Virus genome (UHGV): UHGV-0166849
Reading direction: 5' to 3' (one strand)
Length of the DNA stretch: 11,802 nt
Source: a virus
Shown: piece by piece, positions 1 to 11,802 of the stretch
How the letters are laid out: the number at the start of each line of letters is the position of its first letter
Numbering within the stretch: position 1 is the first letter of the stretch
Made by a program: the position numbers and the translations under genes
Notes under the pieces: model-generated
Told to the model about the DNA's origin: nothing
Databases searched by the model: none
What the model saw: the letters and a program-made list of their open reading frames with translations, nothing else

Positions 1-49
1 ACTTACTTCTTTATGTGATCAGTTCATATTTTTGACGCCAACGAAACAT

Positions 50-2995
50 TTAGTGCTTCCCTTCTATTAAGTCTAACCTAGCTTTTATCTTATCCATTTC
101 TCTGCGCTGCCATGCTGCCTCGATATAGAATAAGAGATCAGGTCTGACCCCCCATCTAGATCCTGCTGGCGTTATTTCAACGCGCTCAATGATGTCTTCT
201 ATTACCATCACTGGATTATCATCCTCATCAACAATGATGCTCCCGTCATTATCAGTCAGCGGCATTTCCCTTTGGCCAGTAATGACGTCATCATATACTG
301 CGGGATAATCGTCATAGCAAAGAAAGGCATAGCGGCATGTTGTGCTTTCTTCTTCCATGAGTCCGTGAGAAATAAGAACATCACGAAGTTGCTGCGCGAT
401 TACACCATGATGTATCCTCGCCCCTTCTTCCCCCTTTATAGCGACAGCGTTCAGCCATTTATAAGCGATATACCTGACGTCACCCCAGGCATCCAGCAAT
501 GCTTCGTCAGGAGAGACCGGCTCTGTCTTTAATGTTCCGTCACTGGTAACCACAGGATTGGAGCCAAGATAAACTATCGAGAACCTGTTTCCCGGACCAC
601 CAAGAGCATTTACATTATCAAGATAAGGTTTAACATCTCCGTTCTCAAAAAGATGTTCGAGTGCGTTATATACCGCGCGACGTGGAGTACTGCTTCTGGA
701 ACCATGCAACGTTATCATTGCACCATCTGCTGAAGACGTTGTTTCACCGCCGCTAACGATTAATCTCTGAGCGGTAACATCATCAGACGGTACTTTCTTC
801 GCAATAATGGCGTAATTACCCTCAAGTTTGACTTCCGCGCGAACTTGTCCTGATGTACCTGCATGGACAGTCAGTGACTGGACGGCAACATCATCTGTGA
901 AATCAACGGGTACAGGAACCGTCCTCACGCCTGACGTCGACATAAAAGTAGGAAGCGTTCTGTTAGGAGTGGCTCCGTAGACAAAATCCCTTGAAACAAA
1001 TTCTTCCTGTTTAATTTTCACCCTGAAACAATACAAATCAGCCGGGTGACCATCGTGAACATAAGGATATTTTCTGTTGTTATCCCCTATGCTCCATGGG
1101 TTTAGAAAATCTTCCCCACCGAAAATGTAGTACAGCCAGTTGTCTTTGATACAAACTGAACCAACACCAACCGCAGAGTTAACTATTCCGCCCTGATAAA
1201 TCTGATCAGTAACATTAACCCACTCTACATTATCCAGACTCCACTCATTGACGTTAACTCTGGTCATAAATGTTCTTGGATAATTTCCTGCATAACGGTT
1301 ATCAGGTTCTCCTCCTTCCCACTCACCAAATGCGCGCTCACTGCCAAAAATAACCAGCTCATCGCCAACTTTGGCAAAAGGAAGGTTTGAGTGATGAACA
1401 TTATTTGGGAAGCGAAGAGAATTCCATGATGTACCTAAATCAGAGCTTCTGTGCAATGAACTACCGGGTTGAGTACTTAATGTCCCCCTGGTCGTCAGAT
1501 ACAGAATGCCATCATAATATTTTACACATGGCTCAGATGCATTCGCCTCATATTCTGCAGGTATGCGTCTGCGAACAAAGCTACCAGGAGAACCGAAAGC
1601 ATCAGAGAAATAGAGTATCCCAAGCTCGCGTGGACCAATATCACCATTATGGTAGCCAACAGCAAAACTGTTATCGCTAATCGTCGCAAAACTGTGAATC
1701 TCAGTAACAGGAGTGCTTCCGTCAACAAAAGAAGGAATAGTTCCAAGACTGGTTTTTCTCCATGGTGACGAGTGAAATGATGTGCCAAAACTCCAGTATC
1801 TACCCTCGTTATTCTGATCCACATCCTGGGTATTTTGCGTCGTAACTGTAAAGGTATTTTTATCAATAACAGTAGTCACCGTCATATTCCCGGTAACATC
1901 TGTAACACCAGAGTTTGAGAAGTTGACAAAATCACCAGCAAATAATCCGTGATCAGTAATGCGAATATAAGCGACTTGCTGATTTGCTGCTTTCGTTATA
2001 CCACCATAAACGCGAAGGCTGCGACTCATTGGGCGATCCCACAACTCTGCAACCTGCAGTTTATTTCCTCTCACGGTCCGCGTCTCAATTACAGCAAAAA
2101 GGCGATTTCTGACAACCCCCATACTCATGCAGTGATAGTTAACTGTGGGATAGTTTTCATGTAAATCTGTAAGCCATTCCGGCGTTGTCCAGGTCTTCCC
2201 GTCATCTCCTGAGCGAACCCATGCAACATGGAGGTTATTTACACCATGGCGGTCTCCAGCCATAAAAGGCGCATAGATGACATTGTCATATACAAACGTT
2301 TTATCCTGCGTCCAGGCGTTGTACCACGGTGTATCTGTAATTTTAAATAACTCTCCCTGGATAAAATCTTCAGAAGCATAAAAAAGAGGCTGACCCGGTA
2401 TTCTCTCAAATAAAAAACGAGCATTTTTAAATCGACTGACATCTGGAAGAGTTGATACTTTAAAAGTAAGCCCTCGCCCATCTATCTTTTCACCACCTGT
2501 TGCAACAGAAAGTAATTCTGATAGAGCTGATGTATCATCATGAACACCATCACCAATAGCCCCCCAACCTCTTACATCATAACTGTCTCTCCATCTTGCT
2601 ATCTGAAGTTTTGGGTATTTATTCGCTCCATCTGGGTCTTCTAATTGCCGCCGTAACTGATCAGGATCATACTTCAGCACATTAGGAAAATAAAACTGCT
2701 GTGAACCATATGCATCGTACACAGCCATAGAGTGACCTTGCACAGTTACGAACTTGGCAATCTGTCCGTTATATACCGGATATCCAGCAGCGTTAATGAT
2801 GATTGGTTGCGAAACAGGAACGTGAGAGCCGTCTTCGTTCTCCACATAAGCCTGAATCTGGTTTTCAGGATTTACCGGGTCAGTGTCAATTTTACCGATA
2901 TAAATTTTGCCATTGGCTACAGCTTTAAAAGAACGCGCCATAGTGAAGAGTTGCGAAGGCATGCTGACCACAACATTTGCGGTGATATCTGTCAT
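50..2995 (-). CDS. Tailspike protein (981 aa): P22 gp9-type head-binding N-domain + sialidase-like domain with Asp-boxes + C-terminal intramolecular chaperone-like domain; probable endo-N-acetylneuraminidase (endosialidase)
   Basis: Full-length ORF in track. N-terminus [11 protein letters not shown]...[22 protein letters not shown]...ENEDGSHV...NVLKYDPDQ closely matches my memory of the P22 tailspike head-binding domain. Two Asp-box motifs are read directly: SGDDGKTW (aa 262-269, nt ~2189-2212) and SSDLGTSW (aa 517-524, nt ~1424-1447). The C-terminal ~160 aa (motifs [25 protein letters not shown]) resemble endosialidase/tail-fibre C-terminal chaperone domains. SD GGAG lies 8 nt upstream of the ATG at 2995. 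Confidence 0.85.
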
Positions 2996-3051
2996 TTAAT
3001 TTGCTCCAGATACAAGGAATCGCCGCAGCGTGGCTACGGTGAATTTTGGGC

Positions 3052-3079
3052 ATAAAAAAACCCAGCCGAAGCTGGGTCG
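3052..3079 (-). terminator. Rho-independent terminator between ant and the tailspike gene (t_ant-like)
   Basis: On the + strand: A7 run (3054-3060), then a 7-bp stem ACCCAGC/GCTGGGT with loop CGAA (3060-3077). Read on the minus strand this is a hairpin followed by a U7 run, 19 nt downstream of the ant stop. Confidence 0.6.
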
Positions 3080-3095
3080 TTGCGTTGTTTATCTG

Positions 3096-4019
3096 TCAGT
3101 AGTTATGTACTGAAGGAGGTAATTCTTTGTTCTTAAGTCTTATCCATGCTGAAAGGTTTGTTGGTCCGTCTGGCTCATTAATATCAACATCTCGTGTATG
3201 GTTGATTAAAACATCTCTCGCCATTCCGATAACATACGAGAACTCATAACCGCAGTCATGACATCTGCCGGAATAGTTCGATTGAATTTGTTTCAGCGCC
3301 GGATACAGTTCGCGGAATAATGCCTGTGAGCGGTTGGCATAATCCCATAGCCATACAAGGCTGTTTGCTTCTTTTGCAGAAAGCTCGTTGGTTTTCTTCT
3401 CTTGTTTGCCAATGAACTCACCTTCAAGTGGAACTCGAGCTGCAAGTGATAGTGCTTCGGTAAACTGCTCCTCACTGATTTCTTTGTACGAACATCCAAA
3501 ATGGGATTTCAGTGACGACCACATGGTGATCATCGCCTTAGCCCGTTTTTCTTTTGGCAGAGACTGACCGCGACTCATGACGAGTTGTTTAATGGCTTCC
3601 TGCTGTTCAGTGGTGATTTTACCCGGCAACGCCTTTTTAGCTTTGCGTGGGTTAACTACATAGCCTTTAGTCCAGTACTCGTAGAGCACATCGTCACACT
3701 CTTCCTGATACTGGATTACCTTGTCGCGGATTTCAGGGCGGACTTTGTTTGGCTGAATGCTTGAAAGCCAAGCCGCAAACTTACGAAAGGCAAGGCATAT
3801 CATTAACTGTTTACCGCCAGCAGAAGGTATTTCGATTTCCGAAATACCTTTGACAAATCTCTGTTTTAATTTAACAAATTGAGCAGCCCAAACCATACCC
3901 ATGCCTTCTACAACGGGTTTCATAGGAACGTAAGGTTCATTGTTAATGCTGACCAAAAAGAGATTTGTTCCGTGGAATGGAACGTTGATTGTATGTTCTG
4001 CAATTGCTACACTCGTCAT
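3096..4019 (-). CDS. ant: Antirepressor Ant (307 aa), AntA/Bro-N-like N-terminal domain
   Basis: ORF in track. Sits downstream of arc and upstream of the tailspike, as in P22 immI. N-terminal region (..VPFHGTNLFLV...PMKPVVEGMGMVWAAQ..KL) looks like phage antirepressor N-domains. SD AGGA ~8 nt upstream of the ATG at 4019. Confidence 0.75.
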   Translation of the reverse strand: MTSVAIAEHTINVPFHGTNLFLVSINNEPYVPMKPVVEGMGMVWAAQFVKLKQRFVKGISEIEIPSAGGKQLMICLAFRKFAAWLSSIQPNKVRPEIRDKVIQYQEECDDVLYEYWTKGYVVNPRKAKKALPGKITTEQQEAIKQLVMSRGQSLPKEKRAKAMITMWSSLKSHFGCSYKEISEEQFTEALSLAARVPLEGEFIGKQEKKTNELSAKEANSLVWLWDYANRSQALFRELYPALKQIQSNYSGRCHDCGYEFSYVIGMARDVLINHTRDVDINEPDGPTNLSAWIRLKNKELPPSVHNY

Positions 4020-4090
4020 GTCGTTAATTCCTATGCGTGGTTTTACGATACCGAAGCCCTGACTGTTCCCGCAGTTGGGGCTTCACTGTT
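4020..4090 (+). ncRNA. Candidate sar-like antisense RNA (~70 nt) complementary to the ant RBS and start region
   Basis: Plus-strand promoter-like hexamers inside the 5' end of ant: TTGATT (3985-3990), 17-bp spacer, TACACT (4008-4013), placing a start near 4020. Downstream is an imperfect hairpin GAAGCCC...GGGCTTC (about 4051-4081) followed by TTTTT (4085-4089). This matches the known P22 arrangement of sar RNA opposite the ant RBS. Prediction from sequence only. Confidence 0.3.
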
Positions 4091-4304
4091 TTTGTAAGTC
4101 ACTGTAGCTATAAAGCCACTGACCACTCATTTTTGATTTGATTGACTCTACTGAATCACGGCAAGGAATGATTCCACCTGACATCATTCTGATCTCCGTA
4201 AATTCACCACTCCTTATCGATTCAATGCCATCAATGTTAACTAAAGATTTACCTCTACCAAGTGCATTCTCATAGCCAATCTCATCAACCTCAATAAACT
4301 TCAT
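4083..4304 (-). CDS. Hypothetical protein (73 aa) located between arc and ant
   Basis: ORF in track. Its ATG overlaps the arc stop codon (ATGA at 4301-4304, minus strand), which suggests translational coupling. SD-like GAGGGGA upstream. No recognisable motif. As I recall P22 immI, there is no gene between arc and ant. Confidence 0.45.
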   Translation of the reverse strand: MKFIEVDEIGYENALGRGKSLVNIDGIESIRSGEFTEIRMMSGGIIPCRDSVESIKSKMSGQWLYSYSDLQKQ

Positions 4305-4459
4305 ACCGTTATCCCCTCTCTCTTCAGGCTGTCCAACACTCGCTTGTAAATCTCAGAGTTAACAGATCGCCCGTTCTCTTCAGCTACCTTGCGCACCAAA
4401 TCCAATACTTCTTTAGGCCACCGCAAATTGAACTGCGGCATTTTTCTTGCACCTTGCAT
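4301..4459 (-). CDS. arc: Arc transcriptional repressor (52 aa, ribbon-helix-helix)
   Basis: Not in the ORF track (below its size cutoff). Manual translation of the minus strand gives MQGARKMPQFNLRWPKEVLDLVRKVAEENGRSVNSEIYKRVLDSLKREGITV, near-identical in its first 40 residues to P22 Arc as I recall it (MKGMSKMPQFNLRWPREVLDLVRKVAEENGRSVNSEIYQRV...). SD AGGGGA upstream of the ATG at 4459. Confidence 0.85.
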   Translation of the reverse strand: MQGARKMPQFNLRWPKEVLDLVRKVAEENGRSVNSEIYKRVLDSLKREGITV

Positions 4460-4481
4460 GTCATCCCCTTTGTGGTATTAC

Positions 4482-4508
4482 CGTACTACTATTGAAAGCG
4501 TACTACTA
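4482..4508. repeat. Two copies of a 10-bp direct repeat CGTACTACTA (4482-4491 and 4499-4508) flanking TTGAAAG; candidate operator for Arc and/or Mnt
   Basis: Read directly from the sequence. The repeats overlap the predicted P_ant -10 and transcription start region and flank the P_mnt -35. The TAGTAG core on the opposite strand is reminiscent of the P22 arc operator half-sites. Confidence 0.4.
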
Positions 4509-4520
4509 CCGTCCTAGCAT
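4492..4520 (+). promoter_or_regulatory. Candidate P_mnt promoter, overlapping back-to-back with P_ant
   Basis: On the plus strand: -35 TTGAAA (4492-4497), 17-bp spacer, -10 TAGCAT (4515-4520). Followed by SD AAGGAG (4533-4538) and the GTG start of mnt at 4545. Confidence 0.4.
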
Positions 4521-4525
4521 GTCAA
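4497..4525 (-). promoter_or_regulatory. Candidate P_ant promoter (drives arc, orf73, ant)
   Basis: On the minus strand: perfect -35 TTGACA (4525-4520), 17-bp spacer, weak -10 TACGCT (4502-4497). Lies in the divergent arc/mnt intergenic region, as in P22. Confidence 0.45.
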
Positions 4526-4544
4526 CAAATAAAAGGAGAATGAC

Positions 4545-4787
4545 GTGGCTAGAAATGATCCGCAATTCAACGTAAGAATGCCAGATGAGATAAAACAGCA
4601 ACTTACGCATATTGCTGCAACAAATCGTCGCTCTATCAATGCTGAAATTATTGCCGCTATCCAATTGTGGATAAAGATACATAAAGAGCAGGTAATACCT
4701 TCAAGTAGTCAGCAACTGACCAAGTCAGAGAAAGAGGCTCTTGATGTGACTATTGATGTTCTACAACGTGTAAGGGATGGGAAATGA
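4545..4787 (+). CDS. mnt: Mnt repressor (80 aa, ribbon-helix-helix, Arc/Mnt family)
   Basis: ORF in track with GTG start. N-terminus MARNDPQFNVRMP...RRSINAEI matches P22 Mnt as I recall it (MARDDPHFNFRMP...GRSMNSEL). Divergent from arc, with a strong SD AAGGAG 6 nt upstream. Confidence 0.85.
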   Translation: MARNDPQFNVRMPDEIKQQLTHIAATNRRSINAEIIAAIQLWIKIHKEQVIPSSSQQLTKSEKEALDVTIDVLQRVRDGK

Positions 4788-5056
4788 AACCAACGAACAA
4801 AGAAATTTTCGAGCAAATAAAAGTACTTCCTTTCACTATTGAGCTTGCAAAGAGATATGAAGCTTATTATCCGTTTACCGAAGAGTCGATACGGATAGAG
4901 ACATATGATGAGTTTGGTCAGTGCTCTATCTGGCTTGGCTTTGAAGACCAATTTGCTATACGTGATGCTTTTGGAAATTGGAGAATGGCTACAGCTGAAG
5001 AATGTATTGATCTCAGAGGTGGCAACCTTCCAGGTTCAATGACATTAGTTAATTAA
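4784..5056 (+). CDS. Hypothetical acidic protein (90 aa), translationally coupled to mnt
   Basis: ORF in track. Its ATG overlaps the mnt stop (ATGA at 4784-4787). Net acidic (15 D+E versus 9 K+R). No recognisable motif. Confidence 0.55.
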   Translation: MKPTNKEIFEQIKVLPFTIELAKRYEAYYPFTEESIRIETYDEFGQCSIWLGFEDQFAIRDAFGNWRMATAEECIDLRGGNLPGSMTLVN

Positions 5057-5080
5057 CGGCGTACATGGCAGGTATGTAAA

Positions 5081-5266
5081 ATGAATAATAAACCAATGTC
5101 TAACGAAGAGTTGCAGCGCGAGTTAAAGAAACTTCATAAACTGGTATCACTTATCTACTCCAAGTTGCCACCAGATGCTCGACAAGCTGTTTTTGATGAA
5201 CTAACAAGAAGCGGAGATAGGGATGATCTGGATACTGCTTCTCGTATCAATAGCTACCGTTTTTAA
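5081..5266 (+). CDS. Hypothetical protein (61 aa)
   Basis: ORF in track. Weak SD (AGGT) 7 nt upstream. Its last 20 nt overlap a convergent minus-strand small ORF. Coding status uncertain. Confidence 0.35.
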   Translation: MNNKPMSNEELQRELKKLHKLVSLIYSKLPPDARQAVFDELTRSGDRDDLDTASRINSYRF

Positions 5267-5426
5267 TAGCCTCCAGAGTCGAATCGTAACGACTGCGCAT
5301 TGATTTTGCTGATTTCTCAAGCTCTTCTGCTTGATGCTTCAGTGATTCAAGATGAAGCTCTCCAAGATGGCACTTCATCACTTTGATGGTGCGTTCAAGG
5401 TTTTCCACACGTTCTTCTATGGTCAT
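5247..5426 (-). CDS. Hypothetical protein (59 aa), helical and charged; not in the ORF track
   Basis: Manual translation gives MTIEERVENLERTIKVMKCHLGELHLESLKHQAEELEKSAKSMRSRYDSTLEAIKNGSY. Strong SD AAGGA 6 nt upstream of the ATG at 5426. No obvious promoter between it and the upstream terminator, so expression is uncertain. Confidence 0.35.
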   Translation of the reverse strand: MTIEERVENLERTIKVMKCHLGELHLESLKHQAEELEKSAKSMRSRYDSTLEAIKNGSY

Positions 5427-5458
5427 GGTATTTCCTTAATCTTTAAAGTAGAGAAGAT

Positions 5459-5490
5459 AAAAAAACCCACCTGACGGTGGGTTAATTTTT
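5459..5490. terminator. Bidirectional rho-independent terminator
   Basis: A-run (5459-5465), perfect 8-bp stem AACCCACC/GGTGGGTT with loop TGAC (5464-5483), then AATTTTT (5484-5490). The A-run on one side and T-run on the other allow termination in both directions. Confidence 0.65.
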
Positions 5491-5508
5491 GCATTTACCT
5501 GGGCCATA

Positions 5509-5537
5509 TTGACTACTCATAAAATGAGATCAATATT
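5509..5537 (+). promoter_or_regulatory. Candidate sigma70 promoter for the small gene at 5574, with an inverted repeat in the spacer
   Basis: -35 TTGACT (5509-5514), 17-bp spacer, -10 AATATT (5532-5537). The spacer contains the inverted repeat CTCAT-AAAA-TGAG (5517-5529), a possible operator. Confidence 0.35.
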
Positions 5538-5573
5538 TAATCGCCCAATAACGGGTGTATGTTGAGGTATATC

Positions 5574-5753
5574 ATGGCGAAAAAACCAGGTGAAAACACA
5601 GGAAAAAACGGCGGAATATACCAAGAAGTTGGCCCACGCGGCGGTAAGAAAGACAATTTTGCAACCGTCAAGGACAACGAAAGGCTTCCACCAACAACAA
5701 AGCCAGGTCATGGCTGGGTATTGGATAAGCGAACTCCAGACAGCAAAAAGTAA
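5574..5753 (+). CDS. Hypothetical small basic protein (59 aa; alternative start at 5559 gives 64 aa)
   Basis: ORF in track. SD GAGG (5564-5567) 6 nt upstream of the ATG at 5574. Gly/Lys/Pro-rich sequence MAKKPGENTGKNGGIYQEVGPRGGKK...LPPTTKPGHGWVLD. I have a vague sense this resembles a conserved small-protein family but cannot name it. Confidence 0.55.
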   Translation: MAKKPGENTGKNGGIYQEVGPRGGKKDNFATVKDNERLPPTTKPGHGWVLDKRTPDSKK

Positions 5754-5766
5754 TACTCAAGCCGGG

Positions 5767-6132
5767 TCACTCCGGCTTTTTGATATGTCGCTCGCAGAAC
5801 TCAACAAGCCTGCTCATTAAGTAGCAGTAAGTCTCATTGGCTCTTCCTGGTTCAACATCAACACCGACCCTTGAGCAGATATCGAATGCCATGTGAGCGC
5901 ACTCATGGGCAATAGTAGATAGTTTGCCATTGAACACGCCTATCACATGCAAAACACCATTCTCGCTGCTCATTGTATGAGACGCTCCGTTGGCGTCCGA
6001 GTCATGCACGTCAACGCCAAGTTTTTGATGCAGGCGTTGCCATTCTGGAAAGTCTCTACAAAACACAATTGTACCGCTCTCAAAGAGCGGAACGAGCATC
6101 TTTGGTACGTTTCCAATGTTAACTTTTTTCAT
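5767..6132 (-). CDS. Hypothetical HExxH-motif protein (121 aa); candidate mini zinc-metallopeptidase
   Basis: ORF in track starts at a TTG at 6171. I prefer the first ATG at 6132, which has SD AGGA ~5 nt upstream. Contains HECAH (aa 76-80) with Glu residues 14 and 20 aa downstream, consistent with a zincin HExxH...E arrangement. The overlapping plus-strand translation looks non-protein-like. Confidence 0.55.
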   Translation of the reverse strand: MKKVNIGNVPKMLVPLFESGTIVFCRDFPEWQRLHQKLGVDVHDSDANGASHTMSSENGVLHVIGVFNGKLSTIAHECAHMAFDICSRVGVDVEPGRANETYCYLMSRLVEFCERHIKKPE

Positions 6133-6162
6133 GGTATCCTGCTCAAAACTAAGGAGCTTGGT

Positions 6163-6552
6163 GTGAAGCAATTTCTTGCTGCTATGTTCTTATTCATATC
6201 TTTTGGGGCTACAGCAGAGTGCTGGGTCGTTGGAGATATGCGCGGAATAAGCTATTCAGAACGAAATAATTTCCATCCGGAAGAAGATGGTTTTAGTGGA
6301 ACATTCATCATTAAGACAAGCGGTGAAGATGCCAGCATCACATATTCTGGGACAGATGCGGGCGGCATGGCTTACAAAGCATTGTCTAAAAACTCCATCA
6401 TAGGAATCGGCGCGAATGGCGAAACTCAACGCGTTATCGACTCATGGGTAATACATCCTACTGGAACAGTTTTAATGTCAAAAACCATTTCTGGTTATGG
6501 GAATATGGATTCAACCAAAGCTTTTGTTGGAAAAGTAAAAAGAAAATGTTAA
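6163..6552 (+). CDS. Hypothetical secreted/periplasmic protein (129-aa precursor) with Sec signal peptide
   Basis: Start re-called to the GTG at 6163, with SD AAGGAG (6151-6156) 6 nt upstream. N-terminus MKQFLAAMFLFISFGATA|ECW has an n-h-c signal-peptide layout with an A-x-A cleavage site. The predicted mature protein has one Cys at residue 2 and one as the C-terminal residue. No lipobox. Opposite orientation to the late operon, at the position P22 uses for sieA. Confidence 0.6.
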   Translation: MKQFLAAMFLFISFGATAECWVVGDMRGISYSERNNFHPEEDGFSGTFIIKTSGEDASITYSGTDAGGMAYKALSKNSIIGIGANGETQRVIDSWVIHPTGTVLMSKTISGYGNMDSTKAFVGKVKRKC

Positions 6553-6576
6553 CGATTGAATCCAATTCCCCATACG

Positions 6577-8418
6577 TTACTGCTGTGTTGCCTCAGTAGC
6601 AAGCAGCGGCCTGATGGCATTTGCAGCGTTACTCAACGCTCTTTCATAGGCTGGTGTTCCTGCTTTGGTGTTTGCCAGACGTAAGAGCGCATTCCTTGCT
6701 GCTTTGGACTCATACAAGCGCATCATTGCACCGAAACCAGCCTCAAGCCCCATTGATACGCCAAGAGTCGCAGTTGCGCCAATCGTCCTTATCCTGTTGG
6801 CTTGCGATTGCCCCGTCTGAGTTACTACATTTGCGGTGTCTGACCTTGCTGTTTGCTGCAGAACTTCATGAAGAGCATCAAGTTCTTTCATGTGCTTTCC
6901 AGAAAAAATAGTGTTGTAAATTTCACCGCCTGACTGAGATTTCAGCTTATTAACTTCAGTGATGAACTTGGCTGGAGAGTCACCGGCCTTTTCCGCTATT
7001 TTGCTGACGTAAGCTGCACGCATAGCATCTTTCCCTTTATCATCCAGTGCGCTCCAGATTCGTTTCACGTCAGATGGTTTTCTGCTTAATACAACGGTAT
7101 TTATAAGTTCAGGACTGGCTTCACTGCTTGCCTTGTTGAGTTTGTTAGCAATGTTTTTATTAAGCACCTTATTATAAACGTTTGCATAATCGGAATTTGC
7201 TTTAAGGTATTTTGCTGCGTCTGATGCACCGAGGTTTTTAGCAACTGCGTTACGAAGGTCTTTTGACATTGCATTCTCTACCATATTGGTAGCTGCTTTT
7301 GCCTGGTTGGGGAAGACCATAGCATCTCCCTGAACATTAGATCTAAATGCTGTTCTGTGCTGACGCAAGAGATCAAACGTAACATCCAAATCAGTTGCAG
7401 GGTTTGCTAATTCTTCACGTAGGTTACGCAAGGATGTAAGCAGGCTTTGATTGGCAGACGTCCCAAGTCGTTCCTGTCTTGCGATCGCTGTATTCAGAGC
7501 ATTCATGGTATTTGTGGTATCAACTGCGGCATTACCCATTTTATTGGTGACGTCATTGATAACAGCGCCAGCGGCATCCTTCCTCCCCCTTAACGTGGTG
7601 GTCAGAGATTTCACCACATCATCAGGGTTGTACTCACCAAAACGGTCAAAATAATTACTTACCAGCTTACTACGCGTTGCATATTGCTCCGCTCGCTTTG
7701 AGCCTGTCCCGAGCAAAGCCCCCTCGGCATCCTGAGTAAGGCCGCGAGTGAAAGCATTTTTCGGCGGGATAACATCAGATGTCATTGGTGTCACGCCCAT
7801 CGATTCTGATGTGGCAATTTTCTTCGCCACTTCTGGCGCAATATCACCTTTTATAGCCGTTATTCCACGCCCTATTCCCTTTGCTGCGGCGGAAAGAACA
7901 CCCTGAGCGGCAAGGTTAACTCCGGCATTTTTAGCTGCATTTTGTGCGAAATCGCCTTTCTGATTTGCGGCCTCTGCCAGTGATCCAATAGCCATGCTTC
8001 CTGCCGTTCCAACTCCTGGAACTAAATACCCACCAATTGTTTCACCGGCTTGTGCGTAGGGGTCTGTCGGTCTGTCTACTGGACGATAAACATCATCCAA
8101 AACCTTGGGTCCACCAAGCCCCTGACTGATTGCATTAATCAGACTTGCGCCACCCTGCAATACGTCAAATGGTATGTTTACCAGACCACGACCAGCCTGT
8201 TCTGCAATTTGCTCTGCACTTTGACCACCAGTGAGCCAATCGCCAGCTTGTTGCATCAATGATGGTTCTTCCCGTGTTGGTGCATTATTGGCCTGATTAA
8301 CTGTTTGTTGCTGAACAGCCTGACCAGCAAAATACTCATCAATGGCGGTGCCAATATCTTCGGTGCTCGTACCATCAGGAAAGGTAAATGTCTTACCGTT
8401 TGCAGTTACTTTCATCAT
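6577..8418 (-). CDS. Ejection (pilot) protein, P22 gp16-like (about 612 aa)
   Basis: ORF in track. Size and position (last gene of the gp7-gp20-gp16 series, immediately before the immI/accessory region) match P22 gene 16. Its start overlaps the gp20-like stop (ATGA). Confidence 0.8.
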
Positions 8419-9890
8419 TCCACCGTAAATTGAATGCCTGATTTTGAGGTATATGATCCGGATTGACTCTGCTGCTGTTGGGTATTTGTCGGTTGTTGGC
8501 TATTGCTCTGTTGTTGACTATTTGCAGCACTTGAAACCACCAAAGCATCATAAACGCGACCAGACTGACCACGTAATGAGTTATATTGGCCCTGCATTTT
8601 TCGCATTTTTGTTTCAGTAGCAGCCTTGGAATCACCGGGCTGAGGGAGGTACATTTTGGAATACTCCTGCATCTCTGGCAGAGTAATTGCTGCACCTGTT
8701 TCTGGGCGCAAAATTGCATACAAGGCGTCTCTCGCATTTACCATATATTGCTGCTCCGCTGGTGATAGGCTTAAATTTGCAATAGTTCCATCACCAAGAG
8801 AGCGATTTATTAATGCAACTCGCTTAGGGTCAATGCTTTTACTAAGCTGATTCATTGAGTCCATTGAATCTTTTAATCGCAAAGCAAATCCCGCCGCCTT
8901 CTTGGAACCCTCATTAGCCTTATCTATGATGCTTTGCGCTTGTGGCAAGCTAATTGGTTTAATGCCATCACCAGATATAGGTTGGTTTAGTTTTCCGGCT
9001 TCCTCGCTGCCATCGGTGTAATACTTAGTTACCGAGCCATCAGGATTGGTTTCAACCTTAAGTAATTTCTTAGCATTGGGATTAATTCCCGCCGCTGCCG
9101 CAAATGCCGCTGCACCATCTGGATCTACCTTTAACATTTGCGCGTACTGATTGTAATTCTGCATTGCGGCTGTTGGTGCATATGCTGACGTTAACGCATT
9201 TGCTCGGCTAATATCCTGCCCTCTCGCCTGAAGTGCTTCACCAGCCTGATTGCTGCGGATTGTCTCTGCCAGTCTGCCTCGGTCAATTTCACGACCAGCC
9301 ATCTTGTCCTGAACAGCAAACGCCTTTTCTGGTCCAAGCGCACCGAGAGACATAGTAGTCAGCATGTGTGATAGCTGCTCTGGATTCTGGATACCTGTCT
9401 GAATCATCCAGTCAGCATTCGCCCCCACGCGATTTAACCTGTCCTTGTTGTCAGTAATGAATTTACTGTAGGCTTCCGGTCCCTGAGAAAGAGCGACGTT
9501 AGCTCTCATGGCTAAATCGCCCATATCGTTGCGTTGCTGATCATTAAGACCTGAAAACGCCTGTTGTGCCTGTGCAACAAACGCTGGATTTTCCTGGGCA
9601 AACTTAAATAGTCCCGATGGATCACCAGAAGCCCATGCATCAGCATGAACCTTATTGAACGCACTAATCGCTTTCTGTTGCTGTTCCTGATTGTAAATAT
9701 CAGCAACTCCAGCCAGACCACGTAACGCGGTCAGACCAACGTTATTTGTACCTGAGCGAGCCAGTTCATTGTTTTCGCGGATCAGACCAAGCGTTGCGTT
9801 AATGTCGCTTGCCTTTGGCGCATTCTCATTTTGCGTACCGATGCCAGCCAGAAAACCACCAGAATTAATACCCTGTTGCCAATTAGCCAT
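8415..9890 (-). CDS. Ejection protein, P22 gp20-like (491 aa)
   Basis: ORF in track. Position between the gp7-like and gp16-like genes. Gln/Ala/Gly-rich. Size close to P22 gp20 (about 471 aa as I recall). Confidence 0.8.
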
Positions 9891-9900
9891 TGATTACCCC

Positions 9901-10593
9901 TTAAAACAGCGAACCAAGCAGACCAAGACCAGCACCGATACCAGCACCCCACGGAGTTGATAGCTCGAGAGCACTGGCTATACCACCACCCAAAAGCGCA
10001 CCGGATGCAGCACCACTAACACCCTGCCGCAATGCTGACGGTCGGTTGGCGTTTGCCGCCGCCAGCGCCGCGCTTTGCTGTGAAATCTGACTCATGTTGT
10101 TGGCATATGTTTGCCCGGCGTTTGCCTGCCCCTGAAGAGCGCCAAGACCGATATTTGCCAGGTTGTTGTAATTGTTCATTTGTCCAGACAGCCATTGCTG
10201 ACCAAGCGTTGGTGCGATTGTTGCTAACTGATTACTGGTTGCGGTGGAACCCAATCCACCTGTTGCTTCCGCTGCCGCCAGACTCTGATAGCGAGCCTGA
10301 CCAGCAAGATCTTTGTACTGCTGAGAGTTGTAATACTGGTTAAGTGCCTGACCTTGCCCTTCCAGAGACGATAAGTTCTCAAGGCTGCCGACATACTTCC
10401 CAGCCAGAGGAGTAAACGGCTTCAGGTTGTTCATGATGGTGTTGAACTGCTGATTTTGCAGGTCTGCGGCATACTTCTGAGCTTCTGCGGCATACTTTGC
10501 ACTTTTATCAGAACTGCCACCTTTCCCGCCTTTTTCAGGGCAATAAGGTTCCTCGCCGCGCAGTTTTCTGCCCAGCTTAAATGCATATAACAT
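9901..10593 (-). CDS. Ejection protein, P22 gp7-like (230 aa)
   Basis: ORF in track. Size matches P22 gp7 (about 229 aa). N-terminus MLYAF.LGRKLRGEEP and a Gly/Ala-rich hydrophobic C-terminus. Separated by 2 nt from the upstream gp14-like stop. Confidence 0.8.
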   Translation of the reverse strand: MLYAFKLGRKLRGEEPYCPEKGGKGGSSDKSAKYAAEAQKYAADLQNQQFNTIMNNLKPFTPLAGKYVGSLENLSSLEGQGQALNQYYNSQQYKDLAGQARYQSLAAAEATGGLGSTATSNQLATIAPTLGQQWLSGQMNNYNNLANIGLGALQGQANAGQTYANNMSQISQQSAALAAANANRPSALRQGVSGAASGALLGGGIASALELSTPWGAGIGAGLGLLGSLF

Positions 10594-10595
10594 GG

Positions 10596-11051
10596 CTATC
10601 TCCCGTGATTCAGGAAGTCGATTAGTTCTTCGCGTGTGGCGCTGTAAAACGTCACGTCATCCACGCCTTTGAAGTATTTTTTGATGGTTCCTACACGATT
10701 AAGGCCAATCATTGCGCAGTACATCTGACCGTGGCGGAATTTGCGTGCAGCGAACGATGTGACGCACTGAACGGTGGTGTTAGTCAGAATGTATCGCCAG
10801 AACGCCAGCCCGATTTCCTTGCTGAATCCGCGAACCTCTGGCAGGTACATGGCGTGGCAATCGAATGTAAGCGGCTGAATCTCCTGGTAGTAAACAATGC
10901 CGCCAAACTGACCGTGCACGTTAACCTCAAAGTAACGGCATTCAGGCTTGTAGTCGTATCCATCACCGTTGTTGCTTCCAGCAATAATGTCAGGGTGATT
11001 TCCTACTGCTTCTATCAGGTCGATGTTTCGCGTTGGTTTGAATGTAATCAT
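10596..11051 (-). CDS. P22 gp14-like protein (151 aa), assigned by position
   Basis: ORF in track. Lies between the tail needle and gp7-like genes, as gene 14 does in P22. Its ATG overlaps the tail needle stop (ATGA at 11049-11053). Assignment is by synteny only. Confidence 0.6.
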   Translation of the reverse strand: MITFKPTRNIDLIEAVGNHPDIIAGSNNGDGYDYKPECRYFEVNVHGQFGGIVYYQEIQPLTFDCHAMYLPEVRGFSKEIGLAFWRYILTNTTVQCVTSFAARKFRHGQMYCAMIGLNRVGTIKKYFKGVDDVTFYSATREELIDFLNHGR

Positions 11052-11752
11052 CAGTCAATCAGCCCATGTAATCTAAGTGCTGTTTCAAGCGCCAGAATAC
11101 GCTGCCGCGCCTGCTGCAAACCTGTAGCGAGAGCTGCGACTTCGGATTGTGTGTACGTAGTGCCGACAGTGTATGACTGGTTAGCGTTGAATGAGCCAAG
11201 AAGTGGCGTACCTGTGGCTGCAGTCCATCCGGTATTTCTTGCTCCAACAACCTGAATTCCATCAACTGAATATGATGTTTTTACATCCAGCGGTGACGCA
11301 AGAGACTGCAATTCGGTTACGGTTTTCGATACGTAATCACTCTTAATGCCAGAGACATCGTTTTCTACGTCATCCAGTCTTTGGTCAACAGTGACCAGAT
11401 GCGCCTGAATATCGATAACCTCATCCAGCAAGTAATCAACATCGCTACGCAGTACGACTATCTTCCCTTCGGCAGTTGTTAACCTGACCTCAAGTAGATT
11501 TATCGCTTTTGTGTTTGCGGTGATTCTTGCGTCGTGATCAGCCAGTTCGACATCCTGTTCATCGTTTTTCACCTGTGCATCGTAAGCGCCCTGACCAGCC
11601 TGATTTGCCTTCCCGGCAATTGCGCCGACATCAGCCCCCTGATTAATGACATACAACAGGTAAGACTGGCTGAAGATATTGCGTGGAAGGATTGATGTAT
11701 CGAGCCGCGTCGCCTGCACAATAACAGGAGTGTTGAGATTCGAATCCGCCAT
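11051..11752 (-). CDS. Tail needle protein, P22 gp26-like (233 aa)
   Basis: ORF in track. N-terminus [73 protein letters not shown] closely matches my memory of P22 gp26. Identical length, heptad-rich middle, correct position. Confidence 0.85.
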
Positions 11753-11755
11753 TAC

Positions 11756-11802
11756 TCAATCCTTATCTGAGCGCCAGAAAGAGTTACAGGTGACTTCGTG
11801 AT
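11756..11802 (-). CDS. 3' end of the upstream late gene (gp10-like), partial; continues beyond the window
   Basis: Minus-strand open frame ending ...HEVTCNSFWRSDKD with TGA at 11756-11758, 3 nt before the tail needle ATG. Assigned by P22 gene order (10-26-14-7-20-16). Too short to confirm. Confidence 0.35.
   Translation of the reverse strand, partial: HEVTCNSFWRSDKD

Follow-up and report, generated by a model that had tools for sequence, protein, structure and literature searches.

The tailspike of CUS-3, a prophage of Escherichia coli RS218, joins a P22-type head-binding module to an endosialidase module, and in phage K1F the same catalytic domain stands behind a T7-fibre-type adaptor (PMC5380687). 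In GenBank, the CUS-3 protein (siaK1, ABQ88383) is entered as an 'endosialidase tailspike protein', with a citation of direct-assay evidence that it is active as an endo-alpha-sialidase (PMID 16689790, Stummeyer et al. 2006). For the K1F spike, a deep mutational scan lists H350, R549, E581, R596 and R647 as catalytic, together with Q330, D331, H527, S528, K585 and N699, which are described as critical for function or in interaction with the catalytic centre (PMC12632334). The tailspikes of P22 and Sf6 share the head-binding module, but their body is an unrelated beta-helix endorhamnosidase. Here we show that a gene in a stretch of viral DNA of 11,802 nucleotides (the window) combines these known parts in the manner of CUS-3. 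We regard it, with little room for doubt, as the receptor-destroying endosialidase tailspike of a temperate, P22-like podovirus that resides as a lysogen in E. coli, and every defining trait of phage endosialidases (endo-N-acetylneuraminidases) of the endoNF/CUS-3 type and of P22-like, Lederbergvirus-type tailspikes that can be read from sequence is present in it.

The open reading frame list gives an intact gene of 981 codons with an ATG start and a TAA stop. It lies on the minus strand, a point that the preliminary description of this DNA left unstated. Domains were assigned with Pfam, which returned six, each above its curated cut-off; the gene and its parts are as follows, all on the minus strand.

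50-2995: tailspike gene, 981 aa, orthologue of CUS-3 siaK1
2657-2995 (residues 1-113): Head_binding, PF09008, model positions 1-113 of 113, E 3.4e-66; P22-type virion attachment
2360-2656 (residues 114-212): linker and endosialidase N-terminal extension, with similarity to endoNF from residue 114
residues 146-212: End_N_terminal, PF12218, E 7.7e-37
1010-2359 (residues 213-662): End_beta_propel, PF12217, model positions 1-367 of 367, E 1.3e-232; six-bladed catalytic beta-propeller
1778-2026 (residues 324-406): End_beta_barrel, PF12195, model positions 1-83 of 83, E 1.7e-45; inserted in the propeller
545-1009 (residues 663-817): End_tail_spike, PF12219, model positions 1-160 of 160, E 6.6e-78; stalk of the mature enzyme
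53-544 (residues 818-981): C-terminal intramolecular chaperone domain, from PF13884 and structure 3GW6
residues 818-878: Peptidase_S74, PF13884, E 1.6e-10
2189-2212 (residues 262-269): Asp-box 1, SGDDGKTW, aligning with the endoNF Asp-box at 362
1424-1447 (residues 517-524): Asp-box 2, SSDLGTSW, aligning with the endoNF Asp-box at 610

The four endosialidase domains cover residues 146-817, each at about full model length (E 8e-37 to 1e-232). Crystal structures of endoNF (1V0E, 3GVL and others) match residues 145-817 at E = 0, with the stalk aligned as far as 1V0E and 3GVL extend; the phi92 endosialidase 4HIZ matches at E 3e-271. Structure 3GW6, of the C-terminal domain of endoNF, matches residues 698-979 at E 3.5e-93. 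With E-values of 1e-232 or below, a chance match is out of question. The preliminary description, made from the letters alone, had read the protein as a P22 gp9-type head-binding domain of about 113 residues, followed by a body unlike the P22 endorhamnosidase with two Asp-boxes and by a chaperone-like C-terminal domain, and had recognised in this the architecture of K1 endosialidase tailspikes. That reading holds throughout: the head-binding model is matched over its full length, P22 chains in the PDB align to residues 1-127 only, both Asp-boxes lie where they had been placed and align with those of endoNF, and the C-terminal domain is found by PF13884 as well as by 3GW6. Its term for the body, 'sialidase-like', is too weak a label, as the protein is a complete endoNF-type endosialidase.

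The two modules meet at a sharply defined point. The head-binding domain is identical to that of Sf6 gp14 at 104 of 112 residues (7SG7, E 3.8e-67) and to that of P22 gp9 at 86 of 112 (8TVR, E 1.3e-52), and PDB matches to P22, Sf6 and related tailspikes end at about residue 118-127. Similarity to P22 and Sf6 ends with NVLKYDPDQ, at about residue 113, and similarity to endoNF begins at the adjoining residue, L114, which corresponds to endoNF L214. Such a switch between residues 113 and 114 indicates a clean two-module fusion. The protein shares with K1F endoNF (gp17) the propeller, the inserted beta-barrel, the stalk and a C-terminal domain of the self-cleaving kind. The two proteins differ in their N-terminal virion adaptors: that of endoNF (residues 1 to about 213) resembles a T7 fibre, that of the window protein P22 gp9. 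Relative to endoNF, the window protein also carries a 7-residue insertion, FVDGSTP, at approximately residues 422-428. The comparisons with endoNF and CUS-3 that the preliminary description had proposed gave 437 of 665 identical residues over the mature core of endoNF (66%; endoNF residues 246-910), with 85 of 154 over the C-terminal domain, and 966 of 981 (98%) with CUS-3 siaK1, which is of equal length and aligns without a gap. CUS-3 and phiv205-1 are the best GenBank phage matches to the query, and CUS-3 has the same domain order, the same 92 bp downstream of the spike and the same upstream ant gene.

As in P22 and Sf6, the tailspike gene lies downstream of ant and closes the late region. 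The remainder of the window comprises the last part of a late operon of the P22 type and an immI region:

3096-4019, minus strand: Ant
4021-4087, plus strand: sar antisense RNA (Rfam, 76.6 bits)
4301-4459, minus strand: Arc
4545-4787, plus strand: Mnt-like Arc-family repressor
4784-6552, both strands: several small open reading frames of unknown function
6577-8418, minus strand: gp16
8415-9890, minus strand: gp20
9901-10593, minus strand: gp7
10596-11051, minus strand: gp14
11051-11752, minus strand: gp26 tail needle

Alignment with CUS-3 covers window positions 1-4085, 8026-8271 and 9292-11802, which is 58% of its length at about 96% identity, and the rest of 4086-9291 is unrelated. Mosaicism of this degree relative to CUS-3 is typical of P22-like phages. 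Among 5,426 complete E. coli genomes, none covers 80% or more of the window.

Five contigs encode the exact protein, and two of them contain the whole window at 100% identity. Downstream of the spike, the source contig continues with 92 bp identical to CUS-3 and then jumps, omitting CUS-3 positions 1592-2433; neuO, with its heptanucleotide repeat tract, is accordingly absent from this contig; its place would lie outside the window. The similarity resumes with ~84 bp from the 3' end of the CUS-3 int gene; a stretch of ~200 bp comes next, closing with GCTTTTTTATACTAA, and CTTGAGCGAAACGGG follows. We read this sequence as the lambda att core together with the B' arm of the bacterial site, as established for lambda site-specific recombination. 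Beyond it lie ybhB, an IS605-type tnpB, bioA, bioBFCD and uvrB, in a chromosomal flank that is 100% identical to several E. coli, including FDAARGOS_1372 (neuS-positive) and MS 57-2 (endosialidase-positive), and 99.9% identical to CFT073. The source is a prophage integrated next to ybhB-bioA in the chromosome of E. coli, at the att site of lambda. It differs in these respects from CUS-3, which carries the contingency locus neuO between tailspike and int and sits at argW-dsdC with its own integrase, where the source prophage has no neuO, an int stub of ~84 bp and the lambda att site. Besides the argW site of CUS-3, a second site, pgl-bioA, has been described for CUS-3-like phages, with insertions of variable size (PMC9659370), so that the ybhB-bioA location of the source prophage is already known.

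The preliminary description had called the element a CUS-3-like prophage, and this was right in kind. The element is a P22-like mosaic with the CUS-3 tailspike/ant module and part of the ejection module; it is not CUS-3 itself, given the absence of neuO, the int stub, the lambda att site and the differing region 4086-9291. It belongs to the known group of CUS-3-like prophages, with ~40% of the window unrelated to CUS-3. The earlier interpretation as a whole is supported with this one qualification, that the element is a mosaic relative.

The downstream junction bears on the history of neuO. On either side of its 842-bp neuO cassette, CUS-3 has a copy of the 10-11 bp direct repeat AAATATAAAA(A/C); the source prophage and strain VR50 each have a single copy of it, with nothing between. 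It is conceivable, and we raise it tentatively, that the source prophage is an 'empty-site' relative of CUS-3 without neuO, possibly ancestral rather than deleted. The arrangement is not rare: neuO occurs in 161 of the 5,426 complete E. coli genomes and the endosialidase segment of the spike in 186, so that at least 25 spike-bearing genomes are without neuO.

It is also possible, although we consider it unlikely, that the gene, although it looks intact, is a relic within a defective prophage, never built into virions and with no present role in infection. CUS-3-like prophages are reported to decay often, and their insertion at pgl-bioA varies in size (PMC9659370). The reduction of the CUS-3-type int beside the spike to ~84 bp points the same way, as do the IS-interrupted and 5'-truncated copies of the spike gene found in several complete genomes, and with these copies and the known decay of CUS-3-like prophages in view, an intact spike gene is no proof of an inducible prophage. 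Against this, all structural open reading frames in the window (gp26, gp14, gp7, gp20, gp16 and the spike) are full length, and the attR junction is clean and of the lambda type; an integration module of the lambda type, situated at the other end of the prophage, may simply have taken over from the truncated CUS-3 int.

A K1-encapsulated E. coli had been named as the probable host. The source contigs end short of the kps locus, and in place of direct capsule typing we tested co-occurrence at the population level, in the set of 5,426 complete E. coli genomes. The endosialidase-specific segment (window positions 545-2563) matched 186 genomes, neuS, the K1 polysialyltransferase gene (from UTI89), matched 329, and the two joined as a single query matched 330, the union. 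By inclusion-exclusion from these three counts, 185 of the 186 spike-positive genomes (99.5%) also carry neuS, compared with a neuS background of 6.1% and 11 genomes expected by chance (Fisher p = 9e-251, a value inflated by clonal relatedness and left uncorrected for it, although the proportion is telling by itself). The single spike-positive, neuS-negative genome is probably that of strain 998, which has one matching place in the union search. Named K1 carriers include CE10 (O7:K1), APEC E18055 (O2:K1:H7), RS218 and UTI89; in three sampled genomes whose neuS is ~87% identical, no copy of the spike was found. This near-exclusive co-occurrence with neuS, together with the 100% E. coli identity of the source flank, bears out the proposed host, and the bacterium carrying the gene is almost certainly K1-encapsulated.

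The residues on which catalysis depends in endoNF are conserved. In the alignment, all five catalytic residues are kept, at the following places on the minus strand:

2246-2248: H250
1628-1630: R456
1532-1534: E488
1487-1489: R503
1334-1336: R554

The six further critical residues of endoNF are kept as Q230, D231, H434, S435, K492 and N606, giving 11 of 11 overall. The protein differs from CUS-3 siaK1 by 15 substitutions: six in the head-binding domain and linker (positions 9, 43, 49, 98, 116 and 121), four in the catalytic part (207, 309, 366 and 548) and five in the C-terminal domain (832, 932, 967, 968 and 969). In the alignment, all 15 spare the functional residues. From its 98% identity to the assayed CUS-3 enzyme, the window protein would be expected to cleave alpha-2,8 polysialic acid internally.

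The four substitutions in the mature catalytic part (A207V, R309S, D366G and V548I) could in principle have shifted substrate preference relative to CUS-3 and K1F, towards the O-acetylated form of polysialic acid or towards the K92 polymer, with its mixed alpha-2,8/2,9 linkages. We think this very improbable: none of the four falls at a listed catalytic or substrate-contact residue, strain VR50 has a catalytic segment with 100% identical DNA, in 185 of the 186 genomes the DNA identity of this segment is 99% or more, and the spike is missing from the three sampled genomes with the divergent neuS. To judge from its title, which PMC5380687 cites, Jakobsson 2007 found that single point mutations in endosialidases can separate polysialic acid binding from cleavage, but a catalytically dead, binding-only lectin is scarcely credible for a protein that retains H250, R456, E488, R503 and R554 and shares 98% identity with an enzyme for which direct evidence of activity is cited in GenBank.

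The C-terminal domain has the marks of the self-cleaving chaperones of this enzyme family. A Ser-Lys autocleavage dyad has been described in endosialidase chaperone domains (PMC3742443), and two residues of the window protein are placed to form one:

542-544, minus strand: S818, predicted autocleavage serine, aligning with endoNF S911
527-529, minus strand: K823, predicted autocleavage lysine, aligning with endoNF K916

The numbering S911/K916 derives from the alignment, the mature-peptide boundary of K1F and the generic Ser-Lys statement in PMC3742443. In the K1F record, the boundary between mature gp17* and the C-terminal domain falls at the residue that aligns with S818, and the conservation of S818 and K823 at this boundary fits the Ser-Lys dyad.

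By homology with endoNF and CUS-3, a working model for the spike can be proposed. The precursor would assemble into a homotrimer, guided by the C-terminal domain (residues 818-981) acting as an intramolecular chaperone for the stalk, and this domain would then remove itself by a cut between T817 and S818 through Ser818/Lys823. The N-terminal 113 residues would attach the mature spike to the P22-type tail machine, and propeller and stalk would bind alpha-2,8 polysialic acid and cut within its chains, allowing the virion to tunnel through the K1 capsule to the outer membrane. Since such a spike would degrade the polysialic acid capsule, it would set the host range of the phage to K1-encapsulated E. 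coli.

This tailspike is of an already known kind: at 98% identity to the characterised CUS-3 endosialidase, it holds nothing that would surprise a specialist, and the allele is one more naturally occurring form of an enzyme that serves as a reagent for polysialic acid, with no new biology. A reading from sequence alone nonetheless named correctly both a modular tailspike and its receptor. The hosts concerned are of medical interest, as extraintestinal pathogens responsible for neonatal meningitis and urinary tract infection are found among K1 strains. If the empty site downstream of the spike is ancestral, it would show precisely where the phase-variable moron neuO was inserted, and endosialidase prophages would circulate in K1 strains without capsule O-acetylation while still bearing an ordinary tailspike of the CUS-3 type.

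The prophage-chromosome junction in the source contig (L005, 13564-13578) carries the lambda att core, GCTTTTTTATACTAA, with a left side that is P-arm-like and a right side that is B'-like. Past this junction the chromosome continues with ybhB, an IS605-type tnpB, bioA, bioBFCD and uvrB. The att core and this flanking order together indicate that a P22-like prophage sits in the lambda attachment site. For CUS-3-like phages a second site, 'pgl-bioA', has been described, and the position of the source prophage agrees with it (PMC9659370).

In CUS-3 (L001), an 842-bp neuO cassette lies between two copies of a direct repeat of 10-11 bp, AAATATAAAA(A/C), at 1581-1591 and 2434-2444. Strain VR50, like the source contig, has just one copy of the repeat, an 'empty site'. 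The downstream side of the tailspike, just past window position 1 (L005 12947-13700), is without neuO, and just ~84 bp of the 3′ end of the CUS-3 int is left in the contig. Of the 5,426 complete E. coli genomes, 161 have neuO and 186 have the spike.

Upstream of the tailspike, the following features were identified:

3096-4019, minus strand, Ant
4021-4087, plus strand, sar RNA, the P22 immI antisense RNA (Rfam RF00262, 76.6 bits, E 5.8e-15)
4301-4459, minus strand, Arc
4545-4787, plus strand, Mnt-like Arc-family protein

Relative to ant, sar lies on the opposite strand, immediately upstream of the start codon, and the four elements make up a complete P22-type immI region. From 4086 to 9291 the window has no CUS-3 counterpart except for a 246-bp island at 8026-8271; the small ORFs adjoining immI are unlike the CUS-3 set, and the gp16 ejection protein has 613 aa as opposed to 719 aa in CUS-3. 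This divergence is typical P22-like mosaicism.

Two overlapping ORFs of no known function lie between mnt and gp16:

5767-6171, minus strand, 134-aa ORF, phrog_1365, with an HExxH-like motif, HECAH
5947-6552, plus strand, ORF whose last 116 residues match phrog_2651

Pfam gave no match for the 134-aa ORF, and the phrog_2651-matching part of the second begins with a hydrophobic, signal-peptide-like stretch, MFLFISFGATA. Both may be moron or exclusion genes.

The solved 843-aa tail spike in PDB 9VVR (chain A) matches the tailspike at residues 113-144 and 786-910 only, so that the two proteins have in common the short linker that directly follows the fusion joint, together with the stalk-end/chaperone region, but not the propeller. 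Because the match covers these segments and not the propeller, the alignment suggests that they serve as module boundaries, which spikes of different specificity have reused.

In several complete E. coli genomes the endosialidase gene is split by IS3 or IS903B elements, and in others it is shortened to query positions 1-1930 and annotated without the head-binding end (examples of interrupted or truncated genes are matches H106, H119, H168, H169, H182 and H150-H158). Such copies are evidence of prophage decay. E. coli strain 998 (NZ_CM132938.1, H193) carries the endosialidase segment at 99.2% identity, apparently without neuS, and has one matching place in the search that joined the two sequences into one query. 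It is seemingly the sole complete genome with this pattern; the strain may have lost or switched its capsule once it had become a lysogen.

Follow-up and report, generated by a model that had tools for sequence, protein, structure and literature searches.

A tailspike in which a P22-type anchor is very likely joined directly after KYDPDQ to a complete K1 endosialidase module

Where the P22-type part of the tailspike encoded by the virus genome UHGV-0166849 ends, what stands behind it and how the two parts came to be joined are the questions raised by this locus. The gene lies on the minus strand at positions 50..2995 of the window, i.e., the whole stretch of 11,802 nucleotides that was analysed, and encodes 981 residues and a stop according to the open-reading-frame list and the translation. 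It combines a P22-type head-binding domain with a K1 endosialidase of the CUS-3 siaK1 type (98.4% nucleotide identity to siaK1, CP000711.1). A sequence-only reading had placed a module junction at the hexapeptide KYDPDQ, where similarity to P22 gp9 was said to stop and recombination probably to have switched the host receptor. Its coordinates and residue numbers are exact: KYDPDQ corresponds to residues 108–113, encoded on the minus strand at 2657..2674 (coding strand AAGTATGATCCTGATCAG), and the junction lies between positions 2657 and 2656. The explanation that we consider very probable is that a P22-type anchor has been joined directly after KYDPDQ to a complete endosialidase module, a type of junction that is already known from CUS-3.

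The head-binding (virion attachment) domain comprises residues 1–113 (2657..2995, minus strand), and the Pfam family PF09008 (Head_binding) covers exactly these residues with profile positions 1–113 of 113 (E 3e-66; 221 bits vs a cut-off of 24). Structural matches to PDB entries 1LKT, 2VKY and 7SG7 agree with this assignment, and in the comparison of PDB chains the head-binding structures of P22 and Sf6 match the tailspike from residue 1 to only about residue 118. When the protein was split for BLASTP, residues 1–113 matched only P22-like tailspikes, at 77–97% identity (77% for P22 gp9, 93% for Sf6 and 96% for HK620), and residues 114–981 had no detectable similarity to the P22, Sf6 and HK620 tailspikes (best E 1.3, 3.3 and 0.27, respectively, with the P22 residues after DPDQ used in the P22 comparison). 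Similarity to P22 gp9 extending well past residue ~120, which would have spoken against the earlier claim, was looked for and was not found. The mechanical list of open reading frames also holds a 107-codon, GTG-initiated frame at 2732–3055 on the plus strand, antisense to the head-binding domain, which we take to be spurious.

The nucleotide comparisons place the end of similarity at the same point. The KYDPDQ codons end at gene nucleotide 339, and the similarity of most relatives ends at nucleotides 338–345: blastn alignments stop at 338 for P22, at 341 for Sf6 and IME10, and at 339–343 for many others, with HK620 (354) and 611R6 (357) ending further on. The maximum-likelihood change point is nucleotide 341 for P22, Sf6 and HK620 alike, with log-likelihood gains of 21–87, and in a megablast search with the whole window the alignments to Emek, S.Kent 1-2-1, EC.P3 and E212 end exactly at window position 2657. 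A nucleotide breakpoint is thus present near 2650–2680, where it had been expected. Among 60 evenly spaced records out of 1158 matching E. coli records, 40 have alignments that end at gene nucleotides 334–346. The nonapeptide NVLKYDPDQ is invariant in 15 P22-like tailspikes (P22, Sf6, HK620 and 12 others, from phages of Escherichia, Shigella, Salmonella and Proteus), after which the proteins diverge into many unrelated modules; a motif following the junction, L/F-R/K-x-x-L...G-A, is common to many of the P22-like receptor modules. The coincidence of break points at KYDPDQ is far beyond chance.

The other flank is equally well defined. Residues 114–981 match only endosialidases in the split BLASTP search, and the alignments with the endosialidases of K1F (T7-like), phi92 (a myovirus), K1G and IME207 (both siphoviruses) all start exactly at residue 114 and reach the C-terminus at 55–62% identity. 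The counterpart of residue 114 is residue 214 in K1F, 126 in IME207, 135 in K1G and 44 in phi92, and upstream of this point the four endosialidases carry attachment domains of their own. At the nucleotide level, the 37 codons for residues 114–150 are 57–65% identical to the four endosialidase genes, whereas the preceding 30 nucleotides are at background (20–33%). Since P22-type homology stops at residue 113 and endosialidase homology starts at residue 114, the junction is two-sided and sharp, and the claim that the head-binding domain was kept while the receptor module was exchanged is borne out on both sides.

The part that follows the junction is a complete endosialidase. It begins with a neck, residues 114–145 (2561..2656), whose alignment with the endosialidases of K1F, IME207, K1G and phi92 starts at its very first residue, followed by the endosialidase N-terminal extension domain (End_N_terminal), residues 146–212 (2360..2560; PF12218, E 8e-37), where the EndoNF crystal chains start. 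The catalytic six-bladed β-propeller, residues 213–662 (1010..2359), is assigned from PF12217 (E 1e-232) and PDB 1V0E/3GVL (E = 0), and contains an inserted β-barrel, residues 324–406 (1778–2026; PF12195). It is succeeded by the stalk (tail-spike domain), residues 663–817 (545..1009; PF12219, E 7e-78), and by a C-terminal intramolecular chaperone of the peptidase S74 type, residues 818–981 (53..544); all of these segments are encoded on the minus strand. PF12218, PF12217, PF12195 and PF12219 are all matched over their full length, i.e., the entire domain set of a GH58 endosialidase is present. Among PDB chains, endoNF of K1F (1V0E, 3GVL) matches residues 145–817 with E = 0, and 3GW6, the C-terminal chaperone of endoNF, matches residues 698–979. 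PF13884 (Peptidase_S74) spans residues 818–878, and the assignment of the chaperone agrees with the mat_peptide annotation of K1F. The catalytic residues of endoNF, which we take to be Glu581, Arg596 and Arg647 (and His350), are conserved in the alignment with K1F as E488, R503, R554 and H250. Ser818 and Lys823 align with Ser911 and Lys916 of K1F, so that the Ser/Lys autocleavage site is conserved as well and release of the chaperone by cleavage at Ser818 is predicted.

Receptor-binding domains do evolve fast, and one might suppose that the part after residue 113 diverged rapidly from a P22-like ancestor under selection on host range, with no recombination involved. The domain set, however, is that of a GH58 β-propeller and not of a P22-type β-helix, the C-terminal part retains the identity given above to endosialidases of T7-like phages, siphoviruses and myoviruses and is 99.5% identical in nucleotides to a Uetakevirus cassette, and nothing detectable in residues 114–981 recalls P22, Sf6 or HK620. 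We regard rapid divergence as refuted by these matches and by the absent similarity, and assign it practically no probability.

Every sequence-level comparison that was made assigns the tailspike to the families concerned (head-binding domains, GH58 endosialidases and S74 chaperones), and its enzyme activity, cleavage and attachment to the virion are inferred from these assignments. Cleavage of α-2,8-polysialic acid carries GO evidence code IDA (PMID 16689790) in the GenBank record of the 98.5% identical CUS-3 protein. The genomic setting is that of a P22-like virion: with the module order gp26, gp14, gp7, gp20, gp16, ant region and tailspike as reference, matches to ejection-protein and Ant PHROGs were found, and the region is collinear with CUS-3, HK620 and 611R6. 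The antirepressor gene ant (3096..4019, minus strand; PHROG 245, E 1e-94) is the upstream neighbour of the tailspike gene, an arrangement also seen in P22 and CUS-3. A terminator-like hairpin with a T run behind it (3059..3078, minus strand) separates ant from the start of the tailspike gene, at the position of P22 t_ant; a terminator is annotated at the same position in P22 and epsilon34. The hairpin falls in the interval labelled ‘bsq1 boundary sequence’ in CUS-3, which was considered as the internal junction and rejected, as bsq1 is the intergenic region between ant and the tailspike gene and not the KYDPDQ site. Further upstream, the stretch between gp16 and ant (4083–6552, the ‘ant moron’ region) is mosaic and holds an Arc/Mnt-like gene (4545–4787, plus strand), small genes that match PHROGs 11805, 16466 and 1365, a match to PHROG 2651 at ~6202–6552, and a bidirectional terminator-like hairpin at 5464–5483. 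Among complete E. coli genomes and phage records, none covers at least 80% of the window in one place.

In the mechanism that we propose, the head-binding domain, whose last six residues are KYDPDQ, would attach the spike, a trimer, to the tail hub of P22-like (Lederbergvirus) virions; KYDPDQ is sited in the flexible linker, or hinge, between the domains. In Sf6, the rigid core, residues 17–106, is connected to the spike body by a linker or hinge, residues 107–123 (PMC9728967). The module from residue 114 onwards comprises the neck, the N-terminal extension, the β-propeller with its β-barrel, the stalk and the C-terminal chaperone, which is predicted to cleave itself off; once imported, it would provide recognition and depolymerization of the K1 capsule along with a folding chaperone of its own. 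With a P22-type anchor in front of an endosialidase module, P22-type attachment would therefore be kept and K1 polysialic acid targeted instead of O-antigen. The chimera probably arose by recombination, and the boundary may be identical across P22-like tailspikes because only in-frame fusions at the hinge both assemble and fold. Present-day exchange among P22-like phages would proceed by ordinary homologous recombination within the ~340-nucleotide anchor and its upstream flank, and a dedicated DNA signal would play no part in it.

The sharing of one break position by many phages could also be read as the mark of such a signal, with the KYDPDQ-coding DNA acting as a dedicated recombination hotspot or as a boundary sequence conserved at the DNA level, and DNA motifs at the anchor end have indeed been proposed for lytic phage genera (PMC10408124). 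According to the same study, these junction motifs are conserved in lytic genera but absent from Lederbergvirus (PMC10408124). In our data, synonymous diversity in codons 102–113 is the same as in codons 1–101, i.e., 0.40 vs 0.39 among the 15 phages and 0.24 vs 0.26 in the E. coli/Shigella subset, and other break points exist at gene nucleotides 354–360, 405–467 and 522. Synonymous diversity at the junction is thus ordinary, so KYDPDQ is conserved as protein only and not as a DNA signal, and the boundary is set by protein architecture, the hinge, rather than by a DNA hotspot. A hotspot at the DNA level was accordingly rejected on the ground that diversity equals that of the rest of the anchor, and we consider it very unlikely. 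A full-text literature search for the motif YDPDQ gave nothing relevant.

The junction at KYDPDQ is not the sole exchange point; exchange has also occurred near residue 150 and at codon 174. The tailspike genes of Gally and 683R2 share nucleotides 1–449 with the present gene at 87% identity and have an unrelated C-terminal part. The Gally neck, corresponding to residues 114–150 (window 2547–2656; L005 2840–2949), is 81% identical in amino acids and 76% in nucleotides, and occurs in 683R2 as well. The C-terminal part of Gally has no endosialidase Pfam domains, and the remaining ~650 residues of the Gally and 683R2 proteins have no Pfam or PDB match except for a short match of the neck to 9VVR. 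The end of the Gally-type neck near a GDG motif looks like a second-tier module junction. Among the sampled E. coli prophage tailspikes, ~10% match past KYDPDQ to nucleotides 405–467.

The innermost exchange point is defined by a cassette (82..2474, minus strand; gene nucleotides 522–2914) that is common with the Uetakevirus (epsilon15-like) vB_EcoP_ZX5 at 99.5% nucleotide identity. Both of its ends are sharp: identity is 98.7–99.6% inside but falls to 48–57% immediately upstream and to 34% downstream. The pattern points to a very recent passage of the catalytic cassette between two temperate podovirus genera. The stretch 82–2474 is likewise 99.5% identical in nucleotides to Phi05_2388 B and Phi05_1999 B.

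These inner break points bear on a different history, in which the catalytic part entered downstream, at about residue 150 or codon 174, within a Gally-like neck that was already in place, and KYDPDQ marks a junction inherited from earlier, the receptor switch having taken place elsewhere. The neck is also found on the non-endosialidase Gally tailspike, the motif that follows the junction recurs in many P22-like receptor modules, and a break at codon 174 does occur in ZX5; the catalytic part could therefore have entered downstream. The neck is, however, collinear with the necks of K1F, IME207, K1G and phi92 from its first residue, and at ~73% amino-acid identity to IME207 it is no less conserved than the rest of the module (62%), which gives neck and catalytic part the appearance of a single unit. 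Equally, the Gally type may descend from a CUS-3-like gene whose catalytic part was replaced. We consider entry downstream of the neck improbable, and retain the reading in which the complete module, neck included, was joined to the anchor at 113|114.

The neck is common to endosialidases on five virion types and to P22-like tailspikes of the Gally type with unrelated catalytic parts. We put forward, tentatively and as somewhat doubtful, that these ~37 residues (114–150) are themselves an exchangeable coupling segment, with nested exchange points at 113|114, about residue 150 and codon 174. If the neck is exchangeable, receptor switching uses nested exchange points and not one junction, and the 99.5% identity of the Uetakevirus cassette would mean that such inner exchanges happened recently and between genera.

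The historical crossover that made the chimera is not assignable to the 18 bases of KYDPDQ, which constitute the module boundary. Microhomology between the P22-type sequence and the endosialidase donors at the junction amounts to an uninformative coincidence of GAT...TTA in a setting of 20–33% identity upstream. No present-day donor that closely matches the neck in nucleotide sequence came to light; outside the P22-like phages, the best neck is 65% identical. The proposal that this is the probable recombination point that switched the host receptor is supported as to the module junction and the switch to the K1 capsule; the crossover itself is not pinned to these bases, and inner exchange points exist.

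Judged from the alleles compared, exchange at the KYDPDQ boundary continues today. Of the 48 nucleotide differences from CUS-3, 32 fall in gene nucleotides 1–303 (window 2693–2995; binomial 3e-19). Next to VR50, the closest anchor alleles (95.9%) are found in prophage tailspikes of E. coli O104:H4, where the match stops at nucleotide 346, so these carry a different receptor module that lacks the endosialidase part. Identity to CUS-3 (L001) is ~90% in the head-binding part and in the ant region upstream of it, and ~99.5% in the endosialidase part; the same receptor module is therefore present on different P22-like backbones. The closest allele of the entire tailspike gene is that of E. coli VR50 (L012, NZ_CP011134.1 1122226–1125171; 99.4%), where the phage genes end with it and torT follows; this prophage differs in the ant region. 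In CUS-3, neuO and int come after the tailspike gene, and attL is located where the record begins. P22-like prophages with the endosialidase tailspike are therefore integrated at more than one site. The gene is present at full length in 181 of 5426 complete E. coli genomes.

The locus is a clear and well-documented case of receptor change in temperate P22-like phages, with the K1 capsule of invasive E. coli taking the place of O-antigen; the small attachment domain was retained and the enzyme behind it swapped. The exact boundary at 113|114 should be useful for the engineering of chimeric tailspikes and for the annotation of prophage host range. What is added to existing knowledge is that the boundary is fixed from two sides at one residue and that a hotspot at the DNA level is absent, together with the exchange of anchor alleles relative to CUS-3 and the nested inner break points at about residue 150 and codon 174.

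The CUS-3 endosialidase tailspike has reportedly been treated by Stummeyer et al. 2006 and King et al. 2007. Its siaK1 gene (ABQ88383.1) is the same gene as the one analysed here, with 981 residues, 98.4% nucleotide and 98.5% amino-acid identity, the same junction and ant upstream. Differences from CUS-3 are that the anchor is another allele (90.6% nucleotide identity, vs ~99.5% for the rest), that only 58% of the window is covered, and that the ‘ant moron’ region, further upstream, has a mosaic make-up. The combination of an N-terminus common to P22, Sf6 and HK620 with a K1F-type endosialidase has made the CUS-3 tailspike a standard example of module exchange (PMC5380687), and its chimeric build is credited to Stummeyer et al. 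2006, as cited in PMC5380687. For P22-like tailspikes in general, amino acids 1–115 of the head-binding domain are described as conserved and the remainder as unrelated (PMC2629481).

P22 gp9, Sf6 gp14 and HK620 gp9 share residues 1–113 with the invariant NVLKYDPDQ, and their genes have the same place in the genome, following those for the ejection proteins and the ant region. Their receptor parts, however, are β-helix O-antigen endoglycosidases without detectable similarity to residues 114–981. With K1F gp17 (endoNF; 1V0E, 3GVL, 3GW6) the relationship is the reverse: the proteins are collinear from neck through chaperone, with 62% identity from K1F residue 214 on and with catalytic and cleavage residues conserved, but K1F attachment uses a T7 tail-fibre N-domain (Phage_T7_tail) and Tail_spike_N, residues 1–213, and not a P22 head-binding domain. 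The ZX5 endosialidase tail fibre, in turn, has an epsilon15-type N-terminal anchor, and its junction is at codon 174, inside End_N_terminal, rather than at KYDPDQ; the common cassette covers codons 174–971, and the last 11 codons differ. K1 phages of the T7-like, siphovirus, myovirus and epsilon15-like types thus carry the same endosialidase module behind very different attachment domains, and in the present tailspike it sits behind one of the P22 type.

Follow-up and report, generated by a model that had tools for sequence, protein, structure and literature searches.

The window analysed here is an 11,802-nt stretch of a viral genome (UHGV-0166849). Its open reading frame list and translation gave a 981-aa reading frame on the minus strand at 50–2995, with the stop codon at 50–52, which is a complete endosialidase tailspike gene of the siaK1 type. 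Residues 1–113 (2657–2995, minus strand) form a P22-type head-binding domain for virion attachment (Pfam PF09008 Head_binding, E = 3.4e-66), and this part is matched by the N-terminal domains of P22/Sf6/CUS-3-type tailspikes in the PDB with E values of 1e-45 to 1e-65. The endosialidase catalytic part, which makes up the body of the mature enzyme, covers residues 146–817 (545–2560, minus strand). It consists of an N-terminal extension (End_N_terminal, residues 146–212, E = 7.7e-37), a beta-propeller (End_beta_propel, residues 213–662, E = 1e-232) with an inserted beta-barrel (End_beta_barrel, residues 324–406, E = 1.7e-45), and a triple-beta-helix stalk (End_tail_spike, residues 663–817, E = 6.6e-78), all on the minus strand. 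Searched against PDB sequences, residues 145–817 matched mature endoNF of phage K1F (1V0E, 3GVL and others) with E = 0. In the alignment, E488, R503 and R554 of the tailspike occupy the positions of endoNF E581, R596 and R647, reportedly the active site in the work of Stummeyer et al. (2005). With the propeller, barrel and stalk domains present and the catalytic residues retained, the protein belongs to the GH58 endosialidases.

Outside the tailspike gene the window holds a P22-like late/immI region with ant (3096–4019) and homologues of gp16, gp20, gp7 and gp14. The interval between ant and the tailspike start contains a strong terminator-like hairpin (3059–3078, minus strand) with eight pairs, GACCCAGCTTCGGCTGGGTT and then a T-run, within the boundary sequence bsq1 of the CUS-3 record. 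Between ant and the ejection-protein genes, at approximately 4100–6550, there are small reading frames and a 201-aa reading frame (5947–6552, plus strand), none of which matched a Pfam family; this region is not shared with CUS-3. Likewise, no Pfam match was obtained for the 613-aa reading frame in the gp16 position (6577–8418), and a 233-aa reading frame without a family match is needle-sized by length only. Within the tailspike gene, the sole opposite-strand reading frame of at least 60 aa inside the chaperone-domain region described below (272–532, plus strand) was rejected as a gene, since it runs antisense to conserved coding sequence and matched no family. Promoter-like sites within this region were not in excess (6 found, with 6.3 expected from shuffled sequence), and terminator-like matches inside the chaperone-domain region were at background level.

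By sequence homology, residues 818–981 (53–544, minus strand; 164 aa, 18.65 kDa, pI 4.5) are a C-terminal intramolecular chaperone domain (CIMCD, MEROPS/Pfam Peptidase S74). The Pfam profile PF13884, Peptidase_S74 “Chaperone of endosialidase”, matched residues 818–878 with 41.5 bits in the whole protein (E = 1.6e-10) and 45.2 bits in the 164 residues alone (E = 1.1e-11), both above the curated cut-off of 22 bits. The match spans profile positions 1–58, with position 1 exactly on Ser818, and directly adjoins the stalk domain that ends at residue 817, which is the C-terminal placement after a stalk expected of the family. A match was also obtained between residues 698–979 and PDB 3GW6, the stalk and chaperone domain of the endoNF S911A mutant (E = 2.5e-94), with identities of 54% in the stalk, 55% in the chaperone domain (153 aligned residues) and 67% in the S74 core. 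The initial annotation had described the C-terminus as S74- or chaperone-like, and the profile and 3GW6 matches put this far beyond chance. All four of the C-terminal motifs that it quoted, including ITPAGSRWG, are present in the translation, and its coordinates of 53–544 correspond exactly to residues 818–981, with Ser818 at 542–544 and Asp819 at 539–541.

The fold of the domain, namely a trimeric C-terminal coiled coil, an alpha/beta lobe and a beta-hairpin tentacle, is implied by the 55% identity to 3GW6. The domain closes with a helix-forming segment (residues 951–981), whose counterpart in the alignment is the C-terminal segment of the endoNF chaperone domain, a part that makes a trimeric coiled coil in homologues. 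Residues 780–981 modelled by AlphaFold2 from the single sequence gave a poor and uninformative result (mean pLDDT 40.6, pTM 0.22), so the predicted fold derives from sequence homology.

EndoNF differs from the present tailspike at the N-terminus, where it carries a T7-type adaptor in place of the P22-type head-binding domain, and in the 926–940 region, where the segment found here is eight residues longer. More distant members of the same Pfam family are the L-shaped tail fibre pb1 of T5, the GA-1/phi29 neck appendage, the K5 lyases and the eukaryotic MYRF, all with Ser-x4-Lys at the domain start. Their upstream passenger domains are unrelated and their identity to the domain is much lower (25–35%), although the GA-1 structure 3GUD still matched with an E value of 1.7e-9. 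A tblastn search of 50,697 phage records with residues 780–981 matched 340 records, among them tail fibres and spikes of K1F-like, phi92-like, Kagunavirus, Kuttervirus, Vectrevirus (K5-lyase type), Klebsiella, Aeromonas and Serratia phages. By contrast, a word-index protein search with the same residues returned a single 123-aa fragment, reflecting a limit of the index rather than biology.

The catalytic residues were assessed in the pairwise alignment with 3GW6 and in an alignment of 13 sequences, comprising the window sequence and 12 diverse phage homologues (AAPEc6, of the K5-lyase type, and 11 others). Ser818, the predicted nucleophile, aligns with the alanine of the endoNF S911A mutant, found at chain position 122 of 3GW6, which is residue 911 if the construct begins at residue 790. 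Lys823 (codon 527–529, minus strand), the predicted general base of a Ser-Lys dyad, aligns with Lys916, and Arg804 of the stalk (codon 584–586, minus strand) with Arg897; Asp793 also aligns with an aspartate in 3GW6. The tailspike thus has a serine at the domain boundary and a lysine at +5, as the dyad requires. Across the 13 sequences K823, G855, A859, R860, H862, G864 and Q868 are invariant, and the equivalent of Ser818 is present in all except one. The exception is the Vectrevirus R4596 (Escherichia phage vB_EcoP_R4596 tail fibre, MK373771.1), which reads VVCDARLK, with a cysteine at the nucleophile position and the lysine at +5 retained; here the self-cleaving domain may have a variant form that uses cysteine as its nucleophile. 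The serine is usually followed by aspartate, as in the tailspike, but by asparagine in endoNF and other K1F-type proteins, and the position that follows is variable. The “DG motif” after the serine, which the initial annotation took to be a conserved feature, therefore does not hold, given that the pair is NG in endoNF and aspartate plus varied residues in most relatives. Judged from these alignments, the family signature is Ser-x4-Lys and not Ser-DG.

The closest match to the whole tailspike is with siaK1 (endoNK1; ABQ88383.1) of CUS-3, which is also 981 aa long and identical at 966 of the 981 residues (98.5%). At the nucleotide level, positions 1–3100 of the window matched the CUS-3 prophage of E. 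coli K1 RS218 (CP000711.1) over their full length with 98.4% identity. The CP000711.1 record annotates siaK1 as an endosialidase tailspike protein with endo-alpha-sialidase activity under the experimental evidence code IDA. Both proteins share the order of P22 head-binding domain, endosialidase and CIMCD, and both loci have ant upstream and P22-like ejection-protein genes. The 15 substitutions include five in the chaperone domain (window to CUS-3: A832T, I932M, M967I, D968E and K969R), which leave the key residues untouched. Three of these five are adjacent, at residues 967–969, and 34 of the 48 nucleotide differences in 50–2995 fall within 2450–2995, covering the head-binding domain and linker. 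This uneven distribution points to a catalytic core that is nearly identical in the two genes and is flanked by mosaic ends. The window as a whole is mosaic with respect to CUS-3: the prophage covers only 58% of it and does not share the surrounding immI-like region.

The endosialidase and chaperone module was also found at 99.5% nucleotide identity within a 1039-aa tail fibre of phage vB_EcoP_ZX5 (MW722083.1, 1472–4591), which is classed as a Uetakevirus and not as P22-like. The match spans 82–2474 of the window, or tailspike residues ∼174–972. The pattern resembles a very recent exchange of this module by two podophage lineages, in which one joint is near residue 174 and the other about 10 residues ahead of the C-terminus. 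The latter recombination joint is marked by the substitutions at 967–969 and a different extreme C-terminus, also seen in comparison with ZX5. Among 5,426 complete E. coli genomes, the chaperone-domain DNA (53–544) was present in 193 at an identity of at least 95%, always on the chromosome and in up to four places per genome, and was 100% identical in the O7:K1 strain CE10. None of the E. coli genomes or phage records compared covered at least 80% of the whole 11.8-kb window.

Homology with the characterised proteins places the predicted cut at the bond between Thr817 and Ser818 (542–547, minus strand; Thr817 at 545–547). The mature endoNF chains in the PDB (1V0E, 3GVL) end in “...GSNPIVT”, with the final threonine, which precedes the serine, aligned to Thr817, and in T5 pb1 the Thr1263-Ser1264 bond is cut, so that the serine leaves with the chaperone as it does in K1F (PMC4690869). 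The initial annotation had instead placed the site between Ser818 and Asp819, leaving the serine on a mature spike of 818 aa. It had the correct residue, in that Ser818 aligns with the catalytic Ser911, but by homology with endoNF and T5 the bond is off by one and the mature length would be 817 aa. A cut after Ser818 has a precedent of sorts in phi29, where the serine was modelled on the mature side, albeit in weak density (PMC4690869). We nevertheless consider it extremely unlikely here, as no other characterised relative comes nearly as close as endoNF, and both it and pb1 point to the preceding bond. Cleavage at Thr817/Ser818 would give a predicted mature spike of residues 1–817 with a computed mass of 90.75 kDa, and would release residues 818–981, whose computed mass of 18.65 kDa agrees with the ∼18 kDa originally estimated for the fragment.

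It is also conceivable that the domain is never released, and instead stays at the C-terminus of the mature virion spike, where it would permanently serve for trimerisation or receptor contact. There are C-terminal auto-chaperone regions that are not cleaved, such as the caudal fin of the P22 tailspike (PMC4690869). Retention is nonetheless highly improbable for a domain in which every residue needed for endoNF cleavage is conserved (the serine, the lysine at +5 and the stalk arginine) and which is so similar to an endoNF domain that is itself released. It is likewise exceedingly doubtful that the released acidic fragment has a second role, or that processing efficiency is altered by the 967–969 substitutions or the different extreme C-terminus. 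We are highly confident in the reading of this region as a self-cleaving CIMCD on a CUS-3-type endosialidase tailspike of a P22-like E. coli K1 prophage, with the chaperone role, the cleavage and the exact bond predicted from homology with endoNF of K1F and pb1 of T5.

In characterised proteins, the CIMCD is an intramolecular chaperone that trimerises and helps the upstream triple beta-helix to fold (PMC3742443; PMC4690869; PMC8326128), before removing itself through a Ser-Lys catalytic dyad (PMC3742443; PMC8326128). An arginine from the stalk of the neighbouring subunit serves to sense folding and to stabilise the oxyanion, as described for R897 of endoNF (PMC8326128) and R1250 of T5 pb1 (PMC4690869). 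This need for the neighbour’s arginine is proposed to restrict cleavage to correctly folded trimers, although in MYRF cleavage is independent of a stalk arginine (PMC8326128). By analogy, three nascent tailspike chains would associate via residues 818–981, and once the stalks had intertwined correctly Arg804 of a neighbouring chain would complete the active site. Ser818, activated by Lys823, would then cut the Thr817-Ser818 bond within each chain. Departure of the 164-aa, 18.65-kDa domain would leave the mature spike, a stable trimer with about 90.7 kDa per chain (residues 1(2)–817), held on the virion by its P22-type N-terminal domain, with an enzyme that would degrade the alpha-2,8-polysialic acid K1 capsule.

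The self-removing chaperone domain predicted here is a well-known element, and the gene that carries it is nearly identical to one already published and annotated. The same domain has been characterised structurally and biochemically in phage K1F and no new biology emerges from its presence in this tailspike, whose gene closely copies CUS-3 siaK1, a common gene among the genomes of K1 E. coli. Its value is for annotation, as the predicted end of the mature tailspike can be placed at Thr817. Endosialidases of this kind serve as polysialic-acid reagents and in the engineering of K1 phages, and S818, K823 and R804 are the residues to mutate for a non-cleaving or recombinant form of the enzyme.

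Follow-up and report, generated by a model that had tools for sequence, protein, structure and literature searches.

The DNA analysed here (the window) is the whole 11,802-nt stretch of the UHGV virus genome UHGV-0166849. It is part of a P22-like (Lederbergvirus) E. coli prophage and most resembles phage CUS-3 in the region between the antirepressor gene ant and the tailspike gene. In a megablast search of the whole window against complete E. coli genomes, none covered more than 77% of it; the source prophage is a mosaic and is absent as such from that genome collection. The order on the minus strand is needle and ejection genes, moron region, Pant, arc, a 73-aa ORF, ant, the terminator t_ant and the tailspike gene. 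The features of the window are:

50..2995, minus strand: tailspike gene, 981 aa, with P22-type head-binding (Head_binding), endosialidase and C-terminal S74 chaperone domains (Pfam)
2996..3053, minus strand: untranslated tailspike leader, with the SD sequence GGAG at 3007..3004, a U-less hairpin at 3039..3023 and no sigma-70-like promoter
3023-3039, minus strand: second leader hairpin, CCGTAGC-CAC-GCUGCGG, 7 bp, without a U-run, between t_ant and the SD sequence
3054..3060, minus strand: U-tract of seven T (read from the sequence; consensus scan)
3059..3078, minus strand: terminator stem-loop GACCCAGC-UUCG-GCUGGGUU (read from the sequence; consensus scan; fold)
3096..4019, minus strand: ant, antirepressor, 307 aa (Pfam P22_AR_N, 8.6e-40, and P22_AR_C, 1.2e-28; annotated as ant in relatives)
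4021..4087, plus strand: sar antisense RNA, opposite the ribosome-binding region of ant (Rfam RF00262, 76.6 bits, E 5.8e-15)
4083..4304, minus strand: 73-aa ORF between arc and ant (phrog_11805, unknown function, 4.2e-53)
4301..4459, minus strand: arc, 52 aa (Pfam Arc, 1.8e-26)
4492-4520, plus strand: Pmnt-like promoter, divergent from Pant (consensus scan)
4497..4525, minus strand: Pant-like promoter, TTGACA-17-TACGCT (alignment to P22 Pant)
4545..4787, plus strand: mnt-like repressor gene, 80 aa (Pfam Arc/RHH, 3.3e-13)
5464-5483, bidirectional: second strong terminator, AACCCACC-GUCA-GGUGGGUU followed by U5 (consensus and strict scans)
6577..11752, minus strand: upstream late genes for the needle, a gp14-like head-completion protein and three ejection/DNA-transfer proteins (PHROG)

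The predicted mnt, divergent Pant and Pmnt, arc, sar, ant, terminator and tailspike make up the full immI architecture of P22. The 73-aa ORF of the window has no annotated counterpart between the arc and ant genes of P22; a Pfam search of this ORF gave no hit, and the terminator of the sar RNA sits at its 3' end. In the Pant/Pmnt region (4460-4544) the -35 element and its flanks align with P22, and the Arc and Mnt operators are replaced, the window having repeated TAGTAGTACG and GGTAATACC where P22 has GGTCCACGGTGGACC. This difference in the operators suggests an immI specificity different from that of P22, with the wiring the same. The moron region from the ejection genes to mnt (4784-6552) holds small ORFs of unknown function on both strands (phrog_2651, phrog_1365 and phrog_16466), each with its own terminator-like hairpin. 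The 5464-5483 terminator lies within this region, is close to t_ant in shape and would also be crossed by late transcription.

The CUS-3 gene homologous to the tailspike gene is annotated siaK1, an endosialidase tailspike, and its endosialidase part shows 99% protein identity to that of the window. The protein thus resembles CUS-3 and differs from P22, whose tailspike is an endorhamnosidase. It would be a CUS-3-type endosialidase against the K1 polysialic-acid capsule, with S74 as its intramolecular chaperone domain, which implies that the present or former host was probably a K1-encapsulated E. coli.

The ant-tailspike intergenic region is a non-coding stretch of 100 nt on the minus strand, and t_ant lies inside it. 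The initial annotation had described a clean hairpin with a U-run at 3052-3079, immediately following ant on the minus strand, and each part of this description was borne out. The stem has 8 bp, seven Watson-Crick pairs and an outer G.U, with five of the eight pairs being G-C, and carries a cUUCGg tetraloop. The seven T of the U-tract overlap the stem, the final two stem bases being the first two T, and A3053, T3052 and G3051 come after the T-run on the minus strand. Since the ant stop codon TGA (3098..3096) is only 17 nt before the stem, the element does follow ant immediately, and the original boundaries enclose it with a one-base margin. The consensus scan also called the hairpin at 3078..3059 a minus-strand terminator. 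The isolated hairpin has a fold energy of -13.5 kcal/mol, and a 111-nt intergenic stretch gave a folding z-score of -2.89 against shuffles, with the t_ant hairpin in both the MFE and the centroid structure. The three features that define an intrinsic terminator were found together: a G+C-rich stem of about 5-14 bp with a short loop, a U-tract, and a non-coding site just 3' of a gene on the same strand. At the level of sequence, the 3054-3078 element was confirmed as a Rho-independent terminator, with release of the polymerase predicted at the U-tract. Read on the plus strand, the hairpin has CGTTGCGT after it and no T-run; a bidirectional t_ant was ruled out for this reason, and the terminator should work one way, on the minus strand only.

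A loose consensus scan of the window gave 22 terminator-like sites where 10 were expected, and that list is therefore weak evidence by itself. A strict scan of both strands over the whole window was also made, requiring at least 8 bp, at least five G-C pairs and at least six T among the next seven bases. The minus-strand sites 3078..3059 and 5483..5464 were the only two to pass, against a mean of 0.005 per window in 200 dinucleotide-preserving shuffles. The exact 25-mer of t_ant occurred once in the window and never in the 200 shuffles, even with three mismatches allowed. A chance origin of the hairpin was thereby excluded.

The window was then aligned with CUS-3, epsilon34 and P22 over the ant-tailspike intergenic region. 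A block of 61 consecutive nucleotides, CAACGCAACGACCCAGCTTCGGCTGGGTTTTTTTATGCCCAAAATTCACCGTAGCCACGCT, which includes the hairpin and the U-run, is identical in window and P22, and a 54-nt core of this block, again with hairpin and U-run, does not vary among the four phages. In P22 (BK000583, 16012-16035, between ant and gene 9) the identical hairpin is annotated "regulatory, terminator, gene ant", in epsilon34 it is annotated "Rho-independent terminator", and in HK620 the hairpin is a "terminator associated with remnant of P22 ant gene; tANT". For CUS-3 the sole label on the region is "bsq1; boundary sequence", with no mention of a terminator; a literature search for "boundary sequence" with CUS-3 gave no paper explaining bsq1. 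On the 61-nt identity and the annotations in P22, epsilon34 and HK620, the element is best regarded as the orthologue of t_ant, already known and annotated in these phages and nothing new. The position is that of P22 t_ant as well, about 17-18 nt past the ant stop and 5' of the tailspike gene, with arc, sar, Pant and mnt upstream. Apart from the operators and the type of tailspike, P22 differs in that an insert of about 107 bp, bounded by a direct repeat of AAAATTCACCGTAGCCAYGCT, follows t_ant before gene 9, whereas in the window the tailspike ATG is about 60 nt past the hairpin. This insert (extracted P22 locus 2720-2830, compared with window 3015-3045) holds a hairpin of its own, GACCTACAAAAAAATTGTAGGTC. 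It is absent from the window, CUS-3 and epsilon34, and related hairpin-bearing inserts occur in other IMG/VR relatives.

Over the 100 nt of the intergenic region, CUS-3, epsilon34 and HK620 are 96-98% identical to the window. HK620 differs in that its ant is reduced to a remnant and the 3' arm of the stem has a 1-nt deletion (extracted locus 621-641), which leaves a shorter stem. In Stx-converting phages (Pankowvirus) a homologous ant 3' end is followed by the same GACCCAGCTTCGGCTGGG hairpin and T-run; there, however, a tail assembly gene of another virion type begins about 15 nt past the T-run, and the tailspike leader is absent. One such phage, Stx2a_WGPS8 (extracted locus 600-660), shows homologous ant and t_ant hairpin followed by the tail assembly gene. 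Given the same ant and hairpin before a tail assembly gene in Stx phages, the ant-terminator unit evidently moves between phage types as a cassette, or mobile "moron".

Matches to the 100-nt intergenic region were found in 115 phage records and in 520 of the 5426 complete E. coli genomes; they extended over at least 80% of its length in 24 of these records and 325 of these genomes. This spread, the presence of the identical sequence in Salmonella and E. coli phages and the two sites observed in the strict scan against the 0.005 expected per shuffled window leave a practically negligible probability that the hairpin is a functionless chance inverted repeat. The two ends of the intergenic region had different partners. 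Positions 1-69 (ant end, terminator and start of the leader) go with ant, and positions about 54-100 (leader) go with the tailspike gene, even in L and ST64T, which have no ant; the 3' 44 nt of the leader are likewise found ahead of the tailspike gene where a phage has no ant. What the ant-linked and tailspike-linked parts have in common is the stretch that P22 carries twice, around the insert.

Relatives were also collected from IMG/VR by a pattern scan in which the 16 stem positions were free, while the loop, the U-run and some of the upstream flank were prescribed. The stem was identical in 56 of 57 relatives, and the remaining one had a G-to-T change at the outermost pair. In most matches the ant end preceded the hairpin at the spacing found in the window and the tailspike start came 60 nt after it; in some the gap between hairpin and tailspike was 138 to 663 nt (overall range 60 to 663), and some had no recognisable ant C-terminus directly upstream of the hairpin. 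Among 28 distinct 110-nt sequences no compensatory change was found in the t_ant stem: seven of its eight pairs are constant, and the only departure at the eighth is a single mismatch. Because the stem is practically invariant, covariation is uninformative on t_ant, and it neither supports nor contradicts the structure. Variable columns were fewer in the stem (1/16) than in the leader (21/58; one-sided Fisher p = 0.016), a comparison that is only suggestive of stronger conservation of the stem than of the adjacent leader because the scan pattern had itself prescribed bases next to the stem, in the loop, the U-run and part of the flank. The second leader hairpin (3039..3023) had wobble-compatible single changes only and no double changes, and was not above shuffled controls. 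With compensatory pairs absent, it is not claimed as a structured element.

The initial annotation had concluded from the terminator that expression of the tailspike depends on antitermination, and had named a strong independent promoter between 2996 and 3050 as a finding that would speak against this. The consensus scan gave no minus-strand promoter between 3095 and 2996. In a lenient check from the ant stop to the tailspike ATG, which covers 2996-3050, a TANNNT hexamer was absent throughout and the best combined -35/-10 match was 7/12. At the sequence level, the tailspike gene is without a sigma-70-like promoter of its own, which leaves room for an unconventional one. The gene is also co-oriented with the virion genes and downstream of them (PHROG), which together with the lack of an own promoter is the layout of a late operon. 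In the complete CUS-3 genome the ant and tailspike genes share their strand with Q and with the lysis, packaging, head and ejection genes.

We consider it very probable that t_ant closes the arc-ant unit of the immI "moron" in a CUS-3-like prophage, and that the tailspike is made through Q/gp23-antiterminated late transcription. With a Pant-like promoter, arc, sar and mnt upstream, there should be Pant transcripts to be stopped. From P22 and lambdoid biology we infer both their termination and the read-through by a Q-modified polymerase. Polymerase would start at Pant (4525..4497, minus strand) and transcribe arc, the 73-aa ORF and ant; the UUCG-capped hairpin would then form, and the polymerase would pause on the U-tract and leave the template 60 to 65 nt short of the tailspike start codon, so that unmodified transcripts would give no tailspike expression. 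The tailspike gene would be the promoterless last gene of the late operon. Late polymerase would start at a single late promoter far upstream, outside the window, would be made terminator-resistant by the Q/gp23 antiterminator, whose gene is likewise outside the window, and would read through both t_ant and the 5483..5464 terminator. Pant fires early, before Arc shuts it down, and in the established lysogen Mnt represses Pant, so that t_ant would matter mainly early in infection or after induction.

Berget, Poteete and Sauer reportedly gave the primary demonstration, in 1983, that expression of the P22 tail protein is controlled by transcription termination. P22 has one late promoter, with immI inside the late operon (PMC8022706). 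The arrangement in the window does not differ in principle from the logic of lambdoid late operons, with one late promoter, a Q antiterminator, intra-operon terminators and "morons" (as defined by Juhala et al. 2000, cited in PMC2629481): a promoter-gene-terminator cassette would lie within a long Q-antiterminated operon, its terminator insulating the late genes downstream. Identity to the P22 ant terminator and the literature thus favour the earlier claim that Pant transcripts stop at this site, and homology, layout and literature favour the claim that the tailspike is expressed mainly by antiterminated late transcription, as in P22. That the terminator implies antitermination does not hold for the terminator alone; it does hold for the terminator combined with the operon layout.

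A leaky terminator would act as an attenuator, with much of the tailspike mRNA coming from Pant read-through and late antitermination only partly needed. The leader has a good SD sequence and no further terminator, and the ant moron has been described as tuning the tailspike level (PMC2629481). However, an 8-bp G+C-rich stem with a UUCG loop and seven U typifies efficient terminators, and in P22, where the operators are annotated, Arc and Mnt shut Pant soon after infection. UAB_Phi20, a P22-like phage with the same terminator block, responded to a host defence gene with more immI transcripts (Pant repressor, ant and sar) and fewer tailspike, coat, holin, lysozyme and late-antiterminator transcripts (PMC12111858; RT-qPCR). 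The tailspike mRNA there tracked the late genes and not ant, so transcription of ant and tailspike is uncoupled and the tailspike follows the late genes, in line with the preferred mechanism. Leakiness on this scale is improbable. Still less likely is a main role of the hairpin in 3' stabilisation or processing, be it of the ant mRNA or the long late transcript, rather than in polymerase release. Stable 3' hairpins shield mRNAs from 3' exonucleases, and HK620 retains the hairpin though its ant is degraded. But the adjoining U-tract marks termination and not a stabiliser alone, and the deletion in the HK620 copy weakens the stem. Like a chance repeat, these two models are each unlikely. The termination efficiency of t_ant could be below 100%. 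According to the epsilon34 paper, late polymerase crossing the ant moron may itself be subject to modulation, in which Mnt and Arc possibly take part (PMC2629481), so that full read-through is a simplification.

The block could also be kept mainly as a mosaic "boundary sequence" for swaps of morons and tailspikes by recombination, with termination secondary or historical. Exactly this intergenic region carries the label "bsq1; boundary sequence" from the CUS-3 depositors, and three types of junction were seen around the hairpin: ant, hairpin and a tail-assembly gene in Stx phages; non-ant or remnant-ant sequence, hairpin and tailspike (HK620, L071, L109 and L131); and ant, hairpin and an insert, with the tailspike start 138 to 663 nt away instead of 60 nt. 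Invariance without compensatory change fits recent horizontal spread as well as structural selection. Such a role is compatible with terminator function and does not exclude it, however, and the element is a textbook intrinsic terminator, annotated as one in P22, epsilon34 and HK620. In addition, the junctions flank the hairpin and do not fall inside it, which suggests that it travels with its neighbours as a functional unit. A mainly recombinational role is rather unlikely, although it deserves more weight than leakiness or stabilisation.

Related to this, we tentatively raise the rather unlikely idea that the hairpin and the about 44-nt leader are invariant because they form a portable recombination joint for the exchange of moron and tailspike among P22-like, CUS-3-like and Stx phages. 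On this view, terminator function would tolerate compensatory changes and so would not by itself explain the invariance. If true, the terminator would double as a homology anchor for host-range switching, here involving an endosialidase against the K1 capsule. The idea is only mildly new, as the CUS-3 "boundary sequence" label already hints at it.

On the preferred reading, in which t_ant ends the Pant transcripts and antiterminated late transcription passes it, the prophage keeps the classic P22 wiring: its K1-capsule endosialidase tailspike would be insulated from the early/immunity promoter Pant and expressed in the late programme only. The importance of this is small beyond correct annotation. 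For annotation, the point is that the P22 t_ant is present in the "bsq1 boundary sequence" of CUS-3 and in the corresponding unannotated regions of hundreds of E. coli prophages.

Follow-up and report, generated by a model that had tools for sequence, protein, structure and literature searches.

A predicted sar antisense RNA gene opposite the antirepressor start of a P22-like prophage

Introduction

Does the strand facing the translation start of a phage antirepressor gene encode a small RNA that controls that gene? The question is raised by the virus genome UHGV-0166849 (11,802 nt; this whole stretch of DNA is the window below), for which a first-pass annotation had put forward an antisense RNA resembling sar, about 70 nt long and facing the start of the antirepressor gene, ant. 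In phage P22, sar base-pairs with the ribosome-binding site of ant mRNA so that translation cannot initiate (PMC12197685, PMC7968456), keeping the antirepressor low despite the other repressors (PMC12197685, PMC7968456, PMC11016777), and small-RNA sequencing of P22 infection has detected sar reads (PMC13397905). Here, we find from the sequence of the window and its relatives that positions 3985-4093 on the plus strand are very probably the sar gene carried by a P22-like prophage (Lederbergvirus-type, CUS-3-like).

Results

A full-length sar family match lies opposite the ant leader

To identify the element, we scanned the whole window with Rfam. A single family matched, the sar RNA family RF00262, at 4021-4087 (+), scoring 76.6 bits where the gathering cutoff is 43 (E 5.8e-15) and over its full length (model positions 1-68 of 68); no other family did. 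With R1, a covariance model that we built from eight sequences, 4020-4093 scores 90.3 bits. This match, the P22-type gene neighbors and an anatomy colinear with that of P22 and epsilon34 bear out the proposed sar-like RNA of about 70 nt. The features of the element and its predicted target are as follows.

3985-3990, plus strand: -35 hexamer of the putative sar promoter (Psar), TTGATT, inside ant codons 10-12; read from the sequence, at the same position as the annotated P22 Psar
4005-4013, plus strand: extended -10 of Psar, TGc-TACACT, inside ant codons 3-5
4020-4093, plus strand: predicted sar RNA, 70-74 nt; 5' end placed by P22 homology, 3' end within T4089-T4093
4020-4049, plus strand: stem-loop I, from the predicted fold; outer helix GUCGU/ACGAU from +1, anti-Shine-Dalgarno UUCCU (4028-4032) in its upper part
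4053-4084, plus strand: terminator hairpin, 14 bp, 4-nt loop UCCC, three G.U pairs
4089-4093, plus strand: T5 tract of the terminator, after ACTG; the other strand encodes the last codons of orf73 (K, Q)
3096-4019, minus strand: ant, antirepressor gene, 307 aa; Pfam P22_AR_N (8.6e-40) and P22_AR_C (1.2e-28); predicted sar target

The element is antisense to the ant leader, in the stretch bounded by the ant start codon and the end of the preceding gene. The ant ATG occupies 4019-4017 (-), and its Shine-Dalgarno sequence, AGGAA (4032-4028), lies 9 nt before it. We place the start of the RNA at G4020, one base past the start codon, because P22 sar is annotated to begin right after the complement of the ant ATG. 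From there the sar sequence is the perfect complement of the ant mRNA leader over positions -1 to about -70, counted from the AUG, a stretch that takes in the Shine-Dalgarno sequence. The RNA had been expected to cover both the ribosome-binding site and the start codon of ant; the first part stands, AGGAA being covered, while P22 homology puts the 5' end next to the AUG, and the RNA probably halts one base short of the start codon.

The RNA at 4020-4093 folds in silico into two hairpins at -29.8 kcal/mol (z = -5.3; 0/200 shuffles were as stable), and its minimum-free-energy and centroid folds are identical: the 5' hairpin carries the anti-Shine-Dalgarno sequence, and the 3' one is a G+C-rich terminator hairpin followed by U. 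A hairpin roughly 30 nt downstream, a T5 run after it and an overlap with the stop codon of a 73-aa ORF had all been anticipated; the hairpin begins 33 nt after the predicted +1, the run sits at 4089-4093, and the TGA (4085-4083) has two bases within the 3' stem arm. The description of the hairpin as imperfect applies solely to its three G.U pairs, since it contains no mismatches. A terminator scan lists this site, and the 3000-5300 region holds 7 terminator-like sites against 1.8 expected. A second terminator-like hairpin with a T-run lies at 4421-4438 (+), inside the arc codons for PQFNLRW; it would stop sar read-through, but it may simply reflect conserved coding sequence. Two plus-strand ORFs (3879-4097 and 3940-4062), both overlapping ant, were treated as spurious.

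The first ant codons contain a putative extended -10 promoter

Just upstream of the predicted RNA, the plus-strand promoter-like element that had been placed within the 5' end of ant is present as TTGATT-17-TACACT, with a 17-nt spacer (3991-4007), the -10 hexamer at 4008-4013 and a TG at 4005-4006 that makes it an extended -10. The -10 ends 6 nt before G4020, consistent with a sigma-70 promoter of the RNA's own within ant and a start adjoining the ATG. Each hexamer matches the consensus at 4/6 positions, and the total of 8/12 is also that of the experimentally defined P22 Psar (GTGTTA-17-TATACT, annotated in NC_002371); the -35 is better than that of P22 and the -10 one base worse (TACACT vs TATACT). 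The P22 record gives Psar as 29 nt ending 6 nt before the sar RNA. A generic promoter scan does not list Psar because an 8/12 match falls below its threshold of 9/12, and we rejected this omission as evidence of absence, given the equal score of the annotated P22 promoter.

Comparison across relatives shows which promoter positions are retained. Across nine phages, neither TTGCTA nor the T that closes the -10 hexamer varies, and TAnnnT is found at -12 to -7 in 29 of 44 distinct cassettes, including all of those above the Rfam threshold; in CUS-3 and TL-2011b, the -35 is TTGATA. The TGnTAnnnT pattern is kept ahead of antirepressors with unrelated N-terminal domains (P22_AR_N, Bro-N and ORF6N), whose first five codons are alike (M-x-S/I-I/V-A), which fits with those codons carrying a putative Psar.

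We considered whether the locus might be a sar homolog by descent that has fallen silent, its promoter no longer firing and its sequence kept merely as ant leader and recombination joint. The departure of the -10 from the commonest form, TATACT, and the absence of Psar from the generic scan would agree with this, as would phage Emek, in which the -10 position reads TAAGCT and the record flags ant as possibly defective, showing that decay occurs in the family. However, TACACT retains the critical T-12, A-11 and T-7 and the upstream TG, and the overall consensus match is no lower than that of P22. The 109-nt Psar-sar segment, TACACT included, recurs at 100% identity in two complete E. coli genomes and at 99% or more in 87, and unrelated cassettes (L090 and L124) also have TACACT. 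We therefore regard a silent relic as improbable and favor a functional sar gene.

An 8-pair inverted repeat, TGTTCCGTGGAATGGAACG, lies inside ant at 3966-3984 (+), immediately before the Psar -35. Stx phage YYZ-2008 retains it in its copy but, because it is broken in CUS-3, it probably reflects chance or coding constraint.

Both hairpins are conserved through compensatory changes

We collected relatives by scanning viral contigs for the outer arms of the hairpin and by BLAST against phage records, which yielded 46 distinct 5' domains and 36 distinct hairpins. The sar proposal had hinged on the hairpin and T-run being shared with related phages, and all of the related phages examined keep both the hairpin and a T-rich tail, in which TT is invariant in alignment A1. 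When diverse sar sequences were aligned with MAFFT (A2 and A4), stem I came out one column out of register between the P22 type and the window type; pairs in these alignments were not counted, and we relied instead on folding each sequence separately and on covariance-model alignment.

Aligned to R1, 60 matches (54 distinct) keep both helices with compensatory changes. Standard pairs fill 93.8% of cells in the 54 distinct relatives vs 85.1% in column shuffles, a percentage inflated by the fitting of the alignment to the model structure, and 88 cells are changed on both sides vs 21 in column shuffles, counts that do not represent independent events, many of the relatives being closely related. 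The covariation score reaches 0.303 vs 0.144 when shuffled, with 0/500 shuffles reaching the observed value, and it falls to 0.008-0.079 when the partner is slid by 1-3 columns. Changes on both sides occur in 10 of 19 pairs overall and in 4 of the 5 pairs of the stem-loop I outer helix. For the terminator hairpin, 97.6% of cells are paired over the 54 distinct relatives, and six inner pairs covary.

Folding of individual sequences gave a concordant picture of the 5' domain. In minimum-energy folds, 37 of the 46 distinct 5' domains combine a helix of at least 4 pairs from exactly nt 1 with an anti-Shine-Dalgarno tetramer, and a helix starting at nt 1 appears in 8.9% of shuffles. The outer-helix sequences themselves differ: GUCGU/ACGAU in the window, GUUGGU/ACUGAC in P22, and GUCAAUA/UGUUGAU and GUCGA/UUGAC elsewhere.

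Three observations indicate that this structure is selected on the sar strand. The G.U pairs of the hairpin are conserved (UG in 52/54, GU or GC in 49/54 and UG in 42/54), the sar strand folds at -29.8 kcal/mol vs -20.6 kcal/mol for the ant-mRNA strand, and the T-tract and promoter exist on the plus strand only. That the complementary strand also makes two hairpins, in what is the intercistronic leader of ant, would accord with a structure acting in the mRNA as a processing site, a stabilizer or an element coupling orf73/arc to ant, with the antisense RNA irrelevant. We consider this highly improbable: read on the minus strand, each conserved G.U pair turns into a C.A mismatch, together costing about 9 kcal/mol; the T-tract and TGnTAnnnT promoter make sense solely in the plus orientation; and P22 has been shown to make the antisense RNA (PMC12197685, PMC13397905). 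Moreover, one role need not preclude the other, since the sar mechanism includes hairpins in the target, and the weaker complementary hairpins of the ant target belong to this same system. A bidirectional terminator acting on Pant transcripts was rejected, since the minus-strand hairpin has three mismatches and no U-tract after it.

The neighborhood is a P22-type immI region with an additional gene

Having assigned the element to sar, we annotated the surrounding genes, which correspond to the P22 immI set of ant, arc and a Mnt-like gene.

4301-4459, minus strand: arc repressor gene, 52 aa; Pfam Arc (1.8e-26); first gene of the Pant operon
4083-4304, minus strand: orf73, small gene between arc and ant; phrog_11805 (4.2e-53), a family of unknown function
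4545-4787, plus strand: mnt-like repressor gene, 80 aa, GTG start; phrog_2685 (3.1e-32) and Arc-like families; position matches Emek mnt
4492-4520, plus strand: Pmnt-like promoter, TTGAAA-17-TAGCAT, predicted by promoter scan
4525-4497, minus strand: Pant-like promoter, TTGACA-17-TACGCT, predicted from the sequence

As read from these features, mnt and arc are divergent, their putative promoters overlap with a 5-nt offset equal to that of the annotated P22 pair, and arc lies upstream of ant in what would be one operon, the arrangement of a P22-type immI region. Beyond ant, there is an intrinsic terminator at 3078-3059 (-). An 981-aa ORF (50-2995) occupies the tailspike position, and its length, the only property compared, equals that of the annotated endosialidase tailspike of CUS-3. 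A direct repeat, GTAGTAGTACG, at 4510-4500 and 4490-4480 (minus-strand reading) spans the -10 and start region of Pant; it may be an operator, one that we take to be unlike the P22 arc operator.

The departure from the P22-type region is orf73, which separates arc from ant. At its start it overlaps the arc stop codon (ATGA), and at its other end the last codons and the stop lie over the 3' end of sar. Records of phage Emek, 611R6 and E. coli prophages list it as a hypothetical gene in the same arrangement. A Pfam search with orf73 gave no match, and the 7 homologs that we found are all near-identical and confined to E. coli and Salmonella. Its AlphaFold model is confident (pLDDT 85.6), with five strands and two helices, and a comparison of the model with the PDB returned no match with E below 0.2. 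Because sar overlaps the last codons of orf73, sar may additionally affect this gene in this phage. In one homolog (P0001), orf73 has no stop codon and reads through the sar hairpin.

sar is unannotated in E. coli chromosomes and may be exchanged between phages

The sar copy in the window is an ordinary, already-known RNA gene that goes unannotated elsewhere. RefSeq E. coli chromosomes with the identical segment (for example NZ_CP091026, 3448297-3448405) are annotated under it with protein-coding features only and no RNA feature; genome annotators thus overlook a known regulator that is picked up immediately by an Rfam scan.

The exact promoter and 5' domain of the window are also found joined to five different downstream sequences and upstream genes, namely the orf73, CUS-3, P22-arc, L011/L066 and phiv205 types (loci L004, L009, L011, L038, L071, L093 and L099). 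The terminator hairpin (4053-4084) behaves as the mosaic joint, and in the GenBank record of CUS-3 the "bsq2 boundary sequence" begins inside sar.

Stx phage YYZ-2008 contains a sar-like cassette (L130, 1215-1318) that is unannotated in its record and that we read by eye and by promoter and terminator scan. Its ant is 92% identical to that of the window up to about window position 4025, and it keeps Psar (TTGATT-17-TGcTAAACT), followed by a different 5' domain and a hairpin, GAAGCCUC...GAGGCUUC, with compensatory changes and then T5. In Emek (L001, 3950-4060), whose altered -10 is noted above, sar passes Rfam at 61.7 bits and ant has a different N-terminus.

Ten further sar-like cassettes (L032, L034, L059, L076, L085, L021, L068, L056, L036 and L095) fall below the Rfam gathering score and reach 29-52 bits with R1. 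They have a promoter in the first codons, an anti-Shine-Dalgarno sequence and a GAAGCCC/GGGGCUUC hairpin, and most fold a helix at or near +1. We searched the opposite-strand ORFs of eight such cassettes against Pfam, finding that six are P22_AR_N, Bro-N or ORF6N antirepressors and that those of L056 and L036 have no match; by eye, L059 looks like P22_AR_N and L095 Bro-N-like. The closest phage record to L032 is a Pseudomonas phage with an Arc-antirepressor pair, and for one sub-threshold cassette group the sole BLAST match among phage records is a Pseudomonas phage. One viral contig, L068, has two sar-like matches about 870 nt apart on the minus strand (2573-2649 and 1629-1703; 51.7 and 35.8 bits).

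Taken jointly, these observations allow a broader reading that we offer as a tentative possibility, less likely to be right than wrong: the sar cassette might be a modular, exchangeable regulator extending far beyond the Rfam family, with the near-invariant hairpin as the recombination joint between ant-sar and arc-mnt modules, the 5' types, of which there are ten or more by sequence, as possible specificity classes, and sar perhaps acting on orf73 too. If this were true, 5' types would let co-resident prophages control their own antirepressors independently, paralleling the c4 heteroimmunity of P1 and P7. The wider survey suggests that temperate phages generally, and in modular fashion, control antirepressor translation by antisense RNA, and a systematic study would be worthwhile, though beyond the present finding.

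Discussion

We infer transcription, pairing and translational repression in the window by homology with P22. The extended -10 promoter within the first ant codons would fire convergently to the arc-orf73-ant operon and yield an untranslated RNA of about 70 nt, ended at its own intrinsic terminator. Pairing of this RNA with ant mRNA would sequester the ribosome-binding site and so block Ant synthesis post-transcriptionally, making sar a third control layer on the antirepressor beside the Arc and Mnt repressors. With sar assigned, the immI region of the window appears complete, and its antirepressor would be under the classic three-layer control by Mnt, Arc and sar.

The sar RNA of P22 was reportedly described by Liao et al. 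1987, Wu et al. 1987 and Schaefer & McClure 1997. The window resembles it in having a promoter in the first ant codons, a start adjoining the ATG, a length of about 70 nt, a stem-loop I with the anti-Shine-Dalgarno sequence and the same mnt, arc and ant gene set. The predicted P22 fold has the same two-hairpin architecture (-29.5 kcal/mol), and the terminator hairpin differs at 1 of 32 bases, in the loop. The sar of epsilon34 is annotated as in P22, and the layout of both loci (promoter, misc_RNA, terminator, ant and arc) runs colinear with that of the window. By contrast, the 5' domain, the half that recognizes the target, is only about 60% identical to that of P22 (21 identical columns in a 35-column alignment); it is of a type common to CUS-3 and TL-2011b, GUCGUUAAUUCCUAUGCGUGGUUUUACGAU, where P22 has GUUGGUUUUUCUCCAAGGAUUUACUGAC. 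The U-tract is U5 in the window vs U3 in P22. The 3' end also overlaps a different gene: in the P22 record the sar terminator ends two bases into arc, whereas in the window it overlaps orf73 because this 73-codon gene sits between arc and ant. None of these changes (5' domain, orf73 or U-tract) alters the mechanism, although, with a 5' domain that differs, P22 pairing kinetics need not transfer.

Two other phage RNAs offer looser parallels. The c4 antisense RNA of P1 and P7 (immI of P1) is likewise small and prevents antirepressor synthesis by pairing with the ant operon mRNA around its ribosome-binding site (PMC12197685), but it is processed from the transcript of its target and acts on short complementary boxes, whereas sar comes from the opposite strand, and the two have no sequence or structural homology. 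The OOP RNA of lambdoid phages, which tunes the lysis-lysogeny decision (PMC12197685), is non-homologous to sar and shares its general design: both are short, cis-encoded antisense RNAs transcribed convergently from a promoter of their own and ended by an intrinsic terminator. OOP lies across the 3' end of cII and works through mRNA cleavage, whereas the region covered by sar is the 5' leader of its target, with the ribosome-binding site.

Follow-up and report, generated by a model that had tools for sequence, protein, structure and literature searches.

A conserved 73-codon gene between arc and sar in the immI locus of a P22-like prophage

Results

The window, a stretch of 11,802 nucleotides from the virus genome UHGV-0166849, contains the immI locus of a P22-like prophage, in which a 73-aa ORF (orf73; 4083–4304, minus strand) lies between arc and the sar/ant unit. 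The genes arc, sar, ant and a divergent mnt are all present in P22 order, and the window shares with P22 immI a Pant-like promoter, a Psar-like promoter within ant and the tailspike gene. The mnt-type repressor gene (4545–4787, plus strand; Pfam Arc, E 3.3e-13) is divergent from the arc operon and takes the position of mnt in P22. A putative Pant/Pmnt control region (4460–4544) was assigned by a promoter scan and by aligning the window with P22, for which promoters and operators are annotated. It comprises a Pant-like promoter on the minus strand (TTGACA-17 nt-TACGCT), which aligns with the mapped P22 Pant, and a Pmnt-like promoter (TTGAAA-17 nt-TAGCAT; 4492–4520, plus strand), and the operator sequences of the window differ from those of P22 in the same alignment.

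The 52-aa Arc protein (4301–4459, minus strand; Pfam Arc, E 1.8e-26) ends in ...SLKREGITV, in contrast to ...SFKKEGRIGA in P22 and epsilon34, and tabulation of Arc C-termini by the gene that follows showed the former ending to be typical of cargo-bearing alleles. The initial annotation had described a 73-aa ORF whose ATG overlaps the arc stop codon, and this was confirmed: the ATG of orf73 (4304–4302) and the TGA of arc (4303–4301) form an ATGA on the minus strand. A GAGGGG sequence that reads as a Shine–Dalgarno element (4313–4318, minus strand) is located in the last arc codons, 8 nt before the ATG, and orf73 closes with a TGA at 4085–4083. On the plus strand, the antisense RNA sar (4021–4087; Rfam RF00262, 76.6 bits, gathering score 43, E 5.8e-15) is complementary to the orf73–ant intercistronic region and the ant RBS, and at its 3′ end it covers the orf73 stop codon together with the last 2 nt of the sense codon before it. 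A terminator scan placed the intrinsic terminator of sar at 4053–4094 (plus strand), where a 14-bp stem (4053–4084) is followed by ACTGTTTTTG; the TGA of orf73 gives the first two bases of this stem, and the last codons of orf73 (Q-K-Q) are complementary to the T-tract. The sar hairpin is identical across P22, epsilon34, Emek, 611R6 and L012. A Psar-like promoter (TTGATT-17 nt-TACACT; 3985–4013, plus strand) can be read in the first ant codons; it would set the sar start near 4020/4021, and its position matches the annotated Psar of P22 and epsilon34. The antirepressor gene ant (307 aa; 3096–4019, minus strand) completes the unit and matches P22_AR_N (E 8.6e-40), P22_AR_C (E 1.2e-28) and phrog_245.

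Alignments with epsilon34, P22, Emek, 611R6 and L012 revealed that the insertion is exact, with the arc 3′ end on one side and the sar terminator on the other. In P22, 68 nt separate the arc stop from the ant start, all of which is sar, with no ORF and with the sar hairpin beginning 4 nt after the arc stop; epsilon34 is arranged likewise. In the window, by contrast, a 222-nt gene is spliced in, and the arc–ant interval is 281 nt, made up of the ORF (4 nt of which are common with arc) and 63 nt of sar and ant RBS. The ORF is therefore extra relative to P22, as had been claimed, and its identification as ordinary P22 spacer is ruled out by the length of the P22 interval. The comparison with related immI regions agrees: orf73 is absent from both P22 and epsilon34, and the same place in CUS-3 is occupied by a different ORF of 67 aa with a CxxC motif. 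The junctions are equally regular elsewhere. In 31 of 31 orf73 loci the start codon overlaps the arc stop as (A/G)TGA, the hairpin begins 2 nt inside the orf73 stop codon, and ant follows 61–63 nt downstream. Since orf73 is inserted exactly at the sar terminator, sar control of ant should be intact and should not reach the orf73 start.

A 73-codon open frame arises by chance with a probability of roughly 0.03 per frame, so length alone is not very improbable. The conservation of orf73 makes it a genuine gene almost beyond doubt. Full-length copies occupy this position in 31 independent loci; among 5,426 complete E. coli genomes, 51 contain the gene, always as a single full-length copy. It also matches phrog_11805 end to end (E 4e-53). 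Comparison with a 67%-identical homologue of the same synteny in L012 gave 20, 13 and 30 differences at the three codon positions, which corresponds to a third-position bias, and a dN/dS of 0.12–0.23 at dS 1.1–1.9; orf73 is under purifying selection. Its frame has stayed open in L012 even though the nucleotide sequence there has diverged by 29% and contains an in-frame insertion of 11 codons. All other frames contain at least three stops in every homologue, which rules out coding on the opposite strand. The initial annotation would have given up the gene had conservation or codon-level constraint been missing, or had the region been the arc–ant spacer of P22 itself, and neither is the case. 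A non-functional ORF or spacer sequence is likewise effectively refuted by a dN/dS of about 0.2, the open frame and the conserved synteny, even though the family is very narrow, comprising only two 50%-identity clusters in a set of 1.8 billion representatives. The GC content is 37.8% for orf73, compared with 47% in arc and 44% in ant, and orf73 encodes an acidic protein of 8.3 kDa (pI 5.0). In the six proteins of alignment A2, R31, R39, K19 and K56 are invariant; R31W occurs in one natural allele.

The same gene in the same position, with 97–99% identity, is present in Emek (orf73, AFM54340.1), in vB_EcoP-611R6 (URC09203.1) and in PHROG 11805. It was previously known as hypothetical only, from the Emek gene, RefSeq WP_ entries and PHROG 11805, and these entries carry no function, fold or slot concept; no paper describing orf73 or the slot turned up in the literature searched. 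A word-indexed protein search with ORF73 returned near-identical proteins only, and a scan of species-representative genomes gave no orf73 locus. An exhaustive HMMER search yielded one true distant relative, P0008, whose location in the same arc-X-sar-ant order adds to the case for a genuine gene, together with a spurious repeat protein (P0009); a further search seeded with P0008 returned only P0008 itself.

In all 31 loci, orf73 is located between arc and sar/ant of a P22-like prophage, and its neighbors there comprise at least three classes of Arc and at least five types of Ant N-terminus. This rules out orf73 as an Arc- or Ant-specific partner, and it also bears on the possibility that arc and orf73 are a toxin–antitoxin-like pair. 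A ribbon–helix–helix (RHH) autorepressor gene followed by a small gene with a 4-nt overlap is indeed the classical type II layout, with Arc as the antitoxin and ORF73 as the toxin. However, the 52-aa Arc lacks a C-terminal toxin-binding extension, three different Arc classes accompany orf73, 42 of 80 surveyed arc genes have no downstream partner, and searches of Pfam, NCBIfam and PADLOC connected ORF73 with no toxin family. We consider such a pair highly improbable.

The arc/sar junction is very likely a polymorphic cargo slot of P22-type immI, with orf73 as one of its alleles. At least seven unrelated small ORFs occur at this junction with identical junctions on both sides; the insertion between arc and ant reported in the initial annotation is thus real, but it is one allele of many rather than a one-off. 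A survey covered 80 IMG/VR loci that have a P22-type arc and is biased toward arc alleles resembling that of the window; 42 of these loci were empty and 36 carried a cargo. The cargo sizes in IMG/VR are 73, 89, 74, 75, 71, 61 and 57 aa, with a start offset of -4 in all, and a GAGGGG or GAAGGGG purine run precedes the overlapping start in all surveyed loci and every cargo class. At the other end, the sequence reads ...TGA|AGCCCC in every class in which the hairpin was located. Among the cargos are ClpX-type zinc ribbons as well as a probable membrane/coiled-coil protein. With 42.6 bits (gathering score, 27), the 61-aa cargo is a true ClpX zinc finger, and dN/dS values of 0.1–0.24 were obtained for the 74- and 89-aa cargos. 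Four cargos, orf73 included, together occur in at least 461 of the 5,426 complete E. coli genomes (51, 14, 23 and 373, the first being orf73). As about 709 E. coli genomes have any match to an arc-orf73-sar query, most E. coli immI operons apparently carry an extra coupled gene.

The statement in the initial annotation that ORF73 has no recognizable motif was too strong, since a consistent, sub-threshold FlbD/SwrD signal and a predicted RemA/SwrD-like fold were obtained. SwrD is a swarming factor of Bacillota and spirochaetes that forms hexameric rings, whose pore is made by an Asn15-xxx-Leu/Ile19 motif (N15-xxx-I19) on a 3_10 turn, and it is related to RemA, LytTR and ComK (PMC13232269). FlbD (PF06289) is the only Pfam match for all six family members (E 0.007–0.025), although the gathering threshold of 24.7 bits was missed by the window protein (14.6 bits, E 0.025); at E values up to 10 no other Pfam family appeared, hence no sequence match to RemA (DUF370/PF04025). 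Alignment with 46 FlbD proteins by hhalign (P 0.0067, at a probability of only 5.7%) gave the same register as hmmscan and paired N23 with N15, I27 with I19, E28 with E20 and T36 with T28. Both methods thus place N23-I-D-G-I27 on the N-xxx-I pore motif, and N23 and I27 are invariant, also in the 67%-identical homologue. In addition, the orf73 and FlbD HMMs both select the same 60-aa gene of phage IME-EFm1. A tblastn search of phage genomes with a true FlbD protein gave a single unrelated match, and a profile search of PDB sequences with ORF73 gave chance-level matches, with no RemA chains among them.

The AF2 model of ORF73 (pLDDT 84.6, pTM 0.72; only two of five models were confident) consists of strands at 2–8, 18–23, 27–32, 36–40 and 45–48, a helical turn at 24–26 and a helix at 52–62. 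This predicted order, β1-β2-3_10-β3-β4-β5-α, is the one described for SwrD (PMC13232269). BFVD Foldseek returned as best matches phage proteins labeled "Flagellar and swarming motility" (E 2.7e-3, TM 0.67/0.76); against the PDB, Foldseek gave nothing significant, with no match at E < 0.6, and the AF2 model of P0008 (pLDDT 40) provided no independent confirmation of the fold. Taken together, the prediction and the profile matches make a SwrD/RemA-type fold likely for ORF73. Because the N-xxx-I motif that holds SwrD rings together is kept, the protein probably also forms a ring oligomer.

The periphery of the putative ring differs from that of SwrD. Of the peripheral Pro26-Asp27-Thr28 and Glu23 of SwrD, only the threonine is retained, the corresponding residues in ORF73 being E34-F35-T36 and R31, and invariant arginines stand in place of E23 and T31 of SwrD. 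ORF73 ends in a conserved, aromatic C-terminal tail, whereas that of SwrD is variable and disordered. Genomic context differs as well: SwrD/FlbD genes belong to the flagellar (fla-che) operon, whereas orf73 is found in the phage immunity operon of enterobacteria in 31 of 31 loci. SwrD is not known from enterobacteria. An action of ORF73 on the host flagellar motor or stator, by which the motility of infected cells would be changed in a SwrD-like manner, could be read from the sole Pfam match and from the labels of the best structural matches. Those labels are annotations by similarity only, however, the peripheral P-D-T motif of SwrD is missing, and a pulse of expression at infection would be left unexplained, so that a flagellar role appears very unlikely.

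Discussion

We propose that orf73 is an accessory gene in a dedicated slot and most likely encodes a trans-acting payload expressed as a pulse, a reading that we hold with about as much doubt as confidence. As suggested in the initial annotation, orf73 is part of the Pant operon, and the stop/start overlap and the Shine–Dalgarno sequence are consistent with translational coupling to arc. By analogy with the regulatory logic of P22 (PMC12111858, PMC2629481), orf73 would depend on Pant for transcription and on coupling to arc for translation, which would give a short pulse right after DNA entry that ends when Arc closes Pant; late-operon read-through transcripts could provide a second, late phase of expression. 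Since sar pairs only downstream of orf73, it should silence ant and not orf73. In lysogens, orf73 would be off through repression of Pant by Mnt.

This last point separates the functions that the initial annotation had offered, namely an additional regulator, an anti-defense factor and an exclusion factor. Pant is kept off by Mnt in P22 lysogens (PMC12111858), and a lysogen-expressed exclusion factor therefore appears to fit least of the three. Protection of the host by a prophage-expressed superinfection-exclusion or defense factor, comparable to sieA or the toxin–antitoxin modules of the "ant moron", would agree with the gene 16–tailspike interval being a known moron hotspot that carries sieA (PMC2629481), and with HicA, YafO or PIN modules near orf73 in orf73 loci. 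Against it stand the position of orf73 inside the Mnt-repressed operon, a promoter scan that gave no independent promoter, the lack of a PADLOC match and the absence of any transmembrane segment on inspection of the ORF73 sequence by eye. Such a factor is improbable here. Of the functions offered, an early trans-acting payload, with anti-defense or anti-immunity activity as the candidate role, fits best.

In the proposed mechanism, ORF73 would act in trans in the first minutes of infection by neutralizing an immunity factor of the host or of a resident prophage, with the ring periphery, where R31 and R39 are invariant, and the aromatic, conserved tail (GQWxYSYxDL) as its putative binding surface. 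A counter-immunity function of the payload is speculative, and we lean slightly against it; ORF73 matches nothing in NCBIfam or PADLOC. The arrangement is reminiscent of acr-aca operons (PMC6765145, PMC8633003), in which a strong early promoter is likewise combined with an autorepressor, encoded in the operon itself, that restricts expression to a pulse, and in which interchangeable, unrelated small genes accompany a conserved repressor gene, as do the seven or more cargo classes here. In acr operons, however, the payload precedes the repressor gene, whereas in the immI slot it follows arc; the slot also differs in having an RHH repressor (Arc) and, besides it, both an antisense RNA and a further repressor, Mnt, and its payloads are only candidate anti-defense proteins. 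It is a more tentative suggestion that the arc/sar slot acts like an acr-aca locus, open to exchange by recombination and supplying, as a pulse at DNA entry, any of numerous unrelated small proteins that counter immunity, with ORF73 as a ring-shaped inhibitor of SwrD/RemA fold directed at host defense or at a resident-prophage repressor and the widespread small phage FlbD-like proteins as an unrecognized inhibitor family.

Alternatively, ORF73 could be an extra nucleic-acid-binding regulator that tunes the antirepressor, the tailspike or the lysis–lysogeny decision, either as a RemA- or LytTR-like ring that binds or wraps DNA of immI or of other phage or host promoters, or as an Hfq-like ring that modulates sar–ant RNA pairing. 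In favor of this, the gene lies in a regulatory operon and directly adjoins the sar terminator, and its product would be made together with Arc; R31, R39, K19 and K56 are invariant, and deletion of swrD alters fla-che transcript levels (PMC13232269). RemA itself, an octameric, DNA-wrapping biofilm activator (PDB 7BM2/7BME), binds DNA through R50, R51 and R53 in a helical insertion between β3 and β4 (PMC8481266). ORF73, by contrast, is acidic and lacks this insertion, the β3–β4 connection in the AF2 model being the three residues 33–35 (G-E-F), and it has no sequence-level match to RemA or to LytTR domains. The R31W allele, the occurrence of orf73 with at least three Arc classes and the operator sequence of the window, which differs from that of P22, also speak against such a regulator. 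Since P22 and 42 of the 80 surveyed loci function with nothing in the slot, and since the other cargos are unrelated in structure, a core regulator of immI is unlikely; DNA wrapping cannot be a role common to ORF73, zinc ribbons and a protein that is probably of membrane/coiled-coil type. Overall, we regard a regulatory function as unlikely, although less so than exclusion.

Returning to the pulse-expressed payload, the slot itself has consequences for how immI is viewed. The immI locus of P22, a textbook circuit, has been regarded as a fixed arc-sar-ant unit, while natural immI operons often carry an extra gene. The identical junctions make the slot a cheap, sequence-addressable site at which small phage effectors can be mined (arc 3′ end ... 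TGAAGCCCC), and should the payloads prove to be proteins directed against defenses or repressors, the slot would serve, much as aca genes do, as a marker for guilt by association. The predicted fold offers a first structural handle on ORF73 and ties it to a large set of uncharacterized phage "FlbD-like" proteins.

As a side observation on this fold, most of its characterized relatives (RemA, LytTR and ComK) bind DNA, which favors the regulator reading.

Results and Discussion

The window is the ant moron/immI region of a P22-like (Lederbergvirus) prophage. In gene order along the minus strand, ejection-protein genes (gp7, gp20 and gp16-like) lie upstream of arc (4301–4459), followed by orf73 (4083–4304; 73 codons), ant (3096–4019) and a K1 endosialidase tailspike (50–2995; End_beta_propel, E 1e-232, plus a P22 head-binding domain); mnt (4545–4787) is divergent from the arc operon. 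The K1-capsule endosialidase indicates that this prophage is CUS-3-like and probably derives from a K1 E. coli strain, and CUS-3 is the closest named phage.

The initial annotation described orf73 correctly as an ORF at 4083–4304 whose ATG overlaps the arc stop (ATGA). A Shine–Dalgarno sequence (GAGGGG) is located within arc, 8 nt upstream of the orf73 ATG. Databases already listed its product as a hypothetical protein: a full-length match to phrog_11805 was obtained (E 4e-53), and the gene is annotated as "orf73" between arc and ant in Salmonella phage Emek and as a hypothetical protein at the same position in E. coli phage vB_EcoP-611R6. Of the 5,426 complete E. coli genomes, 51 have it, full length and in single copy at 95–99% nucleotide identity; 16 IMG/VR contigs and some Salmonella assemblies carry it too. 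When 1.8 billion cluster representatives were searched exhaustively with HMMER, only one real distant relative emerged, P0008 (84 aa, 67% identity), which has an 11-residue insertion in the β1–β2 loop. P0008 is encoded on a 1.1 kb contig (L012) with the layout of the window: mnt, arc, GTGA, ORF, sar hairpin, ant. Comparison of the two genes gave a saturated dS of 1.1–1.9, dN of 0.22–0.25 and dN/dS of 0.12–0.23, with 20/13/30 differences at codon positions 1/2/3, and in each orf73 homologue the remaining reading frames are all interrupted by three or more stops. A lack of conservation or codon constraint, one outcome that the initial annotation had allowed for, is thus contradicted; orf73 is a genuine gene under purifying selection, and the reading that it is not a gene is very unlikely. 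At 37.8%, its GC content is below that of arc (47%) and ant (44%), as is typical of morons.

The gene had also been proposed to be extra relative to P22, which was borne out by comparison of related immI regions: it is absent from P22 and epsilon34, and CUS-3 has a different 67-aa ORF. Ordinary arc–ant spacer can be ruled out, since the interval between the arc stop and the ant start in P22 is only 68 nt and consists entirely of the sar gene, as in epsilon34. Alignment of the window, epsilon34, P22, Emek, 611R6 and L012 revealed a clean splice. Upstream, identity returns within the last ~35 nt of arc, where the encoded C-terminus is ...SLKREGITV in the window versus ...SFKKEGRIGA in P22. Downstream, orf73 stops at the TGA of the conserved TGAAGCCCC, and the stem of the sar terminator thus takes its first two bases from this codon. 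Antisense sar itself is intact at 4021–4087(+) (Rfam, 76.6 bits versus a gathering score of 43), with a Psar-like promoter (TTGATT-17-TACACT) within the first ant codons and a terminator comprising a 14-bp stem and ACTGTTTTTG, the T-tract of which is complementary to the last orf73 codons. sar covers the ant RBS and overlaps orf73 by just a few nucleotides at the 3′ end of the gene; with the sar target located downstream of it, orf73 should escape sar control. One orf73 allele in an NCBI assembly (P0001, 90 aa) lacks the stop and continues through the sar hairpin (...SDLQNSEAPTAGTVRASVSTKSD).

All 31 orf73 loci share identical junctions, yet the Arc proteins accompanying orf73 fall into at least three classes and the Ant proteins into at least five N-terminal types. 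Occupancy of the arc/sar junction was then surveyed in 80 IMG/VR loci encoding a P22-type Arc. These are the best 80 of 155 by similarity to the window arc and hence a sample that over-estimates occupancy. The junction is canonical and empty (TAA + AGT + TGAAGCCCC) in 42 of them; 13 carry orf73, 11 an 89-aa ORF (phrog_27312), 8 a 74-aa zinc-ribbon ORF, and one each a 75-, 71-, 61- or 57-aa ORF. All of these cargos start at an offset of −4 ([A/G]TGA) preceded by GAGGGG or GAAGGGG, and every class in which the hairpin was located ends in ...AAAA(N)NGTGA/AGCCCC or the close variant ...GTTGA/AGCCCC (slash, cargo end). We therefore recognize the arc/sar junction as a multi-allelic, translationally coupled cargo slot that is common among prophages of E. 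coli and Salmonella. Among complete E. coli genomes, the four most frequent cargos are present in 51 (orf73), 14, 23 and 373 (CUS-3 type), and ~709 genomes match some part of an arc–orf73–sar query. That the ant moron as a whole varies is known from earlier work (PMC2629481); we found no description in the literature of an arc-coupled slot at the arc/sar junction. The exact splice geometry, the multi-allelic slot and the fold assignment for ORF73 described below are new.

Zinc ribbons similar to the N-terminal zinc-binding domain of ClpX make up several of the alternative cargos (loci L084 1656–1841, L039 1656–1880, L081 1656–1883 and L082 1656–1871), and the 61-aa cargo is a genuine C4 zinc finger of the ClpX type (PF06689, 42.6 bits versus a gathering score of 27). 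The zinc-ribbon cargos could be mimics of the ClpX zinc-binding domain made at infection. By eye, the hydrophobic N-terminal segment of the 89-aa cargo and its heptad-rich tail suggest a putative membrane and coiled-coil protein. For the 74- and 89-aa cargos, dN/dS is 0.10–0.24, based on few substitutions.

CUS-3 (L034, CP000711) does not carry orf73. Its record annotates only a "bsq2 boundary sequence" at 3584–3990(−), a region that encodes an unannotated divergent arc (3784–3990, minus strand) and an unannotated 67-aa CxxC...CxxC ORF (phrog_7150; 3584–3787, minus strand) with the same 4-nt ATGA overlap. This arc contradicts the report of Villafane et al. (2008) that CUS-3 apparently lacks the gene (PMC2629481). 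DNA of the 67-aa ORF is found in 373 of the 5,426 E. coli genomes. Annotation beneath the match is limited to the Arc gene in each of the three top matches listed.

ORF73 is a protein of 8.3 kDa (pI 5.0). AlphaFold2 modeling from a six-sequence alignment (pLDDT 84.6, pTM 0.72; only two of five models confident) predicted strands at residues 2–8 and 18–23, a helical turn (24–26), strands at 27–32, 36–40 and 45–48, a helix (52–62) and a C-terminal tail of lower confidence. Foldseek found nothing significant in the PDB, where RemA had the highest probability (0.82). Among predicted viral structures it returned dozens of 60–90-aa phage proteins (TM 0.6–0.8), with E-values from 2.7e-3 upward, none reaching 1e-3; the top match and many others are labeled "Flagellar and swarming motility protein". 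Pfam FlbD (PF06289) was the sole family match, obtained for all six family members at E 0.007–0.025, under the gathering score, and hhalign against 46 genuine FlbD proteins retrieved by consensus probe gave P 0.0067 in the same register. One BFVD match, IME_053 (60 aa), is encoded in the early region of Enterococcus phage IME-EFm1 (L033 35802–35984(−)); among all ORFs of that phage, it is the one selected by the HMM of FlbD (E 4.6e-5) and also by that of orf73 (E 0.005, with a shared DSVESI motif).

SwrD (=FlbD) forms a hexameric ring with an Asn15-xxx-Ile19 motif that holds it together at the pore, and is structurally closest to RemA, LytTR and ComK (PMC13232269, a 2026 preprint). Its element order is exactly that of the ORF73 model, in which N23-I-D-G-I27 falls on the pore motif, E28 on Glu20 and T36 on Thr28; these ORF73 residues are invariant, P0008 included. 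The peripheral P-D-T motif of SwrD is not conserved, and SwrD Glu23 is replaced by an invariant Arg31. ORF73 thus probably belongs, as a divergent member, to the SwrD/RemA ring-fold superfamily; when tested for membership, it belonged to neither FlbD/SwrD nor RemA as named families, and the flagellar role suggested by the database label is less likely. One surveyed IMG/VR allele carries R31W at the otherwise invariant arginine. FlbD/SwrD-like small proteins seem to be widespread and uncharacterized in unrelated phages (Mycobacterium, Gordonia, crAss-like, Proteus).

Operon position, the overlap with its Shine–Dalgarno sequence, intact sar, slot polymorphism and purifying selection are features of this locus; for its expression we apply the behavior of P22 immI (PMC12111858, PMC2629481 and classical work cited there). 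Pant would be active on DNA entry, ribosomes finishing arc would reinitiate on orf73, and Arc would then shut off Pant, producing a pulse. A second wave would come from late-operon read-through, in which sar would block ant but not orf73. In lysogens Mnt would hold the operon off; a lysogen-expressed exclusion factor is a less likely role for ORF73, as is a toxin.

P22 and many relatives have nothing in the slot, the cargos show no structural relationship to one another, and orf73 occurs in free combination with different Arc and Ant types; these three points argue that cargos are payloads working outside immI, not parts of its circuitry. The arrangement mirrors anti-CRISPR/aca operons (PMC6765145, PMC8633003) in its strong early promoter, operon-encoded autorepressor and interchangeable small genes. 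By this analogy we tentatively favor a counter-immunity role, directed at a host defense system or a resident prophage repressor; the latter target would explain why cargos share the stringent Mnt/Arc lock with ant. The main rival, a DNA- or RNA-binding regulator, is suggested by the DNA-binding activity of RemA, LytTR and ComK but seems unlikely; the DNA-binding arginine insertion of RemA between β3 and β4 (PMC8481266) is missing from ORF73.

Further features were noted around the operon. The Pant/Pmnt control region (~4482–4507(+)) retains the Pant −35 TTGACA and has operators unlike P22 Oarc/Omnt, with a direct repeat GTACTACTA at ~4482–4490 and 4499–4507; the Arc/Mnt pair probably differs from that of P22 in operator specificity. 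Directly after mnt, a 90-aa ORF (4784–5056(+)) with no match in Pfam, PHROGs, NCBIfam or PADLOC overlaps the mnt TGA with its ATG (ATGA), the same geometry as arc/orf73, and the mnt side may hold a second cargo position. Two opposite-strand ORFs of 134 aa (5767–6171(−)) and 201 aa (5947–6552(+)) overlap by ~225 nt and have no family match, so gene calls in that part of the moron are uncertain. In orf73 prophages, toxin–antitoxin-type genes (DUF1902/HicA, a YafO toxin and a PIN-domain protein) lie beside mnt, at L004 2947–3483, L015 7340–7759, and 4482–5030 in both L013 and L014.

Follow-up and report, generated by a model that had tools for sequence, protein, structure and literature searches.

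The control region between arc and a divergent mnt-like gene in this DNA is in all likelihood a P22-type immI switch of a second specificity class, in which the two 10-bp direct repeats would represent H2 and H3, the inner half-sites of neighbouring homologues of the Mnt and Arc operators (Omnt and Oarc). Members of this 'Emek-type' immI class include phages Emek, N7 and HZ41 together with many prophages. The class is a new specificity variant of a known P22-type system, with one new feature, namely that the cores of Omnt and Oarc are alike. No description of Emek-type operators was found in the literature searched.

The window, by which we mean the whole 11,802-nucleotide stretch of DNA analysed, is a P22-like (Lederbergvirus) late-operon segment that is reversed relative to the P22 map, with the injection-protein genes lying further right than the mnt-like gene. 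Its immI gene set comprises arc, ant, sar and the divergent mnt-like gene, arranged in the order found in P22 immI. The features of the window as far as the mnt-like gene are as follows.

50-2995, minus strand: tailspike, an endosialidase with a P22 head-binding domain
3096-4019, minus strand: ant, the antirepressor and the output regulated by Pant (Pfam P22_AR_N and P22_AR_C)
4021-4087, plus strand: sar antisense RNA (Rfam RF00262, 76.6 bits, E=1.5e-15)
4083-4304, minus strand: orf73
4301-4459, minus strand: arc, encoding the 52-aa Arc repressor (Pfam PF03869, PDB 1arq, alignment with P22 Arc)
between the divergent genes: arc-mnt intergenic region, 85 bp
4545-4787, plus strand: mnt-like gene, 80 aa, GTG start (PF03869, PDB 1mnt)

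With sar identified, between orf73 and ant, the antirepressor control set of the P22 type is complete. The additional gene, orf73, separates arc from sar/ant and shares an ATGA with the stop codon of arc. No match in Pfam was found for orf73; it is also found in Emek (as orf73) and is absent from P22. The tailspike combines the P22 head-binding domain with a K1 endosialidase and a C-terminal chaperone domain, as in CUS-3.

Comparison with other genomes indicated a mosaic origin for the window. Positions 1-4085 and 9292-11802 share 96% identity with CUS-3, a phage of E. coli K1, whereas the part from 4086 to about 9291, including the immI control module, is an Emek-like replacement; the joints with the CUS-3-like flanks lie near 4086 and 9292. 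For the immI part, the nearest sequence is that of Salmonella phage Emek (90.7%), followed by the E. coli phages N7 and HZ41 (83.6%). A search of E. coli complete genomes detected the module in prophages, with 16 genomes covering at least 80% of the query at a best identity of 90.9% and no exact match to the window among the genomes searched. Scanning genome contigs with the Mnt-like protein produced only two distant matches (a Saccharospirillaceae bacterium and Acinetobacter), and a metagenome scan with an architecture pattern returned 7 loci and no new variants. CUS-3 itself (L122) and SEN22 (L121, about 395-440) have a third kind of control region, in which an Arc-like gene (MKVKTLRMPE...) is divergent from a Mnt-like gene (MSDRKYKNPQVNLRLP). 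The CUS-3 version contains a 9-bp direct repeat, GGTACGCAT, at 4443-4451 and 4464-4472 (21 bp apart), and the intergenic sequence of SEN22 is near-identical with the second repeat copy one base off (GGTACGTAT). The arc-like gene of CUS-3 is unannotated, and the region is labelled 'boundary sequence'.

Within the intergenic region of the window, CGTACTACTA occurs in two exact copies that are 17 bp apart from start to start, just as the sequence-only reading of this DNA had recorded. Hexamers and operators were assigned by reference to the P22 immI record X01916 (Sauer et al. 1983), giving the following layout.

4472-4492, centre c4482: Omnt homologue, GTGGTATTAC-C-GTACTACTAT, aligned to P22 Omnt GGTCCAC-C-GTGGACC
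4482-4491: repeat copy 1, made up of the C at the centre of the Omnt homologue and 9 bp from the inner half-site H2; about +1 to +9 of Pant
4492-4497, plus strand: predicted Pmnt -35, TTGAAA (aligned to the P22 X01916 hexamer; consensus scan)
4497-4502, minus strand: predicted Pant -10, TACGCT, 3/6 to consensus with a 17-bp spacer (aligned to P22 TATATT)
4499-4508: repeat copy 2, made up of one spacer base and 9 bp from H3, which is the promoter-proximal half-site in the Oarc homologue; shares bases with the Pant -10 and with the spacer between -10 and -35
4500-4520, centre c4510: Oarc homologue, GTACTACTAC-C-GTCCTAGCAT, aligned to P22 Oarc ATAGTAGAGT-G-CTTCTATCAT
4515-4520, plus strand: predicted Pmnt -10, TAGCAT (aligned to the P22 X01916 hexamer; consensus scan)
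4520-4525, minus strand: predicted Pant -35, TTGACA (aligned to the P22 X01916 hexamer; invariant in all loci)

Alignment with P22, which had been proposed as a check on the repeats, is gap-free from Omnt through the Pant -35 with all four annotated hexamers in register, and it places both sites in the P22 layout. The earlier proposal of overlapping, P22-like Pant and Pmnt promoters is supported by homology, since the hexamers match X01916 column for column. The predicted promoters overlap face-to-face, with the Pmnt -35 and Pant -10 sharing 1 bp, as in P22, and the Pmnt -10 abutting the Pant -35. A consensus scan detected the plus-strand promoter (9/12) and missed Pant because the -10 of the latter fits at only three of six positions. 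Transcription from Pant would start near 4490 on the minus strand and that from Pmnt near 4527 on the plus strand, and the repeats lie over the predicted -10 and start region of Pant as originally described.

The two 21-bp sites each consist of two 10-bp half-sites, and their centres are 28 bp apart, a spacing shared by P22 and all further types examined. The Omnt homologue consists of H1 (4472-4481) and H2 (4483-4492) on either side of the central C, with the core TATTAC-C-GTACTA at 4476-4488. This site is imperfect in the window, where 7/10 pairs of the 21-mer are symmetric and H1 has TATTAC rather than TAGTAC. The same position holds a perfect 13-bp palindrome in Emek (TAGTAC-C-GTACTA) and a perfect 19-bp palindrome, TGGTAGTAC-C-GTACTACCA, with 9/10 symmetric pairs, in the IMG/VR contig 3300011769_000077 (L112). 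In L112, copy 1 has C in place of T at position +8, and the matching base, a G at -8, is in H1; copy 2 has no matching change. The inverted partner of copy 1 is thus H1, which lies immediately to its left. The Oarc homologue, composed of H3 (4500-4509) and H4 (4511-4520), has 6/10 symmetric pairs, a count equal to that of P22 Oarc. Read from outer end to centre, H4 is ATGCTAGGAC in the window, ATGCTAGAAC in Emek and ATGATAGAAG in P22, so that identity to P22 is 7/10 for the window and 8/10 for Emek. H3 is without the TAGA box used by P22 Arc, although the residues of the Arc beta-strand are unchanged. When flipped, H3 shares TAGTAG (6/10) with P22 H3 as compared to 4/10 when unflipped; the flipped-copy and plain palindromic frames of H3 are indistinguishable because the half-site is nearly two-fold symmetric. 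A repeat-finding run, while not listing the 10-mer pair, returned a 13-nt family whose members at 4476-4488 and 4504-4516 are 28 bp apart and correspond to the two operator cores. The proposal that the direct repeats signify a different, non-palindromic geometry is therefore not supported by the alignment, as copy 1 and its inverted partner together make up a site where Omnt is located in P22, and copy 2 falls in a separate site at the Oarc position.

The appearance of a direct repeat can be explained by the half-site itself. The sequence GTAnTAnTAC is nearly two-fold symmetric about its TA step, with H3 having 4/5 symmetric pairs in the window and forming a perfect 10-bp palindrome, GTAATATTAC, in L051/L114; such a near-symmetric half-site fits a symmetric ribbon-helix-helix dimer. 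As the half-site is near-palindromic, its orientation is nearly degenerate, and the inner halves of two inverted operators can read as a direct repeat. In both copies, bases six and seven of the 10-mer are the TA step at a distance of 5.5 bp from the centre of the operator, and by analogy with the Arc-operator complex the dimer axis would be expected to pass through this step. With a TA step at 5.5 bp from each centre, the 17-bp spacing of the repeats is accounted for as 28 - 5.5 - 5.5 (28 - 11), as in P22.

Both repressors belong to the Arc family of ribbon-helix-helix proteins (Pfam PF03869, curated cut-off 20.4 bits), with scores of 92.2 bits for the window Arc and 49.7 bits, over residues 2-40, for the Mnt-like protein. 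The window Arc is 79% identical to P22 Arc and matches the PDB Arc entry 1arq (E=1.5e-23). Its beta-strand, PQFNLRWP, is that of P22 Arc, and its arm is MQGARK (Q2, A4, R5) as compared to MKGMSK in P22. A recent PDB deposit, 9pio chain G (a 79-aa 'Arc family DNA-binding protein' that is part of a larger complex), also matches the window Arc (E=1.4e-22). The N-terminal ribbon-helix-helix domain of the Mnt-like protein has ARNDPQFNVRMP, with Gln6 where P22 Mnt has His6, and as a consequence the exposed strand triad (Gln, Asn, Arg) equals that of Arc. In place of the His6 and GGTCCAC-type operator of P22 Mnt we found Gln6 and a TAGTAC-type operator, and this protein is therefore named 'Mnt-like, second specificity class'. 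PDB 1mnt aligns with residues 2-41 only, and the C-terminal 40 residues are not alignable with the coiled-coil tetramerisation domain of P22 Mnt (~52-82). A single-sequence AlphaFold (AF2) model of low confidence (pLDDT 57.7) has a C-terminal helix at 60-78, which suggests that the C-terminal layout may be analogous to that of P22 Mnt. In one related locus, L096, the mnt-like gene has an ATG at the start position where the window has GTG.

In a comparison of about 110 loci, taken from IMG/VR, from GenBank phages and from metagenomes, operator type and repressor type were found to co-occur strictly, in the following combinations.

Arc arm xGARK (MQGARK, MIGARK, MKGARK): H3 GTACTAYYAC, or GTAATATTAC in L051/L114
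Arc arm MKGMSK (KGMSK): H3 ATAGTAGAGT
Arc arm MKGASK: H3 ATAATACCAT
Mnt ...PQFNVRMP: TA(G/T)(T/C)AC-C-GT(A/G)CTA
Mnt ...PHFNFRMP: GGTCCAC-S-GTGGACC
Mnt ...PQFKLR(L/M)P: AACCAC-S-GTGGTT, with a variable G/A at the outer arm position

The most telling example is a natural mosaic. The Arc proteins of L112 and L115 (IMG/VR contig 3300013953_000020) are identical over residues 1-44 and their Mnt types differ; H3 is nearly unchanged between these loci (GTACTACTAC vs GTACTATCAC), whereas H2 is wholly different (GTACTACCAT vs GTGGTTCAAT). This indicates that copy 2 goes with Arc, and copy 1 with Mnt. The combination of the same Arc with a different Mnt and Omnt site also places a recombination joint inside the roughly 70-bp control region. 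The original suggestion that the repeats are a candidate operator stands in so far as they are very probably repressor-binding sequence, judging from these comparisons, but they would be halves of two operators and not one joint operator. Its corollary, a direct-repeat operator geometry, is not supported because natural variants alter one copy alone and the copies track different repressor genes.

A modified form of the two-operator reading, which we consider possible but doubtful, retains the P22-like architecture while dispensing with two orthogonal repressors, in that each repressor would also bind the near-alike operator of the other. The Mnt-like protein, for instance, would bind at H3+H4 as well and thereby repress its own promoter, or Arc would bind at H1+H2 as well. 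The 13-bp cores of Omnt and Oarc share 10-11/13 bases in every type II variant (11/13 in the window), as compared to 1-2/13 in P22, and this degree of likeness makes cross-recognition possible; one protein may occupy both operators. H2 of the window (GTACTACTAT) and H4 of L096 (GTTCTACTAT) differ by one base, and the identity of the exposed beta-strand triads of the two proteins points in the same direction. Against this, position +3 (A4485 in Omnt and C4513 in Oarc of the window) is a purine in all Omnt variants and a pyrimidine in all Oarc variants, being the sole consistent difference between the cores, while position -4 (T4478 in Omnt, C4506 in Oarc) differs in part. H1 and H3 are also unlike in their four outer bases. 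The Arc N-terminal arm, moreover, co-varies with H3 independently of Mnt. In a separate comparison, the first seven bases of the Mnt-like half-site ATAGTAGTAC (outer to centre) were found to be those of the P22 Arc half-site H3. A simple code in which Mnt Gln6-Asn8-Arg10 specifies an Arc-like TAG half-site proved insufficient, however, as the Mnt of ST64T (GRDDPQFNLRLP) has the triad beside AAGACCAC-G-GTGGTCTT; thus the triad alone does not set specificity, which also counts against cross-recognition. N-terminal residues are reportedly what decides which operator is read by Arc/Mnt hybrid repressors, in the work of Knight and Sauer in 1989 and of Raumann, Knight and Sauer in 1995, to which PMC3413123 and PMC3325190 refer. 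The N-terminal arm of Arc becomes ordered on DNA and contributes to binding (PMC3325190).

It is very improbable that the two direct repeats instead form a single head-to-tail operator, bound by Arc or Mnt in a manner unlike that of P22. The copies are identical at 10/10 positions and this identity is kept in most type II loci, and some ribbon-helix-helix proteins do bind direct repeats, as described for ArtA (PMC2777438) and for ParG chimeras (PMC3413123). Arc-type dimer-of-dimer sites are, however, inverted half-sites and have been contrasted with the direct repeats of ArtA (PMC2777438). The sites of ArtA on Porf538, of ParG and omega and the met-boxes of MetJ resemble the present repeats in being short repeated boxes that each receive one ribbon-helix-helix dimer (PMC2777438, PMC3413123), but their boxes are at most about one helical turn apart and serve one protein species, whereas here the boxes are 17 bp apart, in two operators, and track two proteins. 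A distance of 17 bp (~1.6 helical turns) would place the dimers on roughly opposite faces of the DNA, while in known dimer-of-dimer ribbon-helix-helix sites they are about one turn apart. The palindromic partner of copy 1 at the P22 Omnt position and the separate fates of the copies in L112 and L115 also argue against a joint site. Furthermore, the copies diverge independently within a constant frame of four half-sites, identity between them falling to 9/10 (L112, L005, L007), 8/10 (L096) and 7/10 (L051/L114), and no change inside a copy was common to both copies among the type II variants. By spacing, protein tracking and independent variation, the repeats differ from direct-repeat operators of the ArtA, ParG or omega type.

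Evidence for function comes from the position and conservation of the repeats rather than from the repeat alone. A first-order Markov simulation predicted 0.30 exact 10-mer pairs at distances of 10-30 bp in the 11.8-kb window, in which three loci were seen, and the repeat is by itself unremarkable at the scale of the window; shuffling of the 85-bp arc-mnt intergenic region gave such a pair in 191 of 200,000 trials. Elsewhere in the window, an exact 14-bp direct repeat, TCTGCGGCATACTT, is present at 10463-10476 and 10484-10497 (21 bp apart) inside a 230-aa ORF (9901-10593, minus strand), and a 10-bp repeat, GCAAAACTGT, at 1662-1671 and 1686-1695 (24 bp apart) inside the tailspike gene. Both copies of the intergenic repeat are identical at all ten positions in 36/46 tabulated type II loci (5/9 distinct operator configurations). 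A phylogenetic footprint of 14 distinct type II sequences demonstrated that 4483-4525 is nearly invariant and that the arc 5'UTR varies almost everywhere. The latter (about 4460-4473) is the most variable stretch of the module and has lost 8 bp in the window as compared to Emek and N7. The least probable explanation of all is that the repeat is a by-product without a binding role, arising for instance from local duplication or promoter constraint, because, even though such 10-mer pairs are not rare window-wide and the Pant -10 accounts for some of copy 2 (4499-4502), conservation outside the hexamers (4483-4491 and 4503-4514) equals that of the hexamers themselves beside a hypervariable 5'UTR, the sites are positionally homologous to experimentally defined P22 operators, and there is palindromic covariation in L112.

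For the preferred reading, a P22-type switch with two separate operators, the sequence suggests that H1+H2 would be the Mnt operator over the Pant start, and that H3+H4 would be the Arc operator, located between the -35 and -10 of Pant and over the -10 of Pmnt. By analogy with P22, binding of the Mnt-like protein to H1+H2 would block Pant in the lysogen and keep ant off, and the removal of RNA polymerase from the strong Pant would free the overlapping Pmnt. Arc made from Pant would bind H3+H4 as a cooperative dimer of dimers and turn both promoters off, and sar RNA would add antisense control of ant.

The module shares with P22 immI the gene order, the sar RNA, the beta-strand of Arc and face-to-face promoters in the same register. 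In both, the Pant start is covered by one operator and the stretch from the Pant -35 to the -10 by the other, the centres are 28 bp apart, and the operators are of 21 bp or 17 bp with a central C or G. The differences are in specificity: the Omnt core is TA(G/T)TAC-C-GTACTA here and GGTCCAC-C-GTGGACC in P22, and H3 of Oarc is GTACTACTAC here and ATAGTAGAGT in P22. In contrast to P22, Arc has the arm MQGARK, Gln6 and another C-terminal region are present in the Mnt-like protein, an extra gene (orf73) separates arc from sar, and the operator cores are alike (11/13, as opposed to 1-2/13). Engineered Arc/Mnt hybrids offer a second comparison, since the present module likewise has a Mnt paralogue with an Arc-like Gln-x-Asn-x-Arg strand beside an Arc-like half-site; unlike these hybrids it is a natural variant. 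As ST64T illustrates, the strand triad is not enough for a prediction.

The recognition of DNA by beta-sheets has its textbook models in Arc and Mnt of P22, which, to our knowledge, have been studied almost only with P22 operators and laboratory mutants. The Emek-type module represents a natural second class that differs in three ways, namely in the operator sequences, in Gln6 of Mnt and in the arm of an Arc whose beta-strand is unchanged. Together with the other types and the L112/L115 mosaic, this class is natural swap material for identifying the residues that set ribbon-helix-helix specificity, and it allows a test of whether paralogous repressors with near-identical sites stay insulated. 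For annotation, the 'direct repeat' belongs with the immI module as Omnt and Oarc half-sites and not with a new type of operator. If the two repressors had come to read nearly one and the same 10-bp half-site and cross-binding were to occur, the orthogonal two-repressor circuit of P22 would have become competitive or partly redundant in this class, the likely form being a Mnt-like protein that at high concentration also occupies Oarc and represses its own promoter. Under this condition there would also be a natural series of Arc/Mnt-operator combinations, with at least five specificity types, from which the recognition code of ribbon-helix-helix proteins would be readable.

Follow-up and report, generated by a model that had tools for sequence, protein, structure and literature searches.

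ORF90, a conserved acidic protein encoded beside prophage antirepressor genes and a possible accessory of the immI-type control module

The 11,802-nucleotide DNA of virus genome UHGV-0166849 (referred to as the window, meaning the whole stretch that was analyzed) contains a 90-codon reading frame, ORF90, placed directly after a mnt-type repressor gene. This position raises the question of whether ORF90 is a cargo gene expressed in the lysogen together with the repressor, as an earlier note on this DNA had suggested in proposing a host-protection or anti-defense factor, or is instead an accessory part of the antirepressor switch beside which it lies.

The window covers the late/immI end of a P22-like podovirus prophage. 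The presence of arc, sar and ant opposite mnt and ORF90, with the tailspike gene adjoining, identifies a P22-type immI region with the following features.

50-2995, minus strand: tailspike gene
3096-4019, minus strand: ant antirepressor gene with P22_AR_N and P22_AR_C domains (Pfam)
4021-4087, plus strand: sar antisense RNA (Rfam RF00262, 76.6 bits, E 7e-14)
4083-4304, minus strand: 73-codon gene between arc and ant, matching phrog_11805 over its full length (E 4e-53)
4301-4459, minus strand: arc repressor gene (Pfam Arc, E 2e-26; 87% nucleotide identity to P22 arc), first in the divergent ant operon
4492-4520, plus strand: promoter-like site TTGAAA-17-TAGCAT from a consensus scan, 5' of mnt and presumed to be Pmnt
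4545-4787, plus strand: mnt-type ribbon-helix-helix (RHH) repressor gene, GTG start, 80 aa (Pfam Arc, E 3e-13)
4772-4783, plus strand: Shine-Dalgarno-like purine-rich stretch AAGGGATGGGAA, recognized by sequence inspection within the mnt 3' end and abutting the ORF90 ATG
4784-5056, plus strand: ORF90, 90 codons with an ATG start, encoding an acidic, cytoplasmic 90-aa product
5081-5266, plus strand: orf61, the next small gene after ORF90 (phrog_16466, E 3e-11)
5247-5426, minus strand: 59-codon coiled-coil-like gene, convergent with orf61 with a 20-nt overlap
5464-5483, no strand assigned: GC-rich hairpin with T runs on either side, the first terminator-like site 3' of ORF90, located where P22 homology resumes
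from 6577 onward, minus strand: ejection-protein genes

The 3' end of the 73-codon gene shares a few bases with the end of the sar RNA on the opposite strand, and P22 has nothing between arc and ant where this gene is found. The 59-codon gene has a good ribosome-binding site (AAGGA) and is kept in all Salmonella relatives shown, with weak PHROG matches only. Some Salmonella relatives (L045) also contain orf61, for which a scan of viral contigs run as a control found no relatives.

The mnt gene has the sequence AAGGAG 8 nt 5' of its GTG start, and the N terminus of the encoded Mnt (MARNDPQFNVRMP) matches that of P22 Mnt (MARDDPHFNFRMP). The ORF90 ATG occupies positions 4784-4786 and the mnt TGA positions 4785-4787, and these coordinates confirm the earlier observation that ORF90 starts on the mnt stop through an ATGA overlap. 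No terminator was found in the window between mnt and ORF90 or between ORF90 and orf61, and the promoter hexamers assigned to Pmnt occur in the same place in a Yersinia locus (L001). Tight spacing of mnt and ORF90, with either an overlap or a gap of ≤21 nt, recurs in 6 lineages besides the window. Judging from this layout, ORF90 is here probably made from the mnt message with its translation coupled to that of Mnt. Production together with Mnt in the lysogen, as the earlier note had assumed, is plausible for the window given the promoter-like site, the ATGA overlap and the lack of an intervening terminator; it does not extend to the whole family.

The same strand of P22 carries, in order, mnt, orf59a, a terminator, the sieA promoter and sieA. 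Positions 4313-4447 of the window match P22 arc at 87%, positions 4448-5459 have no P22 match, and positions 5460-6165, which correspond to P22 from the final 15 nt of its mnt to the start of sieA, show 97.7% identity. The loss of the P22 match over 4448-5459 and its resumption at 5460 mean that the block composed of the mnt allele, ORF90, orf61 and orf59(-) is a mosaic replacement of P22 mnt. The window mnt is a non-P22 allele, and the P22 mnt operon runs into orf59a, in agreement with the earlier remark that ORF90 has no P22 counterpart. Further downstream, the 97.7% identical stretch spans orf59a, the mnt terminator and the sieA promoter, and homology ends exactly at the sieA start codon, where an in-frame replacement gene (6163-6552, plus strand, GTG at 6163) encodes a secreted-looking protein of ∼129 aa matching phrog_2651. 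As read from the sequence, the sieA position is a clean cargo swap behind a kept promoter. Within the P22-homologous stretch, the late-gene strand carries a 134-codon ORF (5767-6171, minus strand) matching phrog_1365 (E 1e-39) where the P22 record annotates no CDS, and this ORF may be hkcC, a gene named for P22 in PMC2629481. The region between gene 16 and gene 9 of P22-like phages has been described as a highly variable "ant moron" in which many genes have no assigned function (PMC2629481, PMC8022706).

A search of 5.8 billion proteins returned 26 clusters of ORF90 homologues, rising to 46 with a profile that included distant members, and an exhaustive HMM search yielded 10 matches among 1.84 billion representatives. 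The cluster members are almost all 86-97 aa in length, and none carries an informative name. Four of the HMM matches (P0027, P0032, P0034 and P0035) were rejected as homologues after a Pfam scan and inspection, being long repetitive proteins in which only short repeated stretches align. The family alignment has 16 invariant columns concentrated in QCSVWLGFEDQFAIRDAFGNWR, a predicted hairpin. A disulfide or metal site at C47/C74 was also considered and discarded, these residues not being kept in distant members. Pairwise pS values are 0.65-0.96 (0.38 for the closest pair) compared with pN values of 0.05-0.28, and dN/dS is 0.06-0.15 where measurable. Near-saturated synonymous differences set against few non-synonymous ones mean that the family is old and under strong purifying selection, and on this pattern of substitution ORF90 is a real gene and not a chance reading frame. 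Identity among the enterobacterial ORF90 proteins is 50-79%, compared with 16-47% for most of the neighboring Ant C-terminal domains and ∼44-60% for Mnt. Similarity matrices of ORF90 and the Ant C-terminal domain compared by the mirror-tree approach are correlated (rho 0.40, Mantel p ∼0.001), a correlation of a kind that linkage alone can yield.

The contig collection has 88 blocks indexed for a protein identical or nearly identical to ORF90 (P0001). All 24 contigs read come from Salmonella assemblies or sequencing runs, and the four that are shown all have the same mnt-ORF90 block with varying cargo beyond it; the products encoded just past ORF90 in Salmonella relatives include SocA_Panacea, DUF1902 and SieA. 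The SocA_Panacea-domain gene is accompanied by a 147-aa gene between the ORF90 block and gene 16 (L044, L046 and L047, ∼4203-5070, minus strand), and this cassette may be a toxin-antitoxin or defense pair in the sieA slot. Presence of the gene after mnt in related P22-like phages, a point raised by the earlier note, holds for the Salmonella contigs shown and fails for E. coli prophages with nearly the same Mnt.

The product itself resembles no characterized protein in the searches made. ORF90 has no match in Pfam, PHROGs or NCBIfam, no PADLOC defense family at E ≤ 0.1, no match in a profile search of PDB sequences at E ≤ 10, and no tblastn match in 50,697 phage records. The AlphaFold2 model calculated with the family alignment as input (pLDDT 92.1, pTM 0.81) predicts two helices followed by an antiparallel sheet of four strands and a C-terminal helix. 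Foldseek with this model returned nothing below E 0.69 from the PDB and nothing below E 0.02 from viral models, and no significant fold similarity was found to T6SS/CDI immunity-like, cystatin or NTF2-like small α+β proteins. Structure prediction and homology search, the check that the earlier note had suggested, thus gave a confident model and matched no known phage gene family. The possibility that ORF90 is a stand-alone copy of a domain of Ant or another neighbor, acting as a decoy, was rejected; the family HMM run on the 2,183 ORFs of the fetched loci matched only ORF90 homologues.

The acidity reported earlier is confirmed, with a pI of 4.54 and a net charge of -6 over 90 residues, and it is shared by all 37 family members examined (pI 4.05-5.17, net charge -3 to -11). 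This acidity in every member, together with the lack of a toxin-family or fold match, makes the earlier argument against a RelE/ParE-type toxin a reasonable one. The companion suggestion of a DNA mimic fares less well; a net charge of -6 per 90 residues is modest, and ORF90 has neither a sequence or fold match to anti-restriction mimics of the Ocr and ArdA type nor their very high patterned charge. Inspection by eye of the aligned members revealed no hydrophobic N terminus or membrane-length stretch, a difference from SieA, which is an envelope protein with a membrane span or signal peptide. The acidic composition and the lack of a visible hydrophobic leader or membrane stretch make an envelope role and nucleic acid binding unlikely, which leaves protein binding as the most plausible activity.

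The genomic setting of the family was examined in 21 distinct loci with neighbors annotated by Pfam and local searches; a scan of a genome collection contributed a single locus to this set (L005, Shewanella). An Ant-family gene lies within 1.7 kb of the ORF90 homologue in all 21. The Ant proteins have six types of N-terminal domain (P22_AR_N, ORF6N, Bro-N, KilA-N, pRha and AntA), the prophages are podo-, sipho- and myovirus-like, and the hosts are Salmonella, Yersinia, Xenorhabdus, Proteus, Enterobacter, Pectobacterium, Acinetobacter and Shewanella. The Acinetobacter homologues, at 33-39% identity, are still placed beside ant. Seven gene arrangements occur, and linkage to ant is kept in each.

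Type A (8 loci): mnt followed by ORF90; the window, L001, L004/L010, L006, L015, L017, L031 and L042/43
Type B (5 loci): Pant-arc-ant1-ant2-ORF90-terminator, with ORF90 3-25 nt past ant2; L008, L009, L014, L032-34 and L035
Type C (3 loci): lone ORF90 divergent from an sRNA-Xcc1-type RNA and a KilA-N or Bro-N ant; L011, L013 and L016
Type D (1 locus): ORF90 immediately 5' of mnt; L012
Type E: ORF90 convergent with a regulator facing ant; L026 (HTH-looking) and L030 (RHH)
Type F: RHH and ORF90 domains in one protein of 152 aa, P0028, at the Mnt position opposite ant; L018-20
Type G: Xcc1 RNA and a pRha-type ant 1.7 kb away; L005 (Shewanella)

At the type A junction, the window, L001 (a Yersinia siphovirus-like prophage) and L015 have an ATGA overlap, and in L006 the two genes overlap by 17 nt. 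They are separated by 1-21 nt in L004/L010 (Xenorhabdus), in L017 and in L031 (Proteus). A small zinc-finger-like gene separates mnt and ORF90 in L042/43. This 67-aa gene (weak zf_Tbcl_Rhp7 match) follows mnt in myovirus-like prophages (L043 3222-3425, plus strand; L032 1642-1845, minus strand), and in L032 it takes the place after mnt whereas ORF90 is in the ant operon. In the type B locus L033 a strong intrinsic terminator (4292-4311) follows ORF90. The three type C loci have no RHH gene within 2.5 kb, and the ant regulator of L026 is HTH-like by sequence with no match to Arc. The P0028 fusion was recovered from three independent metagenome samples, and its sister protein P0036, encoded at the syntenic site, shares the RHH domain and ends in an unrelated C-terminal tail. 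In most loci an iterative search identified an Ant with a P22_AR_C-like domain; this domain was considered as a universal docking site for ORF90 and rejected, being missing from the Ants of L012 and L018.

Two further observations concern RNA elements of these modules. Immediately 5' of antirepressor genes of the KilA-N, Bro-N or pRha type, and in the same orientation, lies Rfam sRNA-Xcc1 (RF02221, 67-79 bits), at the following positions.

L011 5664-5749, L012 5660-5745, L013 5666-5750 and L016 5788-5870, minus strand: sRNA-Xcc1 (RF02221)
L005 7871-7957, plus strand: sRNA-Xcc1 (RF02221)

The ant modules that bear this RNA appear from their layout to be under structured-RNA control instead of that of Mnt and Arc, an arrangement that presumably resembles that of the phage P1 c4 RNA. 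Acinetobacter-type phages have, between ant and the Mnt-like gene (L018 4850-5000 and L021 4849-5000), a conserved GC-rich hairpin with a T run after it, AAAACCCCTC...GAGGGGTTTTGTTTTT; this element may be a terminator or else a small antisense RNA similar to sar.

The type B operon is the one that Mnt represses, so that what unites the family is closeness to the ant switch and not expression in the lysogen. The proposal of a lysogen-expressed protection factor is consistent with the mnt-coupled loci, and is at odds with the five loci in which ORF90 ends the ant operon and with those in which it stands alone, precedes mnt or is fused.

A comparison is provided by the same slot in E. coli, where 34 genomes contain the window mnt allele at 88-92% nucleotide identity and the homology ends at the mnt stop codon. 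Unrelated genes follow mnt in these prophages, including those for membrane proteins and a lipoprotein, and some are ATGA-coupled. The absence of ORF90 from prophages with a near-identical Mnt means that it is dispensable for Mnt and Ant. One of the genes ATGA-coupled to the same mnt allele (L024 3285-3695) was used as a control. It belongs to a family of ∼136 aa also found at L012 6516-6932 and L036-L041, and it is often followed by a gene for a coiled-coil protein with a C-terminal membrane anchor (L024 3688-4041, L012 6925-7500). Close homologues of the control gene lie after mnt, and distant ones (33-36% identity) lie after a CI-type HTH/S24 repressor with no ant nearby. The control gene is, on this placement, a candidate lysogeny-expressed moron, positioned as a true lysogeny-linked moron would be. 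Its placement is consistently that of a prophage-expressed gene and that of ORF90 is not, with 8 loci after mnt and 5 ending the ant operon.

Two main readings have to be weighed against each other. The preferred one, at a probability of roughly 0.4, is that ORF90, a soluble, acidic α/β protein, acts as a protein-binding accessory of the antirepressor-control (immI-type) module and is not free-standing lysogenic cargo. The more mundane reading, in which ORF90 is an independent moron hitch-hiking in ant modules, is nearly as likely; the protein could then, for example, act in phage exclusion or anti-defense or inhibit a conserved host protein, with ant modules serving as mobile, recombination-prone cargo sites. 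The variability of the slot speaks for cargo, as unrelated and in part ATGA-coupled genes follow the same mnt allele in E. coli, orf59a and then sieA occupy it in P22, the genes beyond ORF90 vary among Salmonella relatives (SocA_Panacea, DUF1902, SieA), and the region has been termed a variable "ant moron" (PMC2629481). The far higher conservation of ORF90 than of Ant or Mnt is not what tight co-evolution with Ant predicts and points to a conserved target, possibly a host protein, which again fits cargo. So do the rarity and dispensability of the family, with its 46 clusters being few relative to ant modules and E. coli prophages lacking it, and the module reading is further weakened by the Ants of L012 and L018 without P22_AR_C and by a fusion confined to one lineage. 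Cargo does not readily account for the linkage to ant within 1.7 kb at 21 of 21 loci across seven arrangements and six Ant N-domain types, nor for the natural fusion P0028, in which ORF90 is joined to the RHH repressor of the module at the Mnt position. Five lineages place ORF90 in the ant operon; repression of this operon in the lysogen makes it no place for a lysogenic-conversion gene. The control gene from the same slot loses its linkage to ant at a divergence similar to that at which ORF90 homologues keep it, and ORF90 lacks a PADLOC match.

A partnership with the RHH repressor (Mnt or Arc) instead of Ant, either as a co-repressor or oligomerization subunit or as an acidic operator mimic relieving repression, is rather unlikely. 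It would explain why the fusion exchanges the C-terminal tail of a Mnt-like repressor for ORF90, and is consistent with the tight mnt coupling in seven lineages (an eighth has a small intervening gene), the reversed adjacency in L012, the ORF90 convergent with an RHH gene in L030 and the presence of Arc in type B operons; CarS, a small antirepressor that mimics operator DNA, is a precedent (PMC2926617). Types C and G and locus L026 are left unexplained by it, as no RHH gene lies within 2.5 kb at L011, L013 and L016 and the HTH-looking regulator of L026 has no Arc match, and in E. coli the same allele of Mnt does without ORF90. Very improbable is a type II toxin-antitoxin pair of an RHH antitoxin followed by its toxin. 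An RHH gene overlapping a small downstream gene is the layout of such operons, and Mnt weakly matches FitA-like, RelB-like and HicB-type RHH models. However, ORF90 has no toxin family or fold match and is acidic in every member, and the pairing is not obligate, with homologues found without an RHH gene, behind ant, before mnt or fused to an RHH domain. Mnt moreover faces a complete arc-sar-ant unit and hence has a known role already.

Under the preferred reading as a module accessory, ORF90 would bind a protein of the module rather than nucleic acid, and we infer the partner and the direction of the effect. In the version that is preferred, ORF90 would bind Ant and buffer it, adding a post-translational brake to those that Mnt and Arc exert on transcription and to the antisense brake of sar. 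Fusion to ORF90 would make the RHH repressor responsive to Ant, by analogy with toxin-antitoxin autoregulation. A second version has ORF90 binding the RHH repressor itself. Within the module reading, Ant is preferred to the RHH repressor as the partner, since a role directed at Ant fits every context: with Mnt it would be a second brake, at the end of the ant operon it would mirror Arc at the start, and it would be compatible both with an ORF90 facing ant without an RHH gene and with the repressor fusion. Positions coupled to mnt or at the end of the ant operon would fit as natural sites for a negative regulator of Ant. The more specific proposal of an "anti-antirepressor" family, which would neutralize Ant by binding it or couple Ant levels to the RHH repressor, is doubtful as it stands.

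Two repressors, an antirepressor and an antisense RNA make P22 immI a classic example of layered control, and ORF90 is a further strongly constrained protein in many relatives of this region. If ORF90 modulates Ant or the RHH repressor, it would provide a post-translational layer in prophage induction and in cross-talk between prophages in Salmonella and other pathogens, and a true anti-antirepressor would turn the immI-type module into a lysis-lysogeny switch that operates in the manner of a toxin-antitoxin circuit. If it is host-directed cargo instead, its strong conservation points to a conserved bacterial target. Whichever reading applies, the family is directly testable in P22-like Salmonella prophages.

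Several known systems share parts of this organization. Type II toxin-antitoxin operons with an RHH antitoxin, known for conditional cooperativity, likewise have an RHH gene overlapping a small partner gene, and in them the binder of a harmful protein is coupled to its transcriptional repressor; ORF90 differs in being acidic, in matching no toxin family and in not always lying beside an RHH gene. RHH regulators with a C-terminal sensor or oligomerization domain, such as NikR and P22 Mnt, are comparable with P0028, which likewise joins an RHH domain to a folded domain. The C-terminal tail of P22 Mnt is a tetramerization tail, and the C-terminal domain of NikR has the order β-α-β-β-α-β. The predicted order of secondary structural elements in ORF90 differs from that of NikR, and the ORF90 model has no significant fold match. 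The small antirepressor CarS acts by operator-DNA mimicry, through which it sequesters its repressor (PMC2926617). ORF90 is also small, acidic and β-rich, a likeness that is an analogy only, as it has no sequence or fold similarity to CarS.

The cargo genes of the "ant moron" (sieA, orf59a, hkcB/C) occupy the same variable region as ORF90. In contrast with them, ORF90 extends to sipho- and myovirus-like prophages and to Acinetobacter. It lies beside ant throughout, in both mnt and ant operons, and is once fused to the repressor, whereas the control cargo gene of the same slot behaves otherwise. The closest comparison is P22 immI, with which the window shares an RHH Mnt gene divergent from arc-ant, a sar RNA and an adjoining tailspike gene; P22 differs in lacking ORF90, in its mnt allele and in lacking the extra gene of 73 codons between arc and ant. 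A fourth protein component of immI is not described in the P22-like genome papers PMC2629481 and PMC8022706, and neither the linkage of ORF90 to ant nor the RHH-ORF90 fusion was found in the literature searched on this region. The immI module and the variability of the region are known; the ORF90 family is unannotated, without recognizable relatives in sequence or fold, and would be an extra component of immI-type modules.

Follow-up and report, generated by a model that had tools for sequence, protein, structure and literature searches.

Convergent small genes orf61 and orf59 in the immI region of a P22-like prophage

Two short reading frames that converge and overlap at their 3' ends pose the question of whether both are genes, or whether one is a chance frame opposite the other, and of how two such genes would be expressed. 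A pair of this kind lies in the 11,802-nt stretch of virus genome UHGV-0166849 analyzed here (the window), where a sequence-only reading had described a 61-aa plus-strand frame and a 59-aa minus-strand frame, here called orf61 and orf59, with 20 nt in common. This geometry is confirmed from the sequence (Table 1). The minus-strand frame was indeed missing from the ORF track, as that reading had pointed out, but for a trivial reason, its 59 aa falling under a 60-aa cut-off. The reading had also supposed that at most one of the two is expressed at a time, or that they form an antisense-regulated pair; the anatomy of the genome fits non-simultaneous expression, whereas both frames are conserved and neither is spurious.

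The immI setting of the pair

By its gene content, the window covers the immI or "ant moron" region of a P22-like (Lederbergvirus-type) prophage (Table 1). Homologues of the DNA-ejection gene 16 and of the tailspike gene (gene 9) flank the region of the pair, as they do in P22 immI (mnt, arc, ant, sar, sieA, orf59a; Sauer et al., 1983; Villafane et al., 2008, PMC2629481), which occupies the same place. The window resembles P22 immI in having arc, an mnt-type repressor, ant and the sar RNA, and in setting opposed transcription units and antisense control (sar) inside a late operon. Homologues of the mnt-type gene in related loci also match PF11423 Repressor_Mnt, and the homologue in an E. coli locus (L002) is annotated by PGAP as an Arc family DNA-binding protein. 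The region sits within the late operon, where polymerases initiated at P_late run through into the tailspike gene (PMC2629481; PMC8022706), and the ant moron changes rapidly and carries many unrelated cargo genes (PMC2629481).

The pair itself has no counterpart in P22. The P22 immI sequence matches the window on either side of a 672-bp insert (4788-5459), which lies between mnt and a hairpin, holds orf90, orf61 and orf59, and is absent from P22; homology returns at exactly 5460, and the segment 5460-6165, hairpin included, is 97.7% identical to P22. The minus-strand frame is not P22 orf59a, which is also 59 aa by coincidence. The true orf59a homologue differs from P22 at 1 of 59 residues and is a separate gene, downstream of mnt on the mnt strand; orf59 is unrelated to it and lies inside the insert. 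orf61 and orf59 belong among the accessory genes of the P22-like ant moron and are organised like the other opposed immI units.

Table 1. Features of the window in and around the orf61/orf59 pair
Feature	Position	Strand	Basis or remark
Tailspike	50-2995	-	PGAP name taken from the 97%-identical locus L002
ant	3096-4019	-	Pfam P22_AR_N E 8.6e-40, P22_AR_C E 1.2e-28
sar RNA	4021-4087	+	Rfam RF00262, 76.6 bits vs gathering score 43
orf73	4083-4304	-	73 aa, phrog_11805 E 4e-53
arc	4301-4459	-	Pfam Arc E 1.8e-26
Candidate P_mnt promoter	4492-4520	+	TTGAAA-17-TAGCAT, consensus match only
mnt-type Arc/ribbon-helix-helix repressor	4545-4787	+	Pfam Arc E 3.3e-13
orf90	4784-5056	+	Between mnt and orf61, inside the insert
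orf61	5081-5266	+	61-aa ATG ORF
orf59	5247-5426	-	59-aa ATG ORF
Common 3' ends of orf61 and orf59	5247-5266	both	20 nt, both stop codons included
Shine-Dalgarno AAGGA of orf59	5433-5437	-	6-nt spacer to ATG 5424-5426
Predicted bidirectional intrinsic terminator hairpin	5457-5491 (stem 5464-5483)	both	
P22 orf59a homologue	5574-5753	+	YjzC-like
Second terminator	5759-5778	+	
phrog_1365 gene	5767-6132	-	PHROG match
phrog_2651 gene	about 6202-6552	+	PHROG match
Gene 16 homologue	6577-8418	-	69% nt identity to P22 gene 16

Further features of the region were observed alongside the pair. orf73 is an extra gene between arc and ant, which follow each other directly in P22, and the sar RNA match falls in the gap between orf73 and ant, covering the last 5 nt of orf73. 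Between the orf59a homologue and gene 16, the phrog_2651 and phrog_1365 genes stand in for P22 sieA; the mechanical ORFs 5947-6552 (+) and 5767-6171 (-) are too long in comparison with the genes placed by PHROG matches. A Cys/Trp-rich ORF of 64 aa runs antisense inside the orf59a homologue (5517-5711, minus strand). L002 and L005 also keep this frame open; it probably does not code but shadows the conserved gene on the plus strand. Within the mnt coding region, a terminator-like minus-strand hairpin (4595-4618), found at the same site in L016 and L017, could halt non-antiterminated minus-strand transcripts ahead of the Pant/Pmnt control region.

Coding evidence and diverged versions of the pair

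By itself, the length of an ORF is no proof here: when the 672-nt insert was simulated with a first-order Markov model, an ORF of 59 aa or more turned up in 29% of the runs. A convergent pair whose members both reach 59 aa and overlap by 1-60 nt at their 3' ends came up in 0.3%. The real evidence is conservation. The sequence-only reading had suggested comparing each frame across homologous prophages for conservation and selection, and this comparison, made on eight distinct homologous 346-nt modules of the window's own type (type A, below), found each frame conserved. All eight modules align without any indel, and the two proposed frames contain no stops, as against 11-39 stops in every other frame. 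Variation in both genes is concentrated at third codon positions: pN/pS is 0.16 for orf61, with 13, 11 and 47 variable columns at codon positions 1, 2 and 3, and 0.24 for orf59, with 22, 14 and 45. Only 20 nt are common to both ORFs, so neither coding signal is a shadow of the other.

Protein searches returned type-A homologues of orf59 at 95-59% identity, all exactly 59 aa long, and homologues of orf61 at 98-74% identity and 61-65 aa. The orf59-like and orf61-like genes adjoin on the same contigs in Salmonella, Symbiopectobacterium and metagenomes. Both families are narrow: orf59-like proteins form 51 clusters of uniform length, in which every cluster with an organism name belongs to Enterobacterales genera, and among 1.84 billion proteins the orf61 family accounts for just three 50%-identity representatives. 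RefSeq already lists both proteins as hypothetical, orf59 through an identical entry (WP_169782767.1).

The contrary reading is that only one ORF codes, the other either having arisen by chance on the opposite strand or belonging to a non-coding RNA of its partner (3' UTR or antisense RNA). Reading frames of some 60 aa are indeed frequent by chance in DNA of 40% GC, as the simulated inserts illustrate, and in the loci L003 and L004 an orf59 homologue of 76% nucleotide identity contains in-frame stops. Each ORF nevertheless combines freedom from stops and indels with pN/pS at or below 0.24 and third-position variation across the eight distinct sequences; with 20 nt in common, neither rides on the coding constraint of the other, and orf59 adds a conserved Shine-Dalgarno sequence and a length that is uniform across its 51 clusters. 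We therefore regard a single coding frame as highly improbable. Collectively, the comparative sequence data indicate that orf61 and orf59 are genuine, conserved, protein-coding small genes.

Paired genes in the same arrangement occur in four diverged types, hosted by Salmonella, Escherichia, Serratia and Symbiopectobacterium. Type A (the window and L006-L018) combines proteins of 61 and 59 aa, with the 20-nt overlap in all eight distinct modules. Type B, found in E. coli (L002), phages Kapi1 and Emek and a Serratia locus (L025), combines proteins of 69 and 61 aa, 40% and 33% identical to orf61 and orf59 of the window, with a 26-nt overlap. Type C (L026 and L027) has proteins of 63 and 60 aa overlapping by 10 nt, together with a 56%-identical homologue of orf90. 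In type D (L022-L024), the orf59 shares 59-64% identity with that of the window and faces a 71-aa partner only 35% identical to orf61, across a 7-nt gap. Across types A-D, at 30-45% identity, the plus-strand gene ends the mnt operon and the minus-strand gene converges on it in every paired case. The close orf59 and distant partner of type D imply that partners reassort yet remain paired. Because the arrangement ranges from a 26-nt overlap to a 7-nt gap, the 20-nt overlap is not itself a conserved regulatory feature; judged by these alignments, its exact length is a feature of the lineage and no functional constant.

Pairing is common without being universal. Among 130 E. coli genomes with a type-B orf59, the partner is present in 74 and orf59 stands alone in about 56 (~40%); in L005 and L020 a ClpP-like gene takes the place of the orf61-like partner. 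An orf61-like gene never occurred without an orf59-like gene in the rows sampled, and the reverse does occur. L003 and L004, the two examined of six E. coli records that match the minus-strand ORF at 76% nucleotide identity, hold an orf59 pseudogene (4005-4181, minus strand) with in-frame stops at codon 11 and later and no plus-strand partner; these copies appear to be decaying. The genomes with orf59 alone and these pseudogenes show that the pair is neither obligatory nor essential.

The start of orf59 carries a trace of exchange between types. Window positions 5395-5459 and L005 positions 4001-4065 are nearly identical through the orf59 leader, the Shine-Dalgarno sequence and the first 17 coding nt (ATGACCATAGAAGAACG), beyond which the type-A (window) and type-B (L005, L002) proteins are ~33% identical. 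The pattern resembles a mosaic junction left by recombination within the N-terminal MTIEER codons.

Further searches outlined the reach of the pair. In the phage collection, a distant DNA search with the whole insert and a protein-level search with orf59 found no match, and relatives of orf61 (type B) came from Kapi1 and Emek alone; an orf59 profile scan of IMG/VR gave no match, and a scan of genome representatives returned matches from Symbiopectobacterium only. In the Serratia sp. locus L025, an intact type-B partner ORF (MRKNYIKSK...LNSFRVPE; about 3160-3365, minus strand) sits between the 61-aa gene and mnt and is uncalled in the assembly.

The slot adjoining orf59 in relatives holds cargo that varies locus by locus (L010 3923-4947; L012-L015 4074-4941; L022 2383-2946; L005 3233-3769). 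It includes a 188-aa gene with a YafO-family toxin, a SocA/Panacea-domain gene with a 139-147-aa gene, a KilA-N protein and, in the mnt operon, a ClpP-like protease. Judging by this cargo, toxin-antitoxin or defence-like genes seem to have a hotspot in this part of the ant moron.

Transcription signals and a model of expression

Several features tie orf61 to the mnt operon. The mnt stop codon overlaps the next start by 4 nt (ATGA), that start belonging to orf90 in the window and to the orf61 homologue in L006-L009, and the overlap of mnt and orf90 suggests translational coupling. orf61 begins 24 nt after orf90, and a terminator scan and folding found no terminator or significant structure on the plus strand before 5464. 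Given the ATGA overlap, the short spacing and the lack of an earlier terminator, orf61 closes the mnt operon, a unit that P22 expresses as a prophage (PMC2629481; PMC8022706). The candidate P_mnt site lies in the arc-mnt divergent control region, at a position corresponding to the annotated P22 Pmnt/Pant region, and is also present in L016 and L017. In L016 the plus-strand operon seems to extend past orf59 into a further plus-strand gene, terminating at 5680.

orf90, present in L010-L018 and represented in type-C loci by its 56%-identical homologue at the same place (L026 2702-2980), travels with the pair in Salmonella loci as a third conserved uncharacterised gene of the mnt operon. It has no match in Pfam, PHROGs, NCBIfam or PADLOC.

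On the minus strand, orf59 has the better ribosome-binding site, as the sequence-only reading had stated: AAGGA with a 6-nt spacing, against a weak AGG 8 nt before orf61. An AAGGA, AAGGT or AGGA motif precedes the orf59 ATG in 15/15 loci compared, whose upstream sequences are otherwise unrelated. The reading was also right to place orf59 just after a terminator, its start lying ~38 nt past a strong hairpin with an 8-bp stem (five GC pairs). The stem leads into U7 when read on the minus strand and into AAUUUUU when read on the plus strand, with folding energies of -15.8 and -14.8 kcal/mol (z -4.3 and -3.8). From its sequence, this hairpin is predicted to end the mnt-operon transcript on the plus strand and to block non-antiterminated upstream transcripts on the minus strand just before orf59. 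It adjoins orf59 in loci with differing upstream cargo: where cargo on the same strand precedes (a YafO-like toxin, Panacea genes), a hairpin terminator lies upstream of orf59, and in other loci a divergent gene starts ~25 nt away. With a terminator or a divergent start so close upstream, there is no room for a promoter of orf59's own. The absence of an obvious promoter likewise holds, with no sigma-70-like site between the hairpin and the next upstream minus-strand gene. Across the region the promoter scan gave 4 hits against 4.0 expected by chance, using a crude consensus that a weak or non-sigma-70 promoter overlapping the hairpin could escape. orf59 lies on the strand of the late operon (gene 16 to arc/ant to tailspike). 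Lacking a promoter, behind a terminator and on this strand, it is most likely translated only from late transcripts.

The overlap itself shows no significant RNA structure or terminator (folding z +0.56 and -0.77), and the region of the pair has no match to an Rfam family, the sole match in the window being sar. Since no terminator separates orf61 from orf59, each transcript would be antisense to the other gene, and antisense regulation between the two is possible.

These features suggest a model in which the two genes serve opposed programmes. Transcription from Pmnt through mnt and orf90 into orf61 would yield orf61 alongside the maintenance repressor Mnt in lysogenic cells, and the transcript would cross all of orf59 in antisense before stopping at the hairpin. 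Ordinary minus-strand transcripts would stop at the same hairpin before reaching orf59, which would be translated only from P_late transcripts that pass terminators by means of the gp23/Q-type antiterminator. orf59 would then be a late lytic gene, orf61 and orf59 would fall into opposite developmental programmes, and the antisense relation of each transcript to the opposite gene would strengthen the mutual exclusion of their expression. We infer the timing of each gene, the origin of orf59 mRNA in late read-through and any effect of antisense transcription; non-simultaneous expression is deduced from the anatomy together with the P22 literature (PMC2629481, PMC8022706). Taken as a whole, lysogenic expression of orf61 via the mnt operon and late lytic expression of orf59 via antiterminated read-through has, in our estimation, about an even chance of being correct.

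Predicted proteins, alternative readings and known systems

Structure prediction (AF2) gives orf61 as a three-helix bundle (helices 8-27, 31-43 and 47-59; pLDDT 87.7) and orf59 as a single helix over residues 3-55 (pLDDT 97.5). The heptad a and d positions of orf59 are hydrophobic in 7/7 and 8/10 cases, with a register shift near residue 25, and the model suggests a coiled-coil oligomer or a binding helix. Both proteins are 34-36% charged, with GRAVY values of -0.82 and -0.94, and neither has a transmembrane segment, the maximum 19-residue Kyte-Doolittle mean being at most 0.30.

orf61 matches phrog_16466 (E 2.7e-11; residues 4-60 against profile positions 10-66 of 69), and orf59 weakly matches phrog_7586 (E 2.5e-4; residues 1-47 of the protein, 61-position profile); both PHROGs are without functional annotation. 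The marginal orf59 match probably reflects its type-B relatives, the 61-aa proteins at the same genomic position, to which orf59 is similar in pairwise BLASTP (E 5e-8). Beyond phrog_16466, searches of Pfam, PHROGs, NCBIfam and PADLOC for known families returned only sub-threshold coiled-coil noise, and PDB fold searches with the predicted structures gave nothing informative. Our best guess is that orf61 and orf59 are small protein-binding accessory factors tied to immI/Mnt, and not enzymes, toxins or membrane proteins. A more elaborate version is a long shot: where the mnt operon ends, a lysogenic three-helix protein and a late coiled-coil protein would exclude each other through antisense coupling and act as a switch that tunes Mnt/Ant control or tailspike read-through.

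How far the two genes are coupled can be read in different ways. They may be unrelated moron genes, placed back-to-back by compact genomes and by recombination junctions at gene ends, with no regulatory or functional coupling. This would suit the rapid flux and many unrelated cargo genes of the ant moron, the differing overlap lengths of the types, the occurrence of orf59 without orf61, and the Shine-Dalgarno sequence and first 17 coding nt of orf59 common to types A and B, which resemble a recombination junction. Yet the two genes stay adjacent and in the same relative orientation at protein identities as low as 30-45% and when partners reassort, and this persistence from Salmonella/Escherichia to Serratia/Symbiopectobacterium exceeds what would be expected of unlinked high-flux cargo; we judge chance juxtaposition a minority possibility, with perhaps one chance in four. 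At the other extreme, the genes could form a functional two-component system, in which orf59 is a late coiled-coil effector and orf61 its lysogen-expressed three-helix partner or neutraliser, acting on immI control (Mnt, Arc, Ant), tailspike read-through or superinfecting relatives, with the convergent layout keeping both genes co-inherited and oppositely regulated. Co-occurrence in four diverged types whose partners swap but stay paired argues for such a system, as do the constant attachment of both genes to the mnt operon, the absence of orf61-like genes without orf59-like genes in the sampled rows (the reverse does occur), and the small, helical predicted structures, which would suit protein-protein binding. 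Against it, the type-B orf59 is alone in those 56 or so of 130 E. coli carriers, products expressed at different times would rarely meet in one cell, and PADLOC and NCBIfam showed no similarity to known defence or toxin-antitoxin proteins, so that we consider it unlikely, at roughly one chance in five.

A type I toxin-antitoxin-like or lysis-associated (XhlA-like) module is far less probable, and we give it hardly any weight. The layout is convergent and overlapping, some RefSeq records call the type-B homologue a "hemolysin XhlA family protein", and toxin-antitoxin cargo (YafO-like, Panacea) lies next door in relatives; but neither protein has a hydrophobic segment, PADLOC matches none of the window proteins, and both partners are conserved proteins rather than a protein and an RNA. 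The individual identities were rejected as well. For XhlA, Pfam gave no match with orf59 (E <=0.1) or with the 61- and 92-aa type-B forms (E <=0.05), NCBIfam gave none, and no C-terminal transmembrane segment follows the coiled coil (maximum 19-residue hydropathy -0.10). The 92-aa XhlA models (L019, Kapi1, 2667-2945; L020, 2519-2797) are the 61-aa type-B protein with a start over-extended by 31 residues; the extension reads antisense through the signal-peptide region of the neighbour Kapi1_060, upstream of the conserved start MTIEER. A type I system would have a small hydrophobic or membrane toxin and a non-coding antisense RNA as its antitoxin, whereas both proteins are charged and without a transmembrane segment, and what lies opposite is a conserved protein-coding gene under purifying selection, with no sRNA in the pair (Rfam). 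A type II system is rejected in that the genes are convergent, not co-directional, and give no significant Pfam, NCBIfam or PADLOC matches.

Among known systems, Escherichia phage Kapi1 has the same architecture, and Salmonella phage Emek likewise: an mnt-type gene leads into a 69-aa gene (Kapi1_062), on which a 61-aa gene (Kapi1_061) converges. These phages differ from the window in the type-B overlap and identities given above, and Kapi1_061 is annotated at 92 aa with a CDD XhlA motif, unlike the 59-aa window gene. The pair is not mentioned in PMC8787464. The P22 pid ORFan locus was rejected as a relative, as it sits elsewhere, between orf25 and orf80.

The proposed expression model also bears a likeness to the excludon, as the anatomy implies that transcription of the mnt operon has to run antisense over the whole of orf59 and that the strands would serve lysogenic and late programmes; in L016, orf59 seems embedded antisense within the plus-strand operon. 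Classical excludons consist of divergent genes with long 5' UTRs. The window genes are convergent, and the likeness is an analogy of mechanism, not family membership.

A literature search found no published description of the orf61/orf59 pair. Both proteins were already known as deposited hypothetical proteins, and the conserved pair beside mnt is a solid but modest result: such a layout is ordinary among the accessory genes of phages, will not surprise a specialist, and opens no new class of system. The analysis also corrects annotations, in that the 92-aa "XhlA family" calls are over-extended, the Serratia partner ORF is uncalled and orf59 is distinct from P22 orf59a. orf61 and orf59 offer two short, well-defined targets for deletion or tagging in P22-like prophages of Salmonella and E. 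coli. If the model is true, a conserved small-gene pair would be added to immI, among the best-studied phage regulatory regions, in which a late-strand gene behind a terminator would be restricted to lytic growth and its convergent neighbour would be made together with the maintenance repressor.

What the first reader, a model, noticed from the sequence alone, without database searches (positions are those of the whole stretch)
5509..6552. Three-gene accessory cluster at the sieA position: small basic protein, HExxH mini-metallopeptidase candidate, and secreted Cys-capped protein
In P22, superinfection-exclusion and moron genes lie between gene 16 and mnt. Here that position holds three compact genes of unknown function in alternating orientation, bounded by a bidirectional terminator on one side and the gp16-like gene on the other. 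A peptidase-like cytoplasmic protein next to an exported protein, at a known lysogenic-conversion hotspot, is a plausible uncharacterised exclusion or defence module. This is the best candidate in the window for an undescribed system.
Basis: inference. Interest (0 to 1): 0.7.

Follow-up and report, generated by a model that had tools for sequence, protein, structure and literature searches.

The report
Two accessory cassettes beside P22 gp16
The three small genes are real, but they are two independent prophage add-ons rather than one system: a gene pair that phage P22 itself carries (a tiny basic protein and a probable mini zinc-protease), and a separate exported barrel protein that replaces the superinfection-exclusion gene sieA; none has a known function.

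Summary
All three ORFs exist, alternate in orientation (+,-,+) and are under purifying selection. They are not a co-inherited module.

**g1 and g2.** g1 (5574-5753) is P22 orf59a. g2 (5767-6132, minus strand) is hkcC, which is intact but unannotated in the P22-pbi record. The literature lists both as function-unknown genes of the P22 "ant moron". Window 5459-6165 is ~98% identical to P22. The two genes form a convergent cassette sharing a hairpin: 80 of 80 orf59a loci carry hkcC. The cassette also sits among siphovirus tail genes.

**hkcC.** It belongs to a family with no Pfam or NCBIfam model (517 representative clusters). Its only invariant residues are H76, E77, H80 and E100, a thermolysin-type zinc site. 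It always faces the same way as the late genes.

**g3.** g3 (6163-6552) replaces the sieA ORF exactly at the shared GTG, keeping sieA's promoter region and Shine-Dalgarno. It has a signal peptide and a confidently predicted β-barrel with invariant terminal cysteines. It also occurs without g1/g2, next to a Rap1a-family T6SS immunity gene, next to a cI-type repressor and after tail-fibre genes. A Serratia fonticola chromosomal remnant keeps orf59a and g3 intact while hkcC has decayed.

**Likely roles (inferred).** hkcC is probably a late phage metallopeptidase. g3 is probably a lysogen-expressed periplasmic protective protein. No defence-system model matches any of the three.

The parts
5464..5483 (.). 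Bidirectional intrinsic-terminator hairpin (AACCCACC-TGAC-GGTGGGTT) with U/A tracts on both sides. It forms the left boundary. P22 homology starts here.
   Evidence: -14.1/-15.5 kcal/mol, z -3.9/-4.5; alignment to P22.
5509..5537 (+). Sigma-70-like promoter candidate for orf59a (TTGACT-17-AATATT). It is conserved in P22 and in the siphovirus copies of the cassette. The Serratia remnant has TTGCAA-17-TAATAT at the homologous place.
   Evidence: scan; conserved block in A5; Serratia sequence. Function as a promoter is inferred.
5574..5753 (+). g1 = orf59a (P22 gene 59a): 59 aa, pI 9.9, no signal peptide. It has a weak YjzC-like profile match that falls below the Pfam cut-off.
5759..5778 (+). Hairpin annotated as t_mnt in P22 (AAGCCGG-GTCACT-CCGGCTT + UUUUU). 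It terminates the orf59a transcript and overlaps the stop codon of hkcC on the other strand. It is conserved, with compensatory changes, in the three siphovirus-type copies of the cassette.
5767..6132 (-). g2 = hkcC: 121 aa, cytoplasmic, predicted order β-β-α-β-β-α-α with HECAH (76-80) on helix 71-88 and invariant E100 (in NETYCYL) at the start of helix 100-116. Candidate mini-gluzincin. Same orientation as the late genes 16, 20, 7 and the tailspike.
6102..6132 (+). Region identical to the annotated PsieA promoter of P22 (P22-pbi 13861-13891). It lies inside the 5' end of hkcC on the opposite strand.
   Evidence: annotation; alignment; offset window = L001 + 2459. Activity in this phage is inferred.
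6151..6165 (+). Shine-Dalgarno AAGGAG (6151-6156) and GTG start (6163-6165), both shared with P22 sieA. P22 identity ends exactly at the GTG.
6163..6552 (+). g3: 129 aa. Signal peptide residues 1-18 (A-T-A | E-C). The mature protein is ~111 aa and is predicted as a closed up-and-down β-barrel with invariant Cys20 and Cys129 at the barrel seam. It is an ORF-for-ORF replacement of sieA.
6577..8418 (-). gp16-type ejection protein gene (context, right boundary), convergent with g3 and 24 nt from it.
   Evidence: (PF26808 in homologous loci).

Best explanation
Window 5509-6552 is a mosaic of two independent accessory cassettes in the "ant moron"/sieA hotspot of a P22-like prophage.

**Cassette 1 (shown).** This is the 59a/hkcC pair that P22 itself carries. 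orf59a has its own sigma-70-type promoter and ends at a hairpin that overlaps the stop codon of the convergent hkcC. The unit moves as a block between P22-like podoviruses and lambdoid siphoviruses, always with hkcC pointing in the direction of the late/structural genes.

**hkcC (inferred).** It is a ~13.6 kDa cytoplasmic zinc metallopeptidase of the gluzincin type, with H76-E77-x-x-H80 plus E100. It is probably made by read-through of the antiterminated late transcript and acts for the phage late in infection on an unknown protein substrate.

**orf59a (inferred).** It is a small basic cytoplasmic protein made in the lysogen from its own promoter.

**Cassette 2 (shown).** g3 replaces the sieA ORF precisely at the shared GTG, so it inherits the region annotated as the PsieA promoter in P22, together with sieA's Shine-Dalgarno sequence.

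**g3 (inferred).** It is expressed in the lysogen, exported by Sec, cleaved after A-T-A, and folds in the periplasm into a small β-barrel stapled by a Cys20-Cys129 disulfide. There it binds and neutralises a protein arriving from outside: either the ejection or cell-wall-degrading apparatus of a superinfecting phage, or a periplasm-acting antibacterial effector.
For: **Composite origin.**
- Window 5459-6165 is 97.7% identical to P22 and covers the end of mnt, orf59a, t_mnt, an intact but unannotated 121-aa ORF, and PsieA.
- Identity stops at the GTG shared by sieA and g3.
- The literature names these genes 59a and hkcC, both of unknown function.

**The 59a/hkcC cassette.**
- 80 of 80 orf59a loci have hkcC adjacent and convergent.
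- The same pair, 13-14 bp apart, lies between tail genes in Klebsiella, Rosenbergiella and metagenomic siphovirus-type prophages.
- The conserved DNA block spans the promoter, orf59a, the hairpin and hkcC, with unrelated flanks.

**Zincin assignment for hkcC.**
- 517 representative clusters.
- H76, E77, H80 and E100 are the only invariant columns in 105 sequences at 23-44% identity.
- The H-to-E spacing (24 from the first His) equals that of thermolysin H142...E166 within an NE motif (established knowledge).
- Model pLDDT is 89 with both motifs on helices.
- Weak hits to myroilysin/astacins, M3 and M9 peptidases and SprT-like.

**Late orientation.** hkcC and its distant relatives always face the same way as the late genes: between spanin and dec/terminase, or among tail genes.

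**g3.**
- Signal peptide plus invariant C20/C129.
- Purifying selection.
- SieA and g3 are never both present in the 80 loci (14 each).
- g3 repeatedly sits in co-directional arrays of exported proteins, including a bona fide Rap1a-family gene (55 bits versus cut-off 27.7), a secreted 99-aa protein and a lipoprotein.
- g3 is also found at other classic moron sites.

**Natural experiment.** The S. fonticola chromosomal remnant keeps orf59a and two g3 paralogues intact, while hkcC is fragmented and reads HKCDH.
Against: - No biochemical or genetic data exist for any of the three genes.
- Late expression is inferred from orientation only. No promoter or transcript data were examined.
- g3's fold is generic and names no function. 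No target protein or cognate effector gene was seen next to any homologue.
- PsieA activity in this phage is assumed from sequence identity to P22.
- 74 of the 80 census loci are near-identical P22-like elements, so the 80/80 linkage rests on few independent lineages: those plus about 4 diverged contexts.
Confidence: 0.55

Rival explanations
1. One reading: the three genes are one co-functioning exclusion or defence module, made of a cytoplasmic peptidase, an exported protein and a small basic protein.
For: The three genes are contiguous here, in phage ST-35, in 21 complete E. coli genomes and in an E. coli prophage remnant. The same order (orf59a, hkcC remnant, g3) recurs at deep divergence in Serratia fonticola.
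Against: - 66 of 80 orf59a/hkcC loci lack g3 and hold SieA, a lipoprotein or nothing instead.
- g3 occurs without the pair after mnt-Rap1a, after mnt alone, beside a cI-type repressor and after tail fibres.
- There are three transcription units on two strands, with hkcC facing the late operon.
- hkcC has decayed in the Serratia remnant while the other two are intact.
- No PADLOC hit.
- The recurrence of the gene order is explained by the fixed architecture of the P22-like mnt-to-gp16 region.
Confidence: 0.06
2. g3 is specifically a periplasmic superinfection-exclusion factor. It would be a functional substitute for SieA that blocks the trans-envelope ejection conduit (gp7/gp20/gp16) or the wall-degrading activity of incoming P22-like phages.
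For: - It occupies sieA's exact position and expression signals.
- It is mutually exclusive with SieA in 80 loci.
- In P22-like phages it always abuts the gp16 gene, including a diverged phage whose gp16 carries an SLT domain.
- SieA is known to act on gp16/gp20 function.
- T4 Sp is a precedent for a periplasmic inhibitor of an incoming phage lysozyme (own knowledge).
Against: - g3 has no similarity to SieA, which is a multi-pass inner-membrane protein.
- g3 homologues also sit in non-P22-like prophages and as stand-alone chromosomal genes.
- It is co-operonic with a T6SS-immunity-family gene.
Confidence: 0.3
3. g3 is an orphan periplasmic immunity protein. It would neutralise a peptidoglycan- or membrane-targeting effector delivered by T6SS or a bacteriocin, carried by prophages as a host-fitness moron.
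For: - It lies directly downstream of a Rap1a-family gene (PF18602, E 1e-14) in six distinct E. coli prophage contexts.
- It sits in arrays with other small exported proteins.
- Tandem diverged paralogues are retained in the S. fonticola chromosome, a pattern typical of immunity genes.
- It is small, disulfide-bonded and periplasmic, like many Tai/Tsi/Rap proteins (own knowledge).
Against: - No effector gene is adjacent in any locus examined.
- There is no sequence or fold match to any known immunity family.
- Rap1a adjacency is seen in only one of several arrangements.
Confidence: 0.3
4. orf59a and hkcC are a toxin-antitoxin or abortive-infection pair, for example a protease toxin held in check by the small basic protein, or the reverse.
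For: There is perfect linkage and tight convergent packing with a shared hairpin. One partner is small and the other a putative enzyme.
Against: - The genes are convergent rather than co-transcribed.
- Eighty loci with distant hkcC-family members have no orf59a-like ORF within 2.5 kb.
- S. fonticola keeps orf59a under strong purifying selection (pN 0.06 against saturated pS) after hkcC has decayed.
- There is no match in PADLOC, including its Abi/TA-type models.
Confidence: 0.07
5. hkcC is not a peptidase. The HExxH...E residues would bind a metal for a different hydrolytic or purely structural role, or the protein would be a catalytically silent binder.
For: - At 121 aa it is smaller than most active zincins.
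- No curated peptidase family accepts it.
Against: Absolute invariance of exactly the four catalytic/ligand residues across 105 diverse sequences. Minigluzincins of about 100 aa are active peptidases (own knowledge). The profile aligns to the strand plus HExxH helix of myroilysin and astacins.
Confidence: 0.15

Closest known systems
P22 genes 59a and hkcC (the 'ant moron' of P22-like phages; hkcC first named in HK620)
   Same: g1 is 98% and g2 about 98-99% identical to the P22 sequences. Order, orientation, promoter, hairpin and flanks match from window 5459 to 6165.
   Different: Nothing of substance; these are the same genes. In this window an extra ~0.7 kb with three small ORFs and a strong terminator separates mnt from orf59a, so orf59a cannot be co-transcribed from Pmnt here.
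Gluzincin metallopeptidases (thermolysin-type HExxH + NE...; minigluzincins)
   Same: HExxH on a helix, Glu 20 residues after the second His within an N-E motif on the next helix, and a preceding β-sheet. These four residues are the only invariant ones in the family.
   Different: Only 121 aa. No significant sequence or structure match to any curated peptidase family. Activity is untested.
P22 SieA (superinfection exclusion, blocks DNA ejection)
   Same: Identical genomic slot, promoter region, Shine-Dalgarno and start codon. Mutually exclusive in 80 loci. Presumably expressed in the lysogen.
   Different: [quoted passage not shown]
Rap1a/Tai4-type periplasmic T6SS immunity proteins
   Same: Small, Sec-exported, Cys-containing periplasmic protein. 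g3 lies immediately downstream of a true Rap1a-family gene in E. coli P22-like prophages. Tandem paralogues occur in Serratia.
   Different: g3 gives no Rap1a hit. It is predicted all-β rather than helical, and no effector is known.
Small periplasmic β-barrel inhibitors (MliC/PliC lysozyme inhibitors; Brucella PhiA)
YjzC-like small proteins (PF14168)
   Same: orf59a aligns over nearly the whole 55-residue profile (positions 8-54), with the G-x-Y...GPRGG...PPT pattern.
   Different: The score of 19.4 bits is below the curated cut-off of 25. The family itself has no known function.

Membership tests
Gluzincin (HExxH+E) zinc metallopeptidases | HExxH motif on an α-helix | tested here: met
   HECAH at residues 76-80 inside predicted helix 71-88. 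H76, E77 and H80 are invariant in 105 sequences.
Gluzincin (HExxH+E) zinc metallopeptidases | Third metal ligand is a Glu about 18-30 residues downstream on the following helix | tested here: met
   E100 is invariant, 20 residues after H80, within an NE motif at the start of helix 100-116.
Gluzincin (HExxH+E) zinc metallopeptidases | Zincin fold recognisable by structure comparison | tested here: inconclusive
Gluzincin (HExxH+E) zinc metallopeptidases | Zinc binding and peptidase activity | not testable with these tools
   Needs purified protein.
SprT-like (PF10263) / ImmA-IrrE (PF06114) small zincins | Score above the Pfam gathering threshold | tested here: not met
   hkcC has no Pfam hit at E <= 0.1. 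Only 3 of 105 relatives touch SprT-like, best E 1e-4. ImmA/IrrE is never listed.
YjzC-like (PF14168) | Score above the Pfam gathering threshold (25 bits) | tested here: not met
   orf59a scores 19.4 bits, E 0.0013, although it is aligned over profile positions 8-54 of 55.
SieA superinfection-exclusion proteins | Sequence similarity to SieA types A-C, and an inner-membrane protein (per; multi-pass topology from own knowledge) | tested here: not met
   P22 identity stops at the start codon. Apart from the cleavable leader, the g3 model is all β-strand and the mature protein has GRAVY -0.31; no TM predictor was run. A P22 SieA query detects nothing at the g3 positions.
SieA superinfection-exclusion proteins | Location between gene 16 and gene 9 homologues of a P22-like prophage, expressed from the prophage | tested here: met
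   Same slot, same promoter region and same start codon. Expression itself was not measured.
Rap1a (PF18602) T6SS immunity proteins | Pfam profile match | tested here: not met
   g3 has no hit. The neighbouring 111-aa gene in loci L004-L009 does match (55.3 bits).
Known anti-phage defence systems (PADLOC-DB v2) | Any component model matching g1, g2 or g3 | tested here: not met
   No families at E <= 0.1 for any of the three.
Outer-membrane β-barrel proteins | C-terminal aromatic β-signal and a hydrophobic barrel exterior | tested here: not met
   The C-terminus is ...KVKRKC, and G-K-C in homologues. The mature protein has GRAVY -0.31 with 24 charged residues.
Bacterial lipoproteins | Lipobox [LVI][ASTVI][GAS]C | tested here: not met
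   The sequence is A-T-A-E-C. Glu or Asp precedes the Cys in many homologues, which is incompatible with a lipobox.
Type II toxin-antitoxin pairs (for 59a/hkcC) | Co-transcribed adjacent genes with obligate co-occurrence of both partners | tested here: not met
   The genes are convergent. Distant hkcC relatives lack 59a. Serratia keeps 59a without a functional hkcC.

The most novel reading that the evidence does not exclude
Two things may be new.

1. g3 may found a new class of lysogen-expressed periplasmic protective proteins: a disulfide-stapled mini-barrel that blocks either the P22-type ejection conduit from the periplasmic side (a soluble counterpart of SieA) or a periplasm-acting antibacterial effector. 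It would be traded among prophages as a single-gene moron and domesticated by Serratia.

2. hkcC may represent a large, unrecognised family of late-expressed phage mini-metalloproteases whose job is to destroy a host or prophage protein late in infection, conceivably the lysogeny-expressed 59a protein encoded tail-to-tail with it.
Probability: 0.2. Interest if true: 0.65.

Novelty: new variant of a known kind. Interest (0 to 1): 0.4.

Why it matters
P22 is one of the most studied phages, yet hkcC and 59a have remained blank for decades. hkcC is not even annotated in the P22-pbi record examined here. hkcC belongs to a family of more than 500 clusters with a strictly conserved zinc-peptidase site and a stereotyped late-operon position. 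That gives a concrete, testable biochemical handle on a widespread phage function.

g3 shows that the sieA slot is a swap site for envelope-directed proteins: SieA, a lipoprotein, a Rap1a-family immunity gene and this barrel. If g3 proves to be an exclusion or immunity factor, it would add a soluble periplasmic mechanism to a locus so far known only for a membrane protein.

The Serratia remnant offers a ready comparative argument that 59a and g3 benefit the host while hkcC benefits the phage. None of this is yet more than inference. As it stands, the region is an ordinary mosaic of function-unknown morons.

Tried and rejected
1. **The P22 pid ORFan.** I recalled it as possibly lying here. The papers place it between orf25 and orf80, so the lead was rejected.
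2. **Curated libraries.** Pfam, NCBIfam and PADLOC give nothing above threshold for g2 or g3, and only a sub-threshold YjzC hit for g1.
3. **PDB sequence-profile searches.** Nothing for A1, and noise for A2. With the deep alignment A6 there are only weak myroilysin/astacin hits at E ~0.01.
4. **Structure searches.**
   - BFVD Foldseek on g3: no hit at E <= 0.001.
   - The AFDB50 library was unavailable.
5. **Is the 161-aa gene upstream of g3 in Salmonella loci a SieA?** No; BLASTP E 1.6, and it is a lipoprotein of unknown function.
6. **Pattern-based locus searches.** The deep alignments A6 and A8 failed for lack of a conserved 7-10-mer. Narrower alignments were used instead. The genome-collection scan returned only three loci.
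7. **Literature.** No functional study was found under orf59a or hkcC, and nothing on Rap1a genes in P22-like prophages.
8. **Outer-membrane barrel, lipoprotein and toxin-antitoxin readings.** All were considered and rejected (see the membership tests).
Full report
**Setting.** The window is the late/immI end of a P22-like (Lederbergvirus-type) prophage:
- tailspike, 50-2995 (-)
- ant, 3096-4019 (-)
- arc, 4301-4459 (-)
- an Arc/Mnt-family repressor, 4545-4787 (+)
- the flagged region, 5509-6552
- homologues of ejection-protein genes 16, 20 and 7: 6577-8418, 8415-9890 and 9901-10593 (all -)

**Observation.** The three ORFs are real.
- g1 is 5574-5753 (+), 59 aa, pI 9.9.
- g2 is 5767-6132 (-), 121 aa, with HECAH at residues 76-80.
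- g3 is 6163-6552 (+), 129 aa. It starts at a GTG and has a hydrophobic leader ending A-T-A, then E-C. It ends in ...KRKC.
- The longer ORF calls (64, 134 and 201 aa) are upstream extensions. The 201-aa ORF runs antisense through g2.
- A strong bidirectional terminator hairpin lies at 5464-5483.
- Each protein hits one function-unknown PHROG strongly: phrog_3202, phrog_1365 and phrog_2651.
- Against diverged homologues, synonymous sites are saturated (pS 0.72-0.93). pN is 0.06-0.17 for g1, 0.24-0.29 for g2 and 0.23-0.40 for g3. All three are therefore genuine, selected genes.

**Two of the three genes are P22's own.**
- Window 5459-6165 is 97.7% identical to P22.
- In the P22-pbi record this stretch holds the end of mnt, orf59a, the terminator t_mnt and the promoter PsieA.
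- It also holds an intact 121-aa ORF on the other strand that the record does not annotate. SE1 and UAB_Phi20 do annotate it.
- The literature calls it hkcC, after phage HK620. It lists "hkcC, 59a" as two genes of unknown function in the P22 "ant moron" (PMC2629481; PMC4837284).
- I first suspected the pid ORFan, but that lies elsewhere in P22.

**g3 replaces sieA to the nucleotide.** The pairwise alignment shows identity through the PsieA region and the AAGGAG Shine-Dalgarno, and it ends at the GTG used by both sieA and g3. g3 therefore inherits sieA's expression signals. PsieA lies inside the 5' end of hkcC on the opposite strand, and the two start codons are 30 nt apart.

**59a and hkcC form a mobile convergent pair.**
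- All 80 IMG/VR loci retrieved with orf59a carry hkcC adjacent and convergent. Caveat: 74 of these are near-identical P22-like elements.
- More telling are siphovirus-type prophages of Klebsiella oxytoca, Rosenbergiella and a metagenome. There an hkcC homologue (57-63% identity) sits between tail-tube/chaperone genes and the tape-measure gene, in the direction of the tail genes. A convergent 59-aa gene that is 76-81% identical to orf59a follows 13-14 bp later.
- The DNA alignment shows one conserved block: the hkcC start, a hairpin that overlaps hkcC's stop codon (with compensatory stem changes), orf59a, and a TTGACT-17-AATATT promoter-like element (window 5509-5537). The flanks are unrelated.

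**hkcC is a candidate mini-gluzincin of a large family with no Pfam or NCBIfam model.**
- A profile search of 1.84 billion representatives found 517 clusters at E <= 0.001, nearly all 110-130 aa.
- In an alignment of 105 of them (23-44% identical to hkcC), the only invariant columns are H76, E77, H80 and E100.
- The spacing and the N-E context match thermolysin's H142-E143-x-x-H146...E166 (established knowledge).
- The AlphaFold model is confident (pLDDT 89). It places the motifs on consecutive helices after a small sheet.
- Profile-to-PDB search gives weak myroilysin/astacin matches across the strand and HExxH helix.
- 3 of 105 members touch Pfam SprT-like.
- Eighty loci with distant members (about 38% identical to hkcC) show a stereotyped position after the lysis cassette and just before the terminase genes, in late orientation. 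This includes "orf129" of ST64T/L, a second paralogue carried by several P22-like phages. None of the 80 has an orf59a-like ORF within 2.5 kb.
- So the zincin-like protein is a late-operon function in its own right. Only the hkcC branch travels with 59a.

**g3 is an independent, promiscuous moron encoding an exported barrel.**
- The family is confined to Enterobacterales and is always about 128 aa. Its invariant residues are C20, W21, G28, D42, G46, W95, G123 and C129.
- Glu or Asp often precedes the first Cys. This excludes a lipobox and implies signal peptidase I cleavage.
- Contexts seen:
  - mnt, a Rap1a-family gene, then g3 in six E. coli prophage contexts
  - a lipoprotein (161 aa), g3, then a secreted 99-aa protein in Salmonella, with variable upstream genes
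  - mnt then g3, overlapping, followed by the 99-aa homologue in a diverged P22-like phage
  - beside a cI-type repressor in a Lelliottia prophage, and after tail-tip/fibre genes in an Erwinia prophage
  - beside a resolvase
- Among the 80 orf59a loci, the slot next to gp16 holds g3 in 14, SieA in 14 (never both), the lipoprotein in 15 and nothing in 22. The remaining 15 loci had no gp16 match, so their slot could not be scored.
- In 5,426 complete E. coli genomes, 282 have a match but only 21 carry all three genes. In the rows sampled (12 of 285 records listed), the other matches cover either the 59a/hkcC part or the g3 part, and the break falls in the PsieA/5'UTR region.

**A natural experiment.** In the Serratia fonticola chromosome there are no phage genes nearby; the locus lies between dsbB/usp and minCDE. 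The order found there is:
- an intact orf59a homologue (78% identity), with a TTGCAA-17-TAATAT promoter
- a fragmented hkcC on the opposite strand, reading HKCDH
- an intact g3 homologue (40% identity)
- a tandem g3 paralogue (30% identity)

orf59a there is under strong constraint (pN 0.055 against pS 0.83 versus the Klebsiella copy). This fits a domesticated remnant in which the host keeps the two lysogen-expressed genes and discards the late phage gene. It also argues against an obligate 59a/hkcC toxin-antitoxin relationship.

**Interpretation.**
- Shown: the anatomy, the composite origin, the linkage patterns, the invariant residues and the predicted folds.
- Inferred: hkcC is a late-expressed zinc peptidase. 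59a is a lysogen-expressed cytoplasmic protein. g3 is a DsbA-dependent periplasmic binder that neutralises an incoming protein.
- Whether g3 targets a superinfecting phage or an antibacterial effector cannot be decided here. I rate the two about equally.

**Novelty.** The genes are catalogued as hypothetical proteins, and two of them are named in the P22 literature. What appears new:
- the gluzincin signature and the breadth of the hkcC family
- the mobility of the 59a/hkcC cassette
- the start-codon-precise swap of sieA for g3
- the Serratia remnant

Interest is moderate.

Noticed in passing
window 4784-5426: Relative to P22, three extra small ORFs (90 aa +, 61 aa +, 59 aa -) are inserted between the mnt-like repressor gene and the terminator at 5464. 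The same trio of gene sizes, order and orientation recurs in a Salmonella prophage (L016 2577-3219), where a YafO-toxin-family gene follows. PHROG hits are unknown-function only.
   Followed up: partly
window 4083-4304 (-): A 73-aa ORF (phrog_11805, E 4e-53, function unknown) lies between arc and ant, where P22 has only the short sar antisense-RNA interval.
   Followed up: no
L180 2501-2869; phage L record MW013503 39868-40257: P22-like phages such as ST160, ST64T, L, SE1 and ST-35 carry a second, distant paralogue of the hkcC family. It is the uncharacterised 'orf129' between the spanin genes and dec, in late orientation.
   Followed up: partly
L004-L009 5650-5985: E. coli P22-like prophages encode a bona fide Rap1a-family (PF18602, 55 bits) signal-peptide protein in the mnt operon, immediately upstream of the g3 homologue. 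This points to prophage-borne orphan T6SS immunity genes at the sieA slot.
   Followed up: partly
L183 5428-6795 (Serratia fonticola chromosome): A domesticated remnant contains an intact orf59a, a decayed hkcC (HKCDH, broken frame), an intact g3 homologue and a tandem 30%-identical g3 paralogue. It lies between dsbB/usp and minCDE with no other phage genes within 6 kb.
   Followed up: yes
L188 6719-9229: In a diverged P22-like phage the gp16 homologue is 836 aa and carries an SLT lytic-transglycosylase domain fused to the gp16 domain. It sits next to a 52%-identical g3 homologue.
   Followed up: no
window 5543-5556: A short inverted repeat (GCCCAATAACGGGT) lies between the -10 of the orf59a promoter candidate and its Shine-Dalgarno. 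It is partly conserved in the siphovirus and Serratia copies and could be an operator or a 5'UTR hairpin.
   Followed up: no
L019 5001-5405 (E. coli chromosome): A common E. coli prophage remnant (the g3 variant P0012 stands for 642 member sequences) ends inside g3. The C-terminus is replaced and the terminal Cys lost, and the remnant abuts gntP-type chromosomal genes.
   Followed up: no

What the first reader, a model, noticed from the sequence alone, without database searches (positions are those of the whole stretch)
5767..6132. 121-aa protein with an HExxH zinc-binding motif
HECAH (aa 76-80) followed by Glu at +14 and +20 fits a minimal zincin-type active site. Small HExxH proteins in mobile elements include repressor-cleaving ImmA/IrrE-like peptidases and metallopeptidase toxins. 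It is in the same orientation as the late operon and could be expressed late or constitutively.
Basis: partly seen in the sequence, partly recalled or inferred. Interest (0 to 1): 0.6.

Follow-up and report, generated by a model that had tools for sequence, protein, structure and literature searches.

The report
Small phage zinc-protease-like protein HkcC
The 121-residue ORF is a real, selected gene (HkcC of phages P22 and HK620) from a large, uncurated family of tiny phage proteins that carry a conserved zinc-protease active site, but what it cuts, and why phages keep it, is still unknown.

Summary
Window 5767-6132 (-) encodes a 121-aa protein with HECAH at residues 76-80, E94 and E100. It is 99% identical to HK620 HkcC. 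The same ORF sits unannotated in the P22 reference genome, between sieA and orf59a.

An exhaustive profile search finds 943 cluster representatives, almost all stand-alone proteins of 100-140 aa. In 139 diverse members H76, E77, H80 and E100 are 137-139/139 conserved, and Y104 is 134/139. E94 is not conserved (30/139). The site is therefore HExxH plus Glu at +19/+20, a gluzincin-type arrangement.

AlphaFold (pLDDT 91) gives a sheet, a helix, a helix carrying HExxH and a helix starting at E100. No curated family matches above threshold:
- SprT-like gives only sub-threshold hits.
- M78/ImmA gives none.

The gene always lies on the late-operon strand, in accessory positions. Phage Sf6 has no copy, so it is not needed for assembly. 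In its close subfamily it is nearly always paired tail-to-tail with the YjzC-like orf59a.

Verdict: a probable zinc metallopeptidase of a new phage family, transcribed late, target unknown. The ImmA-like repressor-cleavage idea is not supported.

The parts
5767..6132 (-). hkcC-type gene, 121 codons plus stop: a stand-alone mini-zincin
   Evidence: ORF list and sequence. 99.2% identical to HK620 HkcC and to an unannotated ORF at P22 13861-14226. PHROG 1365, E 1.7e-39. 29 synonymous vs 3 non-synonymous variant codons among 37 alleles.
5893..5907 (-). Codons 76-80, HECAH. Proposed roles: H76 and H80 as metal ligands, E77 as general base
   Evidence: H76 138/139, E77 137/139 and H80 138/139 in diverse representatives. 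Inside predicted helix 71-88.
5821..5838 (-). Codons 99-104, NETYCY. E100 is the proposed third metal ligand at the start of the second helix. Y104 is a nearly invariant residue four positions after it
   Evidence: E100 139/139, Y104 134/139, C103 116/139, N99 92/139. H80-to-E100 spacing is 20 in 77 and 19 in 49 of 139. Helix 100-116 in the model.
5851..5853 (-). Not part of the conserved site
   Evidence: E in only 30 of 139 representatives.
6137..6140 (-). Shine-Dalgarno-like AGGA, 4 nt before the ATG
   Evidence: Read from the sequence.
5759..5778 (.). G+C-rich hairpin overlapping the stop codon, shared by the convergent hkcC and orf59a genes. In P22 it is annotated as the mnt terminator, in HK620 as a bidirectional terminator
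   Evidence: Terminator scan. P22 and HK620 annotations.
5574..5753 (+). orf59a homologue (59 aa, YjzC-like), the convergent partner gene of the cassette
   Evidence: 98% identical to P22 orf59a. Weak Pfam YjzC hit, E 1.3e-3. PHROG 3202. Adjacent to hkcC in 70 of 80 IMG/VR loci and in 4 siphovirus-type prophages where hkcC is only 59-63% identical.
6102..6132 (+). Equivalent of the annotated P22 sieA promoter. It lies inside hkcC codons 1-10 and points away from hkcC toward the gene in the sieA slot
   Evidence: P22 annotation 13861-13891 mapped onto the window. Homology to P22 ends at window 6165. The simple promoter scan did not detect it here.

Best explanation
The ORF is the hkcC gene of P22-like phages. 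It most likely encodes a cytoplasmic, stand-alone zinc metallohydrolase, most probably a peptidase, built on the smallest workable zincin scaffold.

Proposed chemistry (inferred, not shown): H76 and H80 on the first long helix and E100 at the start of the next helix hold one zinc ion. E77 activates the water. The nearly invariant Y104, one turn after E100, either helps position a ligand or stabilises the reaction intermediate. The substrate would lie against the sheet next to the HExxH helix, as in other zincins.

Expression (inferred): the gene has no promoter-like site of its own. It lies on the sense strand of the late operon, so it should be made late, from antiterminated P-late transcripts that read through the 'ant moron' to the tailspike gene.

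Role: it is an accessory gene, not an assembly or lysis gene. I think its target is most likely a host protein, or a protein of a competing element, cut during late infection. The target is unknown.

Shown here: the gene is real and selected, the motif is conserved, the fold prediction is confident, and the placement is consistently late-strand and accessory.

Inferred: metal binding, catalysis, timing and the kind of target.
For: - Motif conservation: H76, E77, H80 and E100 are kept in 137-139 of 139 representatives, and Y104 in 134. H-to-E spacing is 19-20 in 126 of 139.
- Fold: AF2 pLDDT 91.3, pTM 0.85, with the order strand-strand-helix-strand-strand-helix(HExxH)-helix(E100).
- Independent predicted models of distant phage relatives superpose at TM 0.7-0.82.
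- Most of the weak sequence hits in the PDB are zinc peptidases aligned on the active site: the single protein hits thermolysin and neutral protease with HExxH and NE in register (6 of 9 hits, E 0.09-0.66). The wider A4 profile hits only zinc peptidases (9 of 9): myroilysin, BMP1/tolloid and M35 (E 0.02-0.75).
- Purifying selection: 29 synonymous vs 3 non-synonymous variant codons.
- The gene lies on the same strand as late genes in every context examined.
- No sigma-70-like site lies upstream on its strand.
- P-late transcripts cross the ant moron, which 'has no function in morphogenesis or lysis' (PMC2629481).
- Sf6, a complete P22-like phage, has no family member. The best E-value of the family HMM against its six-frame ORFs is 0.57.
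- By inspection of the sequence there is no signal peptide or membrane segment.
Against: - I could not read the model's coordinates, so the ligand geometry was not measured.
- No expression, metal-content or activity data exist. P22 RNA-seq exists but was not analysed for this strand.
- HExxH hydrolases that are not peptidases exist, from my own knowledge (for example YgjP-like enzymes).
- The biological target is a guess.
Confidence: 0.6

Rival explanations
1. It is a divergent SprT/Wss1/Spartan-type protease that works on DNA-bound or DNA-crosslinked proteins. It would act, for example, on proteins sitting on phage DNA before packaging, or as an ArdC-like anti-restriction device.
For: - SprT-like (PF10263) is the only Pfam family that recurs among members: 17/33 and 22/145, best E 1e-4.
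- The best Foldseek PDB hit is the SPRTN protease domain 6mdx (E 0.13, probability 0.54).
- A few relatives are auto-named 'SprT-like family protein'.
- Several distant members carry Lys/Pro/Ala-rich basic C-terminal tails that could bind nucleic acid.
Against: - All Pfam hits are below the gathering score, and in the one matching member examined individually (P0263) the hit covers only the HExxH helix.
- hhalign of the family profile against E. coli SprT (YggI) gives 3.5% probability and does not align the active site.
- From my own knowledge, SprT, Wss1 and Spartan use a third His. This family has no conserved His after HExxH and an invariant Glu instead.
- There is no zinc ribbon.
- The window protein has no basic tail.
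Confidence: 0.12
2. It is an ImmA/IrrE-like (M78) anti-repressor protease that cleaves an immunity-region repressor (Mnt, Arc, C2 or a resident prophage repressor).
For: - The gene sits in the immI region ('ant moron') beside mnt, arc and ant.
- From my own knowledge, M78 enzymes also use HExxH plus Glu.
- Two 'IrrE protein' entries appear among the BFVD hits at E about 0.04.
Against: - 0 of 145 members hit Peptidase_M78 at E 0.1 or better.
- The gene is kept at 99% identity in HK620, where mnt and ant are only remnants and no arc gene is annotated.
- Homologues 59-63% identical sit between tail-chaperone and tape-measure genes. Others sit between lysis and terminase genes. There is no consistent repressor neighbour.
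- Mnt and Arc are ribbon-helix-helix proteins, not the XRE/ImmR type paired with ImmA (my own knowledge).
- It lies on the late strand rather than with early or immunity genes.
Confidence: 0.05
3. It is one half of a two-gene cassette with the convergent YjzC-like orf59a. The small protein, made from the prophage, would be the inhibitor, substrate or functional counterpart of the protease, made late.
For: - The pair, sharing one hairpin, is found in P22, HK620 and the window.
- It is found in 70 of 80 IMG/VR P22-like loci.
- It is found in all four siphovirus-type prophages, where the zincin has diverged to 59-63% and the partner to 76-81% identity, in a quite different genomic site.
- In isolated phages the two genes occur nearly one to one: 52 records each at 95% identity or more.
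- orf59a lies downstream of mnt on the prophage-expressed strand.
Against: - 10 of 80 loci keep hkcC without the partner although downstream sequence is present.
- The locus of the 78%-identical homologue (L099) and all more distant subfamilies lack the partner.
- A YjzC-family gene occurs alone in a Clostridium phage.
- Co-inheritance of a small cassette that shares a terminator would give the same pattern without any functional link.
- No interaction test was possible.
Confidence: 0.12
4. It is the protease that processes a virion or ejection protein, or it is itself packaged and injected. One candidate substrate is gp7, whose N-terminal trimming I recall from the P22 literature.
For: - It lies next to ejection-protein genes 7, 20 and 16 in P22-like phages, and next to the tape-measure gene in siphovirus-type prophages.
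- It is on the late strand.
Against: - Sf6 has gp7, gp20 and gp16 homologues but no family member.
- The ant moron is absent from several P22-like phages and is described as having no role in morphogenesis (PMC2629481).
- In phage epsilon34 (and, by tblastn, in L and ST64T) a ~38-40% identical relative lies elsewhere; in epsilon34 it is next to the decoration-protein gene.
- To my knowledge it is not among the known P22 virion proteins.
Confidence: 0.04
5. The motif is a chance string, or the ORF is not a gene.
For: - The ORF is not annotated in the P22 reference record.
- HExxH alone is short.
Against: - There are 943 cluster representatives with the motif conserved.
- Purifying selection is clear.
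- A confident fold is predicted.
- The ORF is annotated as a CDS in HK620, by PGAP and in many phage records.
Confidence: 0.01

Closest known systems
Gluzincins in general (zincin clan MA(E): HExxH plus a downstream Glu). Thermolysin (M4) is the closest in motif spacing
   Same: - HExxH sits on one helix and the third ligand Glu at the start of the next.
- H-to-E spacing of 19-20 residues matches M1 and M4 enzymes (spacing in those families from my own knowledge).
- The window protein aligns to thermolysin with HExxH, NE and LVEF in register.
   Different: - 121 aa against about 316 aa, with no C-terminal domain.
- Thermolysin's Asp four residues after the Glu is Tyr here.
- The similarity is not significant (E 0.09-0.66), and the family profile does not retrieve M4 at all.
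- Cytoplasmic rather than secreted.
Minigluzincins (proabylysin and projannalysin, archaeal 105-110-aa soluble zincins related to M48/M56 catalytic cores; recalled from Lopez-Pelegrin et al. 2013, not re-read here)
   Same: Same concept: a stand-alone protein of about 110-120 aa that is nothing but the zincin core with HExxH plus Glu.
   Different: - No sequence hit in PDB searches at E 10 or better.
- Different host range: phages of bacteria rather than archaeal chromosomes.
- Self-inhibition by a C-terminal tail was not tested.
SprT-like / Wss1 / Spartan (Pfam PF10263)
   Same: - Small HExxH domain common in mobile elements.
- Recurring weak hits to the active-site helix.
- The best Foldseek PDB hit is SPRTN.
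   Different: - Below threshold everywhere.
- hhalign probability is 3.5% against E. coli SprT.
- Glu in place of the third His.
- No zinc ribbon.
ImmA/IrrE (M78, COG2856) anti-repressor proteases of phages and ICEs
   Same: A mobile-element HExxH plus Glu protease. In P22 it lies in an immunity region.
   Different: - No Pfam hit in 145 members.
- No conserved partner repressor.
- About half the size.
HK620 HkcC, the unannotated P22 ORF, and PHROG 1365
   Same: The same gene: 99.2% identity, the same position between the sieA slot and orf59a, and a full-length match.
   Different: Nothing material. [quoted passage not shown]

Membership tests
Zincin / gluzincin superfamily (clan MA(E)) | HExxH on an alpha-helix, conserved across the family | tested here: met
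   H76 138/139, E77 137/139, H80 138/139. Predicted helix 71-88.
Zincin / gluzincin superfamily (clan MA(E)) | Third metal ligand is a Glu on the following helix | tested here: met
   E100 139/139, spacing 19-20 in 126/139. Helix 100-116 starts at E100. The role as a ligand is inferred.
Zincin / gluzincin superfamily (clan MA(E)) | Mixed beta-sheet plus backing helix packed on the active-site helix, with fold similarity to solved zincins | tested here: inconclusive
Zincin / gluzincin superfamily (clan MA(E)) | Binds one zinc ion and hydrolyses peptide bonds | not testable with these tools
   Needs purified protein.
Thermolysin family M4 | Significant sequence similarity, the NExxSD motif and a two-domain ~316-aa architecture | tested here: not met
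   E 0.09-0.66 only. Profiles A3 and A4 do not retrieve M4. The position after the Glu motif is Tyr, not Asp. Only 121 aa.
SprT-like (PF10263) / Wss1 / Spartan | Pfam gathering score reached | tested here: not met
   No hit for the window protein. Sub-threshold hits in 17/33 and 22/145 members, best E 1e-4. In P0263, the matching member examined individually, they cover only profile positions 63-88.
SprT-like (PF10263) / Wss1 / Spartan | Profile similarity to a bona fide member, and a third His ligand after HExxH | tested here: not met
   hhalign against E. coli SprT gives probability 3.5% and does not align the active site. No conserved His downstream, with an invariant Glu instead.
ImmA/IrrE (Peptidase_M78, COG2856) | Pfam or sequence match to M78 | tested here: not met
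   0 of 145 members at E 0.1 or better. No PDB sequence hit.
ImmA/IrrE (Peptidase_M78, COG2856) | Encoded next to its substrate repressor (XRE/ImmR type) | tested here: not met
   Neighbours vary: sieA-slot genes and orf59a in P22-like phages, tail genes in four prophages, lysis and terminase genes in others.
Minigluzincins (proabylysin / projannalysin) | Detectable sequence or structural similarity to the solved members | tested here: not met
Minigluzincins (proabylysin / projannalysin) | Stand-alone ~105-120-aa catalytic core with HExxH plus Glu | tested here: met
   Nearly all of the 150 listed of 943 representatives are 100-140 aa single-domain proteins. This is a resemblance in design, not evidence of common family.
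PHROG 1365 / HkcC | Full-length significant match | tested here: met
   E 1.7e-39 over residues 1-121. 99.2% identical to HK620 HkcC.
Known anti-phage defence proteins (PADLOC-DB) | Match to any model | tested here: not met
   0 families at E 10 or better.

The most novel reading that the evidence does not exclude
HkcC is a late-made effector protease that disables a host immune or stress protein, or a protein of a competing phage. In its close subfamily it would work as a timed pair with the prophage-expressed YjzC-like Orf59a. That would make the hkcC/orf59a cassette a new kind of mobile two-gene module that hops between the late operons of unrelated phages.
Probability: 0.15. Interest if true: 0.75.

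Novelty: new variant of a known kind. Interest (0 to 1): 0.45.

Why it matters
P22 and HK620 are classic model phages. This gene has nevertheless been carried as 'unknown' since 2001 and is not even annotated in the P22 reference record.

It turns out to represent a large phage family (943 clusters at 50% identity) of about the smallest zinc-protease-like proteins known, with no Pfam, NCBIfam or PDB entry. About 5% of complete E. coli genomes carry this very allele in prophages.

If the protein is active, it gives:
- a minimal zincin scaffold for enzymology;
- a tractable candidate for a late-acting phage effector, because a clean deletion in P22 should be viable.

If it proves inert, little is lost. 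The finding is a solid annotation improvement rather than a surprise.

Tried and rejected
- Curated libraries gave no usable hit. Pfam, NCBIfam and PADLOC on the protein returned only spurious lantibiotic hits on 'HEC'.
- The A3 profile against the PDB gave only unrelated noise. The wider A4 profile gave weak hits, all to metallopeptidases.
- The Foldseek afdb50 library was unavailable, so the AlphaFold database could not be searched.
- A second metal or disulphide site formed by C25, C78, C86 and C103 is rejected. Only C103 is widely conserved, and the others swap freely with Leu, Val and Ala.
- I first mislabelled window ORF 5247-5426 as orf59a. tblastn showed that the true orf59a homologue is 5574-5753.
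- A role in SieA exclusion is rejected. The published single-copy sieA construct, carrying only 85 bp upstream of sieA and so only the first ~55 bp of hkcC, is sufficient for exclusion (PMC10883804).
- A plasmid anti-restriction role is unlikely. Only 8 plasmid records match, most of them phage-sized.
- Literature searches for hkcC, PHROG 1365, SprT-like anti-defence proteins and phage HExxH proteases found no functional study.
- The longest members were inspected for fusion partners. I found only low-complexity tails and one 283-aa protein with an unannotated N-terminal half.
- dN/dS against the 59-78% identical homologues could not be computed because synonymous sites are saturated.

Full report
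**What the window is.** The ORF map shows the late region of a P22-like (Lederbergvirus) phage on the - strand:
- needle gp26 (11051-11752), gp14, and ejection proteins gp7, gp20 and gp16 (6577-8418);
- a variable stretch;
- mnt (4545-4787, +), arc, an extra small gene, ant (3096-4019) and the tailspike (50-2995).

Megablast confirms this. P22 and its relatives match at about 97.6% over parts of 4400-6165. The finding therefore lies in what Villafane et al. call the 'ant moron', between gene 16 and gene 9 (PMC2629481).

**The observation.** Window 5767-6132 (-) runs from ATG to stop and gives 121 aa. AGGA lies 4 nt before the ATG. The six-frame translation of the window holds only one other HExxH, in a non-genic frame. 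A single HExxH is not significant by itself, so the test is conservation.

**Identity of the gene.**
- tblastn against phage records finds the protein at 99.2% identity in HK620, where it is annotated hkcC (hypothetical).
- It is found at 99.2% identity in P22 at 13861-14223, where the reference record BK000583 annotates no CDS. That record shows only the sieA promoter on the other strand at the ORF's 5' end and the mnt terminator at its 3' end.
- The literature lists hkcC and 59a as 'two genes of unknown function' in P22 (PMC2629481) and as 'Unknown' in UAB_Phi20 (PMC4837284).
- PHROG 1365 (unknown function) matches full length at E 1.7e-39.
- PGAP calls it a hypothetical protein.
- The region is present in 282 of 5426 complete E. 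coli genomes and is rare on plasmids.

**It is a real, selected gene.**
- Among 82 P22-like loci there are 37 alleles. They differ from the window by 29 synonymous and only 3 non-synonymous codons, none of them at a motif position.
- Homologues 59-78% identical have saturated synonymous sites, with non-synonymous differences of 0.13-0.29 per site.

**The family.**
- A word-seeded search found 32 relatives. A profile search found 325, all named hypothetical apart from one automatic 'SprT-like family protein' label.
- An exhaustive HMMER profile search of 1.84 billion cluster representatives found 943 at E 1e-3 or better and 265 at E 1e-10 or better. Of the 150 best that are listed, almost all are stand-alone proteins of 100-140 aa.
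- In a MAFFT alignment of 139 of these representatives, each less than 50% identical to the others, conservation is as follows:

| Residue | Conserved in (of 139) |
|---|---|
| H76 | 138 |
| E77 | 137 |
| H80 | 138 |
| E100 | 139 |
| G49 | 137 |
| Y104 | 134 |
| G90 | 127 |
| C103 | 116 |
| N99 | 92 |
| E94 | 30 |

- The spacing from H80 to E100 is 20 in 77 sequences and 19 in 49.
- The conserved site is therefore HExxH-x(18-19)-E. This is the gluzincin pattern, with the spacing typical of M1 and M4 enzymes (that comparison is from my own knowledge).
- The other cysteines of the window protein (C25, C78, C86) swap freely with aliphatic residues, so a second metal site is not indicated.

**Structure.**
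- AlphaFold2 with a 33-sequence alignment gives mean pLDDT 91.3 and pTM 0.85.
- The elements are strands 11-13 and 21-25, helix 28-37, strands 49-56 and 59-66, helix 71-88 carrying HExxH, and helix 100-116 beginning at E100. This is the order expected of a minimal zincin core.
- I could not read the coordinates, so the ligand geometry remains unmeasured.
- Against viral predicted structures there are 27 matches at E 1e-3 or better with TM up to 0.82. All are uncharacterised proteins from very different phages (Pseudomonas N4-like phCDa, Ralstonia, Achromobacter, Erwinia jumbo, Eggerthella and crAss-like phages). A few are auto-named 'SprT-like' or 'Metalloprotease'.
- The best Foldseek PDB hit is the SPRTN protease domain at E 0.13.
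- The afdb50 library was not available.

**Sequence comparison with known families.**
- Pfam, NCBIfam and PADLOC give nothing for the protein.
- phmmer against PDB sequences puts thermolysin and neutral protease first, with HExxH, NE and LVEF aligned in register, but at E 0.09-0.66.
- The narrower family profile (A3, 33 sequences) retrieves only two unrelated, non-significant chains.
- The wider family profile retrieves only zinc peptidases (myroilysin, BMP1/tolloid, an M35 enzyme), again non-significantly at E 0.02-0.75, and not thermolysin.
- Scanning family members one by one, SprT-like is the only recurring Pfam family: 17/33 and 22/145, best E 1e-4. It is always below threshold, and in P0263, the one matching member examined individually, it covers only the active-site helix. 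No member touches Peptidase_M78.
- hhalign of the family profile against E. coli SprT, fetched from the K-12 genome, gives 3.5% probability and does not align the active site.
- My reading: the protein belongs to the zincin superfamily by motif and topology. It is not a member of M4, SprT-like, M78 or the solved minigluzincins.

**Genomic context and expression.**
- The gene is always on the strand of the late genes.
- In P22-like phages it lies after gene 16 and a divergent gene in the sieA slot.
- In four siphovirus-type prophages (Klebsiella, Rosenbergiella and two metagenomic) it lies between the tail-chaperone genes and the tape-measure gene.
- The 37-40% identical relatives in epsilon34 and the metagenomic P0072 contigs, and the 36% relative in mEp044, lie between the lysis cassette and the terminase or decoration-protein genes.
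- More distant members lie upstream of terminase. One is directly after a Tad2-like gene, and two follow ParB_N and ABC-like ATPase genes.
- The promoter scan finds no sigma-70-like site for it. Only 30 bp separate its ATG from the start of the divergent gene.
- P-late transcripts are known to read through the ant moron into gene 9 (PMC2629481). Late expression is therefore the reasonable inference, though I have not seen it shown.
- I confirmed that Sf6 has no family member anywhere in its genome. The best E-value of the family HMM is 0.57. This argues against a role in assembly or in processing ejection proteins.
- sieA alone suffices for exclusion (PMC10883804), so HkcC is not part of that system.

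**A conserved neighbour.**
- The true orf59a homologue is window 5574-5753 (+). It is 98% identical to P22 orf59a and is a 59-aa YjzC-like protein.
- It converges on hkcC, and one hairpin (5759-5778) overlaps the hkcC stop codon.
- The pair is present in 70 of 80 IMG/VR loci and in all four siphovirus-type prophages. There the zincin has drifted to 59-63% and the partner to 76-81% identity.
- In isolated phages the two genes occur nearly one to one.
- Ten loci, the 78%-identical homologue's locus (L099) and every more distant subfamily lack the partner.
- A YjzC-family gene stands alone, antisense in the head operon of a Clostridium phage.
- The pairing is either a functional module or just a small cassette inherited together. 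I could not distinguish the two.

**How it most likely works.** I commit to a cytoplasmic zinc metallopeptidase:
- H76, H80 and E100 bind the metal.
- E77 is the general base.
- Y104 assists.
- The substrate lies along the sheet.
- The protein is made late from read-through transcripts and acts as an accessory factor on a host or competitor protein.

Motif, selection, predicted fold and placement are shown. Metal binding, catalysis, timing and target are inferred. Confidence in the enzyme assignment is about 0.7, and in the whole statement about 0.6.

**Rivals.**

| Rival | Confidence |
|---|---|
| SprT/Spartan-like DNA-linked protease | 0.12 |
| Functional pair with Orf59a | 0.12 |
| ImmA-like repressor protease | 0.05 |
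| Virion-protein processing | 0.04 |
| Chance motif or non-gene | 0.01 |

**Novelty and score.**
- The ORF itself is already known, without a function.
- New here: it represents a very large, uncurated, phage-specific family of minimal gluzincin-type proteins; the catalytic quartet is invariant; it fits none of the described small zincin families; and in its close subfamily it travels with a YjzC-like gene.
- I rate this a new variant of a known kind, with interest 0.45. It is a useful and testable annotation in a model phage, but not surprising to a protease or phage specialist until a target is found.

Noticed in passing
window 6163 (GTG) or 6184 (ATG) to 6552, + strand: The slot that holds sieA in P22 and hkcB in HK620 holds a different gene here. 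It encodes a protein of about 122-129 aa with a signal-peptide-like N-terminus (MKQFLAAMFLFISFGATAEC). It matches PHROG 2651 (unknown function) and has no Pfam hit. Homology to P22 stops at 6165, right at its start codon. The 30-bp spacer, the ribosome-binding site and the annotated sieA promoter inside hkcC codons 1-10 therefore seem to be a fixed socket into which different prophage-expressed cargo genes are swapped.
   Followed up: partly
window 5574-5753 (+); L006 6384-6563; L097, L098, L100; L104 2486-2653: P22 orf59a is a YjzC-like small protein (Pfam E 1.3e-3, PHROG 3202). It stays convergent with hkcC across P22-like phages and siphovirus-type prophages. A YjzC-family gene also sits antisense inside the head operon of Clostridium phage phiCT9441A. 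This suggests that YjzC-like genes are recurrent antisense morons in late operons.
   Followed up: partly
P22 BK000583 13861-14226 (L001 862-1227): The P22 reference record has no CDS for hkcC although the ORF is intact and 99.2% identical. The older P22 sequence AF217253 matches at only 71.9%, which I take to reflect the sequencing errors that were later corrected.
   Followed up: partly
window 4784-5056 (+), 5081-5266 (+), 5247-5426 (-), hairpin 5464-5483: Between orf59a and mnt the window carries extra small ORFs that P22 lacks, plus a strong bidirectional hairpin terminator. Only the 61-aa ORF has a PHROG match (16466, unknown function). The window's Mnt is only 45% identical and its Ant 54% identical to those of P22.
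   Followed up: no
window 4083-4304 (-): A 73-aa ORF (PHROG 11805, unknown function, E 3e-52) sits between arc and ant and overlaps the arc stop by 4 nt. In P22 arc is followed directly by the sar/ant region.
   Followed up: no
L004 3001-3585 (mEp044 gp72); proteins P0148, P0159, P0214, P0232: Some distant family members carry acidic and then Lys/Pro/Ala-rich basic C-terminal tails, for example ...PAKKGKRKPKAK...VPRVMSFKRG. These could tether the zincin to nucleic acid or to a partner.
   Followed up: no
L092 3085-6570; L095 622-2637: In two unrelated metagenomic phage contigs the zincin homologue follows ParB_N and ABC-type ATPase-like genes. In L092 it overlaps by 4 bp the end of a Tad2-like (PF11195) gene, upstream of the terminase. 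This is a hint of an accessory or counter-defence gene neighbourhood.
   Followed up: no
L099 3964-4885: In a P22-like contig whose hkcC homologue is 78% identical, the sieA slot holds a 109-aa gene (unannotated, same size and position as HK620 hkcB) plus a 178-aa ClpP-family (PF00574) gene on the opposite strand. This is another example of cargo swapping beside hkcC.
   Followed up: no
phage records UAB_Phi20, ST-32, ST160, SE1Spa, SW-70: Several P22-like phages have two matching places each. They apparently carry both hkcC in the ant moron and a second, more distant family member; in epsilon34 a ~40% identical relative lies near the terminase or decoration genes. The two subfamilies therefore seem to coexist in one genome. 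The second places were not inspected.
   Followed up: no

Follow-up and report, generated by a model that had tools for sequence, protein, structure and literature searches.

A predicted exported homologue of phage 434 Hex in the sieA position of a CUS-3/P22-like prophage, a candidate superinfection exclusion protein

To our knowledge, the mechanism of superinfection exclusion in P22-like phages has been worked out for SieA only, and we know of no study of what the sieA slot contains in those phages that lack the gene. Such phages are common, as sieA is absent from about two thirds of sequenced P22-like phages (PMC10883804). What, then, stands in this slot when sieA does not, and what might its product do? 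We addressed this question for a gene at positions 6163-6552 of UHGV virus genome UHGV-0166849, a stretch of 11,802 nucleotides that is called the window here. The window is a mosaic CUS-3/P22-like prophage with its late genes on the minus strand. Its best phage match is CUS-3, at 96% identity over only 58% of the window, and the endosialidase domains of the tailspike make it a K1-capsule-specific, CUS-3-like phage. The features discussed below are as follows.

50-2995, minus strand: tailspike that joins a P22-type head-binding domain to endosialidase domains and an S74 chaperone
3096-4019, minus strand: ant-like gene
4021-4087, plus strand: sar antisense RNA (immI region; Rfam RF00262, 76.6 bits, E 5.8e-15), immediately 5' of the ant-like gene
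5767-6132, minus strand: conserved 121-aa ORF in the direction of the late operon (phrog_1365, E 1.7e-39)
6078-6162, plus strand: upstream 85 bp, 83/85 identical to P22, with a putative PsieA equivalent at 6102-6132 (from the P22-pbi annotation)
6151-6156, plus strand: Shine-Dalgarno sequence AAGGAG, 6 nt before the GTG, in a block of about 33 bp common to P22, Emek and the window
6163-6552, plus strand: coding sequence of the Hex-family protein, 129 codons plus TAA (phrog_2651, E 9.2e-61)
6163-6165 and 6550-6552, plus strand: GTG start codon and TAA stop codon, from the sequence
6163-6216, plus strand: predicted Sec signal peptide, residues 1-18, with hydrophobic core and A-T-A before the putative cleavage site
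6217-6549, plus strand: mature domain of 111 aa, with Cys at its positions 2 and 111 and predicted to form a small up-and-down beta-barrel
6577-8418, minus strand: gene 16 ejection (DNA transfer) protein, 75% identical to P22 gp16, convergent and 24 bp downstream
8415-9890, minus strand: gp20
9901-10593, minus strand: gp7

The start codon was assessed against 80 loci from an IMG/VR scan, which encode relatives of the window protein at 88-99% identity. Translation of 6163-6552 gives a product of 129 aa, MKQFLAAMFLFISFGATA-ECWVVGDMRG...FVGKVKRKC. An earlier reading, made from the sequence only, had proposed a strong Shine-Dalgarno sequence followed by a GTG start, and this arrangement, with an AAGGAG(G)-type motif, is kept in 68 of the 80 loci. 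In 12 of them there is an ATG at the same codon, together with another signal peptide (MKLIIAMAFLVFSFSVSA, MKLIIAMAF...) and unrelated upstream DNA. Since GTG or ATG occurs at the same codon across all 80 loci, the start is fixed, and the extension back to the ATG at 5947 is not conserved. Position 5947 is the first ATG after a stop, and the ORF listed from it has 201 codons, 72 more than from 6163; these extra codons overlap the conserved minus-strand ORF at 5767-6132, so the longer ORF is the artefact of antisense overlap that the earlier reading took it to be. Among 36 distinct alleles, pN/pS was 0.27 for the whole gene. It was 0.137 in the mature part, where third codon positions made up 30 of the 44 variable sites, and 0.59 in the signal peptide, which is under relaxed constraint. 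The gene at 6163-6552 is real and its start codon is correct.

Of 5,426 complete E. coli genomes, 147 carry the gene, on the chromosome every time, and it also occurs in the Salmonella phages Emek (orf129) and ST-35. RefSeq/PGAP places the start at Met8 (122 aa) in E. coli O111 11128 (L012 4052-4420) and at Met26 (104 aa) in strain 631 (L013 4027-4341), with the 129-aa ORF intact in both. The signal peptide is thus partly or wholly missing from public protein records, which may explain why export of these proteins went unnoticed.

The gene lies opposite to the late operon, as had been noted before, and is convergent with gene 16. The two stop codons are 24 bp apart (6553-6576) and no terminator-like hairpin was found in this gap. 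Transcription from either side should continue antisense into the opposite gene. Convergent gp16 follows the gene in about 77 of the 80 IMG/VR loci, and relatives at 52% and 41% identity are likewise convergent with a P22_gp16-family gene. We considered whether the gp16 allele of the window is uniquely tied to the gene, which is ruled out by adjoining gp16 genes that are 55-100% identical to it. Upstream neighbours in these loci fall into at least five arrangements. In the window, the ATG of the minus-strand ORF at 5767-6132 is just 30 bp from the GTG, which places the equivalent of P22 PsieA inside the coding sequence of that ORF. The P22 DNA homologous to this ORF carries no annotated gene in the P22-pbi record.

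P22 and the window are identical at 456 of 466 bp over window positions 5700-6165 and are unrelated beyond the GTG. The P22-identical stretch spans the annotated t-mnt terminator, the putative PsieA promoter, the Shine-Dalgarno sequence and the sieA GTG. Identity that runs through the start codon and then gives way to a different coding sequence means that the window gene replaces sieA exactly. In P22, sieA with 85 bp of upstream DNA, placed in galK, sufficed for exclusion (PMC10883804), which makes expression of the window gene in the lysogen plausible. Transcription in the lysogen would probably come from the P22-type sieA upstream region that the window has kept. A simple consensus scan gave no strong sigma-70 match upstream of the gene, PsieA included. 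In Emek, only the block of about 33 bp before the start is common with P22 and the window, and the DNA further upstream is different.

The product has the same slot between genes 16 and 9 as P22 SieA, the same upstream region, Shine-Dalgarno sequence and GTG, and a predicted envelope location, and exclusion of P22-like phages at DNA delivery would be the role expected here as well. The two proteins are otherwise unlike. SieA (types A-C) has no sequence similarity to the window protein and belongs to phrog_7745 rather than phrog_2651, and it is a multi-pass inner-membrane protein of 164 aa, whereas the window protein looks like a soluble exported barrel, in whose mature part no 10-residue Kyte-Doolittle mean exceeds 1.2 and in which no hydrophobic segment follows the signal peptide. 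We rejected a SieA homologue on account of the different PHROG and the lack of a transmembrane stretch in the mature part. The slot in CUS-3 is occupied by hkcB (L011 6204-6527) and not by the window gene; in HkcB, a coiled coil follows a hydrophobic N-terminal segment. Other genes in or beside the sieA slot are, judging by their sequences, also envelope proteins. In one locus (L009 2002-2454), the product of a 150-aa upstream gene contains an LSGC lipobox and weakly matches the Cor exclusion PHROG.

The N-terminus of the window protein has the features of a typical Sec signal peptide before A-T-A, in line with the sequence-only reading. It contains one n-region Lys and an 11-residue hydrophobic core, with A-T-A at -3 to -1, and the best 10-residue Kyte-Doolittle mean is 2.52 in the core against at most 1.2 anywhere in the mature part. 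The second, unrelated signal-peptide variant found in 12 of the 80 loci joins at the same position. The mature part has 111 aa, 11.9 kDa and a pI of 7.0, and the description of two cysteines only, at mature position 2 and at the last residue, proved accurate. Export and cleavage are very likely on these features. A lipoprotein of the Cor or Llp type was rejected; the junction reads A-T-A-E-C, and Glu before Cys does not fit a lipobox.

Structure prediction, proposed earlier as a check, gave a small beta-barrel. The AlphaFold2 model (13 sequences; mean pLDDT 86.5, pTM 0.76) shows nine strand elements over residues 19-128 and is free of helix past the signal peptide, and the predicted fold is a small up-and-down beta-barrel. 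A barrel of this kind should have its first strand (19-32) antiparallel to its last (117-128), which would bring Cys20 near Cys129, and a disulfide between these two residues (mature 2-111) may therefore tie the termini together. Foldseek against PDB and BFVD gave E >0.001 and TM-score <0.5 for all matches listed, and these were generic small barrels only. The lysozyme inhibitors PliC/MliC and Ivy, with which comparison had been advised, did not emerge as relatives, as no such Pfam model was matched by any of 65 members of the wider family, and the fold match to MliC/PliC and Ivy was weaker than that to unrelated generic barrels.

Homology provided a more specific lead. In a tblastn search of phage genomes, full-length matches at 27% identity were found in 434, lambda imm434, Sf6 (gene 38), HK446, HK633 and Sf101. 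The 434 gene is annotated as "repressor protection protein", which is Hex, and the annotations of 434 and Sf6 place the gene directly after the position of the 434-type cI repressor. A profile of the window protein's close relatives matched the 134-aa Hex with 60.5 bits (E 1.4e-11 in 1.8 billion proteins), in an alignment that runs end to end and includes both cysteines. Both proteins match PHROG 2651 (Hex at E 1.4e-58), which is unannotated for function. By these comparisons the window protein is almost certainly a distant full-length homologue of 434 Hex and a member of the Hex family. The two are alike in having a signal peptide, a junction of the A-x-A-x-C-W type and a C-terminus of the F-V-G-x-V-x-G-x-C type, and both are prophage accessory genes that are probably expressed in the lysogen. 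The window gene belongs to the phage group of which P22 is the type, and P22 is also the phage that Hex is reported to exclude. The two genes differ in location: hex follows cI directly in the PRM operon, and all 79 viral loci of the Hex clade show a 4-bp overlap with the cI stop, whereas the window gene occupies the sieA slot, between genes 16 and 9, and does not belong to a cI/PRM transcript. Position after cI is a feature of the locus and not of the protein family. What appears to be new is the link between an occupant of the sieA slot and Hex; on sequence comparison, the window gene is a differently placed member of the Hex family rather than a new kind of system.

An exhaustive profile search recovered 126 cluster representatives of this family (50% identity, E <=1e-3), nearly all of 120-145 aa. 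Statistics were taken over 110 full-length representatives. The first Cys is present in every one, as is a hydrophobic core in the N-terminus (lowest value 2.05). The residue two before this Cys is Ala in 82, Ser in 14, Gly in 3 and Thr in 3, and the residue four before it is Ala, Ser, Val or Thr in 92. Immediately before the Cys stands E, Q, D, N or K in 72 of the 110, which argues against a lipobox for the family as well. The mature part contains two cysteines in 45 representatives and four in 62 (107 of 110 with either number), and the last Cys is aligned in 90, lying 0-4 residues from the C-terminus in 82 of these. Even numbers of cysteines and a variable, replaceable signal peptide are as expected for proteins that fold in the periplasm. 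The window protein has the architecture that characterises the family, with a signal peptide, Cys-aromatic after the cleavage site and a C-terminus of the G-x-C type.

Named members come from E. coli, Salmonella, Serratia, Pantoea, Cronobacter, Citrobacter, Yersinia, Enterobacter, Klebsiella and Aeromonas, and all are called hypothetical. There is no Pfam model for the family; the 65 members searched gave two isolated, unrelated weak matches, in one member each, and the window protein had no match in Pfam (E <=0.01), NCBIfam or PADLOC. A profile search of PDB sequences returned nothing, and neither did two scans of genome contigs. Prophage members in Citrobacter, Yersinia and Enterobacter (56-59% identity) lie directly after a repressor with HTH and Peptidase_S24 domains, overlapping it by 4 bp in two cases and separated by a 5-bp gap in the third. 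Among the more distant members, some occur in Aeromonas, in accessory regions of mobile elements, and others in small chromosomal islets. One distant member, P0150 (L007 8001-8405), lies in a type VI secretion system (T6SS) cluster, between tssB and a Tle1-like effector with three DUF2931 genes. Its close relative P0151 (L094) is found singly in a chromosome, next to a HigBA-like pair and away from any T6SS genes. Such members outside prophages suggest that the Hex family may lack one single function.

The function published for Hex is a different one from that suggested by export. Lysogens of lambda imm434 in Salmonella exclude P22 and hex- lysogens do not, according to the account of Susskind and Botstein (1980) given in PMC3564112, and we found no further literature on Hex exclusion beyond that paper and its cited 1980 source. 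The conclusion of PMC3564112 was that Hex keeps lysogeny stable, in that it prevents the repressors of 434 and P22 from being cleaved under stimulation by RecA. The paper contains no mention of export, signal peptide, membrane or periplasm, and its Hex ORF has 158 codons, that is, the 134 aa plus 24 codons from an ATG inside cI (434, L003 2429-2905). Overexpressed full-length Hex was toxic and stopped culture growth (PMC3564112). The only stable fragment, sHex, starts at Glu43 of the 158-aa ORF, which is Glu19 of the 134-aa Hex (its DNA starts GAATGCTGG), and this is the first residue after the predicted cleavage site A-N-S|E-C-W in Hex. It ends at Asn79 and so comprises about the first five of nine predicted strands and no partner Cys. 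The toxicity, the start at E-C-W and the half barrel are all compatible with export of Hex.

If the published mechanism held for the family, the window protein would be a cytoplasmic repressor binder that blocks RecA-stimulated autocleavage and stabilises lysogeny. We consider this very improbable for the window protein. The case for it is experimental, as spontaneous induction rose 30-fold in a recA-dependent manner when hex was replaced, and sHex inhibited cleavage of the 434 and P22 repressors in vitro (PMC3564112). It is also consistent with the invariable place of the Hex clade directly after an S24 repressor, with the 4-bp overlap in all 79 loci and in two of the three prophages of other genera. 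However, rexAB and 933W stk, which are likewise exclusion genes expressed in lysogens, also follow cI directly (PMC3564112), so this location alone does not imply a function related to the repressor, and the window gene is in any case unlinked to a repressor. The hex allele was a replacement by a cat cassette just 3' of cI (PMC3564112), which might itself alter cI expression, and the inhibitory fragment was a partial barrel purified through GuHCl (PMC3564112). The family has a conserved cleavable signal peptide and paired cysteines, and a cytoplasmic role with RecA and repressor would fit poorly with a protein predicted to be exported. The sequence-only reading had held that a homologue with a known unrelated function would count against it. 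Hex is such a homologue in so far as its published role is concerned, yet that role is ill-suited to export, and the proposal that a periplasmic prophage protein acts on incoming phage or on the envelope gains independent support from the sieA slot and from the homology to 434 Hex.

Among explanations that accept export, it is unlikely that the window protein is a periplasmic immunity protein or inhibitor directed at an envelope-acting toxin (T6SS effector, bacteriocin or lytic enzyme, for example), which would guard the lysogen against competing bacteria rather than against phages. Small disulfide-bonded periplasmic barrels are a frequent format of inhibitors, one distant family member stands in the T6SS cluster described above, and in 12 of the 80 loci a homologue of the Rap1a-family T6SS immunity proteins (PF18602, 55 bits) is encoded directly upstream, in the mnt operon (L013 3601-3936). 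In strain 631 (L013) this arrangement coincides with the ATG start and MKLIIAMAF signal peptide, which are likewise found in 12 loci. Against this explanation, an effector partner is not apparent, no T6SS genes lie near the close relative of the T6SS-cluster member, the 65 family members resemble no Pfam immunity or inhibitor family, and PADLOC gave no match for the window protein. The sole phenotype reported for the family, as far as the account in PMC3564112 extends, is phage exclusion. Membership in the Rap1a/Tai group of T6SS immunity proteins was rejected, as hhalign gave a probability of 5%, over the signal peptide only. A miniature outer-membrane beta-barrel of the Lom, Ail, OmpX or PagP kind, altering the cell surface, is also highly unlikely. 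Soluble barrels (Cap15, NHBA, avidins) score equally in the fold comparison, and the C-terminus is K-R-K-C without a terminal aromatic beta-signal. The mature part carries 12 K/R and 12 D/E, or 24 charged residues in 111 aa, and in the predicted strands, read by eye, the face opposite the small-residue face carries charged residues, all of which points to a soluble rather than an outer-membrane barrel. No Pfam model of outer-membrane proteins was matched, and outer-membrane barrels such as OmpX, Ail and Lom were rejected on these grounds.

The function we favour, with moderate confidence, is exclusion of superinfecting phages at the envelope, which is the most likely role in view of the sieA slot, the phenotype reported for Hex and the envelope nature of the other slot occupants. 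Prophage-encoded, exported proteins that block phage entry from the periplasmic side are known in P1 Sim, phi80 and N15 Cor, T5 Llp and TP-J34 Ltp, of which Cor, Llp and Ltp are lipoproteins. The window protein is like these in its prophage origin and predicted export, and no homology to them is expected. We propose that a transcript begun in the P22-type sieA upstream region would be made in the lysogen, that its translation from the GTG at 6163 would give a 129-aa precursor, and that Sec would export this precursor for cleavage after Ala18. In the periplasm, the mature 111 aa would then fold as a small soluble up-and-down beta-barrel, in which a disulfide between mature Cys 2 and Cys 111 staples the first and last strands, and this barrel would exclude superinfecting P22-like or other phages at the cell envelope. 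The likeliest route would be binding to the ejection-protein conduit, to the tail tip or to a host envelope factor that the phages need. As to the specific step, our guess is that the protein may block passage of DNA or the ejection conduit through the periplasm or mask a host envelope factor, and this we would sooner expect to see revised than confirmed. Taken whole, an exported Hex-family exclusion protein that blocks entry at the envelope is the best explanation for this locus, though we regard its being right in every part as an evenly balanced proposition. The window gene is a concrete candidate for the exclusion function in P22-like prophages without sieA, and an exported Hex family calls into question the only published mechanism for Hex and gives reason to re-examine where Hex acts.

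A broader and more speculative proposal, possible rather than probable, is that the Hex family is an unrecognised and widespread class of disulfide-stapled periplasmic mini-barrels that block genome delivery and occupy two lysogeny slots, and that the RecA mechanism is an artefact. The class would then span about 126 clusters at 50% identity in Enterobacterales and Aeromonas with no Pfam model, the published RecA/repressor mechanism would have arisen from a mis-called start codon and a half-barrel fragment, and paralogues of different specificity would sit in the post-cI and sieA slots, sometimes in the same prophage. Both kinds of gene are found together in the 41-kb IMG/VR contig 648276644_000012, where a gene 96% identical to Hex beside cI is accompanied by a gp16-adjacent paralogue (L068, L160), which suggests that the two are not redundant. 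Hex and the window gene are thus paralogues, probably with different targets. The source genomes 2630968558 and 2778261564 also contain both paralogues, on separate contigs.
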